From positions 200,204 through 264,203 of IMG/VR virus record IMGVR_UViG_2030936005_000025: 64,000 nucleotides of DNA. One strand, written 5' to 3'. Numbering within the stretch: the stretch's first letter is position 1; each line of letters starts with the position of its first letter. This document shows positions 1 to 64,000 of this stretch, one piece after another. The translations under genes were made by a program, and so were the position numbers. This DNA is from a virus. Lineage: Duplodnaviria; Caudoviricetes. The notes under the pieces are model-generated. The model had not been told where the DNA came from. It made no database searches and saw nothing but the letters and a program-made list of their open reading frames with translations.

Positions 1-1
1 G

Positions 2-79
2 AGTAATGACCGCCTGGAATTCCCGGAACCTCAAATTAAATTTGAGATCGAAAGAACATTGACGCTGGTTGCGAGTTGA
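2..79 (+). CDS. 3' end of a CDS entering from the left (…EFPEPQIKFEIERTLTLVAS*)
   Basis: Open frame from position 2 to TGA at 77-79, translated by hand; start lies outside the window. Confidence 0.4.
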   Translation, partial: SNDRLEFPEPQIKFEIERTLTLVAS

Positions 80-209
80 TAACGAAACCAAAGTCATGGC
101 TCCGGGAATTACTGATTTAAATATCGAAGGCGGTAATATTATTTAGAGTCTATCTTATTTATCTTTTGACTGAACTTTCTCAGTCACTAAAAATATAAAG
201 GTAAGTAAA

Positions 210-692
210 ATGGATTCTATTGGGATGTTACTGTTGGCATTAATTGCAGGTGTCGGTATTGGTTCTGCGATCACTATTTTGATTCAAAAGCGTCGCGACG
301 CTGGAACGGTTGGTACCAATCCAGAACTGCACGCGTATATCACTTCTGCCGAGGCTAAACTTCAGGCTCAAGTTGATGAGCTTAAAACAAAACTCCTACC
401 TGCCGATACACAAGAGAAACTCAAAGGTATTGGCGATGGGTTACTGTCAACGATCAAAGATAAACTGCTTGACGATCTCTCTGGTTTGAGACTCAATGGC
501 GAATCACATCTTCAGCAAATCGAAGATATCGTGAAACGCATTGAAGGTCTGACTGAAGCTGAACTCGTCAAACTGCATCTGGAAAAAGAAACACCGCCCG
601 CTGATCCAGTGTTGGCTGTCTCTCCTTCCGATCCACAGACAGTAGTCTCTTCTGAACCAGCGATTCCTGCTGATCAGAATAAAGTCGTTTAA
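210..692 (+). CDS. Hypothetical protein with N-terminal membrane anchor and coiled region
   Basis: 160-aa ORF; hydrophobic MLLLALIAGVGIGSAITILI followed by KRR; AAGG upstream of ATG. Confidence 0.8.
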   Translation: MDSIGMLLLALIAGVGIGSAITILIQKRRDAGTVGTNPELHAYITSAEAKLQAQVDELKTKLLPADTQEKLKGIGDGLLSTIKDKLLDDLSGLRLNGESHLQQIEDIVKRIEGLTEAELVKLHLEKETPPADPVLAVSPSDPQTVVSSEPAIPADQNKVV

Positions 693-698
693 GTATTT

Positions 699-774
699 GC
701 TTCCATAGTTCAGTCGGCAGAACGGTCGCCTGTTAAGCGATATGTCGCAGGTTCGAGTCCTGCTGGAAGCGCCA
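699..774 (+). tRNA. trnN: tRNA-Asn (GTT)
   Basis: 76 nt; acceptor GCTTCCA/TGGAAGC; anticodon arm GTCGC-CTGTTAA-GCGAT; T-loop TTCGAGT; discriminator G and encoded CCA. Confidence 0.97.
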
Positions 775-800
775 ATTTACATTCACATCTGCCAGTTACT

Positions 801-904
801 GCGGTCGTGTCTTCAGAGGCACCGTAAATGTATGATAGTGGATGATTAGTTTCTACCACTGGATATCTTTACAATAGTTAGGTTAAATCCCTAAGGCCGC
901 GCCA
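801..904 (+). ncRNA. tRNA-like RNA A (long irregular helix instead of an anticodon arm)
   Basis: Acceptor GCGGTC(801-806)/GGCCGC(895-900) then G-CCA; hairpin GTGTCT-TCAG-AGGCAC; long arm GTAAA…AGTGG/CCACT…TTTAC; T-arm TTAGG-TTAAATC-CCTAA. Confidence 0.7.
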
Positions 905-913
905 GATTTATAT

Positions 914-1047
914 GAGGGTCGTGTCGTGGGACACAAGTTCAGTTATGCTCTAGCGATCTAAGATCGTGAACCCGTTAGCGGTGAAGATAGACAACTCTAC
1001 TTCAACTGTACTGAATGATAAGCCGAGTTCGACTCTCGGGATCCTCT
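914..1047 (+). ncRNA. tRNA-like RNA B (multibranched domain instead of an anticodon arm)
   Basis: Acceptor GAGGGTC(914-920)/GATCCTC(1040-1046); hairpin GTGTC-GTGG-GACAC; helix GTTCAGT/ACTGAAT enclosing sub-hairpins; T-arm CCGAG-TTCGACT-CTCGG; no encoded CCA. Confidence 0.75.
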
Positions 1048-1120
1048 ATCAACTTCATAATGTCATGAAGATCCGTACCTACCGTTTTGGTTTTTGGTAC
1101 CCAATCCATGAGGAAGTAAT

Positions 1121-1444
1121 ATGTCAAATTTAGAAAAAGAGTTAGAATCAAGATATTTCGCTCGCATTCCAGATGTTGGTGAGAGAACTAACAATGATCC
1201 AGCTTATTTGATGTCAAGTAATGATGTCCTTAAACTGATCAAAGCTATGTACCAGGATGGTTGTGACGCATCTGGCGACAGTCTTGAACCTGAACGTTTT
1301 AAACACCCCATCATTCTGGATCGATCATCGGGTAAAGAAGTTATCACCAGTTATATGGTCCAGGGGATTATCAAAGAAGCCACCGTAAATCACGGATGGT
1401 CTGATGTTAAGCTTTATGGTAAACAGCTTCTGTTTATTAAGTAA
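1121..1444 (+). CDS. Hypothetical protein
   Basis: 107-aa ORF with GAGGAAG ribosome-binding site; followed by a terminator. Confidence 0.8.
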   Translation: MSNLEKELESRYFARIPDVGERTNNDPAYLMSSNDVLKLIKAMYQDGCDASGDSLEPERFKHPIILDRSSGKEVITSYMVQGIIKEATVNHGWSDVKLYGKQLLFIK

Positions 1445-1453
1445 AATTAAATG

Positions 1454-1492
1454 AAGAGAGAAGGGGTCGGTTGATCCTTTCTCTTTTTGTTT
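1454..1492 (+). terminator. Intrinsic terminator
   Basis: Hairpin AAGAGAGAAGGGGTC-GGTT-GATCCTTTCTCTT followed directly by a T-rich run. Confidence 0.8.
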
Positions 1493-1506
1493 GTCTGGAG
1501 ATATTT

Positions 1507-1617
1507 ATGAGTATCTTAAAGAAGCTCCATAATTGGTTTTATAAAGACATGGTTTATTCTGTTTCTGCCGATGCTTGGTTTTACCAAGAAGGCGCAACAG
1601 GTGAATGGGTGGATTAA
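1507..1617 (+). CDS. Small hypothetical protein, 36 aa (MSILKKLHNWFYKDMVYSVSADAWFYQEGATGEWVD); not in ORF track
   Basis: GGAG site at 1497-1500; TAA stop abuts the ATG of the next gene. Confidence 0.65.
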   Translation: MSILKKLHNWFYKDMVYSVSADAWFYQEGATGEWVD

Positions 1618-1857
1618 ATGAAAGATCAGATACCTGAAGGTTTTGTTCCAGATAACTTTAAGTTCATCAGTAACCAACCTCATTTAACAGTCAGTGGTTT
1701 TACTATGGTTAATCCCTTGGCCACCAAACTGTTAGTTGAAGTAGAGCGTCAATTAAAATCACCGCGCAATGCGATGCAAAAGAAAACAAGATCACCTTTA
1801 GATGTTCCTTCTTCTGGAATGTTCTATTGGTCACCTCTCAATTCAGTAGGAAAGTAA
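1618..1857 (+). CDS. Hypothetical protein
   Basis: 79-aa ORF packed between neighbours with TAA-ATG junctions. Confidence 0.65.
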   Translation: MKDQIPEGFVPDNFKFISNQPHLTVSGFTMVNPLATKLLVEVERQLKSPRNAMQKKTRSPLDVPSSGMFYWSPLNSVGK

Positions 1858-2112
1858 ATGAAAGTTGTGATTTACGGAAAACCTGCGTGCGTGTTCTGTA
1901 CTCGTGCGAAGGACTTAGTTAAGGCCAAAGGAATCGATCATGAGTATGTCGATATCATCGAAACCGGCATGGGTCGTGAAGGCCTGGAAGAAATTGTGGG
2001 AGGTCCTGTTACGACCGTTCCTCAAATCTTTGTCGATAATGTTCATATTGGTGGTTATACTGATCTGGTATCTCACCTTGTCAAGTCTGACGAATCCGAA
2101 GTAAAGGTGTAA
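1858..2112 (+). CDS. grx: Glutaredoxin (phage NrdC/Grx-like)
   Basis: YGKPACVFC active site; TVPQIFV…HIGGYTDL glutaredoxin signature. Confidence 0.95.
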   Translation: MKVVIYGKPACVFCTRAKDLVKAKGIDHEYVDIIETGMGREGLEEIVGGPVTTVPQIFVDNVHIGGYTDLVSHLVKSDESEVKV

Positions 2113-2114
2113 TT

Positions 2115-2252
2115 ATGGATTTTGATTTGGATGATCTGAACCTTGAAGGTTTGGATGAAGCTGAAGCTCGTAACAATGAGCGCCAGGAAGCGGCTGATAA
2201 AGCTGCGGCAGCGGTTGGCGATGAAGCTGACTGCGAAGGTTGTAAAATCTAA
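2115..2252 (+). CDS. 45-aa acidic peptide ending in CxxC (…DEADCEGCKI), resembling a ribonucleotide reductase alpha C-terminal tail; not in ORF track
   Basis: Translated by hand: MDFDLDDLNLEGLDEAEARNNERQEAADKAAAAVGDEADCEGCKI; starts 2 nt after the grx stop with AAGGTG upstream. Confidence 0.8.
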   Translation: MDFDLDDLNLEGLDEAEARNNERQEAADKAAAAVGDEADCEGCKI

Positions 2253-2278
2253 TTTTGATAAGGCGATAAGTTTTGACC

Positions 2279-2416
2279 ATGAAAAAGAAAAAGACTTCTT
2301 TGAAAGAAAAGATCCGTCGCCAGAATCAGAATGCTGAGAAGACCTTATACCTCGATGGCGCTGGTGATACTTTCACGATGACCAAAACCAAAGACGGCTA
2401 TAAGTTAAACGTGTAG
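2279..2416 (+). CDS. 45-aa basic peptide (MKKKKTSLKEKIRRQNQNAEK…); not in ORF track
   Basis: Open frame from ATG 2279 to TAG 2414-2416; AAGG upstream; stop lies inside a GCAA-loop hairpin. Confidence 0.6.
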   Translation: MKKKKTSLKEKIRRQNQNAEKTLYLDGAGDTFTMTKTKDGYKLNV

Positions 2417-2432
2417 GGTAGCAATACCCTAC
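2413..2432 (+). terminator. Hairpin with GCAA tetraloop (possible terminator or processing/stability element)
   Basis: GTAGGGTA-GCAA-TACCCTAC; weak T-tract downstream. Confidence 0.5.
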
Positions 2433-2478
2433 TCCTATATTTCATCTCCAACCACTACTATGACCGAGAGAGAAGAAT

Positions 2479-3087
2479 ATGAAACTTAAGTTGATTACTG
2501 TTGATAAACGTACCTACGCAATTAAGACTCGATATATCGAGCTGAATAGTGATGCCAGTGTGCATTACCGCTCCCCTATCACTGGAAAATTCCCAACAGG
2601 GGATGACGATACAATTACTGATGTGCTCAGGTCAGCTCCACCTACTGCCGTTGCTGTTGTGTATTCTTGTAACAGAGAACCAATCTATATTGAAAAGCAT
2701 GACGGTGCGTATGTTATCTCTGAAGCTAAGACCATTGAGATTGTCAATCAGCCAGTGGACTTCGATGATGTTGATTTCTGGGTTAACACCAAAGGCGAGG
2801 AAGAGTGGAAAAAGGTTGGACTAGGATATTACATTGAGTATTCTAGAGTACACCTGAATGACAGTTACCAGGTCGCTCAAAAGGATTTCAATTTAAATGA
2901 AAAAATGCAAGGGATAGTCCACCTGCCAAACGGTCAACTTGGTAAAGCAGTAAGATGGTATCTCAATGGATCGAGGACTTGGCTTAGAGTCACTGAGGGG
3001 ATGAGTGAGGATATTCTTTCTAAACTGACCGTGATCACTATCCTTGATGGAAAAAATCCTAATGACCCAGGGTATAAACTTCCATAA
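2479..3087 (+). CDS. Hypothetical protein
   Basis: 202-aa ORF with GAGAGAG purine-rich leader; no family recognised. Confidence 0.8.
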   Translation: MKLKLITVDKRTYAIKTRYIELNSDASVHYRSPITGKFPTGDDDTITDVLRSAPPTAVAVVYSCNREPIYIEKHDGAYVISEAKTIEIVNQPVDFDDVDFWVNTKGEEEWKKVGLGYYIEYSRVHLNDSYQVAQKDFNLNEKMQGIVHLPNGQLGKAVRWYLNGSRTWLRVTEGMSEDILSKLTVITILDGKNPNDPGYKLP

Positions 3088-3096
3088 GTATATTAT
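3082..3096 (+). promoter_or_regulatory. Phage early-type promoter upstream of the large ncRNA
   Basis: CCA-TAAG-TATATTAT matches the TCA-N4-[T/G]ATAT[T/C]AT motif found upstream of six leftward cassettes in this window. Confidence 0.65.
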
Positions 3097-3100
3097 GTAA

Positions 3101-3955
3101 TTCAATCGAGTGTAACTGATCGCTGTTCTGCGGAATAGTATGGTTTCATCACCCCGTTATATTCGACTGTAAGACCCTCGTTATCCAGGTGTGGGTACAT
3201 AACGAGGGCAGTGTCCGGTGGGTTGCACTACCGGACTAAATCCAAGAGTGAACGGCGGCTTAAGCCCGCTACTGTAAGTAGCTCTTGGTTGGGTGATATT
3301 ATGTACTTTCACTGCATAATGTCCTCTGGCGGTGGTTGGACTTTTGGCGTTCTTCGCCATTGTCTGACAGATCACCGCACCCCTTTGTACCAGTGGCTGA
3401 TATCCAAGTAGAGCTTTAATTATACCTGACGGATAGCGCTCACAGTGTTTCAACCATTGGTACATCCTCTTGAGGATCTTGAACGAAAACCGTAGGGTAA
3501 CCGCCGAGCACATTGCGTTGCATTCAAGGCGGCTTAAGCAGGGGACTAGGTAGTCTTCCTGGGTGATATCAAGATCCTCAAACCTACTACTCTCCGTGAT
3601 ATGGAGTAGACACCCCGTGGTGGGGGCATCGTAACCATCTGATGAGTCCGCGATGAGAAATAAAGAGACGAAACGGGTTCTGTCGTTCGGAGACTCCAAC
3701 TCCTGACAGATCCGTCATGAATCGCTCTGCCTTAACTGTGAGGAGCAGCCTCAATCTACGATTCTAGAGGAACAGCAGCGTTACTGAAAGATCCACGGCA
3801 AATGGATCGAAGCAGATAACAAACAGTCCGCTCCCTTTGCCAGGGGAGAAGTTGTTAAAACCAAGAGGTGTAGACAGCCTTTAGATCACCGTGGTAGTAA
3901 AATGGGGTTGCTCCCAGAGTAGCTATCAGAAAGTGGTCTTTAGAGTGGCTATACA
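3101..3955 (+). ncRNA. Large, highly structured non-coding RNA (about 850 nt), family unknown
   Basis: No credible ORF; more than 15 hand-paired helices including 3175-3184/3199-3208 (10 bp), 3213-3219/3230-3236, 3386-3396/3454-3464 (11 bp) and 3470-3482/3569-3581 (13 bp perfect); own promoter; downstream hairpin. Ends are approximate. Confidence 0.75.
3613..3677 (+). ncRNA. Hammerhead ribozyme fold (type III), GUG triplet variant
   Basis: CTGATGA (3639-3645) and GAAA (3670-3673) cores; stems I, II and III all pair; 5-bp loop I/loop II complementarity CATCG/CGATG. Confidence 0.65.
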
Positions 3956-4005
3956 AAAAAAAATAACAGATCGAGATCCTCTACTCTCCTAACGGAGAGT
4001 AGAGG
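3955..4005 (-). terminator. Hairpin terminator with displaced T9 tract
   Basis: 12-bp stem CCTCTACTCTCC-TAAC-GGAGAGTAGAGG (3978-4005); A9 at 3955-3963, 14 nt away. Confidence 0.7.
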
Positions 4006-4011
4006 TAATCT

Positions 4012-4437
4012 TTATGCTGTCAAATAAAGTTCAGCCCAGATTTTAAATAAACGTTTCATGTCATTTGCGATCAATCCTAATGCCCGTGTATTTTTCAAGT
4101 TACCGGCATACAACCAAAGTTCACACTCAGGTTCACCTACGATCACAATGTCATTGAAATACATGACCAGAGATTTGGATGAGGTAGCAATGAGATCTTT
4201 GCGATTAACTGCAAAGCAGAATTCATTGGATTCAAGAATCACATTGTAGAAATAAGTGAACAGAGCTGCATCAAAACTGTCTGGTTCTAATTCATAAGTC
4301 TCAGCTAACTTAATGCTCTCCTCTTCATTAATAGCTAATTTAGTCAGAGAGTCGTTACCGGTGATAGCAGACAGGTTGCGTTTGAAGATGGTTTCCATGA
4401 TAGCTTTCCTTAATAAGTTAAGAACATTATTGTTCAT
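4012..4437 (-). CDS. Hypothetical protein (early cassette; similar to 7975..8400)
   Basis: 141-aa ORF bracketed by the promoter motif and a terminator. Confidence 0.8.
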   Translation of the reverse strand: MNNNVLNLLRKAIMETIFKRNLSAITGNDSLTKLAINEEESIKLAETYELEPDSFDAALFTYFYNVILESNEFCFAVNRKDLIATSSKSLVMYFNDIVIVGEPECELWLYAGNLKNTRALGLIANDMKRLFKIWAELYLTA

Positions 4438-4446
4438 ATTACTTAA

Positions 4447-4461
4447 ATGATATAGGGCTGA
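4447..4461 (-). promoter_or_regulatory. Phage early-type promoter
   Basis: Minus strand reads TCA-GCCC-TATATCAT, 10 nt before the ORF start. Confidence 0.7.
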
Positions 4462-4586
4462 AATCGAATGCAGCTAACACCTGACCTGTTTGATCATATG
4501 AGCTCGTTCCATATATGTCCTAGGATGGATAGTATATGAAACATCTTATTAGTTATAATAAGACTATTTCGAAATAGAGGTAACAT

Positions 4587-5441
4587 ATGAGTTTAAGCAA
4601 CCCGGTCGATTTTGCTATCGACTATGTGATAAACGGTCCGACCGATATCACGGAATATTTGTTAAAGCTTGCATTCTATAATCCGAACAACGGGTACAAT
4701 GCAATCTGGGGTCCGATGAATGACTCGTTTAGTATCGAGCAAGGTATCCGTGAGAAAGTTGTGAATAAGATGGTCGCTCCTCTACTTAAAGTAGCTGGCG
4801 GTCAAACTGAGATCATTGATCTTTCTGGTGCTCAAATTGAGAACCTGGCGGGTGGTGTTATCTGGGTCAGTGTTCCTGACTTCTTAACCGGTGGCCGTCG
4901 TATTCTGGAAGTCATAGAAGTGTATCCAGGAAACATTAACCGAGCGATTGCTAATGGTTATAACTTTGGTAACTACGCTAACTGTGGTGCCAGTATGATG
5001 AACAACTCACTGAACCGTTTAATCAGTGGTCTGGATGACGGTAACGTCACCCGTTCATTCAACAGCTTCACCATGGTGGGTCCAAACTCCTTTATCATTC
5101 GTGATGCAGGTTCAGCCATGTTTAATATGATCGCCAAAGTAATCTTGTCTTATGACGAGAACTTTAGCGGTGTTCCTGTTAAGATGTTTGATAAGTTTGC
5201 TGAACTCGTTGAGTTAGGCACTAAAGCCTACATCTATAAAACGTGTCGCCGTGGTATGCAGGAAGCTGTATCACGTTTCGGTGTAACAGTCGATGACGTT
5301 CAGGATGATATTCAAGGTTATGCCGATGCTGCTCAGCAATTCAAAGACTTCTATAATGACCGAATGAAGAAGTATATGGCCTACGCTGATGCTAAAGGTA
5401 AGACTGACACTCTTAAAATGATTGTTCCAAGGAAACGATAA
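4587..5441 (+). CDS. Conserved jumbo-phage protein, probably virion structural
   Basis: 284-aa ORF, GAGG site, overlaps the next gene; function inferred from context only. Confidence 0.7.
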   Translation: MSLSNPVDFAIDYVINGPTDITEYLLKLAFYNPNNGYNAIWGPMNDSFSIEQGIREKVVNKMVAPLLKVAGGQTEIIDLSGAQIENLAGGVIWVSVPDFLTGGRRILEVIEVYPGNINRAIANGYNFGNYANCGASMMNNSLNRLISGLDDGNVTRSFNSFTMVGPNSFIIRDAGSAMFNMIAKVILSYDENFSGVPVKMFDKFAELVELGTKAYIYKTCRRGMQEAVSRFGVTVDDVQDDIQGYADAAQQFKDFYNDRMKKYMAYADAKGKTDTLKMIVPRKR

Positions 5442-6913
5442 TGTCTGCATTTCCAAAAGAACCCTCGTTGCTGTCGAGCAACATATATACTGGTCTCCAT
5501 CTCGCTGATCAAGAAGAACACGCCCTTTCTGATCAAGAGCTTCGTGAGCTTATTAATGGATTCGAATCCCGCTCTGAACCCCACACGTTATTTGGTCCGG
5601 TATTAAAAGCCAACCTTTATGGCGGCTTGGAATCCTACCTGAATAATAACGAATACGTTGCCGGGATGGAAGCCCTATCCCCTAACTTTAACTACAATCG
5701 TGATGACGCAGTTAAAGATGTATTCGATGGGTTAGTGGACGATCTCGTTATTAACCAACGTTGGGTATCTACCTTACGTCGTTATGTCTATGGTTTTGCG
5801 ACCAAGGACAATGATCACACTGAGTTCTTTGGTTCTCCTTATTTAGGGACACACCGTGTCCTGTTTAAGACCTCAGACCGTGTAACCTTCTTCCGTGATA
5901 TCATTGATGTGGATGAAGTGCGTTTGCGTGATGAGTTGATCAAAACCAAATGGATCAACAAAGACTTCAAAGTGTCATCAGAAGCTTTCAACTTGTCGAT
6001 CATTTATTTGATGTACCGCACCTACAATTCCGATCTGCCAAAGAACGTGAAAGAAGATGCACTGATCAACCTGGTGATGTTGTTCCACTACCGTATCATG
6101 ACCTCGATCATGAACCACTATTTTGGTTATCTGGTTAAACCGAGCGTGGCTATTACGGCGTATAACAAGCTCTCCTTGAAGTTCGATATCAAGAAGTACG
6201 GTTCATGGACTGATCTGTTTAAAGCCCGTGGTGAGTTTATCATTGATCCTCGTACCGGTATTCACTTTGATGCTTTCACAAAGATGGATAATGACAAGAA
6301 GATCGTTTACATGGTGAACGACATGGAGTCTCGTCTTAAAGGTGTGGTGAATGATTACACCAAAGTCCTGTATGAGATCAAAGACTCAGCAGACTTAGTT
6401 GAGACAGATTCTGGCTTGGCAGTCATGGAAGGTGAACTGAATATCAAAGATGTTCAGAAGCGAGAAACCAAATATAAGAATTATATCGCCAACGTCTTAA
6501 TGGACTCGAATAGTTTTTATAAACAGGAACTCGCAACTTATGCTGCTAAAGCAATTCCCCGTACTGACGAAGATAAACTGGAAATGATTCTCCGGGACTT
6601 CCCAAGTCAGTATGCCCACGCTAAAGGTGAGAAGTATCGGGAGTTTGTTGACGACTGCACAACCCACTTGTTCGAATATATCGCAACCAATGCGATTCGA
6701 CATCAAGACCTGAAGAACGTGTTCTTTAAGTTACGTGGTGCTTACACCTCAAACAAATCTTCCAATGCGCTACTCCTGAAGCTCAGAACCAACGGTGACG
6801 AGCTTGTTAAAGCCATGACCGGTATTAAGACGGAAATCAAAATAACGTCTCTACGTACCAGCCTGATGCTTTACATCGTTCTCCGTACTCTTGTTATGGA
6901 GTCAATGACCTAA
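5441..6913 (+). CDS. Conserved jumbo-phage hypothetical protein
   Basis: 490-aa ORF coupled to both neighbours. Confidence 0.8.
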   Translation: MSAFPKEPSLLSSNIYTGLHLADQEEHALSDQELRELINGFESRSEPHTLFGPVLKANLYGGLESYLNNNEYVAGMEALSPNFNYNRDDAVKDVFDGLVDDLVINQRWVSTLRRYVYGFATKDNDHTEFFGSPYLGTHRVLFKTSDRVTFFRDIIDVDEVRLRDELIKTKWINKDFKVSSEAFNLSIIYLMYRTYNSDLPKNVKEDALINLVMLFHYRIMTSIMNHYFGYLVKPSVAITAYNKLSLKFDIKKYGSWTDLFKARGEFIIDPRTGIHFDAFTKMDNDKKIVYMVNDMESRLKGVVNDYTKVLYEIKDSADLVETDSGLAVMEGELNIKDVQKRETKYKNYIANVLMDSNSFYKQELATYAAKAIPRTDEDKLEMILRDFPSQYAHAKGEKYREFVDDCTTHLFEYIATNAIRHQDLKNVFFKLRGAYTSNKSSNALLLKLRTNGDELVKAMTGIKTEIKITSLRTSLMLYIVLRTLVMESMT

Positions 6914-6914
6914 C

Positions 6915-7538
6915 ATGCCATACATTGTGTTTGAAGGACCAGACTTTGCCGGTAAATCAACGTTAACCAAAAAGGTTGCTGACCGTCTGGGCTATCGCTT
7001 GGTTGCTGAACCCTTTACTGAATCGGATAACGCCAAAGAAGTAAAGAAAGCAATCATCAACAATACTTTCAATAAAGAAACAGAAATCTTCTTATTGGCA
7101 GCTAATCGCCTGGAAGCTTTCCGTGATGTCATCACACCTGCTCGTCACGCTACAGGTGTTATCGGTGATCGTTCAGTTGTCAGTACGATGGTGTATCAGT
7201 CTGAAAGAAACGGAACCTGGCGTCAGTTACCCATTCTTGATTTCATGCAGAAAACCCTGCAACAAGAGTGGCACGATATCTACCCTGAACATCTGTTCTT
7301 CCTGGATATCGATCATGACACGTATCTGGAGCGCTTAGCCAATTCGGGTCGTGTGGCTGATGAGAAAGAAAAGGCATTGATGGATCCAGAAAACTGGATG
7401 CGTCTTAAGGAAGATTATCTTTCTGCTCTTGAGTGGATCTCTTTCCGTAAACCGGAAATCAAGATTCATTTCATCACACCAGAGACCACGGTTGAAGAGA
7501 TTGTTTCATTGATCGATCCAACGGTTGCTGTGATCTAA
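6915..7538 (+). CDS. tmk: Thymidylate (dTMP) kinase
   Basis: IVFEGPDFAGKST P-loop; EP motif; LLAANRLE; GDRSVVSTMVYQ; FFLDID. Confidence 0.93.
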   Translation: MPYIVFEGPDFAGKSTLTKKVADRLGYRLVAEPFTESDNAKEVKKAIINNTFNKETEIFLLAANRLEAFRDVITPARHATGVIGDRSVVSTMVYQSERNGTWRQLPILDFMQKTLQQEWHDIYPEHLFFLDIDHDTYLERLANSGRVADEKEKALMDPENWMRLKEDYLSALEWISFRKPEIKIHFITPETTVEEIVSLIDPTVAVI

Positions 7539-7587
7539 AAAAAAATAAATGATTAAGACCCTCTACTCTCCGTTAGGAGAGTAGAGG
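7537..7587 (-). terminator. Hairpin terminator with displaced T9 tract
   Basis: Stem 7560-7571/7576-7587 is an exact inverted copy of 3978-4005; A9 at 7537-7545. Confidence 0.7.
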
Positions 7588-7593
7588 CGATCT

Positions 7594-7938
7594 TTATTTG
7601 CTCATGCGTGTTGCAATCATGCCGTTTTCAAACAGCGTCCCAACAAACAGCTCACCTTTTTCAAAAAAGTTATAAAGGTTATCTTTGGTGATGGGAAGTT
7701 TGGTATTAACCAAGTTAATAGTTGTGTAGAACCCACAACTGTTTTCAAAGTAGTTAAAGCGGACTTTGATCAACTGATCAAAAGCCATACCTGAGATCCA
7801 AGCAGAACCGTTCAAATAACCCACGGTAAGGATCAGGTCTTTATCGGTAATTTTACGGCTTGCGATATAGTTATCAGTATCCAGCCGTGATTCAGGTTTG
7901 ACAATAAATTCAAGAAACTTTTTCAGTTCAGCATTCAT
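7594..7938 (-). CDS. Hypothetical protein
   Basis: 114-aa ORF in a leftward three-gene cassette. Confidence 0.75.
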   Translation of the reverse strand: MNAELKKFLEFIVKPESRLDTDNYIASRKITDKDLILTVGYLNGSAWISGMAFDQLIKVRFNYFENSCGFYTTINLVNTKLPITKDNLYNFFEKGELFVGTLFENGMIATRMSK

Positions 7939-7974
7939 AAATATTTTCTCTAAGGTTAAAATGGTTTAAATGGA

Positions 7975-8400
7975 TTAGTGAATACGCATTGCTTCTGGTT
8001 TGGTGAGGTACTGAATGATATCTTCAAACTCTGGAGAGAAGATAACCGCATTAGCCAGTAAACCAGTATGGTTCAAACGACGACGGATTAAACCAGACAT
8101 TGACTCGTCACCATCGTGACGGTATGCATGAACAAATGCTTCAGCGATCAAAGGAAGATCGGTTTCGCGAGTATTACGTTTGACAATGAAGTCAGCTTTG
8201 TCATACACAGCAATTGCAACGAAGGCAACTGCCATTTCAAAAGTACCGGCTTCGAAAGTAATACCTTTAACAACCTTCTGGAAATTCTCAACGTCTTTGT
8301 CAGACAGTTCCAGAGCGTTATGACCGGTTAATGTACGCAGTGAACTTTGGAGATGTGCTTTCATTATTTCTTTTACCTTAATTAGCAGAGTTTTTCTCAA
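7975..8400 (-). CDS. Hypothetical protein (true start may be about 11 codons downstream)
   Basis: 141-aa ORF; AAGG precedes the internal MKAHLQ. Confidence 0.75.
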   Translation of the reverse strand: MRKTLLIKVKEIMKAHLQSSLRTLTGHNALELSDKDVENFQKVVKGITFEAGTFEMAVAFVAIAVYDKADFIVKRNTRETDLPLIAEAFVHAYRHDGDESMSGLIRRRLNHTGLLANAVIFSPEFEDIIQYLTKPEAMRIH

Positions 8401-9061
8401 CGCAGATATTATAAGCTACCGCTTCGGCTGCATCGATAATGGACTGATCAACCGGTATTTGTTGATAGAGTCTTTGAACATCCAATACGATAACTTTCAG
8501 ATTACCGTCATGCCAGCCCCAGGATTTTACACCATGGGTCTTCTCGAGTACTGCTGAAACTTCAACAGAGCAACGATCGTTACTAACTTTAGTTTGAACA
8601 ACCCATTTGGGTTTATCCGCGACCACTTTGTTATGACACGGATTATATTTAGAATCAATAATACGGCCACTTGCATTTTTGATAATCAGTGAGAAATGAT
8701 CTGTTTTCTCAGTAAGGATATCGAACACTTCTTTTCTGTAGACCTTATCCTGTAAGTAAACCTTGATCATATCCGAATAGGTCAACTCAACATTGTTTAA
8801 ATTGCCTGACTTAATAACCGCATCGCTAATACCCGTCAGCGCTTTAGCTGTGGTTATAATTTGATCTTTAGGGAAATAACCATACCTTATGCTAAACAGT
8901 TCATCTAACTCTTGGAACCAACAGAGAAAGATAGCACCCATGATATCATCGCTTTGATATTCATTATCAGCAATGAATGCCTCTAATCGGGAAACTTGTT
9001 CAGCATCTGCATGATAACGACCATCAGTAATAATAGCCATGTGTTTTAAAAGATTTGACAT
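8378..9061 (-). CDS. Hypothetical protein
   Basis: 227-aa ORF; GAGG site; promoter motif upstream. Confidence 0.8.
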   Translation of the reverse strand: MSNLLKHMAIITDGRYHADAEQVSRLEAFIADNEYQSDDIMGAIFLCWFQELDELFSIRYGYFPKDQIITTAKALTGISDAVIKSGNLNNVELTYSDMIKVYLQDKVYRKEVFDILTEKTDHFSLIIKNASGRIIDSKYNPCHNKVVADKPKWVVQTKVSNDRCSVEVSAVLEKTHGVKSWGWHDGNLKVIVLDVQRLYQQIPVDQSIIDAAEAVAYNICVEKNSAN

Positions 9062-9102
9062 GATGAACCTCTTGATTAAATTAGTTTAAGTTATACATGT
9101 AG

Positions 9103-9117
9103 ATGATATAGGTCTGA
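9103..9117 (-). promoter_or_regulatory. Phage early-type promoter
   Basis: Minus strand reads TCA-GACC-TATATCAT. Confidence 0.7.
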
Positions 9118-9200
9118 TTTACAATGCAACTAAACTATCCTTTGTAACGCGCTGTAATGCGCTCTAAGCATATGTTTGCACCAACGAAGGTGATTGCCCT

Positions 9201-11522
9201 ATGAGTCAGTTAGAAAGAGCCAAACAGGTTCTGGAGCATCTTGGGTTGAAGTACTCAAGCCTTCCTGAATACTTGATGGATGACAAGAATAAACGTACCA
9301 AGTTAGAAGACGAAGACGATCGTGTTCTGGCTCACTTTCAAGAAGACACACTCTGGACATTAAAAACTGTCCGGTTCTTGAAAGACTTCCAACGTTATAA
9401 TGCCGGTGTTCATATTAACACCTCGAACAAATCGTTCAAACGTACGGCTGAGTTATTTAAGTCAATGGGGGTGAAGAACTACTTCTTCATGCTTCAACTT
9501 AATAACCCCATGCTTCAAGACATTGATCCCTGGGATCCAAACCTGGATGACGTCACTAAAGCAATGATCCATGCTGAGTGTAATGAAAACATTTGGTACA
9601 TCATCCGTGAAGTGGTGATGATCGGTGGTCGCCGCTTCAGAGGGAACCGTGCGGTTGTCTCCTTTATCTGGGCATGCTTGTGTCATATCCCGACAACGAT
9701 ACTGATGCCTCGTCAGTCAGGTAAAACAGTTGGGATGCAGGTACTGGCCTTTATCATGCAGTACTTCGTGGGACGTGGTTACCGTACCGGGTTAATTACC
9801 CTGGCTGCTTCTAACCGAATGCAGTTCATTGAAGCCATTAAGAAGATACGAGCCGGTCTGCCCGATTACCTTATTAATGTCACTTATAAAGATAAGGATG
9901 CTGGTAACGTACTTTCTTATGAAGCGTTCGGCGTAGAGTATAAGAACACCTTTGAGGTTCGTGTTCCTTCCGGTGGTCGTGACGGCGCAGAGAACGTCTC
10001 TCGTGGTGCTACACTTGAAGCACTCTTGTATGACGAACCGGCATGGACCAAGTTCATTGAAGAGATCATTAACGGTTCGGGTCCTGCGACCCTGACTGCT
10101 CAGAAAGAAGCACGTGAGAAAGGCATCCCTTACTTCACGGCCAAAGCAACTACACCAAACTCGATTCTGAAAGAAGAAGGTGCTTACATGCACAAAGACT
10201 TCATGGAATCAACCGAGTGGCGTGAAGCGTTCTTTGACAGCTTCTCTGAATCTCATCTGGTACACCGTTTAATTAAAGCAGCACCGGTTAATACCACTTC
10301 TCCAAAAATCGGCATGATGTTTACACACCTGCAGTTAGGTCTGGGACATGGTTGGGTTAAAGAGACAATGGATAAACTGGGTCTGTCTTGGTCTAAGGCT
10401 AAGATTGACTTGCTGATGATGTGGACGGAAGAAGGTGAGAGTAAACTCTTTGATGACTTCACTCGTGAAAAGCTTGCAGAAAGTAAGCAAGATCCAGAGT
10501 GGAATGAAGAAGTGCTTGATACCGGACTGTTTATTGACTGGTTCGTAAGCAAAGAAGGACTGGATGCGTACAGTGAAGATCCTGATGAATTCATTCTGTT
10601 CGGTATGGATACCTCAGATGCAAACAACCGAGATGCGATGACACTGGTTGCACGTCGAATGAAATCAGGTGAGAACCTGGGAGTTGGTCGCTACCCATTG
10701 GCGTTTGCCGATGACGTAACAGAGGTCTTAAAAGAACTCTTAATTCGTATTCCCAATAGTCTCCTGATCATTGAACGTAACCGTGCAGCTCACATGATCG
10801 AGCGTCTGCTTCTGACTTTACCTGCCTACGGGATTGATCCATTCAAACGTATCTTTAACGATATTATTCAGGATCCAATCAAGTACAAAAGTGAATACCG
10901 TGATGTGATGGAGATTCACTTTAAACATCGCAGTAAAGAGTTCTATCTGAAATACAAACGTCACTTTGGTTTCTATACCGGACCACAAACTCGTCGTGAG
11001 ATGTACGGCTTTATTCATGAGGCTGTTTCATTAACAGGAGCAGGTATTCGTTACAAACTCCTGGTTGATGAGTTGATTGGTTTGGAAGTAAACTCTGACG
11101 GTCGTATTGACCACGGTAACAAGACTCACGATGACTTGGTGGTTGCGTGGCTGTTGACTTACTGGTTTATCAAACTTGGTTATAATAAGTCGTTCTACGG
11201 CATTCCTCAGGGAATGACCATGACACAGATCATAACCTTGAAAGATAATGGTGACACACCACAGTACACCCGCCAACAGTTGGAGTTCTTCATTAAGGTC
11301 AAGGCACGTATCAACGACCTGACCAAAGAACTCATGACGGCTACTAATAACATGATCGCTGAACGTATTGAGATGGAAGTCCGTAAGCTCTCGGAATTGA
11401 TTCCTAAAGAGATGAAGAAAACTATTACAATCGACAGCATCATTGAGGAAGCGAAGACAGAGCGTTCTAAACGTATCGTGGCTAAGCGTTCTCGATTTAG
11501 TAGCACTATGCGTCGTTACTAA
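9201..11522 (+). CDS. terL: Terminase large subunit (phiKZ gp25-like)
   Basis: MPRQSGKT Walker A; LYDE Walker B; GMDTSD and HDDLVVAWLL nuclease motifs; synteny with the sheath and tube genes. Confidence 0.95.
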   Translation: MSQLERAKQVLEHLGLKYSSLPEYLMDDKNKRTKLEDEDDRVLAHFQEDTLWTLKTVRFLKDFQRYNAGVHINTSNKSFKRTAELFKSMGVKNYFFMLQLNNPMLQDIDPWDPNLDDVTKAMIHAECNENIWYIIREVVMIGGRRFRGNRAVVSFIWACLCHIPTTILMPRQSGKTVGMQVLAFIMQYFVGRGYRTGLITLAASNRMQFIEAIKKIRAGLPDYLINVTYKDKDAGNVLSYEAFGVEYKNTFEVRVPSGGRDGAENVSRGATLEALLYDEPAWTKFIEEIINGSGPATLTAQKEAREKGIPYFTAKATTPNSILKEEGAYMHKDFMESTEWREAFFDSFSESHLVHRLIKAAPVNTTSPKIGMMFTHLQLGLGHGWVKETMDKLGLSWSKAKIDLLMMWTEEGESKLFDDFTREKLAESKQDPEWNEEVLDTGLFIDWFVSKEGLDAYSEDPDEFILFGMDTSDANNRDAMTLVARRMKSGENLGVGRYPLAFADDVTEVLKELLIRIPNSLLIIERNRAAHMIERLLLTLPAYGIDPFKRIFNDIIQDPIKYKSEYRDVMEIHFKHRSKEFYLKYKRHFGFYTGPQTRREMYGFIHEAVSLTGAGIRYKLLVDELIGLEVNSDGRIDHGNKTHDDLVVAWLLTYWFIKLGYNKSFYGIPQGMTMTQIITLKDNGDTPQYTRQQLEFFIKVKARINDLTKELMTATNNMIAERIEMEVRKLSELIPKEMKKTITIDSIIEEAKTERSKRIVAKRSRFSSTMRRY

Positions 11523-11571
11523 AAAAAAATAATGAAGATAATGAACCCCTACTCGTGAGAGTAGGGGTTCA
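11521..11571 (-). terminator. Hairpin terminator with displaced T9 tract
   Basis: 13-bp stem TGAACCCCTACTC-GTGA-GAGTAGGGGTTCA; A9 at 11521-11529. Confidence 0.7.
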
Positions 11572-11574
11572 GTC

Positions 11575-12126
11575 TTATGGAATGGTGATCGACATGCCAT
11601 TGGTTAGATAGGTGTCTTTTAACACTTTCAAGAGAACCTCAGTCAGCGCATCTTCGTATCCAGAAGAATGCGGCGCAGAGTAAGCCAGTTTATTGTTTTG
11701 ATAAATATCAATAAACTTCATGCTGCCGTTCTTAGTTTCTACCGTGGTGACAGTACCATATAAACCACCGGTGAATAACGAAGTAGTGAATCGATGATCA
11801 CGAATAGTATCAAGAATAGAACCCACTTCACTTCTGATAGAGCTTTCGATATATTTACGAGCGCCCTTGATGAGTTTTTCAGTAATGACGTGGATCGGTT
11901 CATGTAAGACTTGATCATGTCCCAGTAACAGTTCTACCCTGCAAATTTCTTCACCCTCAATGGTGATGGAATAAGAGGTGTCCCCCGTAGCTGATAAACG
12001 AATTGCTTCAACGTTATTCTCTTTCCAGAGATCGATGTAATAAGGAATGTTATCCTTACTAACTGACTTCATGGCTTCTGAAAACTTGGTAGCGATGGTG
12101 TTGAAATTTTGTTTGGTAGCGAGCAT
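11575..12126 (-). CDS. Hypothetical protein (single-gene early cassette)
   Basis: 183-aa ORF between the promoter motif and a terminator. Confidence 0.8.
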   Translation of the reverse strand: MLATKQNFNTIATKFSEAMKSVSKDNIPYYIDLWKENNVEAIRLSATGDTSYSITIEGEEICRVELLLGHDQVLHEPIHVITEKLIKGARKYIESSIRSEVGSILDTIRDHRFTTSLFTGGLYGTVTTVETKNGSMKFIDIYQNNKLAYSAPHSSGYEDALTEVLLKVLKDTYLTNGMSITIP

Positions 12127-12166
12127 AACTAAGGTCCTATTAAATTAAGCGTTGGTTAACACTTAG

Positions 12167-12181
12167 ATAATATAGACTTGA
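12167..12181 (-). promoter_or_regulatory. Phage early-type promoter
   Basis: Minus strand reads TCA-AGTC-TATATTAT. Confidence 0.7.
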
Positions 12182-12183
12182 AT

Positions 12184-12227
12184 AAAAATAGAAACATAAC
12201 TCTACTCTCCCTTTCGGAAGAGTAGAG
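12184..12227 (-). terminator. Hairpin terminator
   Basis: CTCTACTCT/AGAGTAGAG stem at 12200-12227; A5 11 nt away. Confidence 0.6.
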
Positions 12228-12236
12228 ACTATGAAG

Positions 12237-13991
12237 TTATGCAGAAGGTGGAGCACTGATTTGTGTACAGATCGCAGCAGAAACACCCAGCTGCAATTCA
12301 TTACCATCAGCTTCACGCAATACCCAACGAATGTACAGCGTGGTTCCTACACTCAATGCAATACTGGAGATTGGAAGTTGGTTAAATGCAGCAACCGGAA
12401 TAGCGCTGCTGTATGTACCGTCTTCACGAACCAGATCGAAGTGAGTAGGTGTCGGTGCAGTGACTTCTGTACGAGGGTCGTACATCGGATCAAATGCCCA
12501 GTAACCTGCTTTAAGGAACTCATCAACGGTTGTAACGTTGGCGAAGCGTGCCGGATTACCGCCACCGGTTTGTGTCCAGAATTCAACCACCATATTCGGG
12601 AAGCCCGGTGAGTTGTAATCATGACGCACATTCCATTTACGTCCTACCGCGGTCGGTGGATTGAACAGTGTGATCGTACTGTACTGAATGAATGCCCACG
12701 GTTCATAGATAGCAGAGACGTCACGCATGTTCAGGTTGAAGATCATCGGCTGTTCTTGACCGTACAACTGACCCTGGAACACCGGAGACGAATCATTCAG
12801 TGTAACTTTGTCAGTAACGTCACGGCAATACTTACGATCCAAGTCAGTTAACCAGTGTTTCAGTTTCCAACCTGTCTGTGCATCCCAATAAGGATACGTG
12901 TAAATACGCGGACTGTACGCACCCTGAGCCGGCGTTGCCACAATCTCATAGAGATTAGACATGTGACGCGGCGCACCCGGTTGAGCGATACTGGCTTGTT
13001 CACCTTCACTGAAGAAGTACGTCAACACAACTGCATCAGAGATCTGACCTGGTGTAGTTGGTTTGTACTGGTTAATACCATCAAGACGGAATCCATTATC
13101 TCCATTGAAGGAGTTAACCGGCATCTCAACAGAACTACCGTCGCTGTAGTGAACCAACGCACGGAACTCAACAGCACTCAGTGGCAAGTTCACCGGAATA
13201 AACATGGTGTTTGGCTTGGTGCTGTTTGTGAACCACGGAGACAACAGTTCGATAGATTCGATATAACGAACGTCCAACTGATGATCACGCAGATACGCAC
13301 AATGTTGAACCACCAACGGATATGTCGGAGGAATTGGACGACCAGCCTGATCGTAGTACACCAGAGTACAGCGAGTACCATTTGGCAGCGCAGCTTCGTT
13401 CTGAGTGACACTGAAGCTGTTACATCCCATCACCACGTTGTTCTGTAAGTTGTCATAGACAACCGGTGAAACACCGATCTGGTTATTCACCAAGTCCTGA
13501 CCAGAATACGTCGCTGAGATGATTTCGCCTTTCTCAGAAATGATCGCACCTTTATAGATCATGGCATACGCAGCGTTAGGTGCCACCGCATTCGCATCCA
13601 CACGCGCTACAGCAGGACGAGTAGAGAAGTCGATAGCCAGAGCTAACTCTCCCTGCAAGAAGCCGTATTCGTGTTGTGGGAACAAATCGTAATCAGAGAC
13701 ATCTTTCTCTGGCAACCAGAAGTAGTTCTCAAACGTACTTTTCCATGTGTTATATTTATCCACATGGGTGACAATCAACATCCGGTTATCAGGAACATCT
13801 ACAACCAACTCACCCTCAAGAGGAATGATGTATTTGGCCATGTCTGATACTGGATGAATGTCGGGATCATAAATCTGGCTGAGATACCAGATTCGTTTTA
13901 AATCACCTTCGTTACGTTCTTGGGGATTGTTCCCAGGAACCACGCCGGTGGTATCGGCGGTTGTAAGCGCCTTCCCATCAAACATACTCAT
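12237..13991 (-). CDS. Virion structural protein (phiKZ gp26-like, by synteny)
   Basis: 584 aa; position between terL and the sheath gene as in phiKZ-like phages. Confidence 0.75.
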   Translation of the reverse strand: MSMFDGKALTTADTTGVVPGNNPQERNEGDLKRIWYLSQIYDPDIHPVSDMAKYIIPLEGELVVDVPDNRMLIVTHVDKYNTWKSTFENYFWLPEKDVSDYDLFPQHEYGFLQGELALAIDFSTRPAVARVDANAVAPNAAYAMIYKGAIISEKGEIISATYSGQDLVNNQIGVSPVVYDNLQNNVVMGCNSFSVTQNEAALPNGTRCTLVYYDQAGRPIPPTYPLVVQHCAYLRDHQLDVRYIESIELLSPWFTNSTKPNTMFIPVNLPLSAVEFRALVHYSDGSSVEMPVNSFNGDNGFRLDGINQYKPTTPGQISDAVVLTYFFSEGEQASIAQPGAPRHMSNLYEIVATPAQGAYSPRIYTYPYWDAQTGWKLKHWLTDLDRKYCRDVTDKVTLNDSSPVFQGQLYGQEQPMIFNLNMRDVSAIYEPWAFIQYSTITLFNPPTAVGRKWNVRHDYNSPGFPNMVVEFWTQTGGGNPARFANVTTVDEFLKAGYWAFDPMYDPRTEVTAPTPTHFDLVREDGTYSSAIPVAAFNQLPISSIALSVGTTLYIRWVLREADGNELQLGVSAAICTQISAPPSA

Positions 13992-16804
13992 TGTTTCACC
14001 TCAAAGTGTCCTTCAATTGCGACCTTACCTTTAAGGTAAAGTTCATTAACCATCTTGATAAACGTAAGCTGGTTAGGGGTAACAGTTTGAACAGAGAGAT
14101 TGCTGTATGGATGAACTGTAAAGAACTGAAGATCAAACCCAAGGATAATTGGGTCGTACTTCAACATCCATTCATAATCTTTGATGACCTGGTCCACTGT
14201 CTGTGGTGAATAAGGAACGGTTAATCCGGACGGTGTAGGTTCGGTCAAGAATCCTAAAATCAGGTCGTTCACGATTTTACTCAAGAACGGACTGAACAAG
14301 GTATACTTGTCTTCTGCCAGATAAATCGGTGAAGTCGGCTTATACGGTTTGTACTTCACATTCTGAGTGAGGTAGTCACCAATTTGTCCATCCAGCTCAA
14401 TCGCTTTATCGTAACCCCAATAGTCATCATAAAGATCGACGTACTTGTTAGCAGAGTAAATGTGCTTAACCTCGTAAGGCATGCCATTCAATGCTTTCAT
14501 GTTATCGCCGTGATGAATATCCTCAGCCCAATCAACAGAGTCAGTTAAATACAGACGACCGTTGATAATGGTTTTTGTTGGACGATCAATACGCAGGTTG
14601 TAGCGACCGTTATATCCAATCACGCCATCTGCAACAAAGCCCAACTCACTGGTATTCACCAAACCACGTGGAGATAAACCGGTACCGCGATACTGAATAA
14701 ACTGAGAGCCTTCCTTCAACCACATCTTGTTAATAATGTAGACATTGGGGAAATCCATAATGTAATCCACATTCTCAATCAGAGGATGTTGGTTCATCCA
14801 GATATCAATCTGACCTGGTTCGATAGGAAGCTGAATTCCCCCGATGCTCCACTTGAAGGTAATACCAAAACTCAGTGAGTTATCAAGGTGAGTCAGATAG
14901 AACTCGTTATAAAGATGAATGTCATTAAAGACAACCATCCCCACCCAGTTAACTGTATCGAACAGCCAATGAATATATCCATTCACTACTTCGTACTGCG
15001 TTGGATCTTCAGTGATGTCAATCCAATCACCAACAGGATATCCGCCCGGTGGTAAATCATTACCACCTTCATCTGTGGTTTCATCAGCACGATAGACTTT
15101 TAATTCACGCCCTTTTTCACCGTACGGATTTGTTCCATCGGTGGACACTTTGATTTCATTTGCAGTGATGTCACTTGGGTCATAATCAGGGTCGATTGCC
15201 CACTGTGCTTTATATACACGGAAGCCAAAGCCTTTACGCAAACGCACGTCGGTTTTGCTAATAACGTAACTCAACCAAGTTGAAGCCTGACCTAATGCCC
15301 ACTCGACATAGAAGCCATCTTTCTCTGGCATGTACCATTGCTGGTTTACTACTGAGACTTTACGAATCAGGAGCCCATTCTTATCGTATTCATAAGCTGT
15401 AGAGCTTTCGACAAAAGTAGGAGGGATTTGGTAACCCAGTCCTGAGGTAAAAGGTGCAGTCTTATGGAAGTTATCAAAGCCTGGATCTTCAGGTGTGATG
15501 TACGGCATGTACAGTGGAGAGTTAGACAGCGCAATACTGCAACCATGATAACCCAATGCATCGCGTACGGTCTCAGTGGTGAGTTTCTGAACGATGTCAT
15601 TCAATACCAGGTTGGTTGGCGCATTCTCTAATGTCGCTGCTTGCCATTCTTTTACGTTGGCAGCCGAACCTGTCATTGCACCCAGAATCTGAGAAGGGTC
15701 TTCTAACAGATACAGGTCATTGATACGACTGGATGTCGGACCGAGCAGGAACTTCCAACGAGTACTGTGATACGCCACAGTAACCTGAATGTCAGACATC
15801 TTGGTTTTCTTGGTAGTGTCTTCATCAATGAGACGACCGCCCAGATACTCAATGTAGTCTGCAGCCATGCCGTAATCTTGATGTGTCAACTGACGAACAG
15901 CATCTTCAGAGTTACGGTTAAAGTAATACGATTCGTTATTTAAGGTGTTGGTCACATAGAAGCGACAGTCCCCAAAGTAACGATATTCACGTGGTAAGTC
16001 ATTGAACCCAGGGAAGAGAATAACCTTGCGTTTACTGTCTAATGTCGACAGGTAATCCGGCATCGTCTTATAGTTATAAGACAAGATCATTTCAATTGAA
16101 GGGTCATAAGTAACCTCAACCAAATCGCCAGCACGTAACACCGCTGTTTCAATTGGTTTGATCTTACCGTTGTGGTAGAAAGAGACCATCCCCATGTCAT
16201 AAGCTTTCCACGCATTGTAGTTTGTCTTAATGCGTGTCCACTCATCCGCTGTTCCATAAACAGTCCCGATGTAACCGAAGCTGTACTTCAGTGCATTTTC
16301 AGGTGTCATGTTAAGAACATTGATATCCGTTGAATAACAGTGGATATAAAGATTCTTATCAAGCGGCATAGGGTAATTTTTGTTAACAGGAATAGCAACC
16401 AGCGTCACCCCGTCGAAGGCCGGCATAATCAATGTCCCTTCACGAGGGAACATCGAACCGTCTCCTTTATATACGTCAATTGCGACGGCACGGTTTTTAG
16501 CAAACGCTGCAGCAGTAACCCAGGTATCTACCGGATACCAACTCTTGCCACGATTTCCGAAGTTCCAGAATCCTGTATCAAGTCCACCCATGGTGAAGAC
16601 ATGATAGAACTGGTAGGTCGTCGGCAGATACCGACGTTTACCCATATAAACGAAATCGTTAACGTAGCCCTGTAAGCCAGACACACGTGCCAGTTTTATC
16701 TGGTACTGTGAGGGTAATTCAGGATTCCCCCACATATTGTGAACAGCATAGTCTACAAGCGGGTTATTTTCCTGGGTGTAAGTTTCTTGATAAGCAGTAG
16801 ACAT
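13988..16804 (-). CDS. Virion structural protein (phiKZ gp27-like, by synteny)
   Basis: 938 aa, aromatic and beta-rich; overlaps the next gene by 4 nt. Confidence 0.75.
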   Translation of the reverse strand: MSTAYQETYTQENNPLVDYAVHNMWGNPELPSQYQIKLARVSGLQGYVNDFVYMGKRRYLPTTYQFYHVFTMGGLDTGFWNFGNRGKSWYPVDTWVTAAAFAKNRAVAIDVYKGDGSMFPREGTLIMPAFDGVTLVAIPVNKNYPMPLDKNLYIHCYSTDINVLNMTPENALKYSFGYIGTVYGTADEWTRIKTNYNAWKAYDMGMVSFYHNGKIKPIETAVLRAGDLVEVTYDPSIEMILSYNYKTMPDYLSTLDSKRKVILFPGFNDLPREYRYFGDCRFYVTNTLNNESYYFNRNSEDAVRQLTHQDYGMAADYIEYLGGRLIDEDTTKKTKMSDIQVTVAYHSTRWKFLLGPTSSRINDLYLLEDPSQILGAMTGSAANVKEWQAATLENAPTNLVLNDIVQKLTTETVRDALGYHGCSIALSNSPLYMPYITPEDPGFDNFHKTAPFTSGLGYQIPPTFVESSTAYEYDKNGLLIRKVSVVNQQWYMPEKDGFYVEWALGQASTWLSYVISKTDVRLRKGFGFRVYKAQWAIDPDYDPSDITANEIKVSTDGTNPYGEKGRELKVYRADETTDEGGNDLPPGGYPVGDWIDITEDPTQYEVVNGYIHWLFDTVNWVGMVVFNDIHLYNEFYLTHLDNSLSFGITFKWSIGGIQLPIEPGQIDIWMNQHPLIENVDYIMDFPNVYIINKMWLKEGSQFIQYRGTGLSPRGLVNTSELGFVADGVIGYNGRYNLRIDRPTKTIINGRLYLTDSVDWAEDIHHGDNMKALNGMPYEVKHIYSANKYVDLYDDYWGYDKAIELDGQIGDYLTQNVKYKPYKPTSPIYLAEDKYTLFSPFLSKIVNDLILGFLTEPTPSGLTVPYSPQTVDQVIKDYEWMLKYDPIILGFDLQFFTVHPYSNLSVQTVTPNQLTFIKMVNELYLKGKVAIEGHFEVKQ

Positions 16805-16829
16805 TTGTTACCCCAAGATAAAATAAAGT

Positions 16830-17705
16830 TTATCGACCGGTGTAATAGAAGCCAACCGTTTGAATAAAGTTCGATACTGAACTGTCATTCTTCGGGTTCA
16901 GCTCTTGACCGACCGCGGTGTTCTGATAGATCTTCTCGGTCGCCGCACCATAGCAAATTGCTGTGAACAGAGTTGGCATTTCCAACGCAGCACCCATTAA
17001 CATGCGGAAGCCTGACGTTGCAAAGAAGATAGAAGAACCGGCCGCCACTAAACCACCCAGGTCTAAGCGAGAGAGGCTAAATAATGAAGGCTCGTTTTTG
17101 ATTGCGTTCAGCAGATCTGTCAGATTACCCAGGTATCCTAAATCAGCGATGATATTTGAAACATCAGACTGAGGGACACGCAGTGATCGAGAGATGGCAT
17201 TCTGACTCACAAAGGTGTAATCCACCGATGGATCTTCGAACAGGCAAACATAGTAGTGTGCCAGAATGATGCGCAGTGTCATCTTCTGGAGAACGTCCAA
17301 CGTTACTGTGCGTGCGAGCGCATTACCAAAAGCGTTAGCAAAAGCTTTCAGTGTATAAGGGCGCACTGTCTTAACCAGTGTGAGATTGTTACGCTGTAAA
17401 TCTTGCTGCAATATAGAAGCAAGCAACATCACGTTGTATTCCGGTACGTTGATATTGCGACCTGCTGAGTTAAAGTAGGTACGCTGATCAAGTACTGTCA
17501 CTGGTTCACGTTTGTAGTTTAAAACTGAGATTGGATAGACAAACTTTGGAAGTCCGAAATCGTTTTTATGATCGACACCATAAACACCGCGATTGTCAAT
17601 TTGATCCAGTCGCTGCGTGGTTTGGAGCAGCTTTATTGTTTCGGCTACTTTATCCTTGATTGCGAACTTGCTACCCACGGTAGTCTTGTAACCATCTAGA
17701 ATCAT
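16830..17705 (-). CDS. Virion structural protein (phiKZ gp28-like, by synteny)
   Basis: 291 aa, divergent from the sheath gene. Confidence 0.7.
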   Translation of the reverse strand: MILDGYKTTVGSKFAIKDKVAETIKLLQTTQRLDQIDNRGVYGVDHKNDFGLPKFVYPISVLNYKREPVTVLDQRTYFNSAGRNINVPEYNVMLLASILQQDLQRNNLTLVKTVRPYTLKAFANAFGNALARTVTLDVLQKMTLRIILAHYYVCLFEDPSVDYTFVSQNAISRSLRVPQSDVSNIIADLGYLGNLTDLLNAIKNEPSLFSLSRLDLGGLVAAGSSIFFATSGFRMLMGAALEMPTLFTAICYGAATEKIYQNTAVGQELNPKNDSSVSNFIQTVGFYYTGR

Positions 17706-17812
17706 GTCTCTAGTCCTGAAATAATGTTATGCGTGTTAACGTTAACTGTAATGCCCGAATTTTGGGTCATACGATTGATTTTTTTGATCAAAAAAATTAA
17801 TGAGGTAGAACA

Positions 17813-20032
17813 ATGGATACATTTTCCAAAGTGATACCAGGTAAAGTAGTTAATAACGGTATTGTAAGCCGAGAGACTTTCTCTTCTGCTGTTCCCGTTA
17901 TTTCTTCCCCTGCTCACTTTCCGGACTTTGCTGCCGTAACGCCTAAGGGCGCGACTAAGCACGGTACGGTGTCAATGGCGACCTTCAACGATAAGTTTGG
18001 GGACACCACTGACGCATTCGGGTTGTATTATAACCCGGTCACTCTCGCCATTCAAAAGTTAGGTGCTGCGGCACAAGCTTCTTTTGGTTTTAAGCGCCTG
18101 ACTAACAACACAGTCAAAGCACGCGTGATCGCGGGTATTGCAATCTTCACCGGTGAAGTTCCAAACTATAAACGTGATACCATTACTGGTGATTACGAGT
18201 TTGATGACGCTGGTAACCCAATTGTCGATACTGACACCCCGACTGTTCAAGGTAAATGGGTTTGCCCAGGTGTCTTGAAAACGACCGGTGATGTTGGAAC
18301 CGCCAAAGCATTTGAAGTTACTTCTGATGCATCTATCCCAGAAATTCCTGAAGGGACTGCCGGCAAGTTCTGGCCATTGAAAGAGTACGTCTCCGGTATC
18401 GGTGACTACTACAACAACGGTTATGCTGCATTCGGTCATAACACACTGACTGATTGGAACGCCGTCACTGAGTTCATCGAAGCCAACGGTGCATTCCCGT
18501 TTGTTCTGAACATCGGTACTGTCACCGACGCTGGTCTGCGTGTACCTGCTGCTACCGTAAATGGTACGCCAGATACTACGTTCACCATGTTCGATGTGGT
18601 CTCTGCTGAGAACGTTCGTTACAGCCTGAAAGCGGCTGTGGATTCCTACACTGGTGCCAACGTTAACCGTCAGGTTGAAACCGTTGATGCACCGTTCGAA
18701 GACAGCTATGTTTACGCGAATAACGTAAACGCAGTTGCCAAAGAACTATATGATGCTGAATACGGTACTGGGTCTGCTGAAGTCCCGCCTGTTGTTCAGT
18801 CTAAGCGTTTCCCGAAATTCGCTATCATGAACATGTGGGATCTGGTTAACCATAATGGTGTTCCATACAAACATATCGTGTTTGGTGGCAACTTCAATCT
18901 GGCGACTCAGGCGAACACTGTCACTGGTACCCGTATCAGTCTGAACCATTACCTGCAAGCTAACGGCGGTATCAACCCGTACGCTGACGCGGATGGTAAA
19001 TACCTGGCAGCGCCAAGCAATTGGAACGCAGCTAAGTACGGTGACTGGGTTGTGGACAACAGTGATCCGGATGCTATCCTTTCTCATGCTCAGTGCTGGG
19101 AAATGAACCAGATGCTTCTGGAAGCTTGGCTGACCGAATATAAATCGTCTCTGGATATCAAAGACGTGATTCGTAACCGTATCTCTTTCCTTTGGGATAT
19201 GGGTTACAAACAGTCGATCAAAAACCTGATCATCAGCTTCATGTCTGTGCGTAAAGATTTCATCGCTGTTCCTTGTGCGACCGAATATCTGAAAGACAAA
19301 ACGCAGGATGAACTCTACTCTACCGCAACCATGTTGAATACTCGTATCAGCATGATTCCAGAGTCAGACGTTTATAAGTCTCACGCTTGCCGTGCGTCTA
19401 TCAACCTGTGGAATGCACGCTACATCGACGAACCTACCTGGGGTCGTTTCACTCTGAACATCGATCTGATGTACTCCTTTGCTCTGGCAGGTGGTGGTTC
19501 TGATGGTCGTATCTTCGCAGCTCAGATGCCTGACCACGAAGGTAACCGTATCCTGCGTATTGCGCATGATCCGTTTGTTCAGTTCGAAGCTGACAACCCA
19601 GCAGCAGCCAACCTGATTAACGGTAACATCACCGTTACTCCGATCACCGAGTCTCAGTTCTGCCGTCCGGCACTGCCTACTGTTTATGACAACATCAACA
19701 GTGTGCTGAAAGATCTGACCAACGTGTGGAAGTGTGTGGTTGTTGAGAAGATTCTTCAAGATCAGTGGATCCAGGTTTCTGGCGATACTCAGATGACCAA
19801 AGAAGGTTACCTGTCTACCGTTAAGGATAACTCTGAAGCTCTGATCCGCGATCGCTTCGGTTCAGTTATCGGTAACTGGGAAGTTGTGACTTCGTTCCTC
19901 GAAGATTCACCGACTTCTAAATCTGTGATGTATGCTGTTACTAAGCTGTGGCTGGGTAAAGGTGTGTACATGATGGATTCAGTGCTGGAAGCTTACAACG
20001 AAGATAGCCTGGCAACCTCCACTGCAGCGTGA
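17813..20032 (+). CDS. Tail sheath protein (phiKZ gp29-like)
   Basis: 739 aa; WDMGY…K…FMSVRKD and sheath-like C-terminus; highly biased codon usage; followed by a tube-sized gene. Confidence 0.9.
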   Translation: MDTFSKVIPGKVVNNGIVSRETFSSAVPVISSPAHFPDFAAVTPKGATKHGTVSMATFNDKFGDTTDAFGLYYNPVTLAIQKLGAAAQASFGFKRLTNNTVKARVIAGIAIFTGEVPNYKRDTITGDYEFDDAGNPIVDTDTPTVQGKWVCPGVLKTTGDVGTAKAFEVTSDASIPEIPEGTAGKFWPLKEYVSGIGDYYNNGYAAFGHNTLTDWNAVTEFIEANGAFPFVLNIGTVTDAGLRVPAATVNGTPDTTFTMFDVVSAENVRYSLKAAVDSYTGANVNRQVETVDAPFEDSYVYANNVNAVAKELYDAEYGTGSAEVPPVVQSKRFPKFAIMNMWDLVNHNGVPYKHIVFGGNFNLATQANTVTGTRISLNHYLQANGGINPYADADGKYLAAPSNWNAAKYGDWVVDNSDPDAILSHAQCWEMNQMLLEAWLTEYKSSLDIKDVIRNRISFLWDMGYKQSIKNLIISFMSVRKDFIAVPCATEYLKDKTQDELYSTATMLNTRISMIPESDVYKSHACRASINLWNARYIDEPTWGRFTLNIDLMYSFALAGGGSDGRIFAAQMPDHEGNRILRIAHDPFVQFEADNPAAANLINGNITVTPITESQFCRPALPTVYDNINSVLKDLTNVWKCVVVEKILQDQWIQVSGDTQMTKEGYLSTVKDNSEALIRDRFGSVIGNWEVVTSFLEDSPTSKSVMYAVTKLWLGKGVYMMDSVLEAYNEDSLATSTAA

Positions 20033-20045
20033 TAAGGAATAAGAA

Positions 20046-20948
20046 ATGAGCACTAACTTTCCGCATCGCGATAATCTGACCTTGATGCCGGGTAACTCTG
20101 AATTTAAACGCGCGTTTGATATTGGTGAAACACCAGTGATCAATGCCGCGGCCGGCGGTGAGTATGGTTTCGCACCAGACAACTTCCGCTATGTTTCAGA
20201 GCAGCCTTACGTATCGCAGCGTCCTTATTGCGTAAACCTGTCAACTCCGTCTGCATTCAGTTCGCTTCCAGCGGGTGCTGAGCTTCATGGTCTGCTTCGT
20301 GCATACATGGAAACTCGTAGCCGTAACTGGAGTGGTCTGACTGCTCGTACGACTGTTGATTATCATGACATCACTTGGGCAGGTGGTTCTACCCTGAGCT
20401 TCCCTGTTGGTTCAAGCCGTCAGTTCGGTTCCGTGACCCACATGGCACTGGACCCTGAAGGTGAGAGCTTCTCCAAGCTGTTTGATACCTGGATCGACTA
20501 TCTGTTGAACGACCCAGTGATTCGTCACCCGAAAATCATCACCCTGAACTACAGCGGTGATCTGCTTCTGGACGAAATCTCTATGAGTTCGGTTTACTTT
20601 GAACCGACTCGTAACTGGAAAGACGTTCGTCACGCATTCATTTGCTTGGCACAGATGCCGAAAGAAGGTCCGAACTACGAGTTTGGCTTTGATGTCGATA
20701 ACGGCTCAGGCGCAGTTCGTGAAATCAGTACCGAGTTTACTGGTCTGATTGAGTTCGATACCTTGGCCGCTAAACAGATCGCACGTGCTGTAATGAAGCG
20801 TATGCCTCTTTACAACCCAGCCGGTCGCGCAGCGCCAGCAGGCTTCCTGGTACCAACTGCAACTCTGCAGGGTCTGCCGAATAACGGTCTGACTTCTCTG
20901 ATGCAGCAAGATGCCCGCCGTATCTCTGATCCTAAGTATATGGCATAA
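20046..20948 (+). CDS. Tail tube protein (phiKZ gp30-like)
   Basis: 300 aa directly after the sheath gene; GGEYGF…YVSEQPYV pattern typical of this family. Confidence 0.85.
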   Translation: MSTNFPHRDNLTLMPGNSEFKRAFDIGETPVINAAAGGEYGFAPDNFRYVSEQPYVSQRPYCVNLSTPSAFSSLPAGAELHGLLRAYMETRSRNWSGLTARTTVDYHDITWAGGSTLSFPVGSSRQFGSVTHMALDPEGESFSKLFDTWIDYLLNDPVIRHPKIITLNYSGDLLLDEISMSSVYFEPTRNWKDVRHAFICLAQMPKEGPNYEFGFDVDNGSGAVREISTEFTGLIEFDTLAAKQIARAVMKRMPLYNPAGRAAPAGFLVPTATLQGLPNNGLTSLMQQDARRISDPKYMA

Positions 20949-21005
20949 AAAAAATACATAAGTATTTACTCCTACTCACCTGGAAGGGTGAGTAGGAGTT
21001 TTTGT
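20947..21005. terminator. Bidirectional hairpin terminator
   Basis: 13-bp stem 20968-20980/20987-20999; T-rich run on +; A8 at 20947-20954. Confidence 0.8.
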
Positions 21006-21010
21006 TGTGC

Positions 21011-21421
21011 CTAACAATTTCTTATGTAACTTTTCAACTTTAACTGTATCTCGGATAACATCTTTCCATTAACAGGATCGAACGCCAATAAGTTAGCGGG
21101 ATCCTTCATGTTACTAAAATCAAAAAGATATTTGGAAAGACGACTGGTCTTATACCGGGATATAAAATGTTCGACTTGCTCAACAGGATTTACACCATCT
21201 ATGATTGGAAAGGTAATGGTCTCCGTCTTCCCTTTCCAACGATAAGTGCACAGCCGGGTATTGGGCTTGCCGGTTACAATGATCCTTCTGTTATTGTGAA
21301 TAATAACAAAGCTATCACTGGTTTCCGTATAGGTGACTTTGTCCTTCTTCACCCCATCCATGACATGCCCTATACCCATAGCCATCAAGAACAAGAGAAA
21401 GAAAAGGATAAATGTCATCAT
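21011..21421 (-). CDS. Membrane-anchored hypothetical protein
   Basis: 136 aa with N-terminal hydrophobic helix FILFFLLFLMAMGIG. Confidence 0.75.
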   Translation of the reverse strand: MMTFILFFLLFLMAMGIGHVMDGVKKDKVTYTETSDSFVIIHNNRRIIVTGKPNTRLCTYRWKGKTETITFPIIDGVNPVEQVEHFISRYKTSRLSKYLFDFSNMKDPANLLAFDPVNGKMLSEIQLKLKSYIRNC

Positions 21422-21879
21422 CGCTTCAATAACACCTTCAGTAGTAAATTCCTTTTGAACTCTCGATATAACGAGAGATCCTCTTTGGTCAGATATAGAC
21501 CTTTGAGTTTGGTTTCTTCGATTACACCTTCAGCCAGAGAGATAAAGTTTTCATGCACGCCTTCTAAGTGTTTAATTAAATTCACGTAGTCACGGAATGA
21601 AGAATTACTCGGTAGCTGAATGCTCATGTGCCTTACACCTTTTACTGTGTAAGTAGGTGAAACTATATTCTCATTGTAGAGTATGTCAAGCGTCCAATAT
21701 CGGGAACGTTCATCGATCAAAGATAAATGGAATCGATTAACGAGCACCTGGTGCCAACTTAGTTTATGTTTCGATGGAGGGATGTCTCGAATCCACCACC
21801 AACCTCCACCACCAACAAGAGCTAATATTCCACATACTGTAAGCGCTAACATCAACCAGTCATTAGGGTTGCGTAACAC
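21418..21879 (-). CDS. Membrane-anchored hypothetical protein
   Basis: 153 aa with N-terminal helix WLMLALTVCGILALVGGGGWWWI. Confidence 0.75.
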   Translation of the reverse strand: MLRNPNDWLMLALTVCGILALVGGGGWWWIRDIPPSKHKLSWHQVLVNRFHLSLIDERSRYWTLDILYNENIVSPTYTVKGVRHMSIQLPSNSSFRDYVNLIKHLEGVHENFISLAEGVIEETKLKGLYLTKEDLSLYREFKRNLLLKVLLKR

Positions 21880-22585
21880 TACCTCCTCCTAGAGCGATAT
21901 AGGTTGCTCTGATTAATTCCAGAGCGCTCTTTTCATCGTACAGTTTCTCAGCAAAATCATCCCATTCAGGTTTAAAAAATTCCATACCGATATCTGGGTA
22001 ACTCTTCCAGTGATAACCTTCGGCACCAAATTTCTCTATGAGATGATTGTAGACATCCTCCACGATGACTACCTCGTCCATGTTTCGCTTGAGACGGAAT
22101 TGAACTGCCCGACGCACATATTTGGCAAAGTCTGGCGCACCACTATCTGCGACGCTAACGATGGAGCTAATCAGTGAGCTGGGTTTGTAATGGTTAGAAC
22201 TACGGTGCTCAAGCACCGCCGTGGCGATAGTCATTACTTCATCATCATCAAACTCATCAAACCACAAAGTGTCGATAAGCTGATATGTTAATCCGTATCC
22301 TATCAAATGATGCTGCGAACGTTCATACCGACAACCAATGTCATGGAGCAGACATGCGACGTAAACCAGCAGGGTATCAGTTTCGTTAAGTTCTACTTTC
22401 TTACAGATCTCTTTTGCCAGTTTACAGACATCGTAAACATGAGACAAATTGTGCGCCGGATCATTTAAGGAAATAGAATGAACACAATGGCGGAGGAACT
22501 CTCTTCTGATACGATGATCAAAGAGCTCAGCCCATTCAATCTCCGTAGCAATGAGTTTCTCGTCCAATGTAATAACGTTTTCCAT
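21863..22585 (-). CDS. HD-domain phosphohydrolase
   Basis: HNLSH…LLHDIG…HH…EHR…VAD metal-binding pattern. Confidence 0.9.
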   Translation of the reverse strand: MENVITLDEKLIATEIEWAELFDHRIRREFLRHCVHSISLNDPAHNLSHVYDVCKLAKEICKKVELNETDTLLVYVACLLHDIGCRYERSQHHLIGYGLTYQLIDTLWFDEFDDDEVMTIATAVLEHRSSNHYKPSSLISSIVSVADSGAPDFAKYVRRAVQFRLKRNMDEVVIVEDVYNHLIEKFGAEGYHWKSYPDIGMEFFKPEWDDFAEKLYDEKSALELIRATYIALGGGSVTQP

Positions 22586-22628
22586 TTAAGCTTCCTTCGT
22601 AAACTAACTATGTAAGGGTATCGACATA

Positions 22629-22643
22629 ATAATATCTGTCTAT
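22629..22643 (-). promoter_or_regulatory. Phage early-type promoter (partial match)
   Basis: Minus strand reads ATA-GACA-GATATTAT; lacks the TCA element. Confidence 0.5.
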
Positions 22644-22656
22644 TTATTATTTTAAT

Positions 22657-22703
22657 AAAAAAAGTAAAGGAACGAAGCTAGAGTGCGAATTCGCACTCTA
22701 GCT
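22657..22703 (-). terminator. Hairpin terminator with displaced T7 tract
   Basis: 12-bp stem AGCTAGAGTGCG-AATT-CGCACTCTAGCT; A7 12 nt away. Confidence 0.7.
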
Positions 22704-22715
22704 ACAAAGGATTAA

Positions 22716-23381
22716 TTAAGGTTCTTCTGCAGCAGCAATATATGTGTTGTCAAGATCCAGTTTCAGACCTTCACATGTATCACGTACTTTGGACATCGCC
22801 TTATCCAATTGCTTGGCGGTAAACAGCGGACTCCAGGCAATCCCTTCGACCATGTTATCTTCAGTACCCTTATCAATCACGAATGCTAAGATAGTATCGC
22901 CAGGTAGTGAAGCGGCTTTATGTAAACCTGCCAGATAGTCATTATCACCGTTGGCTGTTGAGAATACTGGGTCTCGGTTCTCATCTGCCTCACGAATATC
23001 GGTTACATCTTTACCGTATTCCATGATGGAGATATCCACCTTACCTTTGGGAACGTAACCCTCATCATTGACAATCGAGTAACTGATGGCAGCTCCCTTC
23101 ATACGTAAGTCACAAACAAATACAACAGCCGCAGGCTTAGTGTCTTTGCCCTTCAGTCCCACGGTATAACCAAACAGGTTTTCCTGGAACTTAAAGTTCT
23201 TAACCGTTAACTGATCAGCCATTACACCTTTGTGGAGAACTTTACCGTAGAACTTATCGGCATCTAACTGAGATTGAACTTTGGCGTTCTTGCTCAGATC
23301 AACCTGACCATCGTCAGATTTATCACAACCGACCAACAGAAATACCACAACCAACATAATGCAGCTAAAGAGCTTTTTCAT
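22716..23381 (-). CDS. Lipoprotein, two-cysteine exported family member
   Basis: Lipobox LVGC; mature-domain cysteines in VFVCD and RDTCE. Confidence 0.85.
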   Translation of the reverse strand: MKKLFSCIMLVVVFLLVGCDKSDDGQVDLSKNAKVQSQLDADKFYGKVLHKGVMADQLTVKNFKFQENLFGYTVGLKGKDTKPAAVVFVCDLRMKGAAISYSIVNDEGYVPKGKVDISIMEYGKDVTDIREADENRDPVFSTANGDNDYLAGLHKAASLPGDTILAFVIDKGTEDNMVEGIAWSPLFTAKQLDKAMSKVRDTCEGLKLDLDNTYIAAAEEP

Positions 23382-23408
23382 CTACTTATTTCCTATGAAT
23401 GGACATAA

Positions 23409-23438
23409 CAACTCTACCCCCAAACGGAGGTAGAGTTG
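23409..23438. other. Intergenic hairpin (CTCTACC family), no T-tract
   Basis: CAACTCTACC/GGTAGAGTTG 10-bp stem. Confidence 0.5.
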
Positions 23439-23443
23439 AGAGG

Positions 23444-24058
23444 TTATTTGTTTTGGGTAGAACAAGGATGTTGGTTCAGGGTCAGGGCCGAAGTCATGAC
23501 AACTAAATCAACAGGAATGAATACTGCTTTTGAAGATGCTTGCACTTCTTCTAAGGAGTTGGCTACCCCGAAGACAAAGTACTTGAAACCTTCTTTAGCG
23601 AGATTGTCTTTCAATTGGAATGCAGTGATCATGAAGGCATCGCCCACAGGAACCTTATCACCCTTTGAAATAATCCCGCGCCATGCAGAAGCAACAATGA
23701 CATTTGATTTGGACTTAGCCATGTTGAAATAAATCTTATTGGCTGTTGGCGGGTTCTTGCCATCCAAACTGGTTACTTCCCAGGTGAAACCATCGTGAGA
23801 GCCTGGTGTGACACACTGCATCGTTACCTTGGCATTCTGGTCAGGGAAGGTAAAGCTCAGAGGTTCAACCTCATTACTAATTGCATCCTTGACACCAACT
23901 GCCTTAGCAACTTCAGTGTTCTTCTGGGTATCTACAGTCCCCGAAGGTCCTGATAAAATACCGATAACCAGAATTGCACCGATGACTATCATCAGCCACT
24001 GCCACTTAGTGAGTTTCTTTTCTTTCATTTGCTCTTTCTCAGGCCACTCGCCCATCAA
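23444..24058 (-). CDS. Membrane-anchored exported protein, two-cysteine family
   Basis: Transmembrane helix WQWLMIVIGAILVIGIL; cysteines in VTMQCV and HPCS. Confidence 0.8.
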   Translation of the reverse strand: MMGEWPEKEQMKEKKLTKWQWLMIVIGAILVIGILSGPSGTVDTQKNTEVAKAVGVKDAISNEVEPLSFTFPDQNAKVTMQCVTPGSHDGFTWEVTSLDGKNPPTANKIYFNMAKSKSNVIVASAWRGIISKGDKVPVGDAFMITAFQLKDNLAKEGFKYFVFGVANSLEEVQASSKAVFIPVDLVVMTSALTLNQHPCSTQNK

Positions 24059-24070
24059 CTTAATGATTGA

Positions 24071-24703
24071 TTAAATCGTATCGGTGAGGTTCTTCAGCGG
24101 GTATACCGAAGTCGCACCGCCGTTAATCTGACAACCTTTGGCATCCGGATATTCATCCATTGCATTCAGGATCTTCGATAGATAACCGCTGGGTAGTAAC
24201 ATCGAATGCGCGATTGGATTCTGATTGATTCCGCCAGTGGTTTCAAAGAACTCAAAGGAAATGAAGCCAGCCCCATTAAGTTTCTTCAGACGTTCAAAAG
24301 ACTTGCGCAGATTATCTTTATCTTTGGTACTGTCAAAGACTTTGACATCACCGCCGTGTTTATAACCACCATCAGGACCGTCATACACGTTGACCAAGAA
24401 ACCTGTCGCACCTTGCGCTTTACCACCCAGGACATCGTTCATGTAATAGAACGCTGTGATGGTTGCCTGCGTGGTATCACACTGAAGGACCACACGTTGA
24501 ACGGTGTTGGTTTCAGTATTCTTCAACGTCAGAGTAACATCGGCAATGCCGTCCATTACTTTATCCGCAGAGACAGAAGCACGGTCAGCAACCAGTGCGG
24601 TTTGTTTAACGTCTTCTTTGACATCGTAACTGGCTGCTTGGACAACCGTTGCGTAACCGCATAAAGAGACGCAAAGTGCAATTAAGAACTTATTGATTTT
24701 CAT
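24071..24703 (-). CDS. Secreted protein, two-cysteine family
   Basis: Signal peptide ending VQA-A; cysteines in VVLQCD and KGCQ. Confidence 0.85.
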   Translation of the reverse strand: MKINKFLIALCVSLCGYATVVQAASYDVKEDVKQTALVADRASVSADKVMDGIADVTLTLKNTETNTVQRVVLQCDTTQATITAFYYMNDVLGGKAQGATGFLVNVYDGPDGGYKHGGDVKVFDSTKDKDNLRKSFERLKKLNGAGFISFEFFETTGGINQNPIAHSMLLPSGYLSKILNAMDEYPDAKGCQINGGATSVYPLKNLTDTI

Positions 24704-25286
24704 CAGAGTGACCTATCAATGGTAAAATGGAATTAAACTTTGTGGCTTCACAAACACTTAAATCGGAATGTTCAAGATCCCGTTTAAATATCCGTGAAGG
24801 AATGATGTCGGACCAGGCTTGTGTAATAATGTCGTGTTCGTTTACATATGTTTCAAACGTGATTACCACTCCCCACTCACCTTCCCCCAATAAACCCTTC
24901 AGAGCGGAAACAAGATATTTACCTTGCCCAGACATGCCTGCATCATAAATGACCGCAGAAGGTGCATGATAAGGAGGAGACATCTTCAACCATCCTCGAG
25001 GATATCGTTGAATTGTAAAGTAGTTTGCGTTGGTAACTTGGAATCCTTCATGAGTGATGTAATAGGCCACATTCATCTCTTGTTTATTCTCATCACACGT
25101 GATAATAACAAACTCTGGATTTTTATCGTCACCATTGCTGTACGTAATCTGCGTTCTACCTAAGACATTGAAAACATCAAATTTTGGATAGGGAGCGATC
25201 ACATTGATGTAGTCTGTACCGGGATCGGCAAATGCCTTTAAAGTAAAACAAATAACAAGTAATACCATCAAACGTTTCATGCACAC
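24690..25286 (-). CDS. Secreted protein, two-cysteine family
   Basis: Signal peptide ending AFA-D; cysteines in IITCD and SVCE. Confidence 0.85.
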   Translation of the reverse strand: MCMKRLMVLLVICFTLKAFADPGTDYINVIAPYPKFDVFNVLGRTQITYSNGDDKNPEFVIITCDENKQEMNVAYYITHEGFQVTNANYFTIQRYPRGWLKMSPPYHAPSAVIYDAGMSGQGKYLVSALKGLLGEGEWGVVITFETYVNEHDIITQAWSDIIPSRIFKRDLEHSDLSVCEATKFNSILPLIGHSDENQ

Positions 25287-25364
25287 CCTTTATTAAGCCC
25301 TACAACCCAAAAGGCCGCAAGGCTTAAAATCAATTTGATTATGTATACCTGTTATTTCATCCAA

Positions 25365-25946
25365 CTAAAAAATGGCTTGATCTTTGTCGAAGTTAACTGG
25401 GCAAGCAGTACTGAGTCTCCCCAACAGCTTTTTCCAGTCATCACCAACGATAAAGAATTCTTCACCCTCTTGTTGAACCACAGGTAAGTTATCGGGATTT
25501 TTGCTGAGTGCCTTTTCGTAAGTTGCTTTAGTCCCAACTGGGAATCGAGCGATCACGAAAGCTTTATCTGCATTCAGAACATTATAATAGGCCTCACCTT
25601 GAGTGGTGCCCAGCATCCCAACAATGAACTTACCTGCTGTATCCAGCGATTGCATATTCACCACACCGAACTTACGGAACACGAATACATCGTACTGGTG
25701 ACCACCACCGTTGTACGTCATATTCAGCTTGTGAGTCTTGGTGTTGCAGATCAATGCAACTTCACCACCTTGTTCACCACGGTTCGTCATACCGATCAGA
25801 TGTTCCATACCGGGAGTCGTTGGAAGTGCTTTCCAACCAAACTCAGAAGCAACAACTGAACCAGAGAACAGACCAACTACACACAGCAGAGCAGCAATAA
25901 CCTTTTTCATTACAGTACCTTTAATTAAATTAAGTGAGTTATACAC
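25365..25946 (-). CDS. Secreted protein, two-cysteine family (likely start MKKVIA)
   Basis: Signal peptide ending VVA-S; cysteines in ALICN and TACP. Confidence 0.85.
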   Translation of the reverse strand: MYNSLNLIKGTVMKKVIAALLCVVGLFSGSVVASEFGWKALPTTPGMEHLIGMTNRGEQGGEVALICNTKTHKLNMTYNGGGHQYDVFVFRKFGVVNMQSLDTAGKFIVGMLGTTQGEAYYNVLNADKAFVIARFPVGTKATYEKALSKNPDNLPVVQQEGEEFFIVGDDWKKLLGRLSTACPVNFDKDQAIF

Positions 25947-25950
25947 TTTA

Positions 25951-25965
25951 ATAATATCGAACTGA
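25951..25965 (-). promoter_or_regulatory. Phage early-type promoter for the exported-protein operon
   Basis: Minus strand reads TCA-GTTC-GATATTAT. Confidence 0.7.
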
Positions 25966-25982
25966 ACCGTGATGGAACTGAA

Positions 25983-26582
25983 TCAAAGGCGGCCTTTATA
26001 TGTCTCCATTGCCGCTTTTGCATCCGTTATAGCAGAGGTAATGAATTTGTTAAGTTTAATGATCAGCTCAACAAAGTCCTTTTCCTTATGCTCATAAAGT
26101 CTTGCTTTGTCCTCACAAGAAGCAATTTCAAAGAAGAAGTCATGAGTAGTGGATGTCCCTATCGCAATCGTGGAAGTATAGACTGCGGAAGGTCCTGTGG
26201 AGGAATTCAGAAAGTCCTTTATTACAAACACTTTATCACGATCGAAATAGTCTTTGTACTCTGAGATAAACCGCCCCAAAACATCCCTGATCAATTCGAG
26301 CTTTCGAACATAGTCCTTCAGTGCATCCATCGGACCAATGTTGTTATTGGCATGAAGTTTGACAATCTGAGAACCAATCCCGAACGTTAACTCGAATATC
26401 GCAAACATCTGTTCACGAGGATAGAAATCATCCTTCGTTAACTGAGAAGGATCCAATTCCCCCTTTTCAGGCTTTACCGTCCATACCGTTGCATTAGATA
26501 ACTCATGACGATAAGAGACCGTATTAAGAAAAGGAGACCGTTGTAGCCAATCACGTTTAAAGGTACGTTTAACCCACGCCAT
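25983..26582 (-). CDS. Hypothetical protein (paralogue of 27855..28433)
   Basis: 199 aa; FLN…FEIASC..KAR pattern. Confidence 0.8.
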   Translation of the reverse strand: MAWVKRTFKRDWLQRSPFLNTVSYRHELSNATVWTVKPEKGELDPSQLTKDDFYPREQMFAIFELTFGIGSQIVKLHANNNIGPMDALKDYVRKLELIRDVLGRFISEYKDYFDRDKVFVIKDFLNSSTGPSAVYTSTIAIGTSTTHDFFFEIASCEDKARLYEHKEKDFVELIIKLNKFITSAITDAKAAMETYKGRL

Positions 26583-27087
26583 TATAACTCTCCAAAGCTT
26601 TACGGGCTTTCTCTATCATGATGTGGTATTTGTCTACCTTACCTTGATAAAGCGGTGAAGAACACCCTTTATGGCGGAATCTCATTTCATCAGAGATCGA
26701 CCAGTTTCCATCACCATCTGAAGTCTGGTAGATGCTCCCACCTATATTCATCCATTTCCTGAACTCCACTGCCTTACGTACTGCCTCTTTCTCAACCCAA
26801 TTATTAAAGTATTCCATGTGTTCTTTCTTGAGAATCATGGTAAACCCTGTTTGGCTAGAGATAGTAATGGAGTGATACCGCAGTTTGCGTAAATCAACTT
26901 TGAGCACAAGAAACTCATAGTCAGGTTTGATCTTAGACTTCAAAGCACAATTAGCTATTTTGAACTCATGGTCTAATAAATCAAAGATCTGATCGAATGT
27001 GATATGTTTGTGAACAAAAGCTAGACAAGAACGCTCTCTGAGATAATCAAGATTATTCATCAGCTGATTAATCTGATCTTCTTTCAT
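26569..27087 (-). CDS. Hypothetical protein
   Basis: 172 aa in a tightly packed leftward operon. Confidence 0.8.
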   Translation of the reverse strand: MKEDQINQLMNNLDYLRERSCLAFVHKHITFDQIFDLLDHEFKIANCALKSKIKPDYEFLVLKVDLRKLRYHSITISSQTGFTMILKKEHMEYFNNWVEKEAVRKAVEFRKWMNIGGSIYQTSDGDGNWSISDEMRFRHKGCSSPLYQGKVDKYHIMIEKARKALESYNGVG

Positions 27088-27588
27088 TTACCACCACCGT
27101 TGATAGAAACTTTCATCCTCGCATTCTTCAAAGGTATCCGGTTTACGAATACGCCATGACTTACACCAGGCAATCAGTTTATTGATGTTCTCATCTGTGA
27201 CGGTAATCGAATAACTACCGCGGGTGATGACAACGTGAATAGCAGGCGGATGTGTCGGTTTATAAATATTCACCCATTGACGGTCCCAACCTGTGACGCT
27301 TAACTCAGGATGATTGATGGACGTCATGGTAACATTGAGATATTTATAAGGACGATACAATTCACCCATAGCCGACATACGCTGTGGGCCCAACGTGTAG
27401 CCATTCTGAATCGAATTGGCAATACGAGTCAACTCTTCATCGAAAGACTGGCAGATGAGCTTGTAGGTACGTTTAGAACGCCTTCTGACCGCATTAATCG
27501 TACTGATACGAAAACGCGCCAGTTCTTTATAGAAATCACTTTCCATATTTCTTTCTCCAGTCAGCAAGATTGGTTGCCTTAGGGGCAT
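27088..27588 (-). CDS. Hypothetical protein (likely start MESDF)
   Basis: 166 aa; GGAG site before the internal Met. Confidence 0.75.
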   Translation of the reverse strand: MPLRQPILLTGERNMESDFYKELARFRISTINAVRRRSKRTYKLICQSFDEELTRIANSIQNGYTLGPQRMSAMGELYRPYKYLNVTMTSINHPELSVTGWDRQWVNIYKPTHPPAIHVVITRGSYSITVTDENINKLIAWCKSWRIRKPDTFEECEDESFYQRWW

Positions 27589-27895
27589 GCATAACCCAAT
27601 CCATGATCAAGTGATGATTGGATTCATCAATGGTTAATGTTCTTCCACCCAATGGCGAGCCAATAGTAAATGACTTGTTACCGGGTGTGAAAGTGAAGTA
27701 TCTGCTATTAATGAAATGACTTCCACCGAACAGAGAGATTTTAGCGATTAGCTTTAATTCCTCTTTTACCTCGTGCAGATTTCTTTTGTCGGTAAAGCCA
27801 GTTACGGATCCTCCAATCGACCTGGCTACAATATAACCAAGCTCTCTATTGAAGTCACTTTTCATCTTCTTTCTTCCCCACAGGGAGTTGATCAA
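27536..27895 (-). CDS. Hypothetical protein (likely start MKSDF)
   Basis: 119 aa; N-terminus resembles the adjacent gene. Confidence 0.7.
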   Translation of the reverse strand: MINSLWGRKKMKSDFNRELGYIVARSIGGSVTGFTDKRNLHEVKEELKLIAKISLFGGSHFINSRYFTFTPGNKSFTIGSPLGGRTLTIDESNHHLIMDWVMHAPKATNLADWRKKYGK

Positions 27896-28433
27896 GTTTC
27901 TCTTTCAAGATAACCAGATCTTTCTCTGTTTCAGTAACGATCGAAATCACACTCTTGAGATACTTCTTCATAGAGTGGGGTGTATGTCCATATCGATACT
28001 TCTTATAACAACTCGATATTTCAAAGATGCAGTAGTTGGTTCTATCATCAGGGTCTGCCGTCATATACAGTGTTGCACCAAACCCGTCATTAACATTTGC
28101 ATCATTAAGGAACTCTCTTCTGACATAAGGTCCCTTACCTTCTTCTAAATGCTTGACCATATCCTGACACATTAACTTAATCAGAGTGATCTTGTTAATA
28201 TAGGCATTGAAGGAAGCAACCAGATCTTCATCCGGATTGTTATGGACTTCAACAAAAGCATTTGGCCAAAAGAAACACAGTCTTAAATTCAACATGTGTT
28301 TGTCAGTATTTTGTAGTTTCCCGTCAACCAACTCTCGAATAGGAATAAGTGAGTTACCGAACATCAGACCAATAAGGCCAGGTGGTGGAACTAACATTTT
28401 CCTTTTGTGATTATTATGTCTGATCAAAGCCAT
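27855..28433 (-). CDS. Hypothetical protein (paralogue of 25983..26582)
   Basis: 192 aa; FLN…FEISSC.KKYR pattern. Confidence 0.8.
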   Translation of the reverse strand: MALIRHNNHKRKMLVPPPGLIGLMFGNSLIPIRELVDGKLQNTDKHMLNLRLCFFWPNAFVEVHNNPDEDLVASFNAYINKITLIKLMCQDMVKHLEEGKGPYVRREFLNDANVNDGFGATLYMTADPDDRTNYCIFEISSCYKKYRYGHTPHSMKKYLKSVISIVTETEKDLVILKEKLDQLPVGKKEDEK

Positions 28434-28481
28434 AAAAAATAAACCTTTTAGTAAACCTCCTCTGGGACAACCCAGAGGAGG
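28434..28481 (-). terminator. Hairpin terminator with displaced T6 tract
   Basis: 11-bp stem CCTCCTCTGGG-ACAA-CCCAGAGGAGG; A6 16 nt away. Confidence 0.65.
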
Positions 28482-28502
28482 AATCGCCTATGGGCAGTTC
28501 AC

Positions 28503-28937
28503 TTAGTCAAACAGTTTCTTTGCACGTTCAACGTTGCTTTCAGAATAGGTCGAATACCAATCAACCATATCCTGAGAATGTGGGTGATCGATGAACAGCT
28601 GAGAACCACCATAGATGGTATCTTCGCCAACCGTTTCACGCAGACGCACATCAGCATTCATGGTCAGACCATCGAACACGCTCAGACGTGAATCCCAGGT
28701 TTCCTGTTTGGTATCGGCAAATTGGTTGTGAGCGATTTCAGTAGTCGCTGCTTCAACTGCCAGACCCAGACCGTTGATCAGTTCGACACTTTCTTTCAGC
28801 TGATCGATCTTTTCGGTAGTCAGGAAGCTTGGCATTTTGAAACTGATGTGATGAGTGTCTTTATGGATCTCAGCATTATCTACCAGTTCTTTAACGCGAG
28901 CATCTTGTACTTTACCGAAAGGTTTGTTCTGTGACAT
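28503..28937 (-). CDS. Hypothetical protein
   Basis: 144 aa; biased (high-expression-like) codon usage; TAGGA site. Confidence 0.8.
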   Translation of the reverse strand: MSQNKPFGKVQDARVKELVDNAEIHKDTHHISFKMPSFLTTEKIDQLKESVELINGLGLAVEAATTEIAHNQFADTKQETWDSRLSVFDGLTMNADVRLRETVGEDTIYGGSQLFIDHPHSQDMVDWYSTYSESNVERAKKLFD

Positions 28938-28995
28938 GGAATATCCTATTACTTAAATGAGTGGTGGGTGTTACTAAATTGGTAGGAGGGTAATT

Positions 28996-29205
28996 TTACA
29001 ATTGACCCTGTTCGTAACCGCGGTTACGTTCTTCTTGAAGACGGTTCTCTTCCGCCCAACCTGCATTGGTATTGTGGCGTTCCAGAACTTCAAGACGCTC
29101 CAGTTTCTTCAGAAGAGTTTGTGTCTCTTCTTTGTTCAACTGCAGCAATGCTCCGCCATTACCTTTAGCAATGGCCTCTTTCAATTCATTAATAATCCGA
29201 TTCAT
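28996..29205 (-). CDS. Small hypothetical coiled-coil protein
   Basis: 69 aa; AAGGAG site. Confidence 0.75.
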   Translation of the reverse strand: MNRIINELKEAIAKGNGGALLQLNKEETQTLLKKLERLEVLERHNTNAGWAEENRLQEERNRGYEQGQL

Positions 29206-29215
29206 CTTAATCTCC

Positions 29216-30184
29216 TTAATAACGATTCATCAAGGTGTTTGGGTCAACCGGCGACCATACCTTATCAGGGGAAGGCTCAGTGGTCCGGCATTGAGAAGTC
29301 AAACTGTTTGACCCGTAAACCAAACGTCCATGAAGAGGGTTGTTCGGACTGATCAACTCGCCAATCGAAATGCCCTTCGCAACATGTGGGGTCTGCGGAG
29401 CATGTCTGACGAAGAACTCAAAACGACCTGCCATCAGAACAACCTCTTTGCCTTGTAGCCAATCAGCTGATGGATGGCCTGACATGAGATGGAGTTTGAT
29501 ACCTGGTTTAACTTGAGCCAAATGTTCGGCGAAAGCATGATATAGGTTTTCGCACTCACTGGTATGCCCAAGGCGATGATCGATATAAACCCAAACTTCT
29601 TTTGGGTCATTGACGAGCAATTCATCCAGCTTAACAGTTGGAACTTTCAGAACCCACAGATAACGATTATCCAACTCCTGATTAGGCATCTTCATGATAA
29701 CCCACTGATCGTACGCGTTCAGACTCAGAACGATATCCACCTTTTTAATTTCCAGCTGAGTTAGGCCGGCTGGGTCACGAAGTTCTTCGAAGGTCGGATC
29801 CATCAGTGAATAACGAGGGTCTTTGATATCCGCAGAATCGGGATCTTCTTGATATGTCGCATTCAGGATAATCTCTTCGAGATCCCAGAACTTGATTGAG
29901 TTCGCATTCAGTTCCTCTGGCGTACCATGAGGGACCAACACGAGAACTTTCTCATCACCCTGGATCAGTTTACCTGCTTCAATGAACTTGCGCTCACGAC
30001 CGATCACACCGTACTTCTGATTGATGTTATTACGAATTGGGCAGTTAGCTTCCTGTTGGAGTTCGTCCAACGTTTTATTCTTTTCCATATATTCCTCGCT
30101 AGTGATCTTGCCTTCAGCAAGATCTAATTTATCTTTCATTCGCTCGCTACGTAAATCAGCAAGCCAACGTTCATGAAGTTCCAT
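29216..30184 (-). CDS. Hypothetical protein
   Basis: 322 aa; GGAG site. Confidence 0.8.
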   Translation of the reverse strand: MELHERWLADLRSERMKDKLDLAEGKITSEEYMEKNKTLDELQQEANCPIRNNINQKYGVIGRERKFIEAGKLIQGDEKVLVLVPHGTPEELNANSIKFWDLEEIILNATYQEDPDSADIKDPRYSLMDPTFEELRDPAGLTQLEIKKVDIVLSLNAYDQWVIMKMPNQELDNRYLWVLKVPTVKLDELLVNDPKEVWVYIDHRLGHTSECENLYHAFAEHLAQVKPGIKLHLMSGHPSADWLQGKEVVLMAGRFEFFVRHAPQTPHVAKGISIGELISPNNPLHGRLVYGSNSLTSQCRTTEPSPDKVWSPVDPNTLMNRY

Positions 30185-30192
30185 AGCAACTC

Positions 30193-30537
30193 CTAAAGAG
30201 TCACAGTGTTACCTAAGCGACTCATGTGCTTATGCCATTTACCAATCTTGATCGAACGTGTAGTTACGTACAACGCGACGGTAGAAATAGCACAAAGGTG
30301 CTGAGTACGATTCTCGATTACACACATGGGTAATTTAGGATCGATAGGAGAAATGGTAATTACGGTAGCAGGATTCACCTCCTGAATTACCTTTACCAGA
30401 TCGCGTACACGTTTTGCAGTTGCACGTCGTTCAGCACCATGATACGAATTACCGCATCCATGTAAGATTGTCACGCTTGGTAAAGAGTAATCTTTCAGAA
30501 GTTCTACTACCGTACAGTTATTCATTTTTATTCTCAC
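30193..30537 (-). CDS. Hypothetical protein
   Basis: 114 aa downstream of the promoter motif. Confidence 0.7.
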   Translation of the reverse strand: MRIKMNNCTVVELLKDYSLPSVTILHGCGNSYHGAERRATAKRVRDLVKVIQEVNPATVITISPIDPKLPMCVIENRTQHLCAISTVALYVTTRSIKIGKWHKHMSRLGNTVTL

Positions 30538-30598
30538 TAAGGTTTAGAAGATAAAAGGAAGTACGTATTCGTCTTCCCAGCTTTTCAGCTTCACGTTA

Positions 30599-30613
30599 AT
30601 AATATATGTTTGA
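30599..30613 (-). promoter_or_regulatory. Phage early-type promoter
   Basis: Minus strand reads TCA-AACA-TATATTAT. Confidence 0.7.
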
Positions 30614-30626
30614 AGATATATAGCGC

Positions 30627-30878
30627 TTACTTTTTGAATTCTTCAGAAATAAACTCGGGGAAACAACCCAGGTCTATTTTTGCATCCGTGCCCACAGAGA
30701 TAATAAACCATTGACAGCCAGTTTTCTGGTCGGTGTAAATATCCCCTCCTCCCGTTTGTTGAACGATGAGCCGACCAGCTTTGTACGGACCTTCAGAATT
30801 ATTGATGGGTTTAATGGTATTGACCGTCGCATTTGCAAACCCGGTTACTAACAGTAAAGCTAAAAGAATCTTTTTCAT
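30627..30878 (-). CDS. Small secreted protein
   Basis: 83 aa; signal peptide ending ANA-T; YTDQKTGCQWF motif with two cysteines. Confidence 0.8.
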   Translation of the reverse strand: MKKILLALLLVTGFANATVNTIKPINNSEGPYKAGRLIVQQTGGGDIYTDQKTGCQWFIISVGTDAKIDLGCFPEFISEEFKK

Positions 30879-30888
30879 TTCTTAATCC

Positions 30889-31284
30889 TTAAATAGAGAA
30901 CCGCACCCCTACTGGAAGTCCGGAACAACGAAGACTAGAGATAATCCCAGTCTCGTTAATCAACAAAGCAAGGTTAGCCAGGAATATGGCGTCCTTGTTT
31001 AATCCAGCCGCTTCGAGATTACACTTCAGCGTGTTCCTTCCTAAAACATGCTGGCCAACAGTACGCTCTGCTTTGAACTTGTCGACTTTGACAATGTTGG
31101 GATTCTGGCGAACCACAGCTTCGACAGCATCAGCAGTCGCGTCATTGTCACCCAATACCCCAATGATGACTGTTTTACAATGTAGAGGATCCAATACCTC
31201 CGCCAGAGGAAGAACTAAAGAACCACCGCCTTCTTTCCGATGCTTCTTGATCAGGTCATCAATTTCGTGCATGTTGTACAACAT
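30889..31284 (-). CDS. Hypothetical protein
   Basis: 131 aa; GAGG site. Confidence 0.75.
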   Translation of the reverse strand: MLYNMHEIDDLIKKHRKEGGGSLVLPLAEVLDPLHCKTVIIGVLGDNDATADAVEAVVRQNPNIVKVDKFKAERTVGQHVLGRNTLKCNLEAAGLNKDAIFLANLALLINETGIISSLRCSGLPVGVRFSI

Positions 31285-31294
31285 AGTCTTTACC

Positions 31295-32113
31295 TCAGTT
31301 TAAGAGTAACCAGCCGTTAGGCTCTTTAGCAACAGCGCCGTTTTCATACGGCAGATGAATATCAACACGATCACCACGAATGACTAATACAAAGTCATGT
31401 TGTACATCAAAGACTTTGACCGATTCTTTTTCAGATTCCCACCCGTTGAAATCTTCATTGAAGTAGTTGGTAGACAAACATACCTTGATCGAAGAGTTCA
31501 GTAATGCACTGGTGAGCTGATTAATCTTCTTGATGATGTCACGTTTGCTATCAGTACCGAAGTAACAGATCGCGATCTCAGCTTCACGGTTACGGGTCAG
31601 TTCATTTACCAGCCACATGTTTTCAGTAGGCAGAAGAACATTCAGATCTGCATCGCGCAGTTCCTCGAAGCCTTCCTGATCAAGATTAGGAACATAGAAG
31701 ACCGCTGTTTCGGGAACACCGAAACCTTTATAAACGAAAAGGTTACCACCACGGTCAATGAACAAACCCACATCGACCGTCATGAGTTTCTCTTTATTGA
31801 GTACTTCACCGCCATGTTCAGCGATGTTACCCTGACCGTCGTTATAGCCATGAATAACCGTTACTGGAATCTCAGGGAATAACACCGCCGTCATTTCCTG
31901 AATACGTTTAACGATGTTGTCTTCCCCGGCAACGAACGTTTCCTGAGTTTCCAGGATAGTGATATCCGTAGGAGAAAGGATGCGAAGTAGCAGACCTAAC
32001 GAGTATGCTTTTGAACGATGTTCGGCAGAGTCTTTAAAGAAGTAAGCCAGTTTCTTACGATCGACTTTGCTTTCTTTATTGATAACGCTTGATACGATGC
32101 TTGACAGTGACAT
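31295..32113 (-). CDS. Hypothetical protein
   Basis: 272 aa; GAGG site. Confidence 0.8.
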   Translation of the reverse strand: MSLSSIVSSVINKESKVDRKKLAYFFKDSAEHRSKAYSLGLLLRILSPTDITILETQETFVAGEDNIVKRIQEMTAVLFPEIPVTVIHGYNDGQGNIAEHGGEVLNKEKLMTVDVGLFIDRGGNLFVYKGFGVPETAVFYVPNLDQEGFEELRDADLNVLLPTENMWLVNELTRNREAEIAICYFGTDSKRDIIKKINQLTSALLNSSIKVCLSTNYFNEDFNGWESEKESVKVFDVQHDFVLVIRGDRVDIHLPYENGAVAKEPNGWLLLN

Positions 32114-32129
32114 AATAAATTCCTCTAAC

Positions 32130-32157
32130 AGCTTACCCAGGATGTCCTGGGTAAGCT
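32130..32157. other. Perfect intergenic hairpin (terminator or stability element)
   Basis: AGCTTACCCAGG-ATGT-CCTGGGTAAGCT, 12 bp. Confidence 0.6.
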
Positions 32158-32194
32158 TAGGTTAAATTAGATTGATTACCACTATGGTAAATCT

Positions 32195-32608
32195 TTAATC
32201 GAGTTTGGCATACGGAAGTAAATCGATGCCGTCCGGGACTTTGACAACCAAATGTTTGTTATCCAGACATTTTACGATCACAATGTCATACGCCATCACA
32301 CTGCGCATCTTGATCTTTTTGTCGATGAATCCATAGACAGGAAGAACCTGAGCATGACCTTCTGGAACTTTCCGTTTAAAGACTAAGTGAGTAGTCATAG
32401 GAATGCGTGGATCAATTGCACCCTCTTCAACCTCACCCAGGATCTTGTCAAGACGATCGACATTGCGACAGTCTGTATCGGCGTCACCAAAAGTATGATC
32501 CGCTGGAACTTCCAGCAACACACAAACGTTCTTGGGCTTAGCCAACTTAATCAGCTCAACTACCTTACTAATTTTCTCAGTCATTTTGTTTTTCCAAATA
32601 AATGACAA
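32195..32608 (-). CDS. Hypothetical protein
   Basis: 137 aa. Confidence 0.75.
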   Translation of the reverse strand: MSFIWKNKMTEKISKVVELIKLAKPKNVCVLLEVPADHTFGDADTDCRNVDRLDKILGEVEEGAIDPRIPMTTHLVFKRKVPEGHAQVLPVYGFIDKKIKMRSVMAYDIVIVKCLDNKHLVVKVPDGIDLLPYAKLD

Positions 32609-33527
32609 CCGCTTTAATGAAGTTTTTCAGTTGAGTCAAGTTATCACCCTCAACCACAAAACTGACCTTGGAGTTCGTGCAGGACAAATCAGAACTGATC
32701 ACGACAAATGTGCCACGATACTCTTTTATCATGGAGACATAGAAGTTGTATTTGCCCAACACCACGTGATCCTCATACAGACGCTCTGTATGACCCTTAG
32801 AACCACTTTCAACTGCTTTAGCTACATTGTCTAACCCTTTAGACAACGTCTCTAAGAAGTGCTTCCAGCTAATACCACGGGCATGACCTTCGTTCATGTG
32901 TAAACGAAGTTGACCATACTGCAAAGTCAACTCCCCACCACGACCATTAGTCGAGTGAATGTAACGAAGATATGAAGGAAGGGCGTCATAACTCAGATCA
33001 CCGTGATGAGTAACTAACATCATTGTGTTAGTATCAACACCGTTCTCATACTTGTTCAGAGTAAAGAAAGGATATTGCTCACCATGCTCTTTAACAAAAC
33101 AGGTTAAACTGGCGATCAGACTTTCAATGAATAACTTAGGCGGAACGTTATAAACACGATATGTTCCACCGCTCATCGCAAAGGTCATTTTGTTTCCAGT
33201 GATTTGAACTTCACCGCACTTCAGGCGATCACCCATCTGAACCTGAGGGCCGTCATTAAGACGACGCACGATTCCATACAGAGAGTTGATCAAACGGTTG
33301 GCATCATCTTTGTTAATGAAAGGTGAGCAACGACCATTGCCGTAATTGAACTGACACAGTGCCTCATTAAGGCGCGGTGCTTCAAATTCACGGGTTGGAT
33401 AATAACACTGCAACAAAAGACCTTGGTTGACCAATACAACATGCGTCTTCTTGATAGAAGTACCGTGATAGATTGACAGTTCTTCATCATCCCGTTTAGT
33501 GACATGACGCAGCATTAAAGATTCCAT
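32577..33527 (-). CDS. Hypothetical protein
   Basis: 316 aa; GGAG site; promoter motif upstream. Confidence 0.8.
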   Translation of the reverse strand: MESLMLRHVTKRDDEELSIYHGTSIKKTHVVLVNQGLLLQCYYPTREFEAPRLNEALCQFNYGNGRCSPFINKDDANRLINSLYGIVRRLNDGPQVQMGDRLKCGEVQITGNKMTFAMSGGTYRVYNVPPKLFIESLIASLTCFVKEHGEQYPFFTLNKYENGVDTNTMMLVTHHGDLSYDALPSYLRYIHSTNGRGGELTLQYGQLRLHMNEGHARGISWKHFLETLSKGLDNVAKAVESGSKGHTERLYEDHVVLGKYNFYVSMIKEYRGTFVVISSDLSCTNSKVSFVVEGDNLTQLKNFIKAVVIYLEKQND

Positions 33528-33564
33528 AACAGCTCCAGAAAAATATTGTATAGTTTACACTCTA

Positions 33565-33579
33565 ATAATATCAGCCTGA
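33565..33579 (-). promoter_or_regulatory. Phage early-type promoter
   Basis: Minus strand reads TCA-GGCT-GATATTAT. Confidence 0.7.
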
Positions 33580-33583
33580 AAAT

Positions 33584-33621
33584 AAAATGACTAAGAAGGC
33601 GTTACCCTTCTCAGTCATTTT
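33584..33621 (-). terminator. Hairpin terminator
   Basis: AAAATGACT-A-AGAAGG…CCTTCT-C-AGTCATTTT. Confidence 0.65.
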
Positions 33622-33623
33622 AA

Positions 33624-34187
33624 TTAAAATAAAGCCGCTTCTAAATCAAAAGCATGAATGGATTTGATATTCATCATATTCTTTCCATCCTTCATGGTCA
33701 TTAATCCAAGAGACCTGATACTGAGATAATGAGGAATACTCTCGACAAGCTTAACAGCCCGGTCATTAAGCTTGACAACCCCATACAAATTAATGACCTC
33801 GGAGTCACCTTCTTTAACGATCTCGTATGACTCAAGAGTTCCATTGACCGCAGCCAGGTTGATCGTCGTTATTACATTGATGAACTCTTCTACGTTTTTA
33901 GTTGCTTCTTTTCTTTTAAAAACGTCTGATTGTTCAAGCTCACCCAGATGACGATCCAACATTTTATCCATTTCACTGGCCAACAATTCTTCCGTTATAA
34001 GGAAAGTACATTGCCCCTGAAAGGATAGCTCGTTGAAAGTGCAGAGTAGAACTTTATAACGACCATCACCAAGGTGATCTTTAACAATGCGTTCTTTAGG
34101 AACTATTCTGGTATGTCCTTGCAACTCGAAATCATTTTTACGGACTTCTTGTTTAACAATGTATTCAGAAAGATCAACAGTTTGCAT
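33624..34187 (-). CDS. Hypothetical protein
   Basis: 187 aa; AAGG site. Confidence 0.8.
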   Translation of the reverse strand: MQTVDLSEYIVKQEVRKNDFELQGHTRIVPKERIVKDHLGDGRYKVLLCTFNELSFQGQCTFLITEELLASEMDKMLDRHLGELEQSDVFKRKEATKNVEEFINVITTINLAAVNGTLESYEIVKEGDSEVINLYGVVKLNDRAVKLVESIPHYLSIRSLGLMTMKDGKNMMNIKSIHAFDLEAALF

Positions 34188-34201
34188 GGGGGCTACCTTA
34201 A

Positions 34202-34756
34202 TCAGTAAAGTTGATACGCTTTGGTCGGGTCTGCCAGATAGTTATGCAGAGCACCTTCTGCTTCCTCAATAGAAAGCTCAGAGGTCAGACCTTCGGTGTC
34301 ACCCAGATCGATGTCGTACGTTTTCTTCACGTAGTCACGAATGTTTTCTGCGGTTGGTTCAAAAGCAATCTTGATGATGTCTTCTGAAATACCAAACAGG
34401 TTGACCAGCATAGTGCGGAACATATGCTCGTGATCTTTAACCTTGTTACCGGCGATGTTCAGAATAACAACATCGTTTTTCCAGGTACGGGTTTCTGGAT
34501 CCTGTTGAGCCAGAGGAACCATATCCAGACCAACGATGCTGTTCATGTATTTGATCAGTTTAATCGCATACAGGTTCACCAATTGGTATTTCACCTTGGT
34601 ACCCGCTTGCAGAACAATCAGAGGCTGCTGATCTTTGTCATAAAGACTCAACCAGACTTCTTCCATTTCCTTGAAGGTATTTTTCAGAGTAACACCCTGA
34701 AGAAGTAATTCACGGACCTGAGTAGCAATGCGCAGTGTGTTAAGATTAATGGACAT
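34202..34756 (-). CDS. Hypothetical protein
   Basis: 184 aa; AAGG site. Confidence 0.8.
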   Translation of the reverse strand: MSINLNTLRIATQVRELLLQGVTLKNTFKEMEEVWLSLYDKDQQPLIVLQAGTKVKYQLVNLYAIKLIKYMNSIVGLDMVPLAQQDPETRTWKNDVVILNIAGNKVKDHEHMFRTMLVNLFGISEDIIKIAFEPTAENIRDYVKKTYDIDLGDTEGLTSELSIEEAEGALHNYLADPTKAYQLY

Positions 34757-34809
34757 CTTTTTACCTTATAAGAAAATGATTTACTGTAACGTAAAATAGA
34801 AACAGACAT

Positions 34810-34843
34810 AAAAAATAAGTAGAGACCCCGAAGGATCTCTACT
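34810..34843 (-). terminator. Intrinsic terminator after the protease gene
   Basis: AGTAGAGA/TCTCTACT stem with a T6 tract 2 nt away on the minus strand. Confidence 0.65.
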
Positions 34844-34848
34844 CGATT

Positions 34849-35700
34849 TTAGAAGATGTCCATGAAGTTAACTTTGGCACCTAACTCGTCGCCTGACTTG
34901 TAATTCTTTTTCATTACATTCAGAACGTCACGATAGTGATCCAATGCTTCCATGCCACCGACACGGATCAATGCGTCTTGATCTGAAACTTCGGTGTGTA
35001 ATGCTTCATCCAGACGCGTCAGCATATCGCTTACACTGAACTTCTGGAGGTTGTCGCGTAAACCCATGCCTGACAGGAAGCTTTCACAGCCCGCAGTCAT
35101 GTGCTTGTTAGCGTGAATCATGCCTGGCTCAGAGACCCAATCATAACCGGTCCAGTATTCCACATTCTTACGTGTCTCACCTGCTTTGAACGGAGAGATC
35201 TGAGTACGAATAGAAACAGCGGTGTTATGACGAGGGTTCGCCAGTGACTCTTTAAATTCGGGACCACGTGGACCAAACGGTTCACAACGGATGTAGTTCC
35301 AAATCGGTGCCATTGGATTACGTTCGTTCTCAAACTCGAACAGCACTTCGCTGATCAACCCACAGATGTTAGCGGGGTCATAAGAACGCAAACGGTTGAT
35401 CCATTGCAGAATGTCTGTCATTGGTTTGGCATATTTAATACCATTCTCAATCACATAGAAAAACGGCTCAGGATGTTCCACTTCCATTTTGCAGTAACCC
35501 ATTTTGATGCGGCGCTGCAAATCAGAGTTGGCATTGATTTGTTCAAGAACATAGTCGTTCGACGGATAAGTGATGCCCGCGTGGTTTGGCACATTAAATG
35601 CACCTGCGTTCAACAGATAACGACCATCCTGGTCAGGGCGCAGAATCCCTTTCTTACCTGTATCAGCAAGAATAATATTACCTAAGCTGATATCAGCCAT
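34849..35700 (-). CDS. Prohead (head maturation) protease, phiKZ gp175-like
   Basis: MEVEHP (catalytic His) and AVSIR (catalytic Ser) motifs; WTGYDWVSEPG; synteny. Confidence 0.9.
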   Translation of the reverse strand: MADISLGNIILADTGKKGILRPDQDGRYLLNAGAFNVPNHAGITYPSNDYVLEQINANSDLQRRIKMGYCKMEVEHPEPFFYVIENGIKYAKPMTDILQWINRLRSYDPANICGLISEVLFEFENERNPMAPIWNYIRCEPFGPRGPEFKESLANPRHNTAVSIRTQISPFKAGETRKNVEYWTGYDWVSEPGMIHANKHMTAGCESFLSGMGLRDNLQKFSVSDMLTRLDEALHTEVSDQDALIRVGGMEALDHYRDVLNVMKKNYKSGDELGAKVNFMDIF

Positions 35701-36439
35701 TGTTATCTCCTGCAGCGGCAGGTAGGCCGCGGATGACTTCTTCCAGGTTTGTTACTTTCGTATCTGGATTCAAGATACCCGAGATGATGTTGTCACTCAT
35801 GTAGCCCGAAGCTAAACGGCTAAAGGTTGAGTTCAACAATTGTCCTGGGTTGTTGATACCGATGATACGAGGTTTAATATTCGGATCCTTGAGAGAAGGC
35901 GAGTAACGGAACGGGATATCCATGTTATCCGGGTCACGCTGAGTCAGGGCATAAAGCACACGGACTGCTTGGTTACAAGTTCCCATTGATTTACCTGTGT
36001 AGAACTTCGCTTCGTCATAAACACTCAGCAAGTCCTCTGCATCGAAGTACCAAGGGATACGCGCATACTTGGTGAACTCCAAGTAATAATAGTAACCGAT
36101 GTTGCTGTCCATAGGAACAGTCAACGATTCAATCACCACATCACCTGGTTCGAAGTCCAACATGTAATAACGATCGTTCTTGATCGTCTCTTCGTAAATA
36201 TCCCCAGGCTTCAATACTACCTTAACCATCCCGCCAAAGAACGCATACGACGTCTCAAAGATAATACCAATCATCAAGATCGATGTTACCGTATCAGAAA
36301 TCTCAGCCAAGTTACTTTGTTCGAAACGCTTAGGGAAGCATGCAGTGACTTTCTTCAAAGCCACCACACTACCATCAGGCAAGACTTTGAGAGCGGAACT
36401 AACCCGCTCCCTGTCTTTTTTCAGATTGTCATAATCCAT
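35693..36439 (-). CDS. phiKZ gp176-like virion protein; possibly the small C-terminal beta-prime piece of the virion RNA polymerase
   Basis: 248 aa between the protease and gp177-like genes. The RNAP assignment is recalled from SPN3US gp244 and was not verified here. Confidence 0.55.
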   Translation of the reverse strand: MDYDNLKKDRERVSSALKVLPDGSVVALKKVTACFPKRFEQSNLAEISDTVTSILMIGIIFETSYAFFGGMVKVVLKPGDIYEETIKNDRYYMLDFEPGDVVIESLTVPMDSNIGYYYYLEFTKYARIPWYFDAEDLLSVYDEAKFYTGKSMGTCNQAVRVLYALTQRDPDNMDIPFRYSPSLKDPNIKPRIIGINNPGQLLNSTFSRLASGYMSDNIISGILNPDTKVTNLEEVIRGLPAAAGDNNG

Positions 36440-37956
36440 TAGACTTTAAGCAGTCGCTTGATAATGACTTGATCGATTGCCAGAGACAACGCTTTACGCT
36501 GCTGTTCAATTGTACTTGCCGGGTTCTTGGCATTGATCACCAGAATCTCCTGAGCCAGAGGACAATCAAACGCGTCAGCCAGTACTGCTGCCAGAACGGT
36601 ATTCATCAGTGAGTTGTTCTCACGGACGATTGCATCTAGCATCGCTGTGTTGTTGAAGAACACATTCAGGTCAACCTGCTGAGTCACACGAGCCAGAACA
36701 CGCTGACTCATTGGAATGTTTTCTTCCATGGTTTCCAGCAGTGGTTTGAACTCTTCTTTACCCGCCAGTGTTTCCAGAACCTGTGCAAAGATCTTGCGAG
36801 CCATTGCACCTTTGTTCGCCATCAGCGCAACAGTCACATCGTTCTGATATTCACGCCAGGCTTCCACCACGGTGTCTTTATCAGTGATGATGTCTTTAAC
36901 GCGATATTCACGGAACTTGGCATACACAAAGCCCATCACGTATTCAGACAGGGACAGCTGATCTGAATCCGCAAACATGGTCAGCACTGCGTTGTTGTAA
37001 CCAATGGTCAATGGACCTTGGAGAACAGGCAGAGAACCGGTGGTAGAATCACCCAGTGGTTTGTACTGAACCTGGTTATCGATTACGATAATACCGGCGG
37101 TTGCTTTCTGTTCCCAGATCAGTTTGAAATGCCAGAGCATAGTGCCAAACAGATCACGAGTCAGACGCAGAGAGTTACGGTAGTCATCAAGACCAATGCC
37201 AGTAACGCCGTCAAGTGGATCATCCATTGAAGTCAGTTTGTTCAGAATCAAGGTTGCAATAACCAGAGTACGGAACGCACTGAAACGATAGTTCAATGGA
37301 GAAGCGATGTTCGCTACACCGTCAGTGACAGTGTTCGGGCTGAACACAGAGAAGAAGAATTTGTCTACAAACAGAGAGCTGTAGATACGTTCAACTTCAG
37401 CCGGGTCAGTGAAGAACTGTTGCAGATCAGGAACATCAACCGCAATCATGTCAACCAGATCAGTACCGGACATCTGCGGGTAAGTACCCTGAAGCAGCTC
37501 ACTCAGACGGATGGTCTGAATGTCACGGAAAGCCGGAGCCGGTTCCTGAGGGTAGAAGTAGGAGTTCATAAACGCAGGTTCTACGTTTACCATTTCCAGC
37601 TGCACATTGCTCAGGATGGTCTCAACCGCAGAGTCAGCTGAGATAGAACCACGCAGGCGATCTTCGGTTTCAGCCAGGATAGGCTTGATGTTGCGAGAGA
37701 TCACATACAGCGCACCACGGATTGAATCAGCAACAATGGTAGTTGCCGCATCCATCACTTCAGTGTGATCAGGAACCAGTGCAGTGTAATCAGGCAGTTC
37801 AACCGCAATGTTGTCAGGGGTAAAGCTCACAATGCTTGCGGTAGTTTCATCCAGACCTTTGATGATGTCGCCAGAAATGTCATGCAGGTTCAGACCTTTC
37901 TCAGTCGCTAACTGCGCCAGCGGCGTCGCCATCAATACAGTTTGTTGCTTAATCAT
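36439..37956 (-). CDS. Virion head/ejection protein (phiKZ gp177-like, by synteny)
   Basis: 505 aa, helical, biased codon usage. Confidence 0.65.
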   Translation of the reverse strand: MIKQQTVLMATPLAQLATEKGLNLHDISGDIIKGLDETTASIVSFTPDNIAVELPDYTALVPDHTEVMDAATTIVADSIRGALYVISRNIKPILAETEDRLRGSISADSAVETILSNVQLEMVNVEPAFMNSYFYPQEPAPAFRDIQTIRLSELLQGTYPQMSGTDLVDMIAVDVPDLQQFFTDPAEVERIYSSLFVDKFFFSVFSPNTVTDGVANIASPLNYRFSAFRTLVIATLILNKLTSMDDPLDGVTGIGLDDYRNSLRLTRDLFGTMLWHFKLIWEQKATAGIIVIDNQVQYKPLGDSTTGSLPVLQGPLTIGYNNAVLTMFADSDQLSLSEYVMGFVYAKFREYRVKDIITDKDTVVEAWREYQNDVTVALMANKGAMARKIFAQVLETLAGKEEFKPLLETMEENIPMSQRVLARVTQQVDLNVFFNNTAMLDAIVRENNSLMNTVLAAVLADAFDCPLAQEILVINAKNPASTIEQQRKALSLAIDQVIIKRLLKV

Positions 37957-38125
37957 TATTAACAGCTCCTGTAATGATTTCTTTCACGGCGCGAGAGGTA
38001 ACCTCATTCTGGGTATCCGCATCAAGCGGTGCCTGGAATTCATAACCTACTTTTTCTTTTACCTTACCGACGAACTCAAAGATATTCGATACGGTAATGA
38101 TATTGTCTACGGCAAGCTTAGACAT
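37949..38125 (-). CDS. 58-aa hypothetical protein (MSKLAVDNIITVSNIFEFVGKVKEKVGYEF…); not in ORF track
   Basis: AAAGGAAAG site; fills the gap between endolysin and the gp177-like gene, overlapping the latter by 8 nt. Confidence 0.7.
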   Translation of the reverse strand: MSKLAVDNIITVSNIFEFVGKVKEKVGYEFQAPLDADTQNEVTSRAVKEIITGAVNND

Positions 38126-38140
38126 AATCTTTCCTTTAAG

Positions 38141-39127
38141 TTAAATGAGACCAAATGCTGTTTTAGCAATACCCAGCATTTTCACCCGGTCTGCCATCCC
38201 ATTAGGTTCGAGATCGCGTTTAGGGTAATATGGTTTAGCCTGTTTAGCCCAGCCATTGACGTAGACGGAAACCCAGAAGATATCATCTTTATCAGCAGTT
38301 GCATTGAGCTTCGGCTTAATGTATCCCCAGAAATAACCGGAGGCCAATGCTGAGTAAAGTGGATTGTTCGCAACCTGAGCTGCCGCGGCAGGAGAGGATG
38401 TGATATCAATGGTATCGTCATTCAAGTGCTGACGCAGAAACTCTTGGCATTTCAAATAATTCAGACGGCCCGTTAATTGTAACCAGCCACGCCCTTTGAA
38501 AAGCTTACCATCACCGGGTTGGGTATTGCCTAAATCAGCACGACCTTCATAAGCTGACCCACTTGCAATCTCTTCACTGTAATTAAAGAAAGCCGTTTCA
38601 TGCAGAATCTGTGCCATGAAATGTGCCTTACGTAAACCAGTGGTAATGTCAAACAACGTCATGCATTTGTTCAGGGGATCAATGATGGATGCGATTTTAC
38701 CCCAGACTGATTGCGGAAGCATTGCCTTGAGCTGATCTTCATTGACGTGTGGCGGAACTACGGTAGCCGGTTGTAGCGGAAGCATGGTCTCTCCATTGGG
38801 GCTTTTAAGTGTTTTCGAGTAAGCGGAGCAGAGGGCGTTAAAAGCACCTTGAGAAGAAGTACCCCACTTACCGTCAATAGTAACGGTATACAAACCAGCA
38901 CGAGCAAGAGCAGTTTGAATGAAGGTAAATACGGATTCAGCTTCATAAGTATTTCCGGGAAGGGTTTTCGTTCCAATAACCGGGAACGCTTTGTTCATCA
39001 TCGTAATTACAGCTGTCCGACAAAGATCTCCAAAGAGGCCGTCGATACGGCCTCTATAGAGTGATAAATTTGCCAGCGAAGTCTGAATTGATTTGATGAT
39101 CGTTTCATTCTTAGCGCTGTTAGCCAT
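38141..39127 (-). CDS. Modular endolysin: two peptidoglycan-binding repeats plus a GH19 muramidase domain
   Basis: IQTSL…IDGLFG and IQTAL…IDGKWG repeats; FMAQILHET…YEGRADLGNTQPGDG..FKGRGWLQLTGR.NY. Confidence 0.92.
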   Translation of the reverse strand: MANSAKNETIIKSIQTSLANLSLYRGRIDGLFGDLCRTAVITMMNKAFPVIGTKTLPGNTYEAESVFTFIQTALARAGLYTVTIDGKWGTSSQGAFNALCSAYSKTLKSPNGETMLPLQPATVVPPHVNEDQLKAMLPQSVWGKIASIIDPLNKCMTLFDITTGLRKAHFMAQILHETAFFNYSEEIASGSAYEGRADLGNTQPGDGKLFKGRGWLQLTGRLNYLKCQEFLRQHLNDDTIDITSSPAAAAQVANNPLYSALASGYFWGYIKPKLNATADKDDIFWVSVYVNGWAKQAKPYYPKRDLEPNGMADRVKMLGIAKTAFGLI

Positions 39128-42100
39128 TTAGTACCTGCCGTATTTGGAGATCATGCGATTGGTGTAAACGTTGTTGATTTCGTTAGCGACTAACTTATCA
39201 CGCAAGCTTAATACCATTCGGTTCAGCAATGACTTCAATGAGAAGATGATATCAACAGGGCGACCATCCACCGTGTAGATTGGATTTTCGTAGATAAAGC
39301 CAACCGTACCTTTCATCTGGTTCCCTACTACAAACTTATCCGCAGTAGTGGTTTTGATCTTGTTGTCGATATAGATAAGGACAACAGCAGTGTCAGGATA
39401 CAGCTTGCTCTTACCAACCGAGGTGTTACCACCCACGTTACCTGTTGGAGCCGTCATCTGTTTATAGGAAGCAATCTTCCCACGCACAGCATCTTGCTTC
39501 TTGATAAAGGCACGGAGACTTTCATCCCAACCTTCTGGATCACCGTTATAGACCACATCGATCTTGGTAATCTTACCAGACTGTTTTGCCTTAATCTGTT
39601 TGATACCTAAACGATCTAGGCCAGCAAACTCTTGTGCATCTTCAAAATCGAATGCCGCTGATTCAGGGTTCTGAATATCACACAGAACTTGGTCGTACTC
39701 AACTTCATCACCCACTTTGACATGCAGTTTGATTGACTGATTCGCATCAACAGTAAACTCATTCGGTTTAACGAACGGAGATGTAGATGCATCAGCAAAC
39801 CCTTTCACGATTCCAATGGAGTCCTCAAAGGTAAACTGGTCTTCAAAGAGTGCGATACGAGCATTACCACCTGACATCCAAACAACACGGGTATTGTCAA
39901 CAGGGTCACGTGCAAAGAACATCTTATCGAACGCCAGGATCTCACCTGCCTGGAATTCATAACCCACCGCACGATCTGTGATCTTTAAGTGTTTATGATA
40001 TTCACCCGCACCTTTACCGATTTCGTATCCCAGTGGGAACTTGTCAGTAGAACCGTCGTCATACTCCACGACCATGCCGTAATCAGTAACTTCAGTCACC
40101 TTACCGGCTTTCTTGGCAATAGAGGAATAGAGCTCAGAGGTACGATAAGCAAGCATTGAGTCATAAGACGTACGCAGTGGGTTCATTGCGTAGTTATCTG
40201 CTGCCATTACCTGAGACTGCTGCACACCGGAGAACAGAGTACGTTTGGTATCGTCCTTTGTTGTTCCGTACAGCAAATTCATCACGACAGAACCACGACC
40301 CGCATTGGTGCCTTTCTCTTTGACATTCACGTTACCGTAAAGGTCAGTGATCTTGGCATCCGCTGTGAGGTAACCGATGAAGCCAACTTTACCGGAGTCC
40401 TTACCTGCTTCTGAAACCACACCCGCATAGTTAGGCAGCTGACCACGAGTACGGCGAACCATCGCCTGGTCAGAACGACCCAACGTACCACCAAAGGTAT
40501 ATTCCTCTTGGGACTTCACCTGGTGAACCGGGTTAACTTCTTCAGCAGCCTGACATGAGGAGTCTGTAATAATGTTCATCATCACAGCTTCTGGGTTCAG
40601 GTCAAAGGTCTTCTTACCGTTGTTCGGTTTGTTACGATACTGACGTGTTGCTTTAACAAGCTCACGATAAACGTGACCGGCAAAACGTTCGTAACCCACA
40701 AAGCGCTGTTCCGTGATTTCGATCTCGTGTTGAGCTTCGTTATTGAGCATCAGCTTAACAGCTTCAATCAACAACTTGTCCATCACAACAGGATACTTAA
40801 ACTTCTTCAGCAAACGCATGGTGATGGGGTCAATGAACATGTCGAAGATCATACTCATCTCTTTAAAGTGAGATGGCTTGACACGTGGATCTTGAACCAA
40901 GCTGAACCAGACGTTAGGGTTATCCAAATCAGAACGTGCAAAGTTCGTTAAGCCTGTGAGCTTACGCAAACCTGACATCACTAATGTGGCCAACTCATCA
41001 CGACGGTTAAACACCAGACGTTCATCAGCGAAGGCGACCATGTACTCATCGGCACTCAGTTGTGCACGAGTATCAGGATCCAGCGTACGGTATTGTACCT
41101 TCAACATCTTCATGACTTCAGACAAGCCAATCCAATATGACAGCACAACGACCACAGGGAAACGATAACCGTTGATGTTTACTGTCGCAGTTGGTACCGG
41201 AGCTTTGGCAACGTTCAGTCCCAAGATTTCCTCGATATAACCCCGCTCAGACCCATCTACTGTCACCAGTCCTGTTGAATCGATCAGGATTGGAGAGTCA
41301 CCCTGGAAACCAATCAACCAACTGTCCGCATTACAGAGTTTCGCTAACTCACGCTTCCCGTCAACCAACTTCACGGTATCAAAGTCAAAGGTATATTCAG
41401 GCGTGCTGATTTCTTTAAAGCGAGAAGCCAGGATGCTGTAATAATAACAGACCTCGCTCTTAGGTGGTTTGTTACCACCCAGACTTACACGGATAGATTT
41501 ATCCACGTAAGACTTCTCGATGATCGACTTACGCAACCAAGACGCATAATCATCCACTTTCATTGTAGAACGTTCCACCATGACTTTCTTGTCATAATAA
41601 GACGTCAATGAAACTTTGGTTGGACTGATCTTACGGATTGGCAATTCCATACGCATCAACTGAGCATATGAACGCACACCGTTAATGGTGAAGGTTCCGT
41701 CTGACTCAACTTTTGGAATACGCATACGACGGGTAGATGGACTACCTTTAATCGGCTGGAACTTCATGGTATAAACATCATACTTGGAGTCAGCTGTGAT
41801 AATCGATTCGCGATCCAAACCAGTTAATGCAGTTTTACCGTTCTGGACGTGTAACACCATTTCCATGATGTTGCGTTCCAGTAAACCTGAGGTGATGTAT
41901 TCAGTACGAAGTTCTTCAGTACGTGAACGCAGCACAGACTTGTCACGAATAACGATACTGTCAGGTGACAGGTCTTCGTTCTTCAGCGCCATGTTCTCAG
42001 GTTTGATATCTGCAATCTCTTCAAGAGAGTAACCACCAATATCGATATCACGATATGAGTTAGCCGCATTCATGAAGTACTCAGCTTCACGTGTGGTAAT

Positions 42101-43492
42101 CTGACCAGTCTTAGCCAGCTCACGCAATTCACGTTCAATTGCTGAAGTCGGTGACGCAGCAGCGGTTGGTGTAATCGTTGCCGATTCTACCGTTACGCGC
42201 TCAAATACATCATCGGCGATATCTTGTCCCCACTGGTCCGCGCCAGATATATCTCCTTCTTCCTCCTCGAGTCCATCTGGAGTAGTGATATATGTCTCAG
42301 GATTAGACGCTTCTCCCTGACTTCCGACGGGGTGAACTGGTACATCAGGAGTTCTCTTAGGGCTGGCGTAAAGATCAGCGAGAGAACTAGGCCCACGATT
42401 ATCATCCATAGTGGGATCGACGCTAGGAATCCTTTCGGACGCTTGCTCATGTGTTTTGGTTCCGGATAATGGCGCTCCGCTATTACCTTCATCCTCTTCT
42501 GAAGGGCTTTCCGTTTCCGCTTCATTAGTGATAGTCGTCTCATTAACAGGAGAAACAAGACTAATAAGATTAAGATAAAAACGTTTAAAGTAATTAATCT
42601 TAAGTGAACTTGGTTTATCATCAGTAGGTTTATCTGAATAAGCCATAAGGTTGATCAAGTTCTGGAGATTCACAATCCAACATGTGCCGTTGTAAGTGAA
42701 GATCAACTCTAACTGACGTTTTGAGTCGTCGTTCAAACGGTTAAACAGGGAGTACTGTTTATCATCAAAACCCATTAAGATCGCGTAGAGGTCAAGCAGC
42801 CAGAATGATTGCTCAGCCTGGAAGTGACGCAGTGGCCTTTTATCGTACTTAACAATCTGCCCATCAGCGTTGAAGAAATTCTTATATTGGTTGAAAGCCA
42901 ATTCGAGTTCTTTATATGTGGGGAAAGTACGAGGCAAAGGCATTTCGACAAACTGATGTTTGTCAAACTTACTGAACTCATTGATAGAGTCCATTAAGGT
43001 ATAGCGGGTGTTGTAGCTTTGCTGGAAAGGTGTGAACACCGTTCGGCGGTTATAGACAATAGGAATCTGTCCAATCGCCAAGTCGTTCACCAAGAGTTCA
43101 CCTTCTTTGCCAATCACACTCGGATAGTTTCGAGTGCGCTGATACATGAAGTGTGAACTTTCATACGCTTTGATAATCGAACTTAACTGAACTTGAACGT
43201 TACGGATAGTTCCGAGGACCACTTCATAGTTCGGGTTAAAGAAGATATTGATGCGCTTATCATAATTGCTAATAAAAGGTGCAGTGTTACTTGGACCCAC
43301 TTCACCTGGATGATGTTGCTGGTAATGAATGAGCGAGTTACGTGGAAGCATGATATCCCCGATCGGTGTATACCGGGGATTGGTGATATCGTTAATCTTT
43401 TCACGCGTACCGAAAAGACGAACAAACATGCTGTACTGTAACGCCTCATTCCCTGCAACTGCAAACAAGTTTAAGGGAATGTGTTTCGACAT
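39128..43492 (-). CDS. rpoB: Virion RNA polymerase beta subunit, N-terminal/major part (phiKZ gp178-like)
   Basis: 1454 aa; GTFTINGVRSYAQ, SEAGKDSGKVG, TFEDSI and ADKFVVGNQMKG motifs; synteny. Confidence 0.9.
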   Translation of the reverse strand: MSKHIPLNLFAVAGNEALQYSMFVRLFGTREKINDITNPRYTPIGDIMLPRNSLIHYQQHHPGEVGPSNTAPFISNYDKRINIFFNPNYEVVLGTIRNVQVQLSSIIKAYESSHFMYQRTRNYPSVIGKEGELLVNDLAIGQIPIVYNRRTVFTPFQQSYNTRYTLMDSINEFSKFDKHQFVEMPLPRTFPTYKELELAFNQYKNFFNADGQIVKYDKRPLRHFQAEQSFWLLDLYAILMGFDDKQYSLFNRLNDDSKRQLELIFTYNGTCWIVNLQNLINLMAYSDKPTDDKPSSLKINYFKRFYLNLISLVSPVNETTITNEAETESPSEEDEGNSGAPLSGTKTHEQASERIPSVDPTMDDNRGPSSLADLYASPKRTPDVPVHPVGSQGEASNPETYITTPDGLEEEEGDISGADQWGQDIADDVFERVTVESATITPTAAASPTSAIERELRELAKTGQITTREAEYFMNAANSYRDIDIGGYSLEEIADIKPENMALKNEDLSPDSIVIRDKSVLRSRTEELRTEYITSGLLERNIMEMVLHVQNGKTALTGLDRESIITADSKYDVYTMKFQPIKGSPSTRRMRIPKVESDGTFTINGVRSYAQLMRMELPIRKISPTKVSLTSYYDKKVMVERSTMKVDDYASWLRKSIIEKSYVDKSIRVSLGGNKPPKSEVCYYYSILASRFKEISTPEYTFDFDTVKLVDGKRELAKLCNADSWLIGFQGDSPILIDSTGLVTVDGSERGYIEEILGLNVAKAPVPTATVNINGYRFPVVVVLSYWIGLSEVMKMLKVQYRTLDPDTRAQLSADEYMVAFADERLVFNRRDELATLVMSGLRKLTGLTNFARSDLDNPNVWFSLVQDPRVKPSHFKEMSMIFDMFIDPITMRLLKKFKYPVVMDKLLIEAVKLMLNNEAQHEIEITEQRFVGYERFAGHVYRELVKATRQYRNKPNNGKKTFDLNPEAVMMNIITDSSCQAAEEVNPVHQVKSQEEYTFGGTLGRSDQAMVRRTRGQLPNYAGVVSEAGKDSGKVGFIGYLTADAKITDLYGNVNVKEKGTNAGRGSVVMNLLYGTTKDDTKRTLFSGVQQSQVMAADNYAMNPLRTSYDSMLAYRTSELYSSIAKKAGKVTEVTDYGMVVEYDDGSTDKFPLGYEIGKGAGEYHKHLKITDRAVGYEFQAGEILAFDKMFFARDPVDNTRVVWMSGGNARIALFEDQFTFEDSIGIVKGFADASTSPFVKPNEFTVDANQSIKLHVKVGDEVEYDQVLCDIQNPESAAFDFEDAQEFAGLDRLGIKQIKAKQSGKITKIDVVYNGDPEGWDESLRAFIKKQDAVRGKIASYKQMTAPTGNVGGNTSVGKSKLYPDTAVVLIYIDNKIKTTTADKFVVGNQMKGTVGFIYENPIYTVDGRPVDIIFSLKSLLNRMVLSLRDKLVANEINNVYTNRMISKYGRY

Positions 43493-45123
43493 TATGCTAA
43501 TCCGTTTGTTAATGAACGTAAAAGGAATTCATGCGGTTCTTGCACCGGGTCGTATAAGAAGTCACCGGAACCTGAAATATAGAAGTCACGTTTGCCAAAC
43601 AACGCTTCAACTTCACGAATGGAGTCTTCTGCCATAATAGAGTTAGCCGACAGGGCATCACCATCGAAGTCAGCACCTGCCAATCCAATACGAATGTTCG
43701 CAATCGACATACCGTCAAAGTAACTTGGGTTCTTCGTATAAGCAGGGAAGTAATTGTACTTGGTAATTACCGTCTGTCCATCCAGATCTAACAAGCTACG
43801 CTCGCTTGATGTCGAGTTGGTTGGCATGACGAAGACACGACTTGGATATATCGAACCTATCCCAGTAATTGGGTATCGAGTAACCTGCAACATTTTCTTC
43901 TCAATTTCTGGTACGCATTGCATATAGAAGAATTGAGTATAGGTTACCGGACGAACCAGTTTGCGATCCATTCCCTCTGGCAGGTCATCGATATCGTGCA
44001 AGAGCATCACGTTCTTGCCATCATCGTAAACCAGGCCCAGATAGTGACCCGCTACTTTAATGTCGCGGTTACGCAGGTTAGGCGAACCATAACCATTGAA
44101 CAGGGAAGTTAAGCCATCACTCGAGGTGAACTTATCCACCACAGTAGGACCGACTTCCACATAGACTGCATTCAGTGTCTTTGGATCAACCAGACGTGCC
44201 GTTCCCAAACCTGAGGTGAAGACTTCATTCAAGAAGCCATTGGTCAGTTGGTGAATAGCGACAAGGTTAAAGCCCAGGAGAGCCTGGAACAAACCAATGA
44301 TGGTTGAGTTAGGATCACCAGTGACATTATTGTCACAGTCCTCTACAGACACTTTACGCGAGGTAATAACGTTACGCGTTGCACCGAAGATAGCACGACG
44401 TGACATGCGGCGTTGCATAAAGCCACGCTTACCTTCTTGCATATTAAAGAAGAAGTCCGCAATGTTGTTGAAGCTTTCCTGCAAGCCCCAGCGAATGCTA
44501 TCGTAAACCGGATCACCTAAATCAATGTTCTTGATGTTCAGAGACTTGCTACGGAAAATCAATTTACGATAGAGGTCGTTGACTTCATTTTCAGTCACCA
44601 CACTACCGGTTCCATTCGGGGTAAATTCGATATCACGAATACCCGCTGGAATAACGATCACATTGCTCGATAATGCTTGTTGTTTAAATTTATTGACAAG
44701 GTCGATCTTCTGTTTACGTTTGAAAGATTCGTTTTGCTTGGGATCTAATTCATAGAAGTGTTGCATGAAAAAGGCAAAACCTGTTTCACCTTCGATGAGG
44801 TTGGATTTTATGAAATCCTTCTCAACCGGATCCCAAGTCGCATAAGCGCGACCTTTAATGATTTCACCGTACAGACTCTTTAATTGAATCAGTGCTTTGA
44901 AATAGGTCGGGTTAAAAATAGGTAGCGTGACATCAATATAAGAAATCGTTGTATCACGTTCAGCGGTTCCCACACGACCAAAGATTTCGGTCGAATAAAG
45001 TCCCTGGTCATTTAAGTTGTTGGTTTGGCCTTCAAAGGCATCCGCAACCGTAACTGGCTTCATCAAAGCCCAAGGTACTTTATTGGGATCCAACAAAGAA
45101 AAGTTAGTAGGGTTTCTGCTCAT
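43492..45123 (-). CDS. rpoC: Virion RNA polymerase beta-prime subunit (phiKZ gp180-like)
   Basis: Catalytic GADFDGD; GLYSTEIFG; VIPAGIRD; VNDLYRKLI. Confidence 0.93.
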   Translation of the reverse strand: MSRNPTNFSLLDPNKVPWALMKPVTVADAFEGQTNNLNDQGLYSTEIFGRVGTAERDTTISYIDVTLPIFNPTYFKALIQLKSLYGEIIKGRAYATWDPVEKDFIKSNLIEGETGFAFFMQHFYELDPKQNESFKRKQKIDLVNKFKQQALSSNVIVIPAGIRDIEFTPNGTGSVVTENEVNDLYRKLIFRSKSLNIKNIDLGDPVYDSIRWGLQESFNNIADFFFNMQEGKRGFMQRRMSRRAIFGATRNVITSRKVSVEDCDNNVTGDPNSTIIGLFQALLGFNLVAIHQLTNGFLNEVFTSGLGTARLVDPKTLNAVYVEVGPTVVDKFTSSDGLTSLFNGYGSPNLRNRDIKVAGHYLGLVYDDGKNVMLLHDIDDLPEGMDRKLVRPVTYTQFFYMQCVPEIEKKMLQVTRYPITGIGSIYPSRVFVMPTNSTSSERSLLDLDGQTVITKYNYFPAYTKNPSYFDGMSIANIRIGLAGADFDGDALSANSIMAEDSIREVEALFGKRDFYISGSGDFLYDPVQEPHEFLLRSLTNGLA

Positions 45124-45149
45124 TACTGAGTTATCCTAAAGAGGTAAGT

Positions 45150-48100
45150 ATGGCCGATGATTACGATATCGATTGGGGTGATGACCCCTTCGGTGGCGAT
45201 ATGGACTTTGACATGGATTTCGATATGGATCCATTCAAAGGAAAAGGTTTCGTAAGGTCGTTCGCAACGGGATTCTTATCAGGTCTGGTTGACGAGACCG
45301 TCGGTAGTGACGCTGCTCGCTTTAGAACCATGCGTACAATTCTGCCTTCTACTTTCAGTAACGCACTCGACAAAGCGGCCTTCATGAAGGACCGTTTAAA
45401 CGAATTAGCTACTGAGTTTAAAGAAGAGAACTACGAATCTGCGAAATCCTTGCAAAACATTGCTTCCCATCTAAATCAGAAGATGGGCGAAAAACTTCCC
45501 GGTTTTGTGGGCAGTGGATTAGCGAATTTCAGTTCTAAAGATTTCTCGCTATGGGAAAAAGCGGAAACGCGCTCCGACAATTTTAACGAACGTGTTGACA
45601 GTACAACTGAGGATGACATTGAAGGTGCCATTAACACCGCAACGAACTCACAGGCTGGTATGTTCGCATCCCTGGGTGAAACACTCAATGGAATGACCGT
45701 GGCCGCTACAAGCGCGCTACAGTCCTCTATTGGGGCGGGTAATCGACAGCTTGTTAATATTGAAAGCGCATTGCGTGATCAACTTCATTGGCAGCGTAAC
45801 GTCGATGCTCGCATTCAACAAGCCCAACTGAACTTAGCCGCACGTTCTTATGTGAACAATGCCAAGTTCTATAAGTTCATGGAAGCCGGCATTCATGCCG
45901 AGATTAGAGAACTGAAGAAGATCACAAAGTACACCGGTATGAGTGATTATGAAAAGACCAGTACTCTGACTGCTTCTAAAGCTTATATGCGTAACCGTGT
46001 GTTCAGTACGGTTGGTAAACGCATGGGTGGCTTAACTGGGTTGTTCCGTGACAAGTTCAGTAAAGACAATCGTACCGAAGCGTATGGTGTGGTTGGAAAC
46101 TTACTGGGTAGCATCAGTGACGGATTAGAGATGGCCGGTGACGGGGGTATCTCCCGTGGTATGCTGGGTGACATCATCGGTAAGATGGTTGCAGGTGTGG
46201 CTGTTGAACAAATGCCTGCGTTCTTTACTCGAGGTCCGGGTAAGAAAGCCGTTGACAAGATGATGAAGAATTATCCTGAGCAAGCTGGCTATATAAAGGA
46301 ACAGATCGACAAACTCACTGACCTGGGTAACGTTATTTCTTATGCGTCAACGTCCGGTACTGGAATGTTGAACTACATGGTTCAGAACTATCAAGCCATG
46401 GATGAAATGAAGTATGTCGATTATGATCATTACCTGAGTGAATTACCACCGGGTAAGAAGCCATTGCCGAAAGCCGCTTGGACCGCATTGAACGCAGCGA
46501 GTAACCGTGGTAAAGAAGCCATCAACAAACTGATGGGTGACACAACCAAGACTCGCGGTACTCAGTATCAGATCAAACGCAAGAATGTGAAAGATCTTAA
46601 CCAGCCTGGAATCTGGAAAGAGATTAACAACATTACCTTGAACGAAGTTCTTCCTGGATTGATTTCCAAGACGAACCAACTTCTTGAACAAATGCGTACC
46701 GGTAAAGATGATGTTGAGGCAGTCAACTATAACTATATGCGCGGTGAGTTCCAAACGGATTCTCAACGTCGTATCTCAGTTCAAGCTGACTTAATGCCAC
46801 ATGGCGAATTCCAACGTTATGCACAAGCTTCATTGGCACTGGTTGATTCTGTTGACCCAGACAAACTGTTGTCTCCGTCTACCCGCAAAGCTTTCGCTCA
46901 GCAGGTTGCTAAAGATATCGATTCAGAGATGGGGTTCAACCCGTACTACTATCTCGGTGACATTCAAGGTATGAGTCCTTCTGCACAGAAGGAAGTTCAC
47001 GCTGTACTGATGCGTCACTTCGGTATCCAGACTCAGGATGTCCAACAGTTCAACAGCTCTGACAGTTTCCAACGCATGAAGCAGATGTCCAAGATGCCAA
47101 CGAAAGAAGGCCGTGAACGTCTGAACAGTGTATCTGCTGCAGCTGAGAACCTGAAGTCCAATTTCCCGAACGTAGCGGAACGTATTGACTTACTTCGCTC
47201 AACGGGCAATGAACAGATGTTGCGTGACCTCGGTGTGATCTATACCGACAACGGGATTGATAAGATCAATATCCAAGCTTTCCATGATCGTATTGGTCAG
47301 TATATGGATGATCCGAACAATCCGGTCTTACGTGGTGTCTCCCCAGGTTCTGAGAAGAGGTCTCCGACCAAAGGTGGTTTCCGTAACATCGGTAACGCCG
47401 GTCCAACATTTAACCCAATGGAAGGTTTGAATGAAACTCTTCAGCAGCTCAATGAACATCTGAGTAAGAGAGATCCGGTCTCCGAACAACCGATTCCGGC
47501 GGCAAGTACAGGTACAGTTAACTTTGATTCAATCACCGGAGTACTGACTGACATCAAAGACAGTAACTCTGGGATATTCACCAGTAACAGGAATATCGAA
47601 GCACTGTTGACCAGCATGTTGGATTTAGCCAAAGCCGGTAAGTTAATGACCGGTGCGCCTGCTACTGCTACTGAAGCTCGCCAAGAAGAAACAGCCAAGA
47701 AGTCATTCTTGGACAAGATCAAAGGTTCACTTCCAACTGGAATGATGGGCAAGGGGATGGACTTCATTATGAGTCGCAACCCAATGGTCTTAGGCGGGAT
47801 ATTAGGTGCAGTGGGTGCAGCAGCAACCAGTAAGAACTTCTTGCTCTCTGGTGCGATTGCAGCAGCAGGATTGGGGTTAGGTGCTGCGGTTGATTATTAC
47901 CGTAAAAGGAATGCGGCAGGTGGTGCTGAAACTGGTAGCGCGCCAAGTGACGATGAAGATATCCTGGATGAGAAAGGCGAACCAATTCTCAAGGCCGCCA
48001 AACTCAAAGCCGGTGAATATCTCGATGCTGCTACCAAGCGCGTCATCAAAACTTGGAATGACATTCGTGGTCCAATCTTCGATGTGACTTCTCGTGCGGT

Positions 48101-51100
48101 AATTGGTGCACGTGATCTTGCAGGTAAGATCTTTGGTCCAGACGGTCGTGCTGTTGCACTCAGCGGTTTACGTCGTGTGCGTGACGGTGTGGTCGGTGCT
48201 TATAACCTGGCTGATCCATTAGGTCGTATTCGCTCTGTTATCGATTCCGGTAAAGAACTGGTTTATCAGCAAGACATTTATATCAAAGGACAAAAGGACC
48301 CTGTACTCCGTGCAGCGAAGTTCAAGTCTGGTGAATACTTCACGCGTGATGAATCAGGTAACTTCAAACCTATTAATGGATGGAATGAAATTGATGGTCC
48401 GGTCTATGATGATCAAGGCAATCAACTGGTTAGCGAAGAGGAATATAAATCCGGTCTGGTCACGGCGACAGGTATGGCTGTACGCAATATGGGCGCTGGT
48501 GCTGCTGGTTTGGTTGGCGGTGCAGCGGGGCTGGTTAAAGGTGGACTTAACTCGGTACTCGGACGCTTTGGATATTCTACAAAGCCTGGTAGTGCTGCTG
48601 GTCCTGTCGGTGGTACAAGCAGTTCAGGTTCTTCTGGGGTTGAACGCCGGTTAGATCTCATTTATAAGATGATGTCCCAGCACTTCGGTATTCCAATGGA
48701 AGCCACCGGAATGACTGAGGCAATCCGTTCTAAGATGACCGGGGGATCTGAAGGTCCTGGACTCCGTCTTAACTCTTTGGCTTGGAAAAAGAAAGAAGCC
48801 GAGAAGGAAGAAAAGCACAAGGTTAATGAAGCAATTATTGAGATTGCTAAAAATACCAAAGGCATGGGCGGAGAAGATGACGATAAAGGTGAAGGCGGTG
48901 GTTTCTTCAGCAAGATCAAATCCATGTTCCTGGGGCTCGGTGCGTTCGGTGCTAAACTGATCAAGAACCCAATTGGAACGATCGGTAGTCTTGTATTCGG
49001 AAGCCTGGTCAACTCAACCGCTCGCTTAGCCAAAATTGGTTCCGCATTGTTCTCCGGTGTTATGGGGATTTCTTCTCCTATCTTCAAACTGATGAAGTGG
49101 GGCTTTACTAAACTGGCCGGTGGGTTATTGGGTGGAGGTCGTGGGCGTAATGCCGGTGGTCTCGATGTTGAACCTGATCAACGTGGACAGTCAAGTAAAC
49201 GCAAGAAGAAAGCAGGTGCCAAACCAAGGCGTCGTGGTGGGGGTAGACTGAAAAGCTTTGCCAAAGGTTCAATGTACTCAGCTCTGGGCGCAATGGCAAT
49301 CAATGCTGTTACGGATAATGATCCTGAAGACTTCGAGAATGGAACTGAAGATCTTTCATCCGGTGAACGTGATCCAGTTACGGGTCGTTATGCGACTACG
49401 TCTGATAAGATCATGGACGCGGTGACGGATTGGTTACCACAAGGCGCACTTGCTAAGAGTGTCGTACAAGGGGTAGCAGGTCCTGAAGGTTATAAGGACC
49501 TGGACGATAAAGGATTATTCTGGACGTCAGATGGTAGCTTCTTCTGGAGCCGTCAGAAACGTGATGCCGCACAGGCATCACTCGATGGCAAGCCGGTGAT
49601 CAACAATGCACCAGGCGTTGATAAAGCGGCTACTAAGATTACCACTCAAAGAAAGATCCGTATGGCGATGTATGGCGTTAAAGATGCGAACAGCAACTTA
49701 GGCCGTCGAATCATGGCACTGGAAAACCAGTTCTATCCATACGTAGTGATCAAAGATGGTAATGCGTCTCTGAAACCCGAAACGCCAACCTCACAGTTGA
49801 TCGAAGCCTTTGCTAACAGTTCGATGGGTACGGGTGTCGATAAGAGTTCAGTGGGTACGTGGTTCATGGCACGCTTTAAACCGGTGTTCATGATCTTCAA
49901 TGCATCTATCGCGGTTAACCGTATGGGTGATATCACTGAGTTCGATAACTCGAAGTCTTACGACGTAATCAAAACTGTTGAACAAGCTCAGCGTTCCATT
50001 GCGGCTTATAACCCGCCTCCGTTCTCTATTGACGTTCGTATCGATGAGAATGAAGCAACCATGGGACCTGAACAAACGCGTGACTTGGTGAGTAACCTGT
50101 TCGCTCAGTTGAAGAAGGAAATGCCTGCTCCTCCGCAGACCACTCCTGAAACACTGACAGCTCAGGCCGAAGCCGATATTAAAGACAAGATTAGTTCACC
50201 TGATGAGAAAACCAGTAATCAGGTAACTGCTGCCGAACCGGGTATGCAACAGTCTGCTGCAACTGCGTCTGCACAAGCAGTGGATGATATTACCAAGCCT
50301 GCTGATGTCACGAAAATTGATATCTCAGACATGTATACCAAAGACGGTAACATCGATGCCTTTACATTAGCGCGTTTAGCAGTTTACGGTAATGACAAGA
50401 GTGTACCTTGGCGTGTTGAAGCAGTGTTGCGTTTAGAACGTTACGTTGAAAGCTTCATCTTAGTCACAGGTAATGATGCCCGTTTCACAGGCAAGTCAAA
50501 CCAGCTCTTGGAATTGTTTAAAGCAAGCTTCCATGTTATCGATCGTAACGTACAGTCGAAGAACAACTGGATGGTGTGGTTCCGTGATCGTTTCTTACCA
50601 ACGCTTATGGAATACTGCAAACAAACCGTTCGGTTACGTGGTGGTATGCCAGCGAAAACCTGGAAGTCTCTTTCTGATACTAACAAGGCCAACATTGCTC
50701 GTAAACTCCTGGGTATGATCGTGACGGTTAACGATCAGCAATCCCCAGTATGGTCGGTGTCTGCTTCTCCATTCCCAGATTCTGAATCAGGTACTTTCCC
50801 AGATCGTGCGGATAAGTATATGAAGATCCTTGACTCCAAAGCTAAAGAAGCGGCGATCAAAGATCCAGATCTGGAGAGATCGAAGAGTGAGGCAACAACC
50901 AGTACTCCGGGTAGCGCTGCAACGTCGGGTGGTGACCCTGCTCAGACGAAAGCTATCATGGATGCGGTTTATGGGAAAGGTGCAACAGGCTTTGCTTCTG
51001 GCGGTGGTCCAATGAGGGCAGCAACCGGTAGTGGAGCAGCTAACGCGGCAGGCGGATACTATCCAAATGCAACGATGAGCGCACCGGGTGGTCCAGCAGG

Positions 51101-52364
51101 TTCTGCGGGTCAATTCATGGGTAAAGCGGATTCTAACTTTAACCCGGAGTTTATCAAGAAAGCCGGATCTGATAAAGGTATCAAGATGTCGCTGGAACAA
51201 GGTGATCAGTTAATGCTGAACCATCTCGTGAAAGCAGGTATTCGTGACAACAAAACCTTGGCACTGGCGTTGGCTATGGCGAGAAAGGAAACCGGCGGTT
51301 ATCAGTCTACTGTCGAGAATACTAACTGGTCAGCCCCAACCTTGCTGAAGTACTTCAAGAACGTTCCTGATGCAGCAACAGCTCAGAAGGTGGCAGCCAT
51401 GTCACCAGTCGAACGTGCGATGTGGGTTTATGGTCGTGCACCAAAAGGTCCACAGCTGGGTAACACCAGACCAGAAGACGGATGGGACTATCGTGGCCGT
51501 GGCTTGTTCCAGTTAACAGGTAAAGCGAACTACGAGGCGTTCAAGAAAGCGTCTGGTATTGATGTTGTCTCTCATCCAGAACTGGTATCTGAAGATCCAA
51601 ACGTTATGGCAGAATCTGCCGTGTGGTTCTTGAAGAACAACGCAGCAATGAAGTCGATTGCTAAGACGGGTGACTTCGATACAGCGGTTCGTGGCATTAA
51701 CGGTGGTAACGCTGTTCCTGCTACGGATGAACGCCGTGCGTACTACAATGATTATCTTAACAAACTGCGTAGTGGTGCTTTAACCATTCCAGGTGGTGCG
51801 GATAATGCAGATGGGGCGGGTGCAGGTGATGCCTCAGCGGCTGCAATGAACAATCAGAATCCGGAAGTTCCAGCGGGTGCTGATCAAAACGTTCCAGCAG
51901 ACAAGGCAAGTGGAGCTTCAGCCACGAAAGTGGTTAAGCCAGGAGCAACCCAGCAGTTGTTGGATGACGCAGAGAAATCTTCTGCACCATCTAATGCGGG
52001 AACTCCTCCACCAACGACGAATGCATCACCAATCAGTAATCCAACAGTGAATGCTTCCGGACCTGCATCTTCGAATACTTCAGCACCTGTGACAAGCTCT
52101 ACTTCTACAGACAGTCCGAATGGTACACCTACCACTCCGGCAACACAAGCTCCTGAGCGTCAACCTGTTAAGTCTGCTGTACAAGCAGCTAATGAGAAGA
52201 AAGCCGCAGAAGCAGCTGCACAACCAGCAACGGTTAACATGCCTGAACATATGTCAGTGCTTGATAAAGCCTCTGCTGAAGTGGGTGCGGCGCAATTAAC
52301 TGTGTTGAAAGAGATTCGTGACGTTCTGAAGAACAGTAAAGCTAAGCCAACGGTGAATGTATAA
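45150..52364 (+). CDS. Tape-measure / tail-associated lysin (phiKZ gp181-like) with a C-terminal GH19 domain
   Basis: 2404 aa, Ala/Gly-rich; LGNTRPEDGWDYRGRGLFQLTGKANY…AVWF…INGG; synteny after the RNAP genes. Confidence 0.88.
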   Translation: MADDYDIDWGDDPFGGDMDFDMDFDMDPFKGKGFVRSFATGFLSGLVDETVGSDAARFRTMRTILPSTFSNALDKAAFMKDRLNELATEFKEENYESAKSLQNIASHLNQKMGEKLPGFVGSGLANFSSKDFSLWEKAETRSDNFNERVDSTTEDDIEGAINTATNSQAGMFASLGETLNGMTVAATSALQSSIGAGNRQLVNIESALRDQLHWQRNVDARIQQAQLNLAARSYVNNAKFYKFMEAGIHAEIRELKKITKYTGMSDYEKTSTLTASKAYMRNRVFSTVGKRMGGLTGLFRDKFSKDNRTEAYGVVGNLLGSISDGLEMAGDGGISRGMLGDIIGKMVAGVAVEQMPAFFTRGPGKKAVDKMMKNYPEQAGYIKEQIDKLTDLGNVISYASTSGTGMLNYMVQNYQAMDEMKYVDYDHYLSELPPGKKPLPKAAWTALNAASNRGKEAINKLMGDTTKTRGTQYQIKRKNVKDLNQPGIWKEINNITLNEVLPGLISKTNQLLEQMRTGKDDVEAVNYNYMRGEFQTDSQRRISVQADLMPHGEFQRYAQASLALVDSVDPDKLLSPSTRKAFAQQVAKDIDSEMGFNPYYYLGDIQGMSPSAQKEVHAVLMRHFGIQTQDVQQFNSSDSFQRMKQMSKMPTKEGRERLNSVSAAAENLKSNFPNVAERIDLLRSTGNEQMLRDLGVIYTDNGIDKINIQAFHDRIGQYMDDPNNPVLRGVSPGSEKRSPTKGGFRNIGNAGPTFNPMEGLNETLQQLNEHLSKRDPVSEQPIPAASTGTVNFDSITGVLTDIKDSNSGIFTSNRNIEALLTSMLDLAKAGKLMTGAPATATEARQEETAKKSFLDKIKGSLPTGMMGKGMDFIMSRNPMVLGGILGAVGAAATSKNFLLSGAIAAAGLGLGAAVDYYRKRNAAGGAETGSAPSDDEDILDEKGEPILKAAKLKAGEYLDAATKRVIKTWNDIRGPIFDVTSRAVIGARDLAGKIFGPDGRAVALSGLRRVRDGVVGAYNLADPLGRIRSVIDSGKELVYQQDIYIKGQKDPVLRAAKFKSGEYFTRDESGNFKPINGWNEIDGPVYDDQGNQLVSEEEYKSGLVTATGMAVRNMGAGAAGLVGGAAGLVKGGLNSVLGRFGYSTKPGSAAGPVGGTSSSGSSGVERRLDLIYKMMSQHFGIPMEATGMTEAIRSKMTGGSEGPGLRLNSLAWKKKEAEKEEKHKVNEAIIEIAKNTKGMGGEDDDKGEGGGFFSKIKSMFLGLGAFGAKLIKNPIGTIGSLVFGSLVNSTARLAKIGSALFSGVMGISSPIFKLMKWGFTKLAGGLLGGGRGRNAGGLDVEPDQRGQSSKRKKKAGAKPRRRGGGRLKSFAKGSMYSALGAMAINAVTDNDPEDFENGTEDLSSGERDPVTGRYATTSDKIMDAVTDWLPQGALAKSVVQGVAGPEGYKDLDDKGLFWTSDGSFFWSRQKRDAAQASLDGKPVINNAPGVDKAATKITTQRKIRMAMYGVKDANSNLGRRIMALENQFYPYVVIKDGNASLKPETPTSQLIEAFANSSMGTGVDKSSVGTWFMARFKPVFMIFNASIAVNRMGDITEFDNSKSYDVIKTVEQAQRSIAAYNPPPFSIDVRIDENEATMGPEQTRDLVSNLFAQLKKEMPAPPQTTPETLTAQAEADIKDKISSPDEKTSNQVTAAEPGMQQSAATASAQAVDDITKPADVTKIDISDMYTKDGNIDAFTLARLAVYGNDKSVPWRVEAVLRLERYVESFILVTGNDARFTGKSNQLLELFKASFHVIDRNVQSKNNWMVWFRDRFLPTLMEYCKQTVRLRGGMPAKTWKSLSDTNKANIARKLLGMIVTVNDQQSPVWSVSASPFPDSESGTFPDRADKYMKILDSKAKEAAIKDPDLERSKSEATTSTPGSAATSGGDPAQTKAIMDAVYGKGATGFASGGGPMRAATGSGAANAAGGYYPNATMSAPGGPAGSAGQFMGKADSNFNPEFIKKAGSDKGIKMSLEQGDQLMLNHLVKAGIRDNKTLALALAMARKETGGYQSTVENTNWSAPTLLKYFKNVPDAATAQKVAAMSPVERAMWVYGRAPKGPQLGNTRPEDGWDYRGRGLFQLTGKANYEAFKKASGIDVVSHPELVSEDPNVMAESAVWFLKNNAAMKSIAKTGDFDTAVRGINGGNAVPATDERRAYYNDYLNKLRSGALTIPGGADNADGAGAGDASAAAMNNQNPEVPAGADQNVPADKASGASATKVVKPGATQQLLDDAEKSSAPSNAGTPPPTTNASPISNPTVNASGPASSNTSAPVTSSTSTDSPNGTPTTPATQAPERQPVKSAVQAANEKKAAEAAAQPATVNMPEHMSVLDKASAEVGAAQLTVLKEIRDVLKNSKAKPTVNV

Positions 52365-52372
52365 TTGATAAC

Positions 52373-52394
52373 TGGGTACCCTTCGGGGTACCCA
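52373..52394. other. Intergenic hairpin with TTCG loop
   Basis: TGGGTACCC-TTCG-GGGTACCCA; each arm is itself palindromic; no T-tract. Confidence 0.55.
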
Positions 52395-52411
52395 TATCGA
52401 GGTTTTAATTT

Positions 52412-54625
52412 ATGTCCGTTACCGTCGACTATAAAGACAGGAACATTGTTTCACGTTCATTCCGTTTAATGAGTGAAGGGGTTAAGGATCCAGAGAAGGC
52501 ACTGATCCGTTCTGACTATGACCTCTATACCAGTTTCTTCTCCACTGCGATAGGGGACAACAAGTTTGTTAACCCCTTACCGGGTTATAGCCGTAATACC
52601 GATCCATATCCAAAGCCCGCAATGGAAAACAAAATGGGTAACATGGGTCGCTATTACAAACGTATCCATCAGGATAACGCCATGATGGCAACCTTTACTG
52701 CCGGCGTTCCTGAGTTCACCGGGATGATCACTTTCATCCTGAACATGTTTGACTACTCTGCTTCTATTATGGCGAATAAAGGACGTGCTCCGACTTGGGC
52801 GTTCTATATTGGTCAGGCAGCAGGGGCGATTGCATTCTGGCCAGCCCAGATCATCGCGACCTCGTTTAACTTCTTTGAGTTCTTGTCAGGTACCCCGAAG
52901 AACAAGTGGTATTATTGCAAACCTACTATGGGGATGTACTTTACCGCTGCTCAGGGTATCTTCAACGACTTGATGATTGCAGCCGGTTATGCGTTATCCG
53001 TTTTGCCTTCTGATCGTCAAGAACAGGGTAACACAAAAGCAGGAGATCGTGACTACGGTACCGGCGGTACCAAAGGTTATACTTCTGACACTGCCATGGC
53101 TAAGAGTAACATCTCTTACATGCACTCTTTGTTCCCCGATGCAATTAACCCAGATGGTACCATCGACATTCTGAAGATCTCTACACGAGGTGTGCGTAAG
53201 TTCCGTCACTTCATGAAGAAGGTCAAAGACTTAGATGACCAATTTGGAATCAGTACGGTTGAGCAGAAAGATACGGCGATTGAGAACATCCTCAATAACC
53301 TGGTTACAGACAGTGGGTTCGTCAATGCCAACGGCGGTACCACAGCGGGAAGTAATACGCGTGACTATCTCCTAAAGGAATTGAAGACAGTCGGTAAAGC
53401 CCGTGGGATGGATGAGATTAACTATCCTGAAGTGGCTTCTGCTTATACCAGTGCTGATGCTGGTCAGAACGTTAAACCTGTGGGTGCTGAATCACAAGCA
53501 ACCGGTGCGGTTGATGGTTCTGCTTATATTGCAGGCTATCAGGATAAGATCAAAGCAACCAACACGGAAGCTTTCGGTTTAGACGGTGGGACCAACACCA
53601 GTAGTACAACGCAGTCTTCTCCTCAGCTCTCTGGTACTGAACCAACAACCATCAGCAGTGTCTCGGATGTTGATGAGGACTCCTGGTTAGGTCAGATTGG
53701 TACGCTGTTGATGGACGGGTTCTACGGTGGCTTGGATGGGGTTACGTTCCGTACAGAGGGTGTGGGTTCGGTTAGTGACTCCTTCAGTAACAGTACCACC
53801 AGTTCTGCGATCGCGTCTACCTTTAACTCTACGGTGACTGCGGTTCAGGACTTTAAGTTCAATATTGGTGGTGGTCAAACGGGTATCGGGATTGTTGATG
53901 AATTCGTCAACGGGATTAAAGATGCCGTAGCAGGCGTTGCAGCAGGTTCTGTTATTGGTAACGTACCTTTAGCATTGCTCGGTAACTCTAAAGTTGAGAT
54001 TCCAGATCACTGGGAAGATTCCAGTACGAACCTTCATAGTGAGTCATTCAGTTTCTACTTTGAAGCGCCTTATGCGCATCCGTATTCCATTGCGACCAAT
54101 ATCTTCTTACCGCTGTCATTATTGATGCCGTTCATTGTTCCATTCTCCACAGGTGGTTCAACGTACACTGCTCCGTTCCTGGTCAAAGTGTTCAGTCGTG
54201 GTAAATCCATTATCCGTACCGGTATTGTTCAGAACGCCAGTTTTGAATTCGGTAGCGGGCCATTAGGTTGGACCACGGATATGAAACCACGTAACTTGCG
54301 TGTGAACCTGACAGTAACCGATCTGGATAAAGTGATGTCGGTTCCAATCAGCCGTGTAACAAACCCACTGGATCTGTTGAACATCGCAGGTCAGTCTTCT
54401 CGTTACTTAGGAGACGTGGGCAAGTACAACGACTGGGTGAACCGTACGGCTGGTATTGACTACCTTGACACCGTGTTACGTTATAACGACCTTAACCGTC
54501 GTCTGACACGTTTCACGACCGATGCCAAGAACATGTTCAAACCAGCAACCATTGCCGGTGTAGTCAACGACTCCATCGTGGGTGACGTGGCACGTATCTT
54601 TACAGGTCGTCCATTGAACCGATAA
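52412..54625 (+). CDS. Tail-tip/baseplate protein (phiKZ gp182-like, by synteny)
   Basis: 737 aa directly after the gp181-like gene. Confidence 0.7.
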   Translation: MSVTVDYKDRNIVSRSFRLMSEGVKDPEKALIRSDYDLYTSFFSTAIGDNKFVNPLPGYSRNTDPYPKPAMENKMGNMGRYYKRIHQDNAMMATFTAGVPEFTGMITFILNMFDYSASIMANKGRAPTWAFYIGQAAGAIAFWPAQIIATSFNFFEFLSGTPKNKWYYCKPTMGMYFTAAQGIFNDLMIAAGYALSVLPSDRQEQGNTKAGDRDYGTGGTKGYTSDTAMAKSNISYMHSLFPDAINPDGTIDILKISTRGVRKFRHFMKKVKDLDDQFGISTVEQKDTAIENILNNLVTDSGFVNANGGTTAGSNTRDYLLKELKTVGKARGMDEINYPEVASAYTSADAGQNVKPVGAESQATGAVDGSAYIAGYQDKIKATNTEAFGLDGGTNTSSTTQSSPQLSGTEPTTISSVSDVDEDSWLGQIGTLLMDGFYGGLDGVTFRTEGVGSVSDSFSNSTTSSAIASTFNSTVTAVQDFKFNIGGGQTGIGIVDEFVNGIKDAVAGVAAGSVIGNVPLALLGNSKVEIPDHWEDSSTNLHSESFSFYFEAPYAHPYSIATNIFLPLSLLMPFIVPFSTGGSTYTAPFLVKVFSRGKSIIRTGIVQNASFEFGSGPLGWTTDMKPRNLRVNLTVTDLDKVMSVPISRVTNPLDLLNIAGQSSRYLGDVGKYNDWVNRTAGIDYLDTVLRYNDLNRRLTRFTTDAKNMFKPATIAGVVNDSIVGDVARIFTGRPLNR

Positions 54626-54673
54626 AAAAAAATAGATCATATCTCCTACTCTACCCAGTTGGGTAGAGTAGGA
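54624..54673 (-). terminator. Hairpin terminator with displaced T9 tract
   Basis: 13-bp stem TCCTACTCTACCC-AGTT-GGGTAGAGTAGGA; A9 11 nt away. Confidence 0.7.
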
Positions 54674-54682
54674 TTATGTTTG

Positions 54683-55813
54683 TTATGAGCTTAGTTTTAC
54701 AGCAGTGGGGAAGTCAGATAAGAACAGGTCAGTTGCCGATTGTTCTACAAAGATACCGGCAGAGCAGAGTAAAGGAATCAGATCATCTACACCTTCTAAC
54801 AACACACGAGCATCAGGAGAAATGCTGTTAACCAGATTCACATTGATTGCTTCACCAAACTGAGTAGGATACTTATACCAACTTTCCCCTTTAAGTGACA
54901 CACAGACTTTCAGCAGGTTTTGTGTCAGGGTTGGATAGTCAGATGGATCTACATCACTGGTAAAGTAGAACGCTGTCAGCAGTTCTTCTACCGTGTTAGG
55001 ATAAAGTGCTTCAATCTTCGCTGCACCTTCTGTTCCCACGATATCAATCATGGACACCAGGGAATCCAAATCACCACGATCAGAAGCAACACTGGCATTG
55101 GTAATCAACGCATCGTGATAGTCGCTCTCATAGACGTACATGTTTTTGAAGTTAGCGTAGCTTCGTGTCAAACTGTTCTGCACGGCCTGATTAAGCAGGG
55201 TGTTCAGTGTCGCATTGATTGCTGCAACGTTGACCACTGAACCGAACCCATCTGGATCATCAGCACCCAGGAAGTTGATCAGTGACGTTCCCATGCTGTA
55301 TTTCCAGTCATCAGCAATGTGAAGCTTAACGAACCCACCTGACGTGTCAGCAATGACCAACCCACTGGCAATACCGCCGGTCATGGAATTGAGTTCATTA
55401 ATGAATCCATTACCAATCTGGTTCTTCAAGTCCTGCATGGAACTGATGTTAAACCCAATCCCTTTACCTGCTAAACTTAACAGTTGGTCGGTATTGAGTT
55501 TGAAGCCATCCTGATAGGTTACCAAGCTACCGAGATCGCCCAGGTTATATTTCCCCCCGGTAATGTTCTTCAGTGCGTTGTTAATTCCATCAATAGCAGA
55601 TGACTTATATGTGCTTAGGGTTTTACTGATAACCTGCTGGGTTTCACTAACAGTAGCAACACCCGCTTGAATACCAGCGCTGAGTGATTTAAAGGGGTTA
55701 ACAACCTGATCAGTTAAGTTAGCCACTGTCGAGTTCATGGACTGACTGGCTTTCTGTAAGTTGTTCTTTATATCAACCGTATCAAAGATACTGGAGTTTT
55801 GTAAAAGAGTCAT
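54683..55813 (-). CDS. Hypothetical, probably virion protein
   Basis: 376 aa, Asn/Ser/Thr/Gly-rich; AGGA site. Confidence 0.75.
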   Translation of the reverse strand: MTLLQNSSIFDTVDIKNNLQKASQSMNSTVANLTDQVVNPFKSLSAGIQAGVATVSETQQVISKTLSTYKSSAIDGINNALKNITGGKYNLGDLGSLVTYQDGFKLNTDQLLSLAGKGIGFNISSMQDLKNQIGNGFINELNSMTGGIASGLVIADTSGGFVKLHIADDWKYSMGTSLINFLGADDPDGFGSVVNVAAINATLNTLLNQAVQNSLTRSYANFKNMYVYESDYHDALITNASVASDRGDLDSLVSMIDIVGTEGAAKIEALYPNTVEELLTAFYFTSDVDPSDYPTLTQNLLKVCVSLKGESWYKYPTQFGEAINVNLVNSISPDARVLLEGVDDLIPLLCSAGIFVEQSATDLFLSDFPTAVKLSS

Positions 55814-55822
55814 ATCAATCCT

Positions 55823-55867
55823 AAAAAAAATAAGGGAATGAGTTACTCTACCCGAAGGTAGAGTAAC
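55823..55867 (-). terminator. Hairpin terminator with displaced T8 tract
   Basis: 11-bp stem GTTACTCTACC-CGAA-GGTAGAGTAAC; A8 11 nt away. Confidence 0.7.
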
Positions 55868-55875
55868 GTATCCGA

Positions 55876-56280
55876 TTACGAATGTTCCTGTGGAACTTTC
55901 ATTAATACTGTTTTCTCAGATACTGTTGTGGTCTCACCAGATTCTGTTGTCACAGTCACCGCGATATCCGCTTCCCTTATTTTAAGAATCTTCAGCCCCA
56001 TGAGAAACTTACTGTGGCTGAGGGTTCTTGAACAAAACAAAGTACTTTGGATATTGCCTAATGCTGTCGACCGAGCTCGTTTAACTTCCATAGCCGTGCC
56101 GGAGTCATCAGGGTGAATCGCCCGAAGATAATCATCGAGATAAGTTTTCCATTTGGCTTGATTGATATCAAGCTCGTCTAGGATCTTCCTGAACTGCCGA
56201 CTGGGTGCATCGGTTAATTGTTCATATGGAACGAAGTTCCTGTTTTTGATGTACTGCACCGGTTTCTTCTTATCATTCAT
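55876..56280 (-). CDS. Hypothetical protein
   Basis: 134 aa overlapping the upstream gene. Confidence 0.75.
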   Translation of the reverse strand: MNDKKKPVQYIKNRNFVPYEQLTDAPSRQFRKILDELDINQAKWKTYLDDYLRAIHPDDSGTAMEVKRARSTALGNIQSTLFCSRTLSHSKFLMGLKILKIREADIAVTVTTESGETTTVSEKTVLMKVPQEHS

Positions 56281-56827
56281 ATTGTATCTCTAAGTAAAAT
56301 GAAATGATACTGACCAGATCTTCTAAAAGCAATCGATAGAGTAAAGTGTCGTACATCTGTGTGTCGATATCACCAAACTCTGTCAGATCTACTTCATCAA
56401 GAAGTTCGAACTCTGGATTGTTGTTTAACCATACATGGGCACCCAAATATGATTTTAGCACGCTGATGAAGTTCAAGAGTGATTCTTCATTAGAGTACCA
56501 TTCGGTAAAGTAGCCCGTTCGTTTGATCATATCAATGAGCGGACTTCTTTCTAAATCAGACTTGTTAAATACCTTCTTTTCTAACAGCTTCTGAGCACTC
56601 ACAGACGACTTTGTTCGGAGGGTGATCTCTTTCATCGTCCCGTACACGATATCCCCTGTAAATGCGATTAAGGGACTATTTACGATATTGTGAAGACTAA
56701 CGAGGTACTGGTCATTGAAGAACCCGTTGGCAAAATCATTTCTGATATCAACAAGATCTTTCTTTATCTTGGCAATACGTCTATTGCGAAAATACGGAAT
56801 CTTGTTCAACAGCTTATCTAAAAACAT
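56273..56827 (-). CDS. Hypothetical protein
   Basis: 184 aa; GGAG site. Confidence 0.8.
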   Translation of the reverse strand: MFLDKLLNKIPYFRNRRIAKIKKDLVDIRNDFANGFFNDQYLVSLHNIVNSPLIAFTGDIVYGTMKEITLRTKSSVSAQKLLEKKVFNKSDLERSPLIDMIKRTGYFTEWYSNEESLLNFISVLKSYLGAHVWLNNNPEFELLDEVDLTEFGDIDTQMYDTLLYRLLLEDLVSIISFYLEIQYE

Positions 56828-56927
56828 TTATAACTCCGCGTCTATTAAATAATATTATCGAAATAGATTTTCACTGGTATCTACTTTGATAATATCAGTC
56901 TCAAACATAATGGCCGGCTAAAAAGGA

Positions 56928-57554
56928 TTGGAGCAAAACATGTACGATGAAGAAGAAGACGATGGCTCTAACAGCTACGTCAACAACCATGTGGAAGAGA
57001 ATAAACTTTCCCAGGAAATTGAAAAGGACAAACTGATTTCTGACATCCAGACTATTTTGGATGGCGGTCATTCGGTTGATAATGAAAAGAGTTTGCTTAA
57101 CATTGTACAGAAACAACGTAAGCTTATTCTTGACATCGCCGTGTCAACTTTCATGAAGAAATCGAATAACCCGAAGTTAATGGACTCCATTAATACGCTG
57201 TTGGGTCAGATGGAAAAGTCCGTTCGTGATGACCGTAAAGAACGTTTACGTGACCGTGAACTGGAAGATAACAAAGCGAACTTTGCGACCTTTGTTAATG
57301 CATTGAACGAAGTAACTGCTGGGCGTTTGGTTATGCCAACGTTTGCCGACTTCCCAATGTCATTAGATCCATTTGGCGAACACAAAATCTTCAAGACGGA
57401 TAATCCTGATGAAGAGATCCAGGAAGAAGAGAAATTCCAGGGTCGTCAGATTCTTGACAGTAAGAAGATTGAAGAAGCGTTTGAGATTGATCCTGAACAA
57501 CAGATTAATGTCAGCGAACAAATGGATGAAGAGTTCGACGCAGAAAACAGCTAA
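56928..57554 (+). CDS. Acidic hypothetical protein (likely start 56940)
   Basis: 208 aa; GGAG precedes the internal ATG; helical, very acidic termini. Confidence 0.8.
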   Translation: MEQNMYDEEEDDGSNSYVNNHVEENKLSQEIEKDKLISDIQTILDGGHSVDNEKSLLNIVQKQRKLILDIAVSTFMKKSNNPKLMDSINTLLGQMEKSVRDDRKERLRDRELEDNKANFATFVNALNEVTAGRLVMPTFADFPMSLDPFGEHKIFKTDNPDEEIQEEEKFQGRQILDSKKIEEAFEIDPEQQINVSEQMDEEFDAENS

Positions 57555-57567
57555 CAGCAAACAACAT

Positions 57568-57595
57568 CTCCAGAGAGCCGTGAGGCTCTCTGGAG
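57568..57595. terminator. Hairpin between convergent genes
   Basis: CTCCAGAGAGCC-GTGA-GGCTCTCTGGAG, 12 bp. Confidence 0.65.
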
Positions 57596-57602
57596 GATGA
57601 CC

Positions 57603-58334
57603 TTATTCCGAATAATCGAATATGGTTTTTATGCATGGTACCCAGGTAATTTTACCGCCTTGAGTAACGTTCAGTTTTCCTATAGTTTCGATCGGCTCTT
57701 CGCGTCTCATTTCTTCAGGAAGTTCTTTGTACACAAGGATGTCGGGAACGAAGAAGCGAACATTAGAGTTCTGTGCTTTTCCGTAATTCTCCCAATACAC
57801 CTTGTAGTCCTTGCCGACTAAGAAGTCATAGACAAAGACGTAATCGTATCCGTTAAACACCGCAGGCGTTAATTCGTCATACGGAATGTTTACAAAAGAT
57901 AGAGAAATGTTAAATGGAATAGCACCCTGAATTGTGGAGGCTAATTCATCTTGCAAGTTCTCATTCAAAGTATAGGGATACAAGTTAACAGTTACGGAGA
58001 AACTGGAGATCGCCAACATCTGTCCCACCCCAAACTCAACTTCATGAACCATACGGAACATGTTTTTGATGAGTCTGCTTGGATAGAAGTAACATTGCGT
58101 ATCATCGGCCCAGTCATCAATCGTCCTGGCTGCGTAACGTGCTTCGAACTTCTCCTGAGTAATCCCTAACTCAGGCTGATTGAAATAATCATAGCGGCGA
58201 CGTTTATAAATCTCCGCCATGTTCGTGTTCCAATCGAAACGTGTGTTCCCGCTTTCCAAGGCGACATGCGTCAAGATACCTCGACGCGAGTCAAACAAGG
58301 AGTCTAAGTTAGTGAAGCAGGAAGTGGTCTTCAT
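57603..58334 (-). CDS. Conserved hypothetical protein
   Basis: 243 aa in an operon with the RNAP and UvsX genes. Confidence 0.8.
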   Translation of the reverse strand: MKTTSCFTNLDSLFDSRRGILTHVALESGNTRFDWNTNMAEIYKRRRYDYFNQPELGITQEKFEARYAARTIDDWADDTQCYFYPSRLIKNMFRMVHEVEFGVGQMLAISSFSVTVNLYPYTLNENLQDELASTIQGAIPFNISLSFVNIPYDELTPAVFNGYDYVFVYDFLVGKDYKVYWENYGKAQNSNVRFFVPDILVYKELPEEMRREEPIETIGKLNVTQGGKITWVPCIKTIFDYSE

Positions 58335-58831
58335 TTACCACCTCCACGCTGGTTCCTCAACTTCTGACCAGCAGTGACCGCAGCAGCAGCCCTCTCCAAC
58401 TCAACGCGTTTATCCATCGCCAAGGTGATCTTGTTACGATGCACACACAGGAACAACAACAGAACCTCAACCTTAGACAGACTTTTGCTGTTCCACTCAA
58501 ACGCTTCTTTAAAGAAGACTGGGTCAGAAGCAATCAAGTCAAACCCTTCAGCAAAGACATTGAGTGCAACATCAGTATAGGGCTGAGAGAACATGCGAAA
58601 GACAAGCGTGCTGAAGTAGTTGTACATCTCACGATCTTCAACGAGACCAGTACGCAATGCCGCAATACCTTCACGGAAAGAAGTCAACGCATTATCAAAA
58701 AGATAGTCGCTGGCTTTCTTCCAGAAACTGGTGCTGTCCTGGTTGTAGATAACCTCATGGAATAACTCTTCACCAAAAAAGTTGATGAGTCGTTCAATGG
58801 GAGTAATGACAATCTCTTCTTGTTGTTCCAT
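58331..58831 (-). CDS. Hypothetical protein
   Basis: 166 aa. Confidence 0.8.
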   Translation of the reverse strand: MEQQEEIVITPIERLINFFGEELFHEVIYNQDSTSFWKKASDYLFDNALTSFREGIAALRTGLVEDREMYNYFSTLVFRMFSQPYTDVALNVFAEGFDLIASDPVFFKEAFEWNSKSLSKVEVLLLFLCVHRNKITLAMDKRVELERAAAAVTAGQKLRNQRGGGK

Positions 58832-58834
58832 GGT

Positions 58835-59530
58835 TTATCGTTCCGACAAGTTGTTCTCGATATGCTGACCGAGTAACAGGAAGTGTGCGGTTTGTAACGA
58901 CTTCACCCCAGTACCACGTGCCAACGCTGATTCAGTGGTAGTGACACCGGATGTCAGGATATCATTCTTATAGGCACGGTATGCACCCACATCACCACCA
59001 CGGGCATCGGCCAGCTCTTTAGCAAGAGTAGGCAAACCTAATGACAGAAGAACTTGGATCTCTGGGTTAGAGATACCCCCTGCACGAGAATCGCCTGTAG
59101 GCTGTCCTGTGAGGTCTTCAACATTATAGTCATGTTTCGATGCACCGAACTTCTTGGCTTGCAACTGGCGTTGTTTACGCACTTCTGCAATACCTACCAA
59201 AGCAGTTTCCGGTGTGGTGTGTTCTAACCCAGTATCTGGGTCAGTGAAGATAACCTGCTGCTCAAGAGGAATGTCCAACGTCTTAGCCAGAGCAACCGAA
59301 TGATCGTAATCGATTGTCTCTCGCATATCGAAGTTATCCACAAACATCGGAATGAAACCCATGTCGCAGATGTTGTTCCAGAATTGAGCGAATTGCTCGT
59401 CCTTAAGACGAGCAAACAGTTCGGTGTAGACCTGGTGATTCCCACCACCTTTTGTGAAACCTTTCGCTAAGGCTAAGATATCACTTTCAATCTCTTTACG
59501 ATTTTTCATGGCCTCGAGTCTCGTATCCAT
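58835..59530 (-). CDS. rpoB: Virion RNA polymerase beta subunit C-terminal piece (phiKZ gp149-like)
   Basis: GQPTGDSRAGGISNPEIQVLLSLG…ELADARGGD aligns with the beta C-terminal QP.GG…GGQRFGEME…QE…KSDD region. Confidence 0.85.
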   Translation of the reverse strand: MDTRLEAMKNRKEIESDILALAKGFTKGGGNHQVYTELFARLKDEQFAQFWNNICDMGFIPMFVDNFDMRETIDYDHSVALAKTLDIPLEQQVIFTDPDTGLEHTTPETALVGIAEVRKQRQLQAKKFGASKHDYNVEDLTGQPTGDSRAGGISNPEIQVLLSLGLPTLAKELADARGGDVGAYRAYKNDILTSGVTTTESALARGTGVKSLQTAHFLLLGQHIENNLSER

Positions 59531-59873
59531 AAATAGTAAATGGCTTCGAGATTTCGGTTAAACGATTGGCTAACGAATCGATAAACATTTCTTTCTCGAA
59601 GTTAGTGATGATGACAATTTCATCGAATTGGTTCAAATGATCATCAAGCGACTTCAAGAAGGACGTTTTGTTTTTGTCGTCCACATCAATCATGGCGTCG
59701 ACATCCACACCGTAATTACCGGAAACACTTACCTGACGAAGGTTACGGTCGCCAGAACGTTTTTCCAGCCAAGCACCGAGCTTAGTGAAATACGTTTCTT
59801 GATCTTTGACAGTGTGGTTGAAATCGGGCTCTGCAACAACTAAGACGGAATAATCGTAACTAAAGTCTGACAT
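59496..59873 (-). CDS. Hypothetical protein
   Basis: 125 aa between uvsX and the RNAP beta C-terminal gene. Confidence 0.75.
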   Translation of the reverse strand: MSDFSYDYSVLVVAEPDFNHTVKDQETYFTKLGAWLEKRSGDRNLRQVSVSGNYGVDVDAMIDVDDKNKTSFLKSLDDHLNQFDEIVIITNFEKEMFIDSLANRLTEISKPFTIYGYETRGHEKS

Positions 59874-61349
59874 TTATTTCTTGTCCTTGATCCAATATGG
59901 TTTCTTACCACCTACGACGATCTCCATCAATTCGTAAACGGTCAATGTATGTTGCTTGATATGATCAGGGTTGTCATGCCAGAAGTAAACGGTGTTCTCT
60001 AACACATCGTCCCAATCCAGACCGGCTGCTTTACCTTTCGCATAAAGTTCAGAAGGAGTGATACGCCACTCTTCAGGGAAGTTCTCCCAGAAGGTCTGCA
60101 TGAACCAAAGCTGCCAAGTGATCTCGATGGCACGTTTCAGTTTAGGGTCTGCATCCGGTCCTTCCAGCAAATCACGAACCGTGGTACGCATGATAGAAAC
60201 ATCAGGCATCAGTGCACAGCTATGACGAACTGCTGAACCTTCCAAACCAAAGTATTTGTTATCCTTCAATGAGTCATACATTGAAAGCGATTCCAGGATA
60301 CCTTCTGCCTGACCTGCAACGAATGCCAGATCACCACCAGAAGAACCTGACTTATTACGGAAGACCGTGGTGAAGTACTGAACCAGCTCTGGGTTAGAGC
60401 GTGCGTTAGAAGAGATCAGAGACTCTTTACCGCGTGGATACATGATAGAGTGATCAGGCTGCTTCATTGGCGTGCCTTTGATGATCTCAATACCGATGTG
60501 TGGTAACTTCAACATCGCTTTTGGTGCAGCCAGCTTTTTGTTGTGACGCAGGAAGGTAGAGTCTTTCTCTTTTGGCTTACCATCCATATTGATCACGTCA
60601 GCAGACTGAGCAATCCAATATGAACGCAGACCAACACGTGGACCGAGGATACAGGTATCTGTCATCAGGATACGACGCAGGTTACCGATCTCCATATCAC
60701 GGGTACGTTTCTTACCACCTTCATCCATCTCACCTTCGTCGAACTGTTTGAACATCAGGTTGTCAAACAGAATCTCTGAGATCGAGTCAAAGATGAAAAT
60801 GATTGGTTGCATCACCTGAACATAAGCCTGATTCTTCTCGGACCAGAATGGCGTGTTCATCCACAGTTGACGGTATGCTTCTTGATCAGCTTTGTCTTTA
60901 CTTTCACCCAGCGCTGTAATGGTTTTGTAGATCTCGATAACTTTGTTATGGAGTTCAGTGCCATCGATACCGGCAGAGTTCGGCATGTAGTGGAAACGGA
61001 TATCTTCGATGTGTTCAGCGAAGTAACCTTCTTCACCGAACAGACGGTCAACTTCTTCTGCCAGACGTGAGATGTCTAGTGTTGACTCACTGTCACCATA
61101 AAGGATAACGGAGTGTTGGAAGCGATGCAGCATCTTAGCCACATCTTTAACCGTCTTACCGGTCTTCTGGGTGTTGTTACCACCTGCCAGTCCGTTGATT
61201 GGCATTAAGCCACCGTTCTGATACCACACACCGTTACGACCTTTAATCATGCTGGTCGTTAACATATCAAAGATAGGTGAGGTATTAAAACCTATTTGTA
61301 AGTTAGATTCTGCACCGTAGTCTTTTAAGAAATTCAATGCGTTCAGCAT
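59874..61349 (-). CDS. uvsX: UvsX/RecA-like recombinase (phiKZ gp152-like)
   Basis: Degenerate Walker A GGNNTQKT; DSESTL; Walker B IFIFDS; synteny with the gp149-like gene. Confidence 0.75.
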   Translation of the reverse strand: MLNALNFLKDYGAESNLQIGFNTSPIFDMLTTSMIKGRNGVWYQNGGLMPINGLAGGNNTQKTGKTVKDVAKMLHRFQHSVILYGDSESTLDISRLAEEVDRLFGEEGYFAEHIEDIRFHYMPNSAGIDGTELHNKVIEIYKTITALGESKDKADQEAYRQLWMNTPFWSEKNQAYVQVMQPIIFIFDSISEILFDNLMFKQFDEGEMDEGGKKRTRDMEIGNLRRILMTDTCILGPRVGLRSYWIAQSADVINMDGKPKEKDSTFLRHNKKLAAPKAMLKLPHIGIEIIKGTPMKQPDHSIMYPRGKESLISSNARSNPELVQYFTTVFRNKSGSSGGDLAFVAGQAEGILESLSMYDSLKDNKYFGLEGSAVRHSCALMPDVSIMRTTVRDLLEGPDADPKLKRAIEITWQLWFMQTFWENFPEEWRITPSELYAKGKAAGLDWDDVLENTVYFWHDNPDHIKQHTLTVYELMEIVVGGKKPYWIKDKK

Positions 61350-61417
61350 CTATGAAGCCCTTTGATTAAATGTTATGAAACGTTTCGTATTACACACTAA
61401 GTGGAGTTTGCCATAGC

Positions 61418-62200
61418 ATGTCTACAGATATTATCGAACCTGGTTCAGTAGAGGGCAACGAAGCTCTTACTGTCGGGGAAAAACTCAGTTCTTTCTTTAA
61501 AGAGCTCAGCGTAGGAATTGATTCCTTTAACGCCCGTACTTTCAACAAGTCTATCCATAAAGTGGATGGGATTGAGATCTGGAATAAGTTAGGCGCAGCC
61601 AATGTTTATTTTGATGTGTCTACCAAACATATCCCAACTCCAGTAATGTTTAACCCAGTGAAGGTTTCATTCCAGGGGTATGTGGAATATGTGTTAAAAG
61701 CAGTGCCGATTCTTAAGATGGTAGATACCCAAGCAGACCAAGTTTATCGTGGTCTGAAAACTATCGCCGCCACCGGTCGCACTCCTTTTACTTTGGCAAA
61801 TAACGACGCCAGTATCCTGATCAATGAGACCCGTGCTCAGTTCCCGAATGTCATGCAGGACTCTCGCATTTATACTCGTGCTGTGAATGAAGTGTATCCT
61901 AACTTCTCCGGCGCATATGAGCTGATGCATGATTTCAATAAGATCGTTGACTCTCTGAAGTCTCGTGATGTTGAACTGGCAGCGACCCGTGCTAATCAGG
62001 TTATTAACATCATCAATATCCTGAAGCCTAAGATTGATTCAAGTTCAATCATCCTGAATCAGAACGAAGTGGCGTTGGTTAATAATACGATCAATAACCT
62101 GGTTGACAATGTGACCTTCGCCGGTCAGATGTTGGCACAGCTCAGTGATCTGACTCGCGTACTGCAGCTGCAGACGCAAGAAGCACGTAAACTTGTTTAA
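61418..62200 (+). CDS. Probable virion protein (phiKZ gp153-like, by synteny)
   Basis: 260 aa, helical, divergent from uvsX. Confidence 0.65.
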   Translation: MSTDIIEPGSVEGNEALTVGEKLSSFFKELSVGIDSFNARTFNKSIHKVDGIEIWNKLGAANVYFDVSTKHIPTPVMFNPVKVSFQGYVEYVLKAVPILKMVDTQADQVYRGLKTIAATGRTPFTLANNDASILINETRAQFPNVMQDSRIYTRAVNEVYPNFSGAYELMHDFNKIVDSLKSRDVELAATRANQVINIINILKPKIDSSSIILNQNEVALVNNTINNLVDNVTFAGQMLAQLSDLTRVLQLQTQEARKLV

Positions 62201-62207
62201 CATAATT

Positions 62208-62237
62208 CCCTTACCCTCCGATAAGGAAGGGTAAGGG
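62208..62237. terminator. Hairpin between convergent genes
   Basis: CCCTTACCCT…AGGGTAAGGG stem. Confidence 0.6.
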
Positions 62238-62248
62238 TTTATGCATGG

Positions 62249-63370
62249 TTATGCTTTAAAGATATGTGGCGAGTCAATCAGACCCAGACGCATGGTGAAC
62301 ACACGTTCGAAACCTTGAGACATTGGCAGCAAGATGTTCTCGGTATAACCTTGCAGTGCAGGAGTCACAACCTTGTTATCTTTACGACCGAAGATAGCGA
62401 AAGTATCCAGATCAATTGACCAGACTTCCACACCTTCCTGTAAAGGAATGCCTTCCAGCATTTTGAACAGCTTGTCAACTTCTTTATCCAGGTATTCGAA
62501 ACACACTTTGTTGTTCGGTGTTTCTTTACCCACAGAACTCCAGTCATCACGACCGCCGAACTGGAAGAAGGTAACGTTCTGATCCAGGAAAGGAGGAAGC
62601 AGTACAGCGTTGATCAATGTCTCAGCATACTTGGTGAGAGTCTCAACTTCTGCAATGCGCTTAGACTCAAACACTGAACGCACCAGACCGTTGATGTGAT
62701 CCAGACGAGAAACAACTTTCTCACCGGCATTCGGCATGTAAGTTTTCAGGTCTTCAGCAGTGATTGGTGTACGCTGAATTTCCAGACCGTCGTTGGCTGG
62801 ATCGATTGGTAACACTTTGTCGAAACAGAGTTCCGCTTTGAACTTACGGCCTGGCTCACTACGGAAGGTTACAATCGCATCGAAGTCCTTAACGATGTTG
62901 GTATCCAATGCAACCGCTGCCATCTCTTTATTGAGAATCAGAGCGATCTCAGCGATGGTTTTGGTTGTAGCGGTCATCAGACCACGGATGCGGTTTTCAA
63001 CGTTGGTGTAGTCGATGCCCATCAGTGAGTAGAACTCATCTTCTTCATTGATGGTGAACGGTACGTCGAGCACATCAACGTTTGGACGAATCTTGTCAGG
63101 TTGGTTAACGCTCCAAACTGACTCGTACATTTCCTGAGCAACACCGGCCAGGTTCTTGCTGAGCTCAACCCAGAATTTGCCGTACAGATCGTCAGCGATG
63201 TAGATCAACTGGTCACCCAGCGATACTTTGTAACGACCCAGATATTCCTGCTTTTCAACGGAGTATTTTTCAGGGTTCACGACCTTCATACGAAGATGAC
63301 GAAACATCAGATACAAATTGTAGTGGTTATCATCTTCGAAAGTCATTTCGTGTAAGTGTGGTTCATTCAT
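62249..63370 (-). CDS. Hypothetical protein
   Basis: 373 aa, acidic, biased codon usage. Confidence 0.8.
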   Translation of the reverse strand: MNEPHLHEMTFEDDNHYNLYLMFRHLRMKVVNPEKYSVEKQEYLGRYKVSLGDQLIYIADDLYGKFWVELSKNLAGVAQEMYESVWSVNQPDKIRPNVDVLDVPFTINEEDEFYSLMGIDYTNVENRIRGLMTATTKTIAEIALILNKEMAAVALDTNIVKDFDAIVTFRSEPGRKFKAELCFDKVLPIDPANDGLEIQRTPITAEDLKTYMPNAGEKVVSRLDHINGLVRSVFESKRIAEVETLTKYAETLINAVLLPPFLDQNVTFFQFGGRDDWSSVGKETPNNKVCFEYLDKEVDKLFKMLEGIPLQEGVEVWSIDLDTFAIFGRKDNKVVTPALQGYTENILLPMSQGFERVFTMRLGLIDSPHIFKA

Positions 63371-63388
63371 TCTGAATAGGTCCCTATA

Positions 63389-64000
63389 ATGGATTTCTTT
63401 AACTTTTCGCCAAGCGTTGAAAAGGTCGGTTCTTACTATGTGGTCACCGGTATAAATTTAAATGCCTTGGAGATCGACCTACGTACTAACTTTGGGACCT
63501 CGGTCATTTTCAACCGTATTATCTCAAAGGTCAATAACCGCCGCTTTAGAATACACCAGTTCTTCATTATTGAATTGGCCTGGATTCTAGACCATTTCAC
63601 AACCAACAAGAATAAACGACAGGTGGATCGTTATCGTGTTGGTATGTATAAGTACAAAGCACTGTTCGATGAGATCAAAGCCAAAACATGGATTAAGTCC
63701 ACGTTTGAAACTTTCACACCGTACAATGTTGATGCTGCGCTTAAGCATTTTAAATTAACGCCGTTCTTAAACCAGCGTGAATTCCTCGAAGACTACAGCC
63801 GTATTAAATACGGTTATCAACTTCGTGGTTGCTTGTTGGACGCAGAGCCAGGTTCGGGTAAAACATTTACAAGTCTTGTTTGGGCTAAAATGATTTCTCC
63901 CTATAAGACTATCATCGTAGTTCCAAAACACTTGGTGAACACACCTTGGGTTGAGGAGATGACGAACAAGTACTTTAAGGTTGCACCGAAGATCTGGACC
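63389..64000 (+). CDS. SNF2/DEAD-like helicase, 5' part (runs off the window); not in ORF track
   Basis: Translated by hand: MDFFNFSP…LLDAEPGSGKTFTSL (motif I)…IIVVPKHLVNTPW (motif Ia); no stop before position 64000. Confidence 0.85.
   Translation, partial: MDFFNFSPSVEKVGSYYVVTGINLNALEIDLRTNFGTSVIFNRIISKVNNRRFRIHQFFIIELAWILDHFTTNKNKRQVDRYRVGMYKYKALFDEIKAKTWIKSTFETFTPYNVDAALKHFKLTPFLNQREFLEDYSRIKYGYQLRGCLLDAEPGSGKTFTSLVWAKMISPYKTIIVVPKHLVNTPWVEEMTNKYFKVAPKIWT

What the first reader, a model, noticed from the sequence alone, without database searches (positions are those of the whole stretch)
3101..3955. Giant ornate non-coding RNA (about 850 nt) with its own phage promoter
Seen in sequence: in an otherwise gene-dense genome this interval has no credible ORF and is almost continuously base-paired. 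Helices include 3122-3128/3133-3139, 3175-3184/3199-3208, 3213-3219/3230-3236, 3242-3248/3282-3288, 3295-3305/3313-3323, 3329-3334/3373-3378 (with nested 3335-3341/3362-3368 and 3345-3349/3355-3359), 3386-3396/3454-3464, 3470-3482/3569-3581, 3501-3505/3528-3532, 3790-3795/3803-3808, 3817-3822/3852-3857 and 3892-3897/3923-3928. A possible closing helix is 3110-3117/3947-3954. The phage promoter motif lies immediately upstream (3082-3096) and a strong hairpin lies downstream. I do not recognise RNase P, tmRNA or group I/II intron motifs. Established knowledge: GOLLD, ROOL and OLE are large multi-domain RNAs of similar size class. Inference: a possibly undescribed large phage ncRNA, acting as a scaffold, oligomeric cage, decoy or ribozyme.
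Basis: partly seen in the sequence, partly recalled or inferred. Interest (0 to 1): 0.92.

Follow-up and report, generated by a model that had tools for sequence, protein, structure and literature searches.

The report
Self-cleaving two-part jumbo-phage RNA gene
The gene-free 0.9 kb next to this giant phage's tRNA region is a real, conserved, heavily folded non-coding RNA gene of no catalogued family that carries its own hammerhead ribozyme, which most likely cuts the transcript into a ~620-base and a ~290-base RNA of unknown function.

Summary
Window 3096-4012 (+) has no conserved ORF, and the + strand folds far better than shuffles (z -7.3; - strand -2.6). It is conserved at the same locus in 13 distinct OBP/AH04-like phiKZ-type jumbo phages and metagenomic relatives. 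Compensatory base changes support helices in four of the five domains (87-90% of cells paired; 31-52% with slid partners); the variable D2 is weakly supported.

All core nucleotides are invariant in 13 sequences and only N7 varies. Stems I-III and a stem I/loop II pseudoknot covary, and the cut falls after C3716. A hammerhead descriptor hits this site alone in the 264-kb genome and none in 40 shuffles.

The RNA is modular:
- A ~520-nt body (D1-D3) plus hammerhead.
- A separable 3' module (D5, 3717-3960) plus terminator. D5 is missing in three hammerhead-bearing phages and present without a hammerhead in at least two Aeromonas phages, with a third, weak match.

In four runs of one study, contigs break at the predicted cut, and depth is 2.4-6.8x higher on the D5 side.

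No Rfam family matches and I found no paper on it. The proposed closing helix and the antisense ORF are rejected. Function is unknown. This scan has noted hammerhead-bearing jumbo-phage RNAs before, on other DNA.

The parts
3080..3096 (+). Promoter-like motif: an AT-rich TATATTAT block overlapping TATG at 3093-3096. The start site is inferred at about 3096-3102.
   Evidence: Conserved in the 5 closest relatives. Its TATG aligns with a TATG in Kc263 and OBP. About 8 similar sites occur genome-wide. It fits the published description of jumbo-phage early (AT-rich, centred at -10) and late (T-3 A T G+1) promoters (PMC7598289). No transcript start has been mapped.
3097..3296 (+). Domain D1. Holds a 5' helical region, the invariant GUAAGACC (3169-3176), hairpin 3173-3187/3192-3209, hairpin 3214-3218/3231-3234, the invariant AAAUCC linker, and the forked helix 3242-3253/3278-3288 with 3254-3259/3264-3270.
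   Evidence: Alignment A4 of 13 sequences: 86.8% of cells paired, 31 of 51 pairs with compensatory change, 0 of 500 shuffles reach this, and slid controls give 33-50%. The pairing of the first ~70 nt is the least certain.
3295..3465 (+). Domain D2, a variable region. In this phage and in relative v18 it is short: hairpins 3295-3305/3313-3323, 3329-3341/3362-3378 and 3386-3396/3454-3464. Most relatives carry a conserved ~120-nt extra subdomain here.
   Evidence: Helix 3386-3396/3454-3464 shows one compensatory change in Kc263 (UGUGCC/GGCACA against UGUACC/GGUACA).
3466..3626 (+). Domain D3. Holds the long-range helix 3470-3482/3569-3581 closing a junction, with the invariant GAACGA (3481-3486) and GAUAUC (3565-3570). 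Inner hairpins lie at 3501-3505/3528-3532 and 3541-3546/3553-3558. Hairpins 3586-3610 and 3613-3616/3622-3625 follow.
   Evidence: Alignment A6 of 12 sequences: 86.8% paired, 17 of 32 pairs compensatory, 0 of 500 shuffles for the covariation score.
3627..3719 (+). Type I hammerhead ribozyme. Pseudoknot 3627-3632 with 3650-3655. Stem I 3636-3638 with 3717-3719. Core CUGAUGA at 3639-3645. Stem II 3646-3649 with 3666-3669. GAA at 3670-3672. Stem III 3673-3678/3710-3715, 3680-3684/3705-3709 and 3689-3692/3700-3703. The cut is predicted between C3716 and A3717.
   Evidence: Core invariant in 13 homologues with N7 = U, A or C. Alignment A5: 89.8% paired, 21 of 32 pairs compensatory, 0 of 500 shuffles, slid controls 31-47%. 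A descriptor scan finds this site only in the 264-kb genome and none in 40 shuffles. The best Rfam hit is Hammerhead_3 at 16.3 bits, below the 48.5 cut-off.
3717..3960 (+). Domain D5, the separable 3' RNA module. Hairpin 3724-3731/3738-3746 carries the invariant loop GCCUUAACUGUGA. Further helices lie at 3780-3783/3817-3820 and 3823-3836/3843-3855, plus the long hairpin 3870-3898/3922-3952.
   Evidence: Alignment A7 of 10 sequences: 89.8% paired, 33 of 64 pairs compensatory, 0 of 500 shuffles. D5 is absent after the hammerhead in Survivor, SXP01 and pEt-SU and was not found elsewhere in those genomes. It is present without a hammerhead at the same locus in Aeromonas phages PS1 and AhC3_1, with a weak match (E 0.013) in CF8.
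3978..4012 (+). Intrinsic terminator: a 12-bp hairpin at 3978-4005 followed by a U-rich tail.
   Evidence: It is conserved, with covariation, at the end of the RNA in all homologues. The same hairpin type recurs at other gene ends in the genome.
3181..3699 (-). Antisense 172-aa ORF; not a gene.
   Evidence: Open only in this genome. tblastn shows stops and frame changes in v18, v17, AH04 and v15. No frame longer than about 100 aa is shared among the 13 homologues.

Best explanation
This is a phage gene for a self-processing, two-module non-coding RNA.

Shown:
- A ~915-nt unit runs from a promoter-like motif (start about 3096-3102) to an intrinsic terminator (about 4012). It has no conserved ORF.
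- It folds into covariation-supported domains D1, D3 and D5, joined by a variable D2 with weak support.
- A complete type I hammerhead with a stem I/loop II pseudoknot sits between D3 and D5.

Inferred from hammerhead chemistry:
- During or just after transcription the ribozyme cuts between C3716 and A3717.
- This gives a ~620-nt body RNA (D1-D3 plus the ribozyme) ending in a 2',3'-cyclic phosphate.
- It also gives a ~290-nt RNA (D5 plus terminator) starting with a 5'-hydroxyl.
- Stem I is only 3-4 bp, so the pieces should separate and religation should be rare.

Inferred from comparative anatomy:
- Body and D5 are independent RNA genes, and the ribozyme is the divider.
- Where D5 is missing, the hammerhead sits 15-20 nt before the terminator and simply trims it off.
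- In Yubaba, N1M2 and one metagenomic relative the body starts about 20 nt after a tRNA. There its 5' end would be made by tRNA-processing enzymes, so it behaves like a stable-RNA member of the phage tRNA operon.

Function (low confidence): both pieces act in trans as stable, protein- or RNA-binding structured RNAs linked to the phage's tRNA and translation island. In this they would resemble GOLLD and ROOL, which are also large, phage-associated and tRNA-adjacent.
For: - Strand-specific folding excess: z -7.3 on + against -2.6 on -.
- Synteny: a 0.75-1.2 kb unannotated gap between the tRNA/glutaredoxin cluster and the DUF7484 virion gene in AH04, Kc263, Survivor, Yubaba/Sureiya, N1M2, SXP01, OBP and pEt-SU, plus 4 metagenomic relatives.
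- Covariation with controls in D1, D3, hammerhead and D5.
- Hammerhead core invariant while N7 varies; the pseudoknot covaries with CG, UA, AU and GC pair types.
- The hammerhead descriptor hits once in the genome and in none of 40 shuffles. The covariance model also finds one copy in the genome.
- Modularity of D5.
- Four runs of one study, laid on relative L018: contigs stop at 777-780 on the D5 side and restart at 812-837 on the body side. The predicted cut (L018:797/796) lies in that gap. Contig depth is 387 against 76, 210 against 49, 20.6 against 8.7 and 57.9 against 8.5.
- Pseudoknot-stabilised hammerheads are an established, experimentally active class that is common in phages (PMC3088659).
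- GOLLD and ROOL are tRNA-adjacent and phage-associated (PMC5737381).
Against: - No direct cleavage assay and no mapped transcript ends.
- The runs are Logan contigs whose RNA nature is only guessed. They come from a single study and from a relative, not from this phage.
- One metatranscriptome-labelled contig of another relative (X15) runs across the cut site.
- Rfam hammerhead models score the site far below threshold, probably because of the 43-nt stem III.
- Stem I is only 3 bp in this phage.
- Only 13 related sequences exist, falling into two main clades, so many 'compensatory cells' stem from few events.
- Nothing found here points to a specific target or partner, so the functional part is a guess.
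- The family is narrow: no body or hammerhead match in five Aeromonas phages or in RisingSun, EL, FishSpeaker and pTD1.
Confidence: 0.72

Rival explanations
1. One intact ~850-nt 'ornate' RNA. The hammerhead would be inactive or tightly repressed in vivo, and the RNA would work as one closed molecule held together by long-range 5'-3' pairing.
For: A contig of a relative from a run labelled as a metatranscriptome crosses the cut site (X15). Helix 3110-3117/3947-3954 is complementary in this phage. In relative v17 a 10-nt 5' segment is complementary to the conserved CAAACAGU motif of D5 (and alignments).
Against: Every catalytic nucleotide and the activity-critical pseudoknot are kept under selection in 13 sequences. 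D5 is absent in three phages and stands alone in others. The 3' arm of the closing helix is used by a covarying D5 helix. The 5'/D5 complementarity is not kept in the window, AH04 or clade 2, and the local 5' hairpin covaries instead (GCUGUUC, GCCGGUC, GCAGCCC with matching partners). Contigs break at the cut site in 4 runs.
Confidence: 0.1
2. Mainly a cis-acting transcript-processing element. The hammerhead and terminator would insulate the early tRNA/redox operon from the downstream late virion genes, or set transcript stability. The folded domains would be stabilising structures without a trans function.
For: The unit always lies between the tRNA/glutaredoxin cluster and the DUF7484 virion gene. 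In relatives a TATG follows the terminator directly. Hammerheads flanking gene blocks are known in prophages (PMC3088659). Another relative has 3.1 kb in place of D5 downstream of the ribozyme.
Against: A hammerhead plus terminator needs about 150 nt, not 900. More than 500 nt of D1-D3 keep invariant single-stranded motifs (GUAAGACC, AAAUCC, GAACGA, GAUAUC) and covarying junctions across genera, which is typical of RNAs with a specific tertiary fold. In this phage a reverse-strand ORF separates the unit from the virion gene.
Confidence: 0.13
3. A decayed mobile element or intron (group I or II, or a homing cassette), or a decayed protein gene.
For: Phage tRNA regions often hold introns and homing endonucleases; an HNH gene sits in the PS1 tRNA region. 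N1M2 and Kc263 annotate ORFs inside the homologous gap.
Against: No intron, RNase P or tmRNA model matches even at E<=10. There are no flanking exon halves. The locus is fixed and single-copy. No ORF is shared in any frame. Compensatory changes show selection on RNA pairing.
Confidence: 0.03

Closest known systems
Pseudoknot-stabilised natural hammerhead ribozymes (Rfam clan CL00010; Perreault et al. 2011, PMC3088659)
   Same: Full core (C3 U4 G5 A6 N7 G8 A9, G12 A13 A14, A15.1-U16.1, C17), three stems, type I topology, a 6-bp pseudoknot joining the stem I side to loop II, and a phage intergenic context.
   Different: It is embedded at the 3' end of a >500-nt conserved structured RNA. Stem III is unusually long (43 nt) with a conserved YUCCA loop. 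Stem I is only 3-4 bp. It scores below the Rfam thresholds. A sister copy with the same pseudoknot design lies in a different 1-kb gene-free gap of Klebsiella phage phiKp_32.
GOLLD and ROOL RNAs, and OLE (large 'ornate' bacterial and phage ncRNAs; PMC5737381, PMC12286853)
   Same: Size class of 500-900 nt, many junctions, phage-borne, adjacent to tRNA genes, function unknown.
   Different: No sequence or structure-model match. It carries a self-cleaving ribozyme and is a two-module precursor. It is found in Gammaproteobacteria-infecting phiKZ-like jumbo phages. Homo-oligomerisation was not tested, and the one palindromic loop (UUAA at 3260-3263) is not conserved.
Stable RNAs of unknown function inside phage tRNA gene clusters (T4 species 1 and 2 RNAs, T5 RNAs). 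This rests on my own knowledge and an earlier scan note; it was not checked here.
   Same: A non-tRNA stable RNA apparently co-transcribed with phage tRNAs. In Yubaba, N1M2 and m21 the body begins about 20 nt after a tRNA 3' end.
   Different: It is several-fold larger, its 3' end is made by its own ribozyme, and no sequence relation is known.
HDV-like 'theta' ribozymes that process tRNAs in gut phages. Recalled from memory; not checked here.
   Same: A small self-cleaving ribozyme used by a phage to define the end of a neighbouring structured RNA.
   Different: It is a different ribozyme class, and here the matured RNA is a large ncRNA, not a tRNA.

Membership tests
Hammerhead ribozyme (type I) | Conserved core C3-U4-G5-A6-N7-G8-A9 and G12-A13-A14 | tested here: met
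   CUGAUGA at 3639-3645 and GAA at 3670-3672. Invariant in 13 homologues except N7, which is U, A or C.
Hammerhead ribozyme (type I) | A15.1-U16.1 pair followed by H17 (not G) at the cleavage site; G10.1-C11.1 opening stem II | tested here: met
   A3673-U3715, C3716, and G3646-C3669. CCGUC is invariant in all sequences.
Hammerhead ribozyme (type I) | Three helices around the core, kept by compensatory changes; stems II and III closed by loops and stem I open (type I) | tested here: met
   Stem I: 3 of 3 pairs with compensatory change. Stem II: 1 of 4, the rest invariant. Stem III: 10 of 15. Overall 89.8% paired against 31-47% with slid partners.
Hammerhead ribozyme (type I) | Tertiary contact between the stem I and stem II sides (here a pseudoknot) | tested here: met
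   3627-3632 with 3650-3655. Four of 6 pairs show compensatory change and 94.9% of cells are paired.
Hammerhead ribozyme (type I) | Score at or above the Rfam gathering cut-off | tested here: not met
   The best hit is Hammerhead_3 at 16.3 bits against 48.5, a partial match at 3626-3679. No hit at E<=10 for the Yubaba copy. The likely cause is the 43-nt stem III and the pseudoknot, which the model does not represent.
Hammerhead ribozyme (type I) | Site-specific self-cleavage giving a 2',3'-cyclic phosphate and a 5'-OH | not testable with these tools
   Indirect only: contig breaks and a 2.4-6.8x depth step at the predicted site in 4 runs of one study.
GOLLD / ROOL / OLE | Match to the family covariance model (conserved core structure) | tested here: not met
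   No hit at gathering score or at E<=10 in the window or in the larger Yubaba version.
GOLLD / ROOL / OLE | Large multi-junction RNA, phage- or prophage-borne, next to tRNA genes | tested here: met
   This is a resemblance in kind only, not homology.
GOLLD / ROOL / OLE | RNA-only homo-oligomeric assembly | not testable with these tools
   No conserved palindromic kissing loop was seen. The UUAA loop varies (AGAA, GAGA, GGUA, CAUA).
Group I / group II introns, RNase P RNA, tmRNA | Match to the Rfam models; flanking exons for introns | tested here: not met
   No hits at E<=10. ARAGORN finds only tRNA-Asn at 699-774.

The most novel reading that the evidence does not exclude
The ~520-nt D1-D3 body is a new class of large ribozyme-matured 'ornate' RNA specific to a clade of nucleus-forming jumbo phages. 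Its fold, with invariant single-stranded motifs at junctions, would perform a sophisticated job that needs a precisely trimmed, cyclic-phosphate 3' end. Candidates are an RNA-only assembly, or a decoy or scaffold for host translation, tRNA-targeting or RNA-decay factors. D5 would be a second, independently evolving RNA released by the same cut. Hammerhead-divided multi-RNA precursors would then be a general feature of chimallivirus RNA biology, given the sister hammerhead in phiKp_32.
Probability: 0.4. Interest if true: 0.85.

Novelty: new variant of a known kind. Interest (0 to 1): 0.72.

Why it matters
Large structured non-coding RNAs of more than 500 nt are very rare in bacteria and phages. 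Each known class (ribosomal RNA, RNase P, group I and II introns, GOLLD, ROOL, OLE) has proved biochemically remarkable.

Here is a further family that is in neither Rfam 15 nor any paper I could find, and it lives in phiKZ-type jumbo phages. It combines an unknown ~520-nt fold with a built-in hammerhead.

It is directly testable. Cultured hosts and phages exist: Erwinia AH04, Klebsiella N1M2, Pseudomonas OBP, Serratia Yubaba and Kosakonia Kc263. The cleavage site is predicted to the nucleotide, and antisense knock-down methods exist for non-engineerable jumbo phages (PMC12571901).

It also gives hammerheads a concrete proposed job in phages: cutting apart and end-trimming stable RNAs.

The find has practical value for annotation too. 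The ORFs annotated over the homologous region in N1M2 and Kc263 are probably spurious.

Tried and rejected
1. Rfam at gathering score on the whole window and on 13 related loci gave only tRNAs. Permissive scans of the window, the Yubaba copy and the PS1 gap gave nothing credible.
2. An L10_leader-like hit in the Yubaba D5 (26 bits, E 0.016) rests largely on the terminator and is absent in the window, so I treat it as chance.
3. The antisense 172-aa ORF is not conserved.
4. The local 5' hairpin and the D5 helix covary instead. RNAduplex on long arms gave uninformative output.
5. An alternative hammerhead topology from another first-stage note (stem III from CCCGU 3614-3618, G at position 17) fails. 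That segment is CCCAU or CCCUU in relatives, while the downstream CCGUC is invariant.
6. The palindromic CUUAAG loops as kissing-loop dimerisation sites: the loop sequence is not conserved.
7. No phage-encoded RtcB or Rnl2-type RNA ligase that could re-join or circularise the products was found.
8. Pattern scans of genome contigs found no bacterial copy. The metagenome scan added only 2 contigs.
9. The body and hammerhead models found nothing significant in Aeromonas phages, RisingSun, EL, FishSpeaker or pTD1.
10. No run on record as RNA holds the stretch.
11. Literature searches for hammerheads or large structured RNAs in jumbo phages found nothing relevant. The IMG/VR survey of viral structured RNAs reports only motifs of 29-151 nt.
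Full report
**What is there**

The interval sits in a phiKZ-like jumbo phage: a 264,203-bp virus record, with the window at 200,204-264,203. The closest cultured relative is Erwinia phage AH04.

- Upstream lie tRNA-Asn (699-774), several small ORFs, a glutaredoxin (1858-2112) and a 202-aa ORF ending at 3087.
- Downstream lie a reverse-strand 141-aa ORF (4012-4437), the conserved DUF7484 virion protein (4587-5441), a 490-aa protein and thymidylate kinase.
- Between 3088 and 4011 there is no credible gene.

**Check of the observation**

- The + strand of 3101-3955 folds at -310 kcal/mol, against -268 +/- 5.8 for dinucleotide shuffles (z -7.3). The reverse strand reaches only z -2.6, so the signal is strand-specific.
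- G+C rises to 0.48-0.50, from 0.38-0.44 in the flanks.
- The antisense 172-aa frame is open only here. In the four nearest relatives it is broken by stops and frame changes, and no frame is shared among the 13 homologues.
- A strong terminator hairpin lies at 3978-4005. Its type recurs at other gene ends.

**Conservation**

blastn against phage genomes, followed by a tblastn walk from the DUF7484 gene, showed the same picture in several cultured phages. An unannotated 0.75-1.2 kb gap lies between a tRNA/glutaredoxin cluster and the DUF7484 gene in AH04, Kc263, Survivor, Yubaba/Sureiya, N1M2, SXP01, OBP and pEt-SU. Pattern scans added three IMG/VR genomes and one metagenome contig and found no bacterial genome.

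That gives 13 distinct sequences. Alignment shows invariant blocks separated by variable helices.

**The hammerhead**

One invariant block reads CUGA-N-GAGUC ... GACGAAACGGG ... CCGUC. This is the complete hammerhead core in type I order:

| Element | Window position |
|---|---|
| C3-A9 | 3639-3645 |
| Stem II | 3646-3649 / 3666-3669 |
| G12-A14 | 3670-3672 |
| Stem III, starting with A15.1-U16.1 | 3673 / 3715 |
| C17 | 3716 |
| Stem I | 3636-3638 / 3717-3719 |

- Only N7 varies (U, A, C), as expected for this class.
- The segment just 5' of stem I (3627-3632) is complementary to loop II (3650-3655) in every sequence, with different letters in different phages. Examples are CAUCG/CGAUG, CGUCG/CGACG, UGUCG/CGACA, GUUCG/CGAAC and CCCG/CGGG.
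- This is the pseudoknot that Perreault et al. showed to be common and needed for fast cleavage (PMC3088659).
- I built a covariance model and realigned 13 homologues with it. Counting then gave 89.8% standard pairs, 21 of 32 pairs with changes on both sides, none of 500 column shuffles as good, and 31-47% pairing when partners are slid.
- A simple hammerhead descriptor hits this one site in the 264-kb genome and none in 40 dinucleotide shuffles. The model also finds a single copy.
- Rfam's own hammerhead models score it far below threshold (16.3 against 48.5 bits). I attribute this to the 43-nt stem III and the unmodelled pseudoknot, and record it as a membership feature not met.
- An alternative topology proposed in another first-stage note uses CCCGU at 3614-3618 and places a G at position 17. 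That segment is not conserved, so the reading is not supported.

**The rest of the RNA**

| Domain | Window span | Alignment | Cells paired | Pairs with compensatory change |
|---|---|---|---|---|
| D1 | 3097-3296 | A4, 13 sequences | 86.8% | 31 of 51 |
| D3 | 3466-3626 | A6, 12 sequences | 86.8% | 17 of 32 |
| D5 | 3717-3960 | A7, 10 sequences | 89.8% | 33 of 64 |

Column shuffles almost never reach these values, and slid controls give 33-52%. maps the helices to window coordinates.

- D2 (3295-3465) is variable. This phage and one relative have a short form, while most relatives carry a conserved ~120-nt subdomain.
- Conserved unpaired motifs sit at junctions: GUAAGACC, AAAUCC, GAACGA and GAUAUC.
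- The proposed closing helix 3110-3117/3947-3954 is rejected. Its 3' arm belongs to the best-supported D5 helix, and three phages lack D5 altogether.
- Other 5'/D5 pairings are not conserved either. The local 5' hairpin covaries instead.

**Modularity**

- In Survivor, SXP01 and pEt-SU the hammerhead cut site is followed within about 20 nt by the terminator, and D5 is absent. A D5 covariance model finds it nowhere else in those genomes.
- Conversely, Aeromonas phages PS1 and AhC3_1 carry D5 at the same locus, and CF8 gives a weak match (E 0.013). All three lack a detectable body or hammerhead.
- More distant chimalliviruses have only about 95 nt at this locus and no match (RisingSun, FishSpeaker). 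EL and pTD1 also give no match.
- A relative seen in a rhizosphere run has 3.1 kb in place of D5.
- A sister hammerhead with the same pseudoknot design lies in a different 1-kb gene-free gap of Klebsiella phage phiKp_32.
- In Yubaba, N1M2 and contig m21 the body begins about 20 nt after a tRNA 3' end.

**Ends and expression**

The AT-rich TATATTAT block with an overlapping TATG (3080-3096) is conserved in the five nearest relatives, and the TATG aligns with one in Kc263 and OBP. Similar sites occur about 8 times in the genome. This fits the published description of jumbo-phage early and late promoters (PMC7598289), but no start site has been mapped.

No run on record as RNA holds the stretch. 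However, I laid four runs of one study on relative L018, where C17 is L018:797 on the minus strand.

- D5-side contigs end at 777-780 and body-side contigs begin at 812-837.
- Contig depths on the D5 side against the body side are 387 against 76, 210 against 49, 20.6 against 8.7 and 57.9 against 8.5.
- DNA should give one contig at one depth. This pattern is what cleaved RNA with unequal accumulation would give.
- The evidence is suggestive only: these are contigs, from one study, their RNA nature is guessed, and the phage is a relative.

**How it most likely works**

Transcription from about 3096-3102 to about 4012 gives a ~915-nt precursor. The hammerhead cuts after C3716. Two products follow:

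- a ~620-nt body RNA ending in a 2',3'-cyclic phosphate, and
- a ~290-nt D5 RNA that begins with a 5'-OH and keeps the terminator.

The 3-4 bp stem I favours product release. Where D5 is absent, the ribozyme just removes the terminator. The constant feature is therefore a body RNA with a ribozyme-made 3' end.

The phage encodes no RtcB or Rnl2-type ligase to re-join the ends.

The biological role is unknown. By context (a tRNA island, a stable-RNA-like layout, and size and complexity like GOLLD and ROOL; PMC5737381, PMC12286853), I favour trans-acting structured RNAs tied to translation or host takeover. My confidence in that part is low.

**Novelty**

The hammerhead is a new member of a known class. 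The body and D5 match nothing in Rfam 15, and I found no paper describing them or any hammerhead in jumbo phages.

Earlier notes of this scan (AI notes, not independent evidence) describe the same stretch read in other windows. They also describe hammerhead-bearing structured RNAs in other jumbo phages. The phenomenon has therefore been seen before in this scan on other DNA. I verified one such case myself, in phiKp_32.

Noticed in passing
L029/L035 (Klebsiella phage phiKp_32, LC768500.1) 1485-1600, within the gene-free gap 1261-2249: The hammerhead model finds a sister hammerhead (39.9 bits, E 7e-8). It has the same pseudoknot design (CGUCG/CGACG) and a GUC cut site, and it sits in a different ~1-kb unannotated region. 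D1, D3 and D5 profiles do not match there.
   Followed up: partly
L016 (IMGVR_UViG_3300045136_000538) 8870-8955, 11175-11250, 12100-12215: An unrelated G+C-rich 17.5-kb viral contig carries three hammerhead-like motifs within 3.3 kb. This resembles the multi-hammerhead arrays described for prophages.
   Followed up: no
window 3723-3955, as seen in run X15: A relative in a rhizosphere run has 3128 other letters in place of D5, between the hammerhead cut site and the terminator. The position just after the ribozyme may be a hot spot for exchanging cargo.
   Followed up: no
L006 1871-2383 (-) N1M2_252; L002 3013-3204 (+) QYN80068.1: Two annotated 'hypothetical protein' CDSs lie inside the homologous RNA region; the Kc263 one overlaps the hammerhead. 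No frame is conserved across homologues, so both are probably spurious calls.
   Followed up: partly
L011 (Aeromonas phage PS1) 2041-2122: An unannotated tRNA-like gene (Rfam tRNA, 46.7 bits) lies in the gap upstream of the D5-like element. About 500 nt between it and D5 remain unexplained.
   Followed up: no
window 7539-7596, 11543-11571, 12198-12227, 62202-62267 (genome 207742, 211746, 212401, 262405), and further sites elsewhere in the genome: Terminator hairpins of one shared type (CCCUACCCC ... GGGGUAGGGG followed by UUUAUG) recur through the genome. In relatives the TATG directly after the hairpin may double as a late promoter start.
   Followed up: partly
window 12174 (-) and 30606 (-): Two further copies of the TTCMA-N4-TATATTAT promoter-like motif that precedes the RNA. 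About 8 related sites occur in the whole genome.
   Followed up: partly
L004 (Yubaba) 3159-3319: Weak resemblance of D5 (ACCGUAGACAG ... CUGAG plus the terminator) to the ribosomal protein L10 leader model (26.3 bits against a 44 cut-off). It was not seen in the window copy and is probably chance, but GUAGACAGCC is invariant in D5.
   Followed up: partly
window 800-1047 and 2115-2252: Other first-stage notes flag tRNA-shaped elements after tRNA-Asn and a 45-aa CxxC peptide ORF next to glutaredoxin. I did not examine them. ARAGORN reports only tRNA-Asn in 1-4600.
   Followed up: no

Follow-up and report, generated by a model that had tools for sequence, protein, structure and literature searches.

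A likely pseudoknot-braced type I hammerhead ribozyme within a large structured RNA of jumbo phages

Analysis of a window of 64,000 nucleotides at the very end of a virus record of 264,203 bp indicates that positions 3613-3719 (+ strand) very probably constitute a genuine type I hammerhead ribozyme that would cut after C3716 and that lies within a structured RNA of ~0.9 kb, for which it would act as a 3'-end maker. The element is a canonical pseudoknot-braced type I hammerhead that belongs to a well-known class and had previously gone undetected. Hammerheads are well known in phages, and the ribozyme by itself is no surprise. The same locus had been read in the original prediction as a type III hammerhead with a GUG cleavage triplet, and all of the motifs used for that reading are present where it placed them (in DNA letters, CCCGT at 3614-3618, G at 3619, GTGG at 3620-3623, CCAT at 3635-3638, CTGATGA at 3639-3645, GTC and GAC at 3646-3648 and 3667-3669, GAAA at 3670-3673, ACGGG at 3673-3677, CATCG at 3627-3631 and CGATG at 3651-3655). 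Comparison of 13 homologues shows that the core, stem II and the CAUCG/CGAUG pairing are conserved to a degree well above chance, but that stems III and I as they were drawn are not. A hammerhead core within a large non-coding RNA therefore stands, with its catalytic bases invariant in the 13 homologues. What is corrected is a tempting misreading, as a type III hammerhead attenuated by GUG would be unusual while the real element is canonical.

The RNA that hosts the element and its terminator are located as follows.

3088-4006, + strand: host RNA, an ORF-poor, conserved and highly structured non-coding region with a terminator at its 3' end
3978-4005, + strand: intrinsic terminator, a 12-pair hairpin followed by a U-rich tail, with equivalents in the homologues

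The host RNA occupies a stretch of ~920 nt (3088-4011) that lacks a credible gene, is preceded by a 202-aa ORF (2479-3087) and has a DUF7484 gene further downstream; the hammerhead is situated about two thirds of the way along this ~0.9-kb RNA. An unannotated gap in the same context, with tRNA genes and a glutaredoxin gene before it and the DUF7484 gene after it, is present in Erwinia phage AH04, Kosakonia phage Kc263, Pantoea phage Survivor, Serratia phages Yubaba and Sureiya, Klebsiella phage N1M2, Edwardsiella phage pEt-SU, Pseudomonas phage OBP and Shewanella phage SXP01, and was found as well in several IMG/VR and metagenome contigs. Removal of duplicates left 13 distinct homologues from ΦKZ-related jumbo phages that cover eight gammaproteobacterial host genera (Erwinia, Pantoea, Kosakonia, Klebsiella, Serratia, Edwardsiella, Pseudomonas and Shewanella). 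When IMG/VR was scanned with the neighbour gene or an upstream conserved block, zero new homologues emerged, and the metagenome pattern matches L031 and L032, together with most non-jumbo pattern matches, were set aside as chance.

Folding of nine full-length homologues with RNAalifold predicted 149 pairs, 74 of which show compensatory changes. Thus, the gap encodes a real and elaborate RNA on the + strand. A long-range helix between 3165-3170 and 3823-3828 is also predicted in this RNA, and we keep it as tentative because the changes that support it are only of the G-U type. No large-RNA family of Rfam matches the host RNA (E<=10 for the window and E<=1 for five homologous loci), and the Rfam scans of these sequences yielded nothing beyond a sub-threshold type III match to the hammerhead core. 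Literature searches on hammerheads or large RNAs in these phages found no paper on either the RNA or its ribozyme. This is a large RNA that is conserved across eight host genera and that is present even in the well-studied Pseudomonas phage OBP.

Several open reading frames overlap or adjoin the structured region. A minus-strand ORF of 172 aa (3181-3699) belongs to no Pfam family and is unconserved as a protein; we rejected it as a gene because only a 15-residue patch is common to the CDS annotated in N1M2. The CDS N1M2_252 (L035 880-1392, - strand) and the Kc263 CDS QYN80068.1 (L005 3013-3204, + strand) both fall inside the structured RNA, lack conservation at the protein level and are probably mis-annotations. 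Between the RNA terminator and the DUF7484 gene lies a minus-strand ORF of 141 aa (4012-4437) that has no Pfam family, and the related phage records have no annotated CDS at its place.

The two ends of the host RNA offered additional observations. At the 5' end, the motif GTATATTATG (3088-3097) is common to four close relatives; it was considered as a promoter and rejected, since it shows no enrichment in the window. A tRNA gene is found directly 5' of the large RNA in Yubaba and Sureiya (L007 2257-2333), in N1M2 (L035 825-900) and in contig L033 (846-917, - strand), and tRNA processing may set the 5' end of the RNA in these phages. At the 3' end, the sequence of the terminator hairpin is repeated ~3.6 kb downstream in the same genome, at about 7560-7599. 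Additionally, a hairpin at 3586-3609, just 5' of the hammerhead, has the word CTACTCTCC in common with the 5' arm of the terminator, and the 3' arm of the terminator could in principle pair with this hairpin.

The hammerhead and the elements that accompany it are composed of the following parts.

3613-3625, + strand: hairpin Hp0, CCCC (3613-3616) paired with GGGG (3622-3625) around the loop GUGGU; covaries
3627-3631, + strand: 5' strand of the pseudoknot, CAUCG, paired with CGAUG (3651-3655) in loop II
3636-3638, + strand: 5' strand of stem I, CAU (positions 2.3-2.1), paired with AUG (3717-3719)
3639-3645, + strand: catalytic core C3 U4 G5 A6 N7 G8 A9 (CUGAUGA), invariant save for N7
3646-3669, + strand: stem II, GUC(C) (3646-3649) paired with (A)GAC (3666-3669), with a 16-nt loop
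3670-3672, + strand: core G12 A13 A14, invariant in the 13 sequences
3673-3715, + strand: extended stem III, a 43-nt three-part hairpin (IIIa, IIIb and IIIc)
3716-3717, + strand: C17 and the predicted scissile bond, with GUC (3714-3716), cut, A3717, placed by hammerhead numbering
3717-3719, + strand: 3' strand of stem I, AUG (positions 1.1-1.3), covarying with 3636-3638

The order of these strands (2.x, core, stem II hairpin, GAA, stem III hairpin, C17, 1.x) is that of a type I hammerhead, in which stem I is open and stems II and III are closed by loops. All positions expected of the catalytic centre, namely C3, U4, G5, A6, G8 and A9, the G10.1-C11.1 pair, G12, A13 and A14, the A15.1-U16.1 pair and C17, are invariant in the 13 homologues. 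N7 is the sole core position left free in hammerheads, and it is U, C or A among these sequences while the rest of CUGANGA does not change; the conservation of the core bases, which the original prediction had put forward as a check on itself, is thus borne out. The triplet at the predicted site is a canonical N-U-H triplet, G3714 U3715 C3716, in which U3715 is paired with A3673 and C17 (C3716) stands unpaired, and the CCGUC that contains it is invariant in all 13 sequences.

Each of the three helices can be followed through the homologues. Stem I is 97.4% paired and all three of its pairs covary (CAU/AUG, UAU/AUA, ACC/GGU and CAG/CUG). Longer variants such as CACC/GGUG and ACAU/AUGU occur, and a fourth pair, 3635/3720, was counted by eye in 6 of 12 homologues and is absent in the window; the stem is therefore 3-4 bp long, with only two contiguous pairs plain in pEt-SU. 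Within stem II the G10.1-C11.1 pair (G3646-C3669) is G-C in 13 of 13 sequences and the next two pairs are invariant, and the fourth pair covaries (C-G in six, U-A in four and unpaired in three, which include the window). Loop II carries CGAUG (3651-3655) and, after it, an A-rich tail (3656-3665) in which A50, A52 and A54 are invariant. Stem IIIa, formed by ACGG (3673-3676) and CCGU (3712-3715) and including A15.1-U16.1 (A3673-U3715), is invariant and 100% paired. Further out, compensatory changes are found at six of six pairs in stem IIIb (3679-3684 with 3705-3710) and at four of four in stem IIIc (3689-3692 with 3700-3703).

In the 13 homologues GAA-ACGG is followed by an invariant CCGUC 35-40 nt on, and the stem III segment folded alone gives the same long hairpin in each of them. 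Given that all 10 of the distal stem III pairs covary and that they enclose ACGG/CCGU, the downstream partner of GAAACGG is fixed. The hairpin carries two further conserved elements, an invariant GU (3677-3678) in the internal loop after ACGG and a UCCA in the apical loop ACUCCAA (3693-3699) that becomes GCCA in SXP01, which suggest a tertiary contact or a protein site; our search for a pairing partner of the apical UCCA or of the GU found none. Nowhere in the gap is conservation higher than in the block CUGANGAGUC...GACGAAACGGGU, and the invariance of GACGAAACGGGU and CCGUC exceeds catalytic need and could reflect another constraint.

Covariation tests favour this fold as a whole. On the model-fitted alignment of 13 sequences, the type I fold with its pseudoknot has 93.1% of 390 cells paired and changes on both sides at 21 of 30 pairs; plain MAFFT alignment of 12 sequences gives 89.5% and 18 of 31 pairs. 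The covariation score for the 13 sequences is 0.555 versus 0.216 in shuffles, with none of 500 shuffles reaching 0.555, and sliding the partners by 1-3 columns lowers the pairing to 31-47%. These figures are strong but are not to be read as formal probabilities, given that the 13-sequence alignment was fitted to the structure and that its sequences share ancestry. No change is seen in stem IIIa or in three of the stem II pairs, which makes them neutral for covariation. In stem I, 3 of 3 pairs covary; in stem III, 10 of 10 distal pairs covary and the four proximal ones are invariant. G-U pairs in several helices are compatible with the + strand only.

The same alignments bear on the type III fold of the original prediction, in which stem III is CCCGU/ACGGG, stem I is GUGG/CCAU, and a GUG triplet leads to a cut, or a failed cut, at 3619/3620. 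Every letter of it is present in the window, and the best sub-threshold Rfam match is to a type III model, although only the core and stem II are aligned in that match. Its stem III is 70% paired with zero compensatory changes, and its stem I is 64-67% paired with two compensatory pairs of one cell each; both results were obtained with MAFFT and with an alignment fitted to that very fold. Even on the fitted alignment, 193 of 500 shuffles pair equally well, and the two pairs that flank the supposed GUG site form in 6 of 12 and 5 of 12 sequences. The homologues show the type I order instead, with stem I open and stem III closed by a loop. Additionally, the 5' side of the drawing is otherwise engaged. 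The CCCC/GGGG pairing at 3613-3625, which had been mentioned as a competing hairpin, is the conserved and covarying structure Hp0, with compensatory changes at four of four pairs (CCCC/GGGG, CUCC/GGAG, CUACU/AGUAG, CUUCC/GGAAG and CCCU/AGGG), and it holds the 5' arm of the drawn stem III, the drawn G17 and most of the 5' arm of the drawn stem I. The ACGG that should have paired with this arm has its partner downstream, enclosed by the 10 covarying pairs.

The identity of the cleavage-site nucleotide follows from these results. Because stems III and I of the type III drawing are unconserved, G3619 is not the cleavage-site nucleotide; the supposed position 17 is G or U in homologues. The invariant GUC (3714-3716) places the predicted site 97 bases downstream of the GUG. 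The idea of an attenuated or catalytically silent ribozyme consequently loses its ground, since a triplet that is canonical and invariant gives no hint of attenuation, and the proposed G3619C 'repair' should be without effect. As judged by comparison of the sequences, a type III ribozyme with a GUG triplet is contradicted, and we regard its existence as scarcely credible.

All of the type III drawing can be formed only within the clade of the window (the window, AH04, L017 and L018), and this raises an alternative in which CCCGU (3614-3618) paired with ACGGG (3673-3677) is an inactive conformer that delays or gates cleavage in the clade, where the pairing would compete with Hp0 and stem IIIa. 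The four members can form all or nearly all of the 12 pairs, with computed energies of -3 to -9 kcal/mol. Outside the clade, however, only 6-9 of 12 pairs form, energies are positive and stem III is without compensatory change, and the C-rich and G-rich arms involved readily pair by chance. In the window itself, computed energies that leave the pseudoknot uncounted are -21.6 kcal/mol for type I versus -9.0 kcal/mol for the type III drawing, which makes the alternative conformer ~12 kcal/mol less stable. We consider such a two-state switch very unlikely, and a single type I fold remains the preferred description of the element.

The pairing of CAUCG with CGAUG is the best-supported of all, with 98.5% of cells paired and compensatory change in three of five pairs. 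Its variants are CGUCG/CGACG, UGUCG/CGACA, CCCG/CGGG and GUUCG/CGAAC, such that two of the positions occur as CG, UA or GC and as AU, GC, CG or UA, respectively. The contact between loop I and loop II that had been proposed originally is thus a real and covarying pairing, but CAUCG is a single strand 5' of stem I and there is no hairpin loop there. Lying just 5' of stem I, CAUCG would form an H-type pseudoknot with loop II and so keep stems I and II alongside each other, and the A-rich remainder of loop II appears placed to cross the pseudoknot helix. A second candidate partner for loop II, AUCGC at 3721-3725 in the 3' flank, was seen by eye only in the window clade and Kc263, and it was rejected because the 5' strand CAUCG covaries universally. 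Tertiary contacts that link the stem I side to loop II are typical of fast natural hammerheads and are not strictly required. According to Perreault et al. 2011 (PMC3088659), ~40% of natural hammerheads of all three types use a pseudoknot of this kind, and cleavage becomes slower by one to two orders of magnitude when it is disrupted. The same study found hammerheads to be frequent in phage and prophage DNA and demonstrated activity for pseudoknot-braced ones, many of which occur in phages.

By hammerhead numbering, the predicted cut falls on the bond that joins C3716 to A3717. There, internal transesterification 3' of the GUC triplet would leave an upstream piece of ~600 nt that keeps the ribozyme and ends in a 2',3'-cyclic phosphate, and would release a downstream piece with a 5'-OH. 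With a stem I of 3-4 bp, the 3' product should come away readily if it is not retained by further contacts. The host RNA would indeed be divided in two as was first proposed, but into pieces of ~615 and ~290 nt, assuming a start near 3100, rather than 520 and 335 nt. What lies beyond the cut in most phages is a second domain.

3717-3960, + strand: 3' domain of the host RNA, ~240 nt, present in 10 of 13 homologues

Hairpins in this domain covary, such as the one in which GCUC...GAGC encloses the conserved loop GCCUUAACYGUGAG. It is absent from Survivor (L006 2998-3093), pEt-SU (L019) and SXP01 (L161 1640-1733), in which a terminator or the next gene follows almost directly after the predicted cleavage site. 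Similarly, in a contig of a relative (run X15) the similarity ends at window position 3723 and 3,128 other letters precede the terminator. As the sequence after the cut varies, the constant unit is the 5' domain plus the hammerhead, and this arrangement suggests a role for the ribozyme as a 3'-end maker. The ribozyme would give the conserved 5' domain a defined and terminator-free 3' end and, where the 3' domain exists, would separate or nick two RNA domains. On the basis of this architecture, we infer with moderate confidence that making the 3' end of the conserved ~600-nt domain is the most likely function of the hammerhead. A more extended proposal, which we offer tentatively and think somewhat less probable than its converse, is that the hammerhead provides built-in maturation for an undescribed class of giant RNA, with pieces of ~600 and mostly ~290 nt that are maybe held in association by the 3165-3170/3823-3828 helix. 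If true, it would provide the first known case of a large ornate RNA that self-processes through a small ribozyme of its own.

Sequencing runs and phage genes were also inspected in relation to processing. Among the runs that contain the stretch, none is recorded as RNA. A 218-nt contig, from a run of uncertain kind that is maybe DNA, crosses the predicted site uncut. Four runs guessed to be RNA are available as contigs only, which do not reveal RNA ends; one contig spans 3670-3889 and one begins at 3731 beside adapter letters, and both were set aside as evidence. Of the enzymes that might rejoin RNA ends, RtcB (PF01139) and Rnl2-type RNA ligase (PF09414) are absent; in the search for T4 Rnl1 (PF09511) the controls were silent.

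An opposing view of the element is that the hammerhead fold is retained because the large RNA needs a three-way junction for its structure, with no or negligible cleavage in vivo. The location midway in a large RNA rich in covarying helices would fit such a junction, as would the very short stem I, the conservation beyond catalytic need of GACGAAACGGGU and CCGUCAU beside the core, and the contig of uncertain kind that crosses the predicted site. Yet a purely structural junction has no need for invariant C17, G5, A6, G8 and G12 while only N7 drifts, nor does it account for a stem I/II brace that accelerates catalysis and is retained through compensatory changes, and several phages have a module boundary just past stem I, as would suit a site of processing. 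We therefore judge a purely structural role to be unlikely, and we favour an active type I ribozyme. Together, the predicted cut site, the end chemistry and inactivating mutations provide an experimental handle on an uncharacterised ~0.9-kb phage RNA.

Existing models do not detect the element. At gathering thresholds Rfam has no match at the locus; Hammerhead_3 (RF00008) reaches 16.3-16.6 bits there, whereas its gathering score is 48.5, and the locus is not matched at all by Hammerhead_1 (RF00163). The sub-threshold Hammerhead_3 alignment covers only CUGAUGAG, stem II and GAAAC, and leaves the stems of the type III drawing unused. The gathering score is a detection threshold and not a defining property of hammerheads, and the low scores are explained by the long stem III, the insertions in loop II and the short stem I. 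A covariance model built for the present element (R1) finds exactly one strong copy per record in five whole phage records, at 99-110 bits, and its scores over the 13 homologues range from 62.7 (SXP01) to 121 bits. R1 also matches compact phage type I hammerheads at 24-33 bits, which places the element within the known type I kind. Such compact type I hammerheads, whose stem II likewise reads GAGUC...GACGAAAC, are common in IMG/VR, where at least 118 viral contigs carry cores of this kind; among the IMG/VR matches listed, L066, L121 and L122 have three hammerhead copies each, spaced 400-900 nt apart. In an unrelated 46-kb phage contig (L026 1846-1912), the core of a compact type I hammerhead reads CCGAUGA (U4 to C), and this hammerhead has a GUC site and good stems I and III.

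Comparison with known systems defines what is shared and what is distinctive. With the type III hammerheads of viroids and plant satellites (RF00008), which give the best sub-threshold Rfam match, the element has in common the core sequence and stem II, whereas its loop-closed stem III and open stem I are the opposite arrangement. The host RNA resembles GOLLD and ROOL (Weinberg et al. 2017, PMC5737381; Kretsch et al. 2025, PMC12286853) in being large (~0.9 kb), richly structured, phage-borne and adjoined to tRNA genes. It differs from both in that neither Rfam family matches it in sequence or structure, even at E<=10, and in that its hosts are Gammaproteobacteria and its carriers are jumbo phages. 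To our knowledge, no self-cleaving ribozyme occurs in GOLLD or ROOL. The closest likeness is to the type I hammerheads of phages and bacteria (Rfam clan CL00010, RF00163; PMC3088659), with which strand order, core, GUC and G10.1-C11.1 are all shared, and in particular to the pseudoknotted members (PMC3088659), which have the same 5-bp Watson-Crick brace from the stem I side to loop II and likewise occur in phage DNA. The present elements constitute a hammerhead subfamily that the curated Rfam models miss. Unlike known type I hammerheads, in which stem III is a short hairpin, they have a 43-nt three-part stem III with a conserved apical loop, a 16-nt loop II with an A-rich tail, a stem I of just 3-4 bp and a pseudoknot partner that lies in a single strand past stem I rather than in a loop. 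Finally, while known type I hammerheads lie between genes, this one is embedded in a structured RNA of ~0.9 kb.
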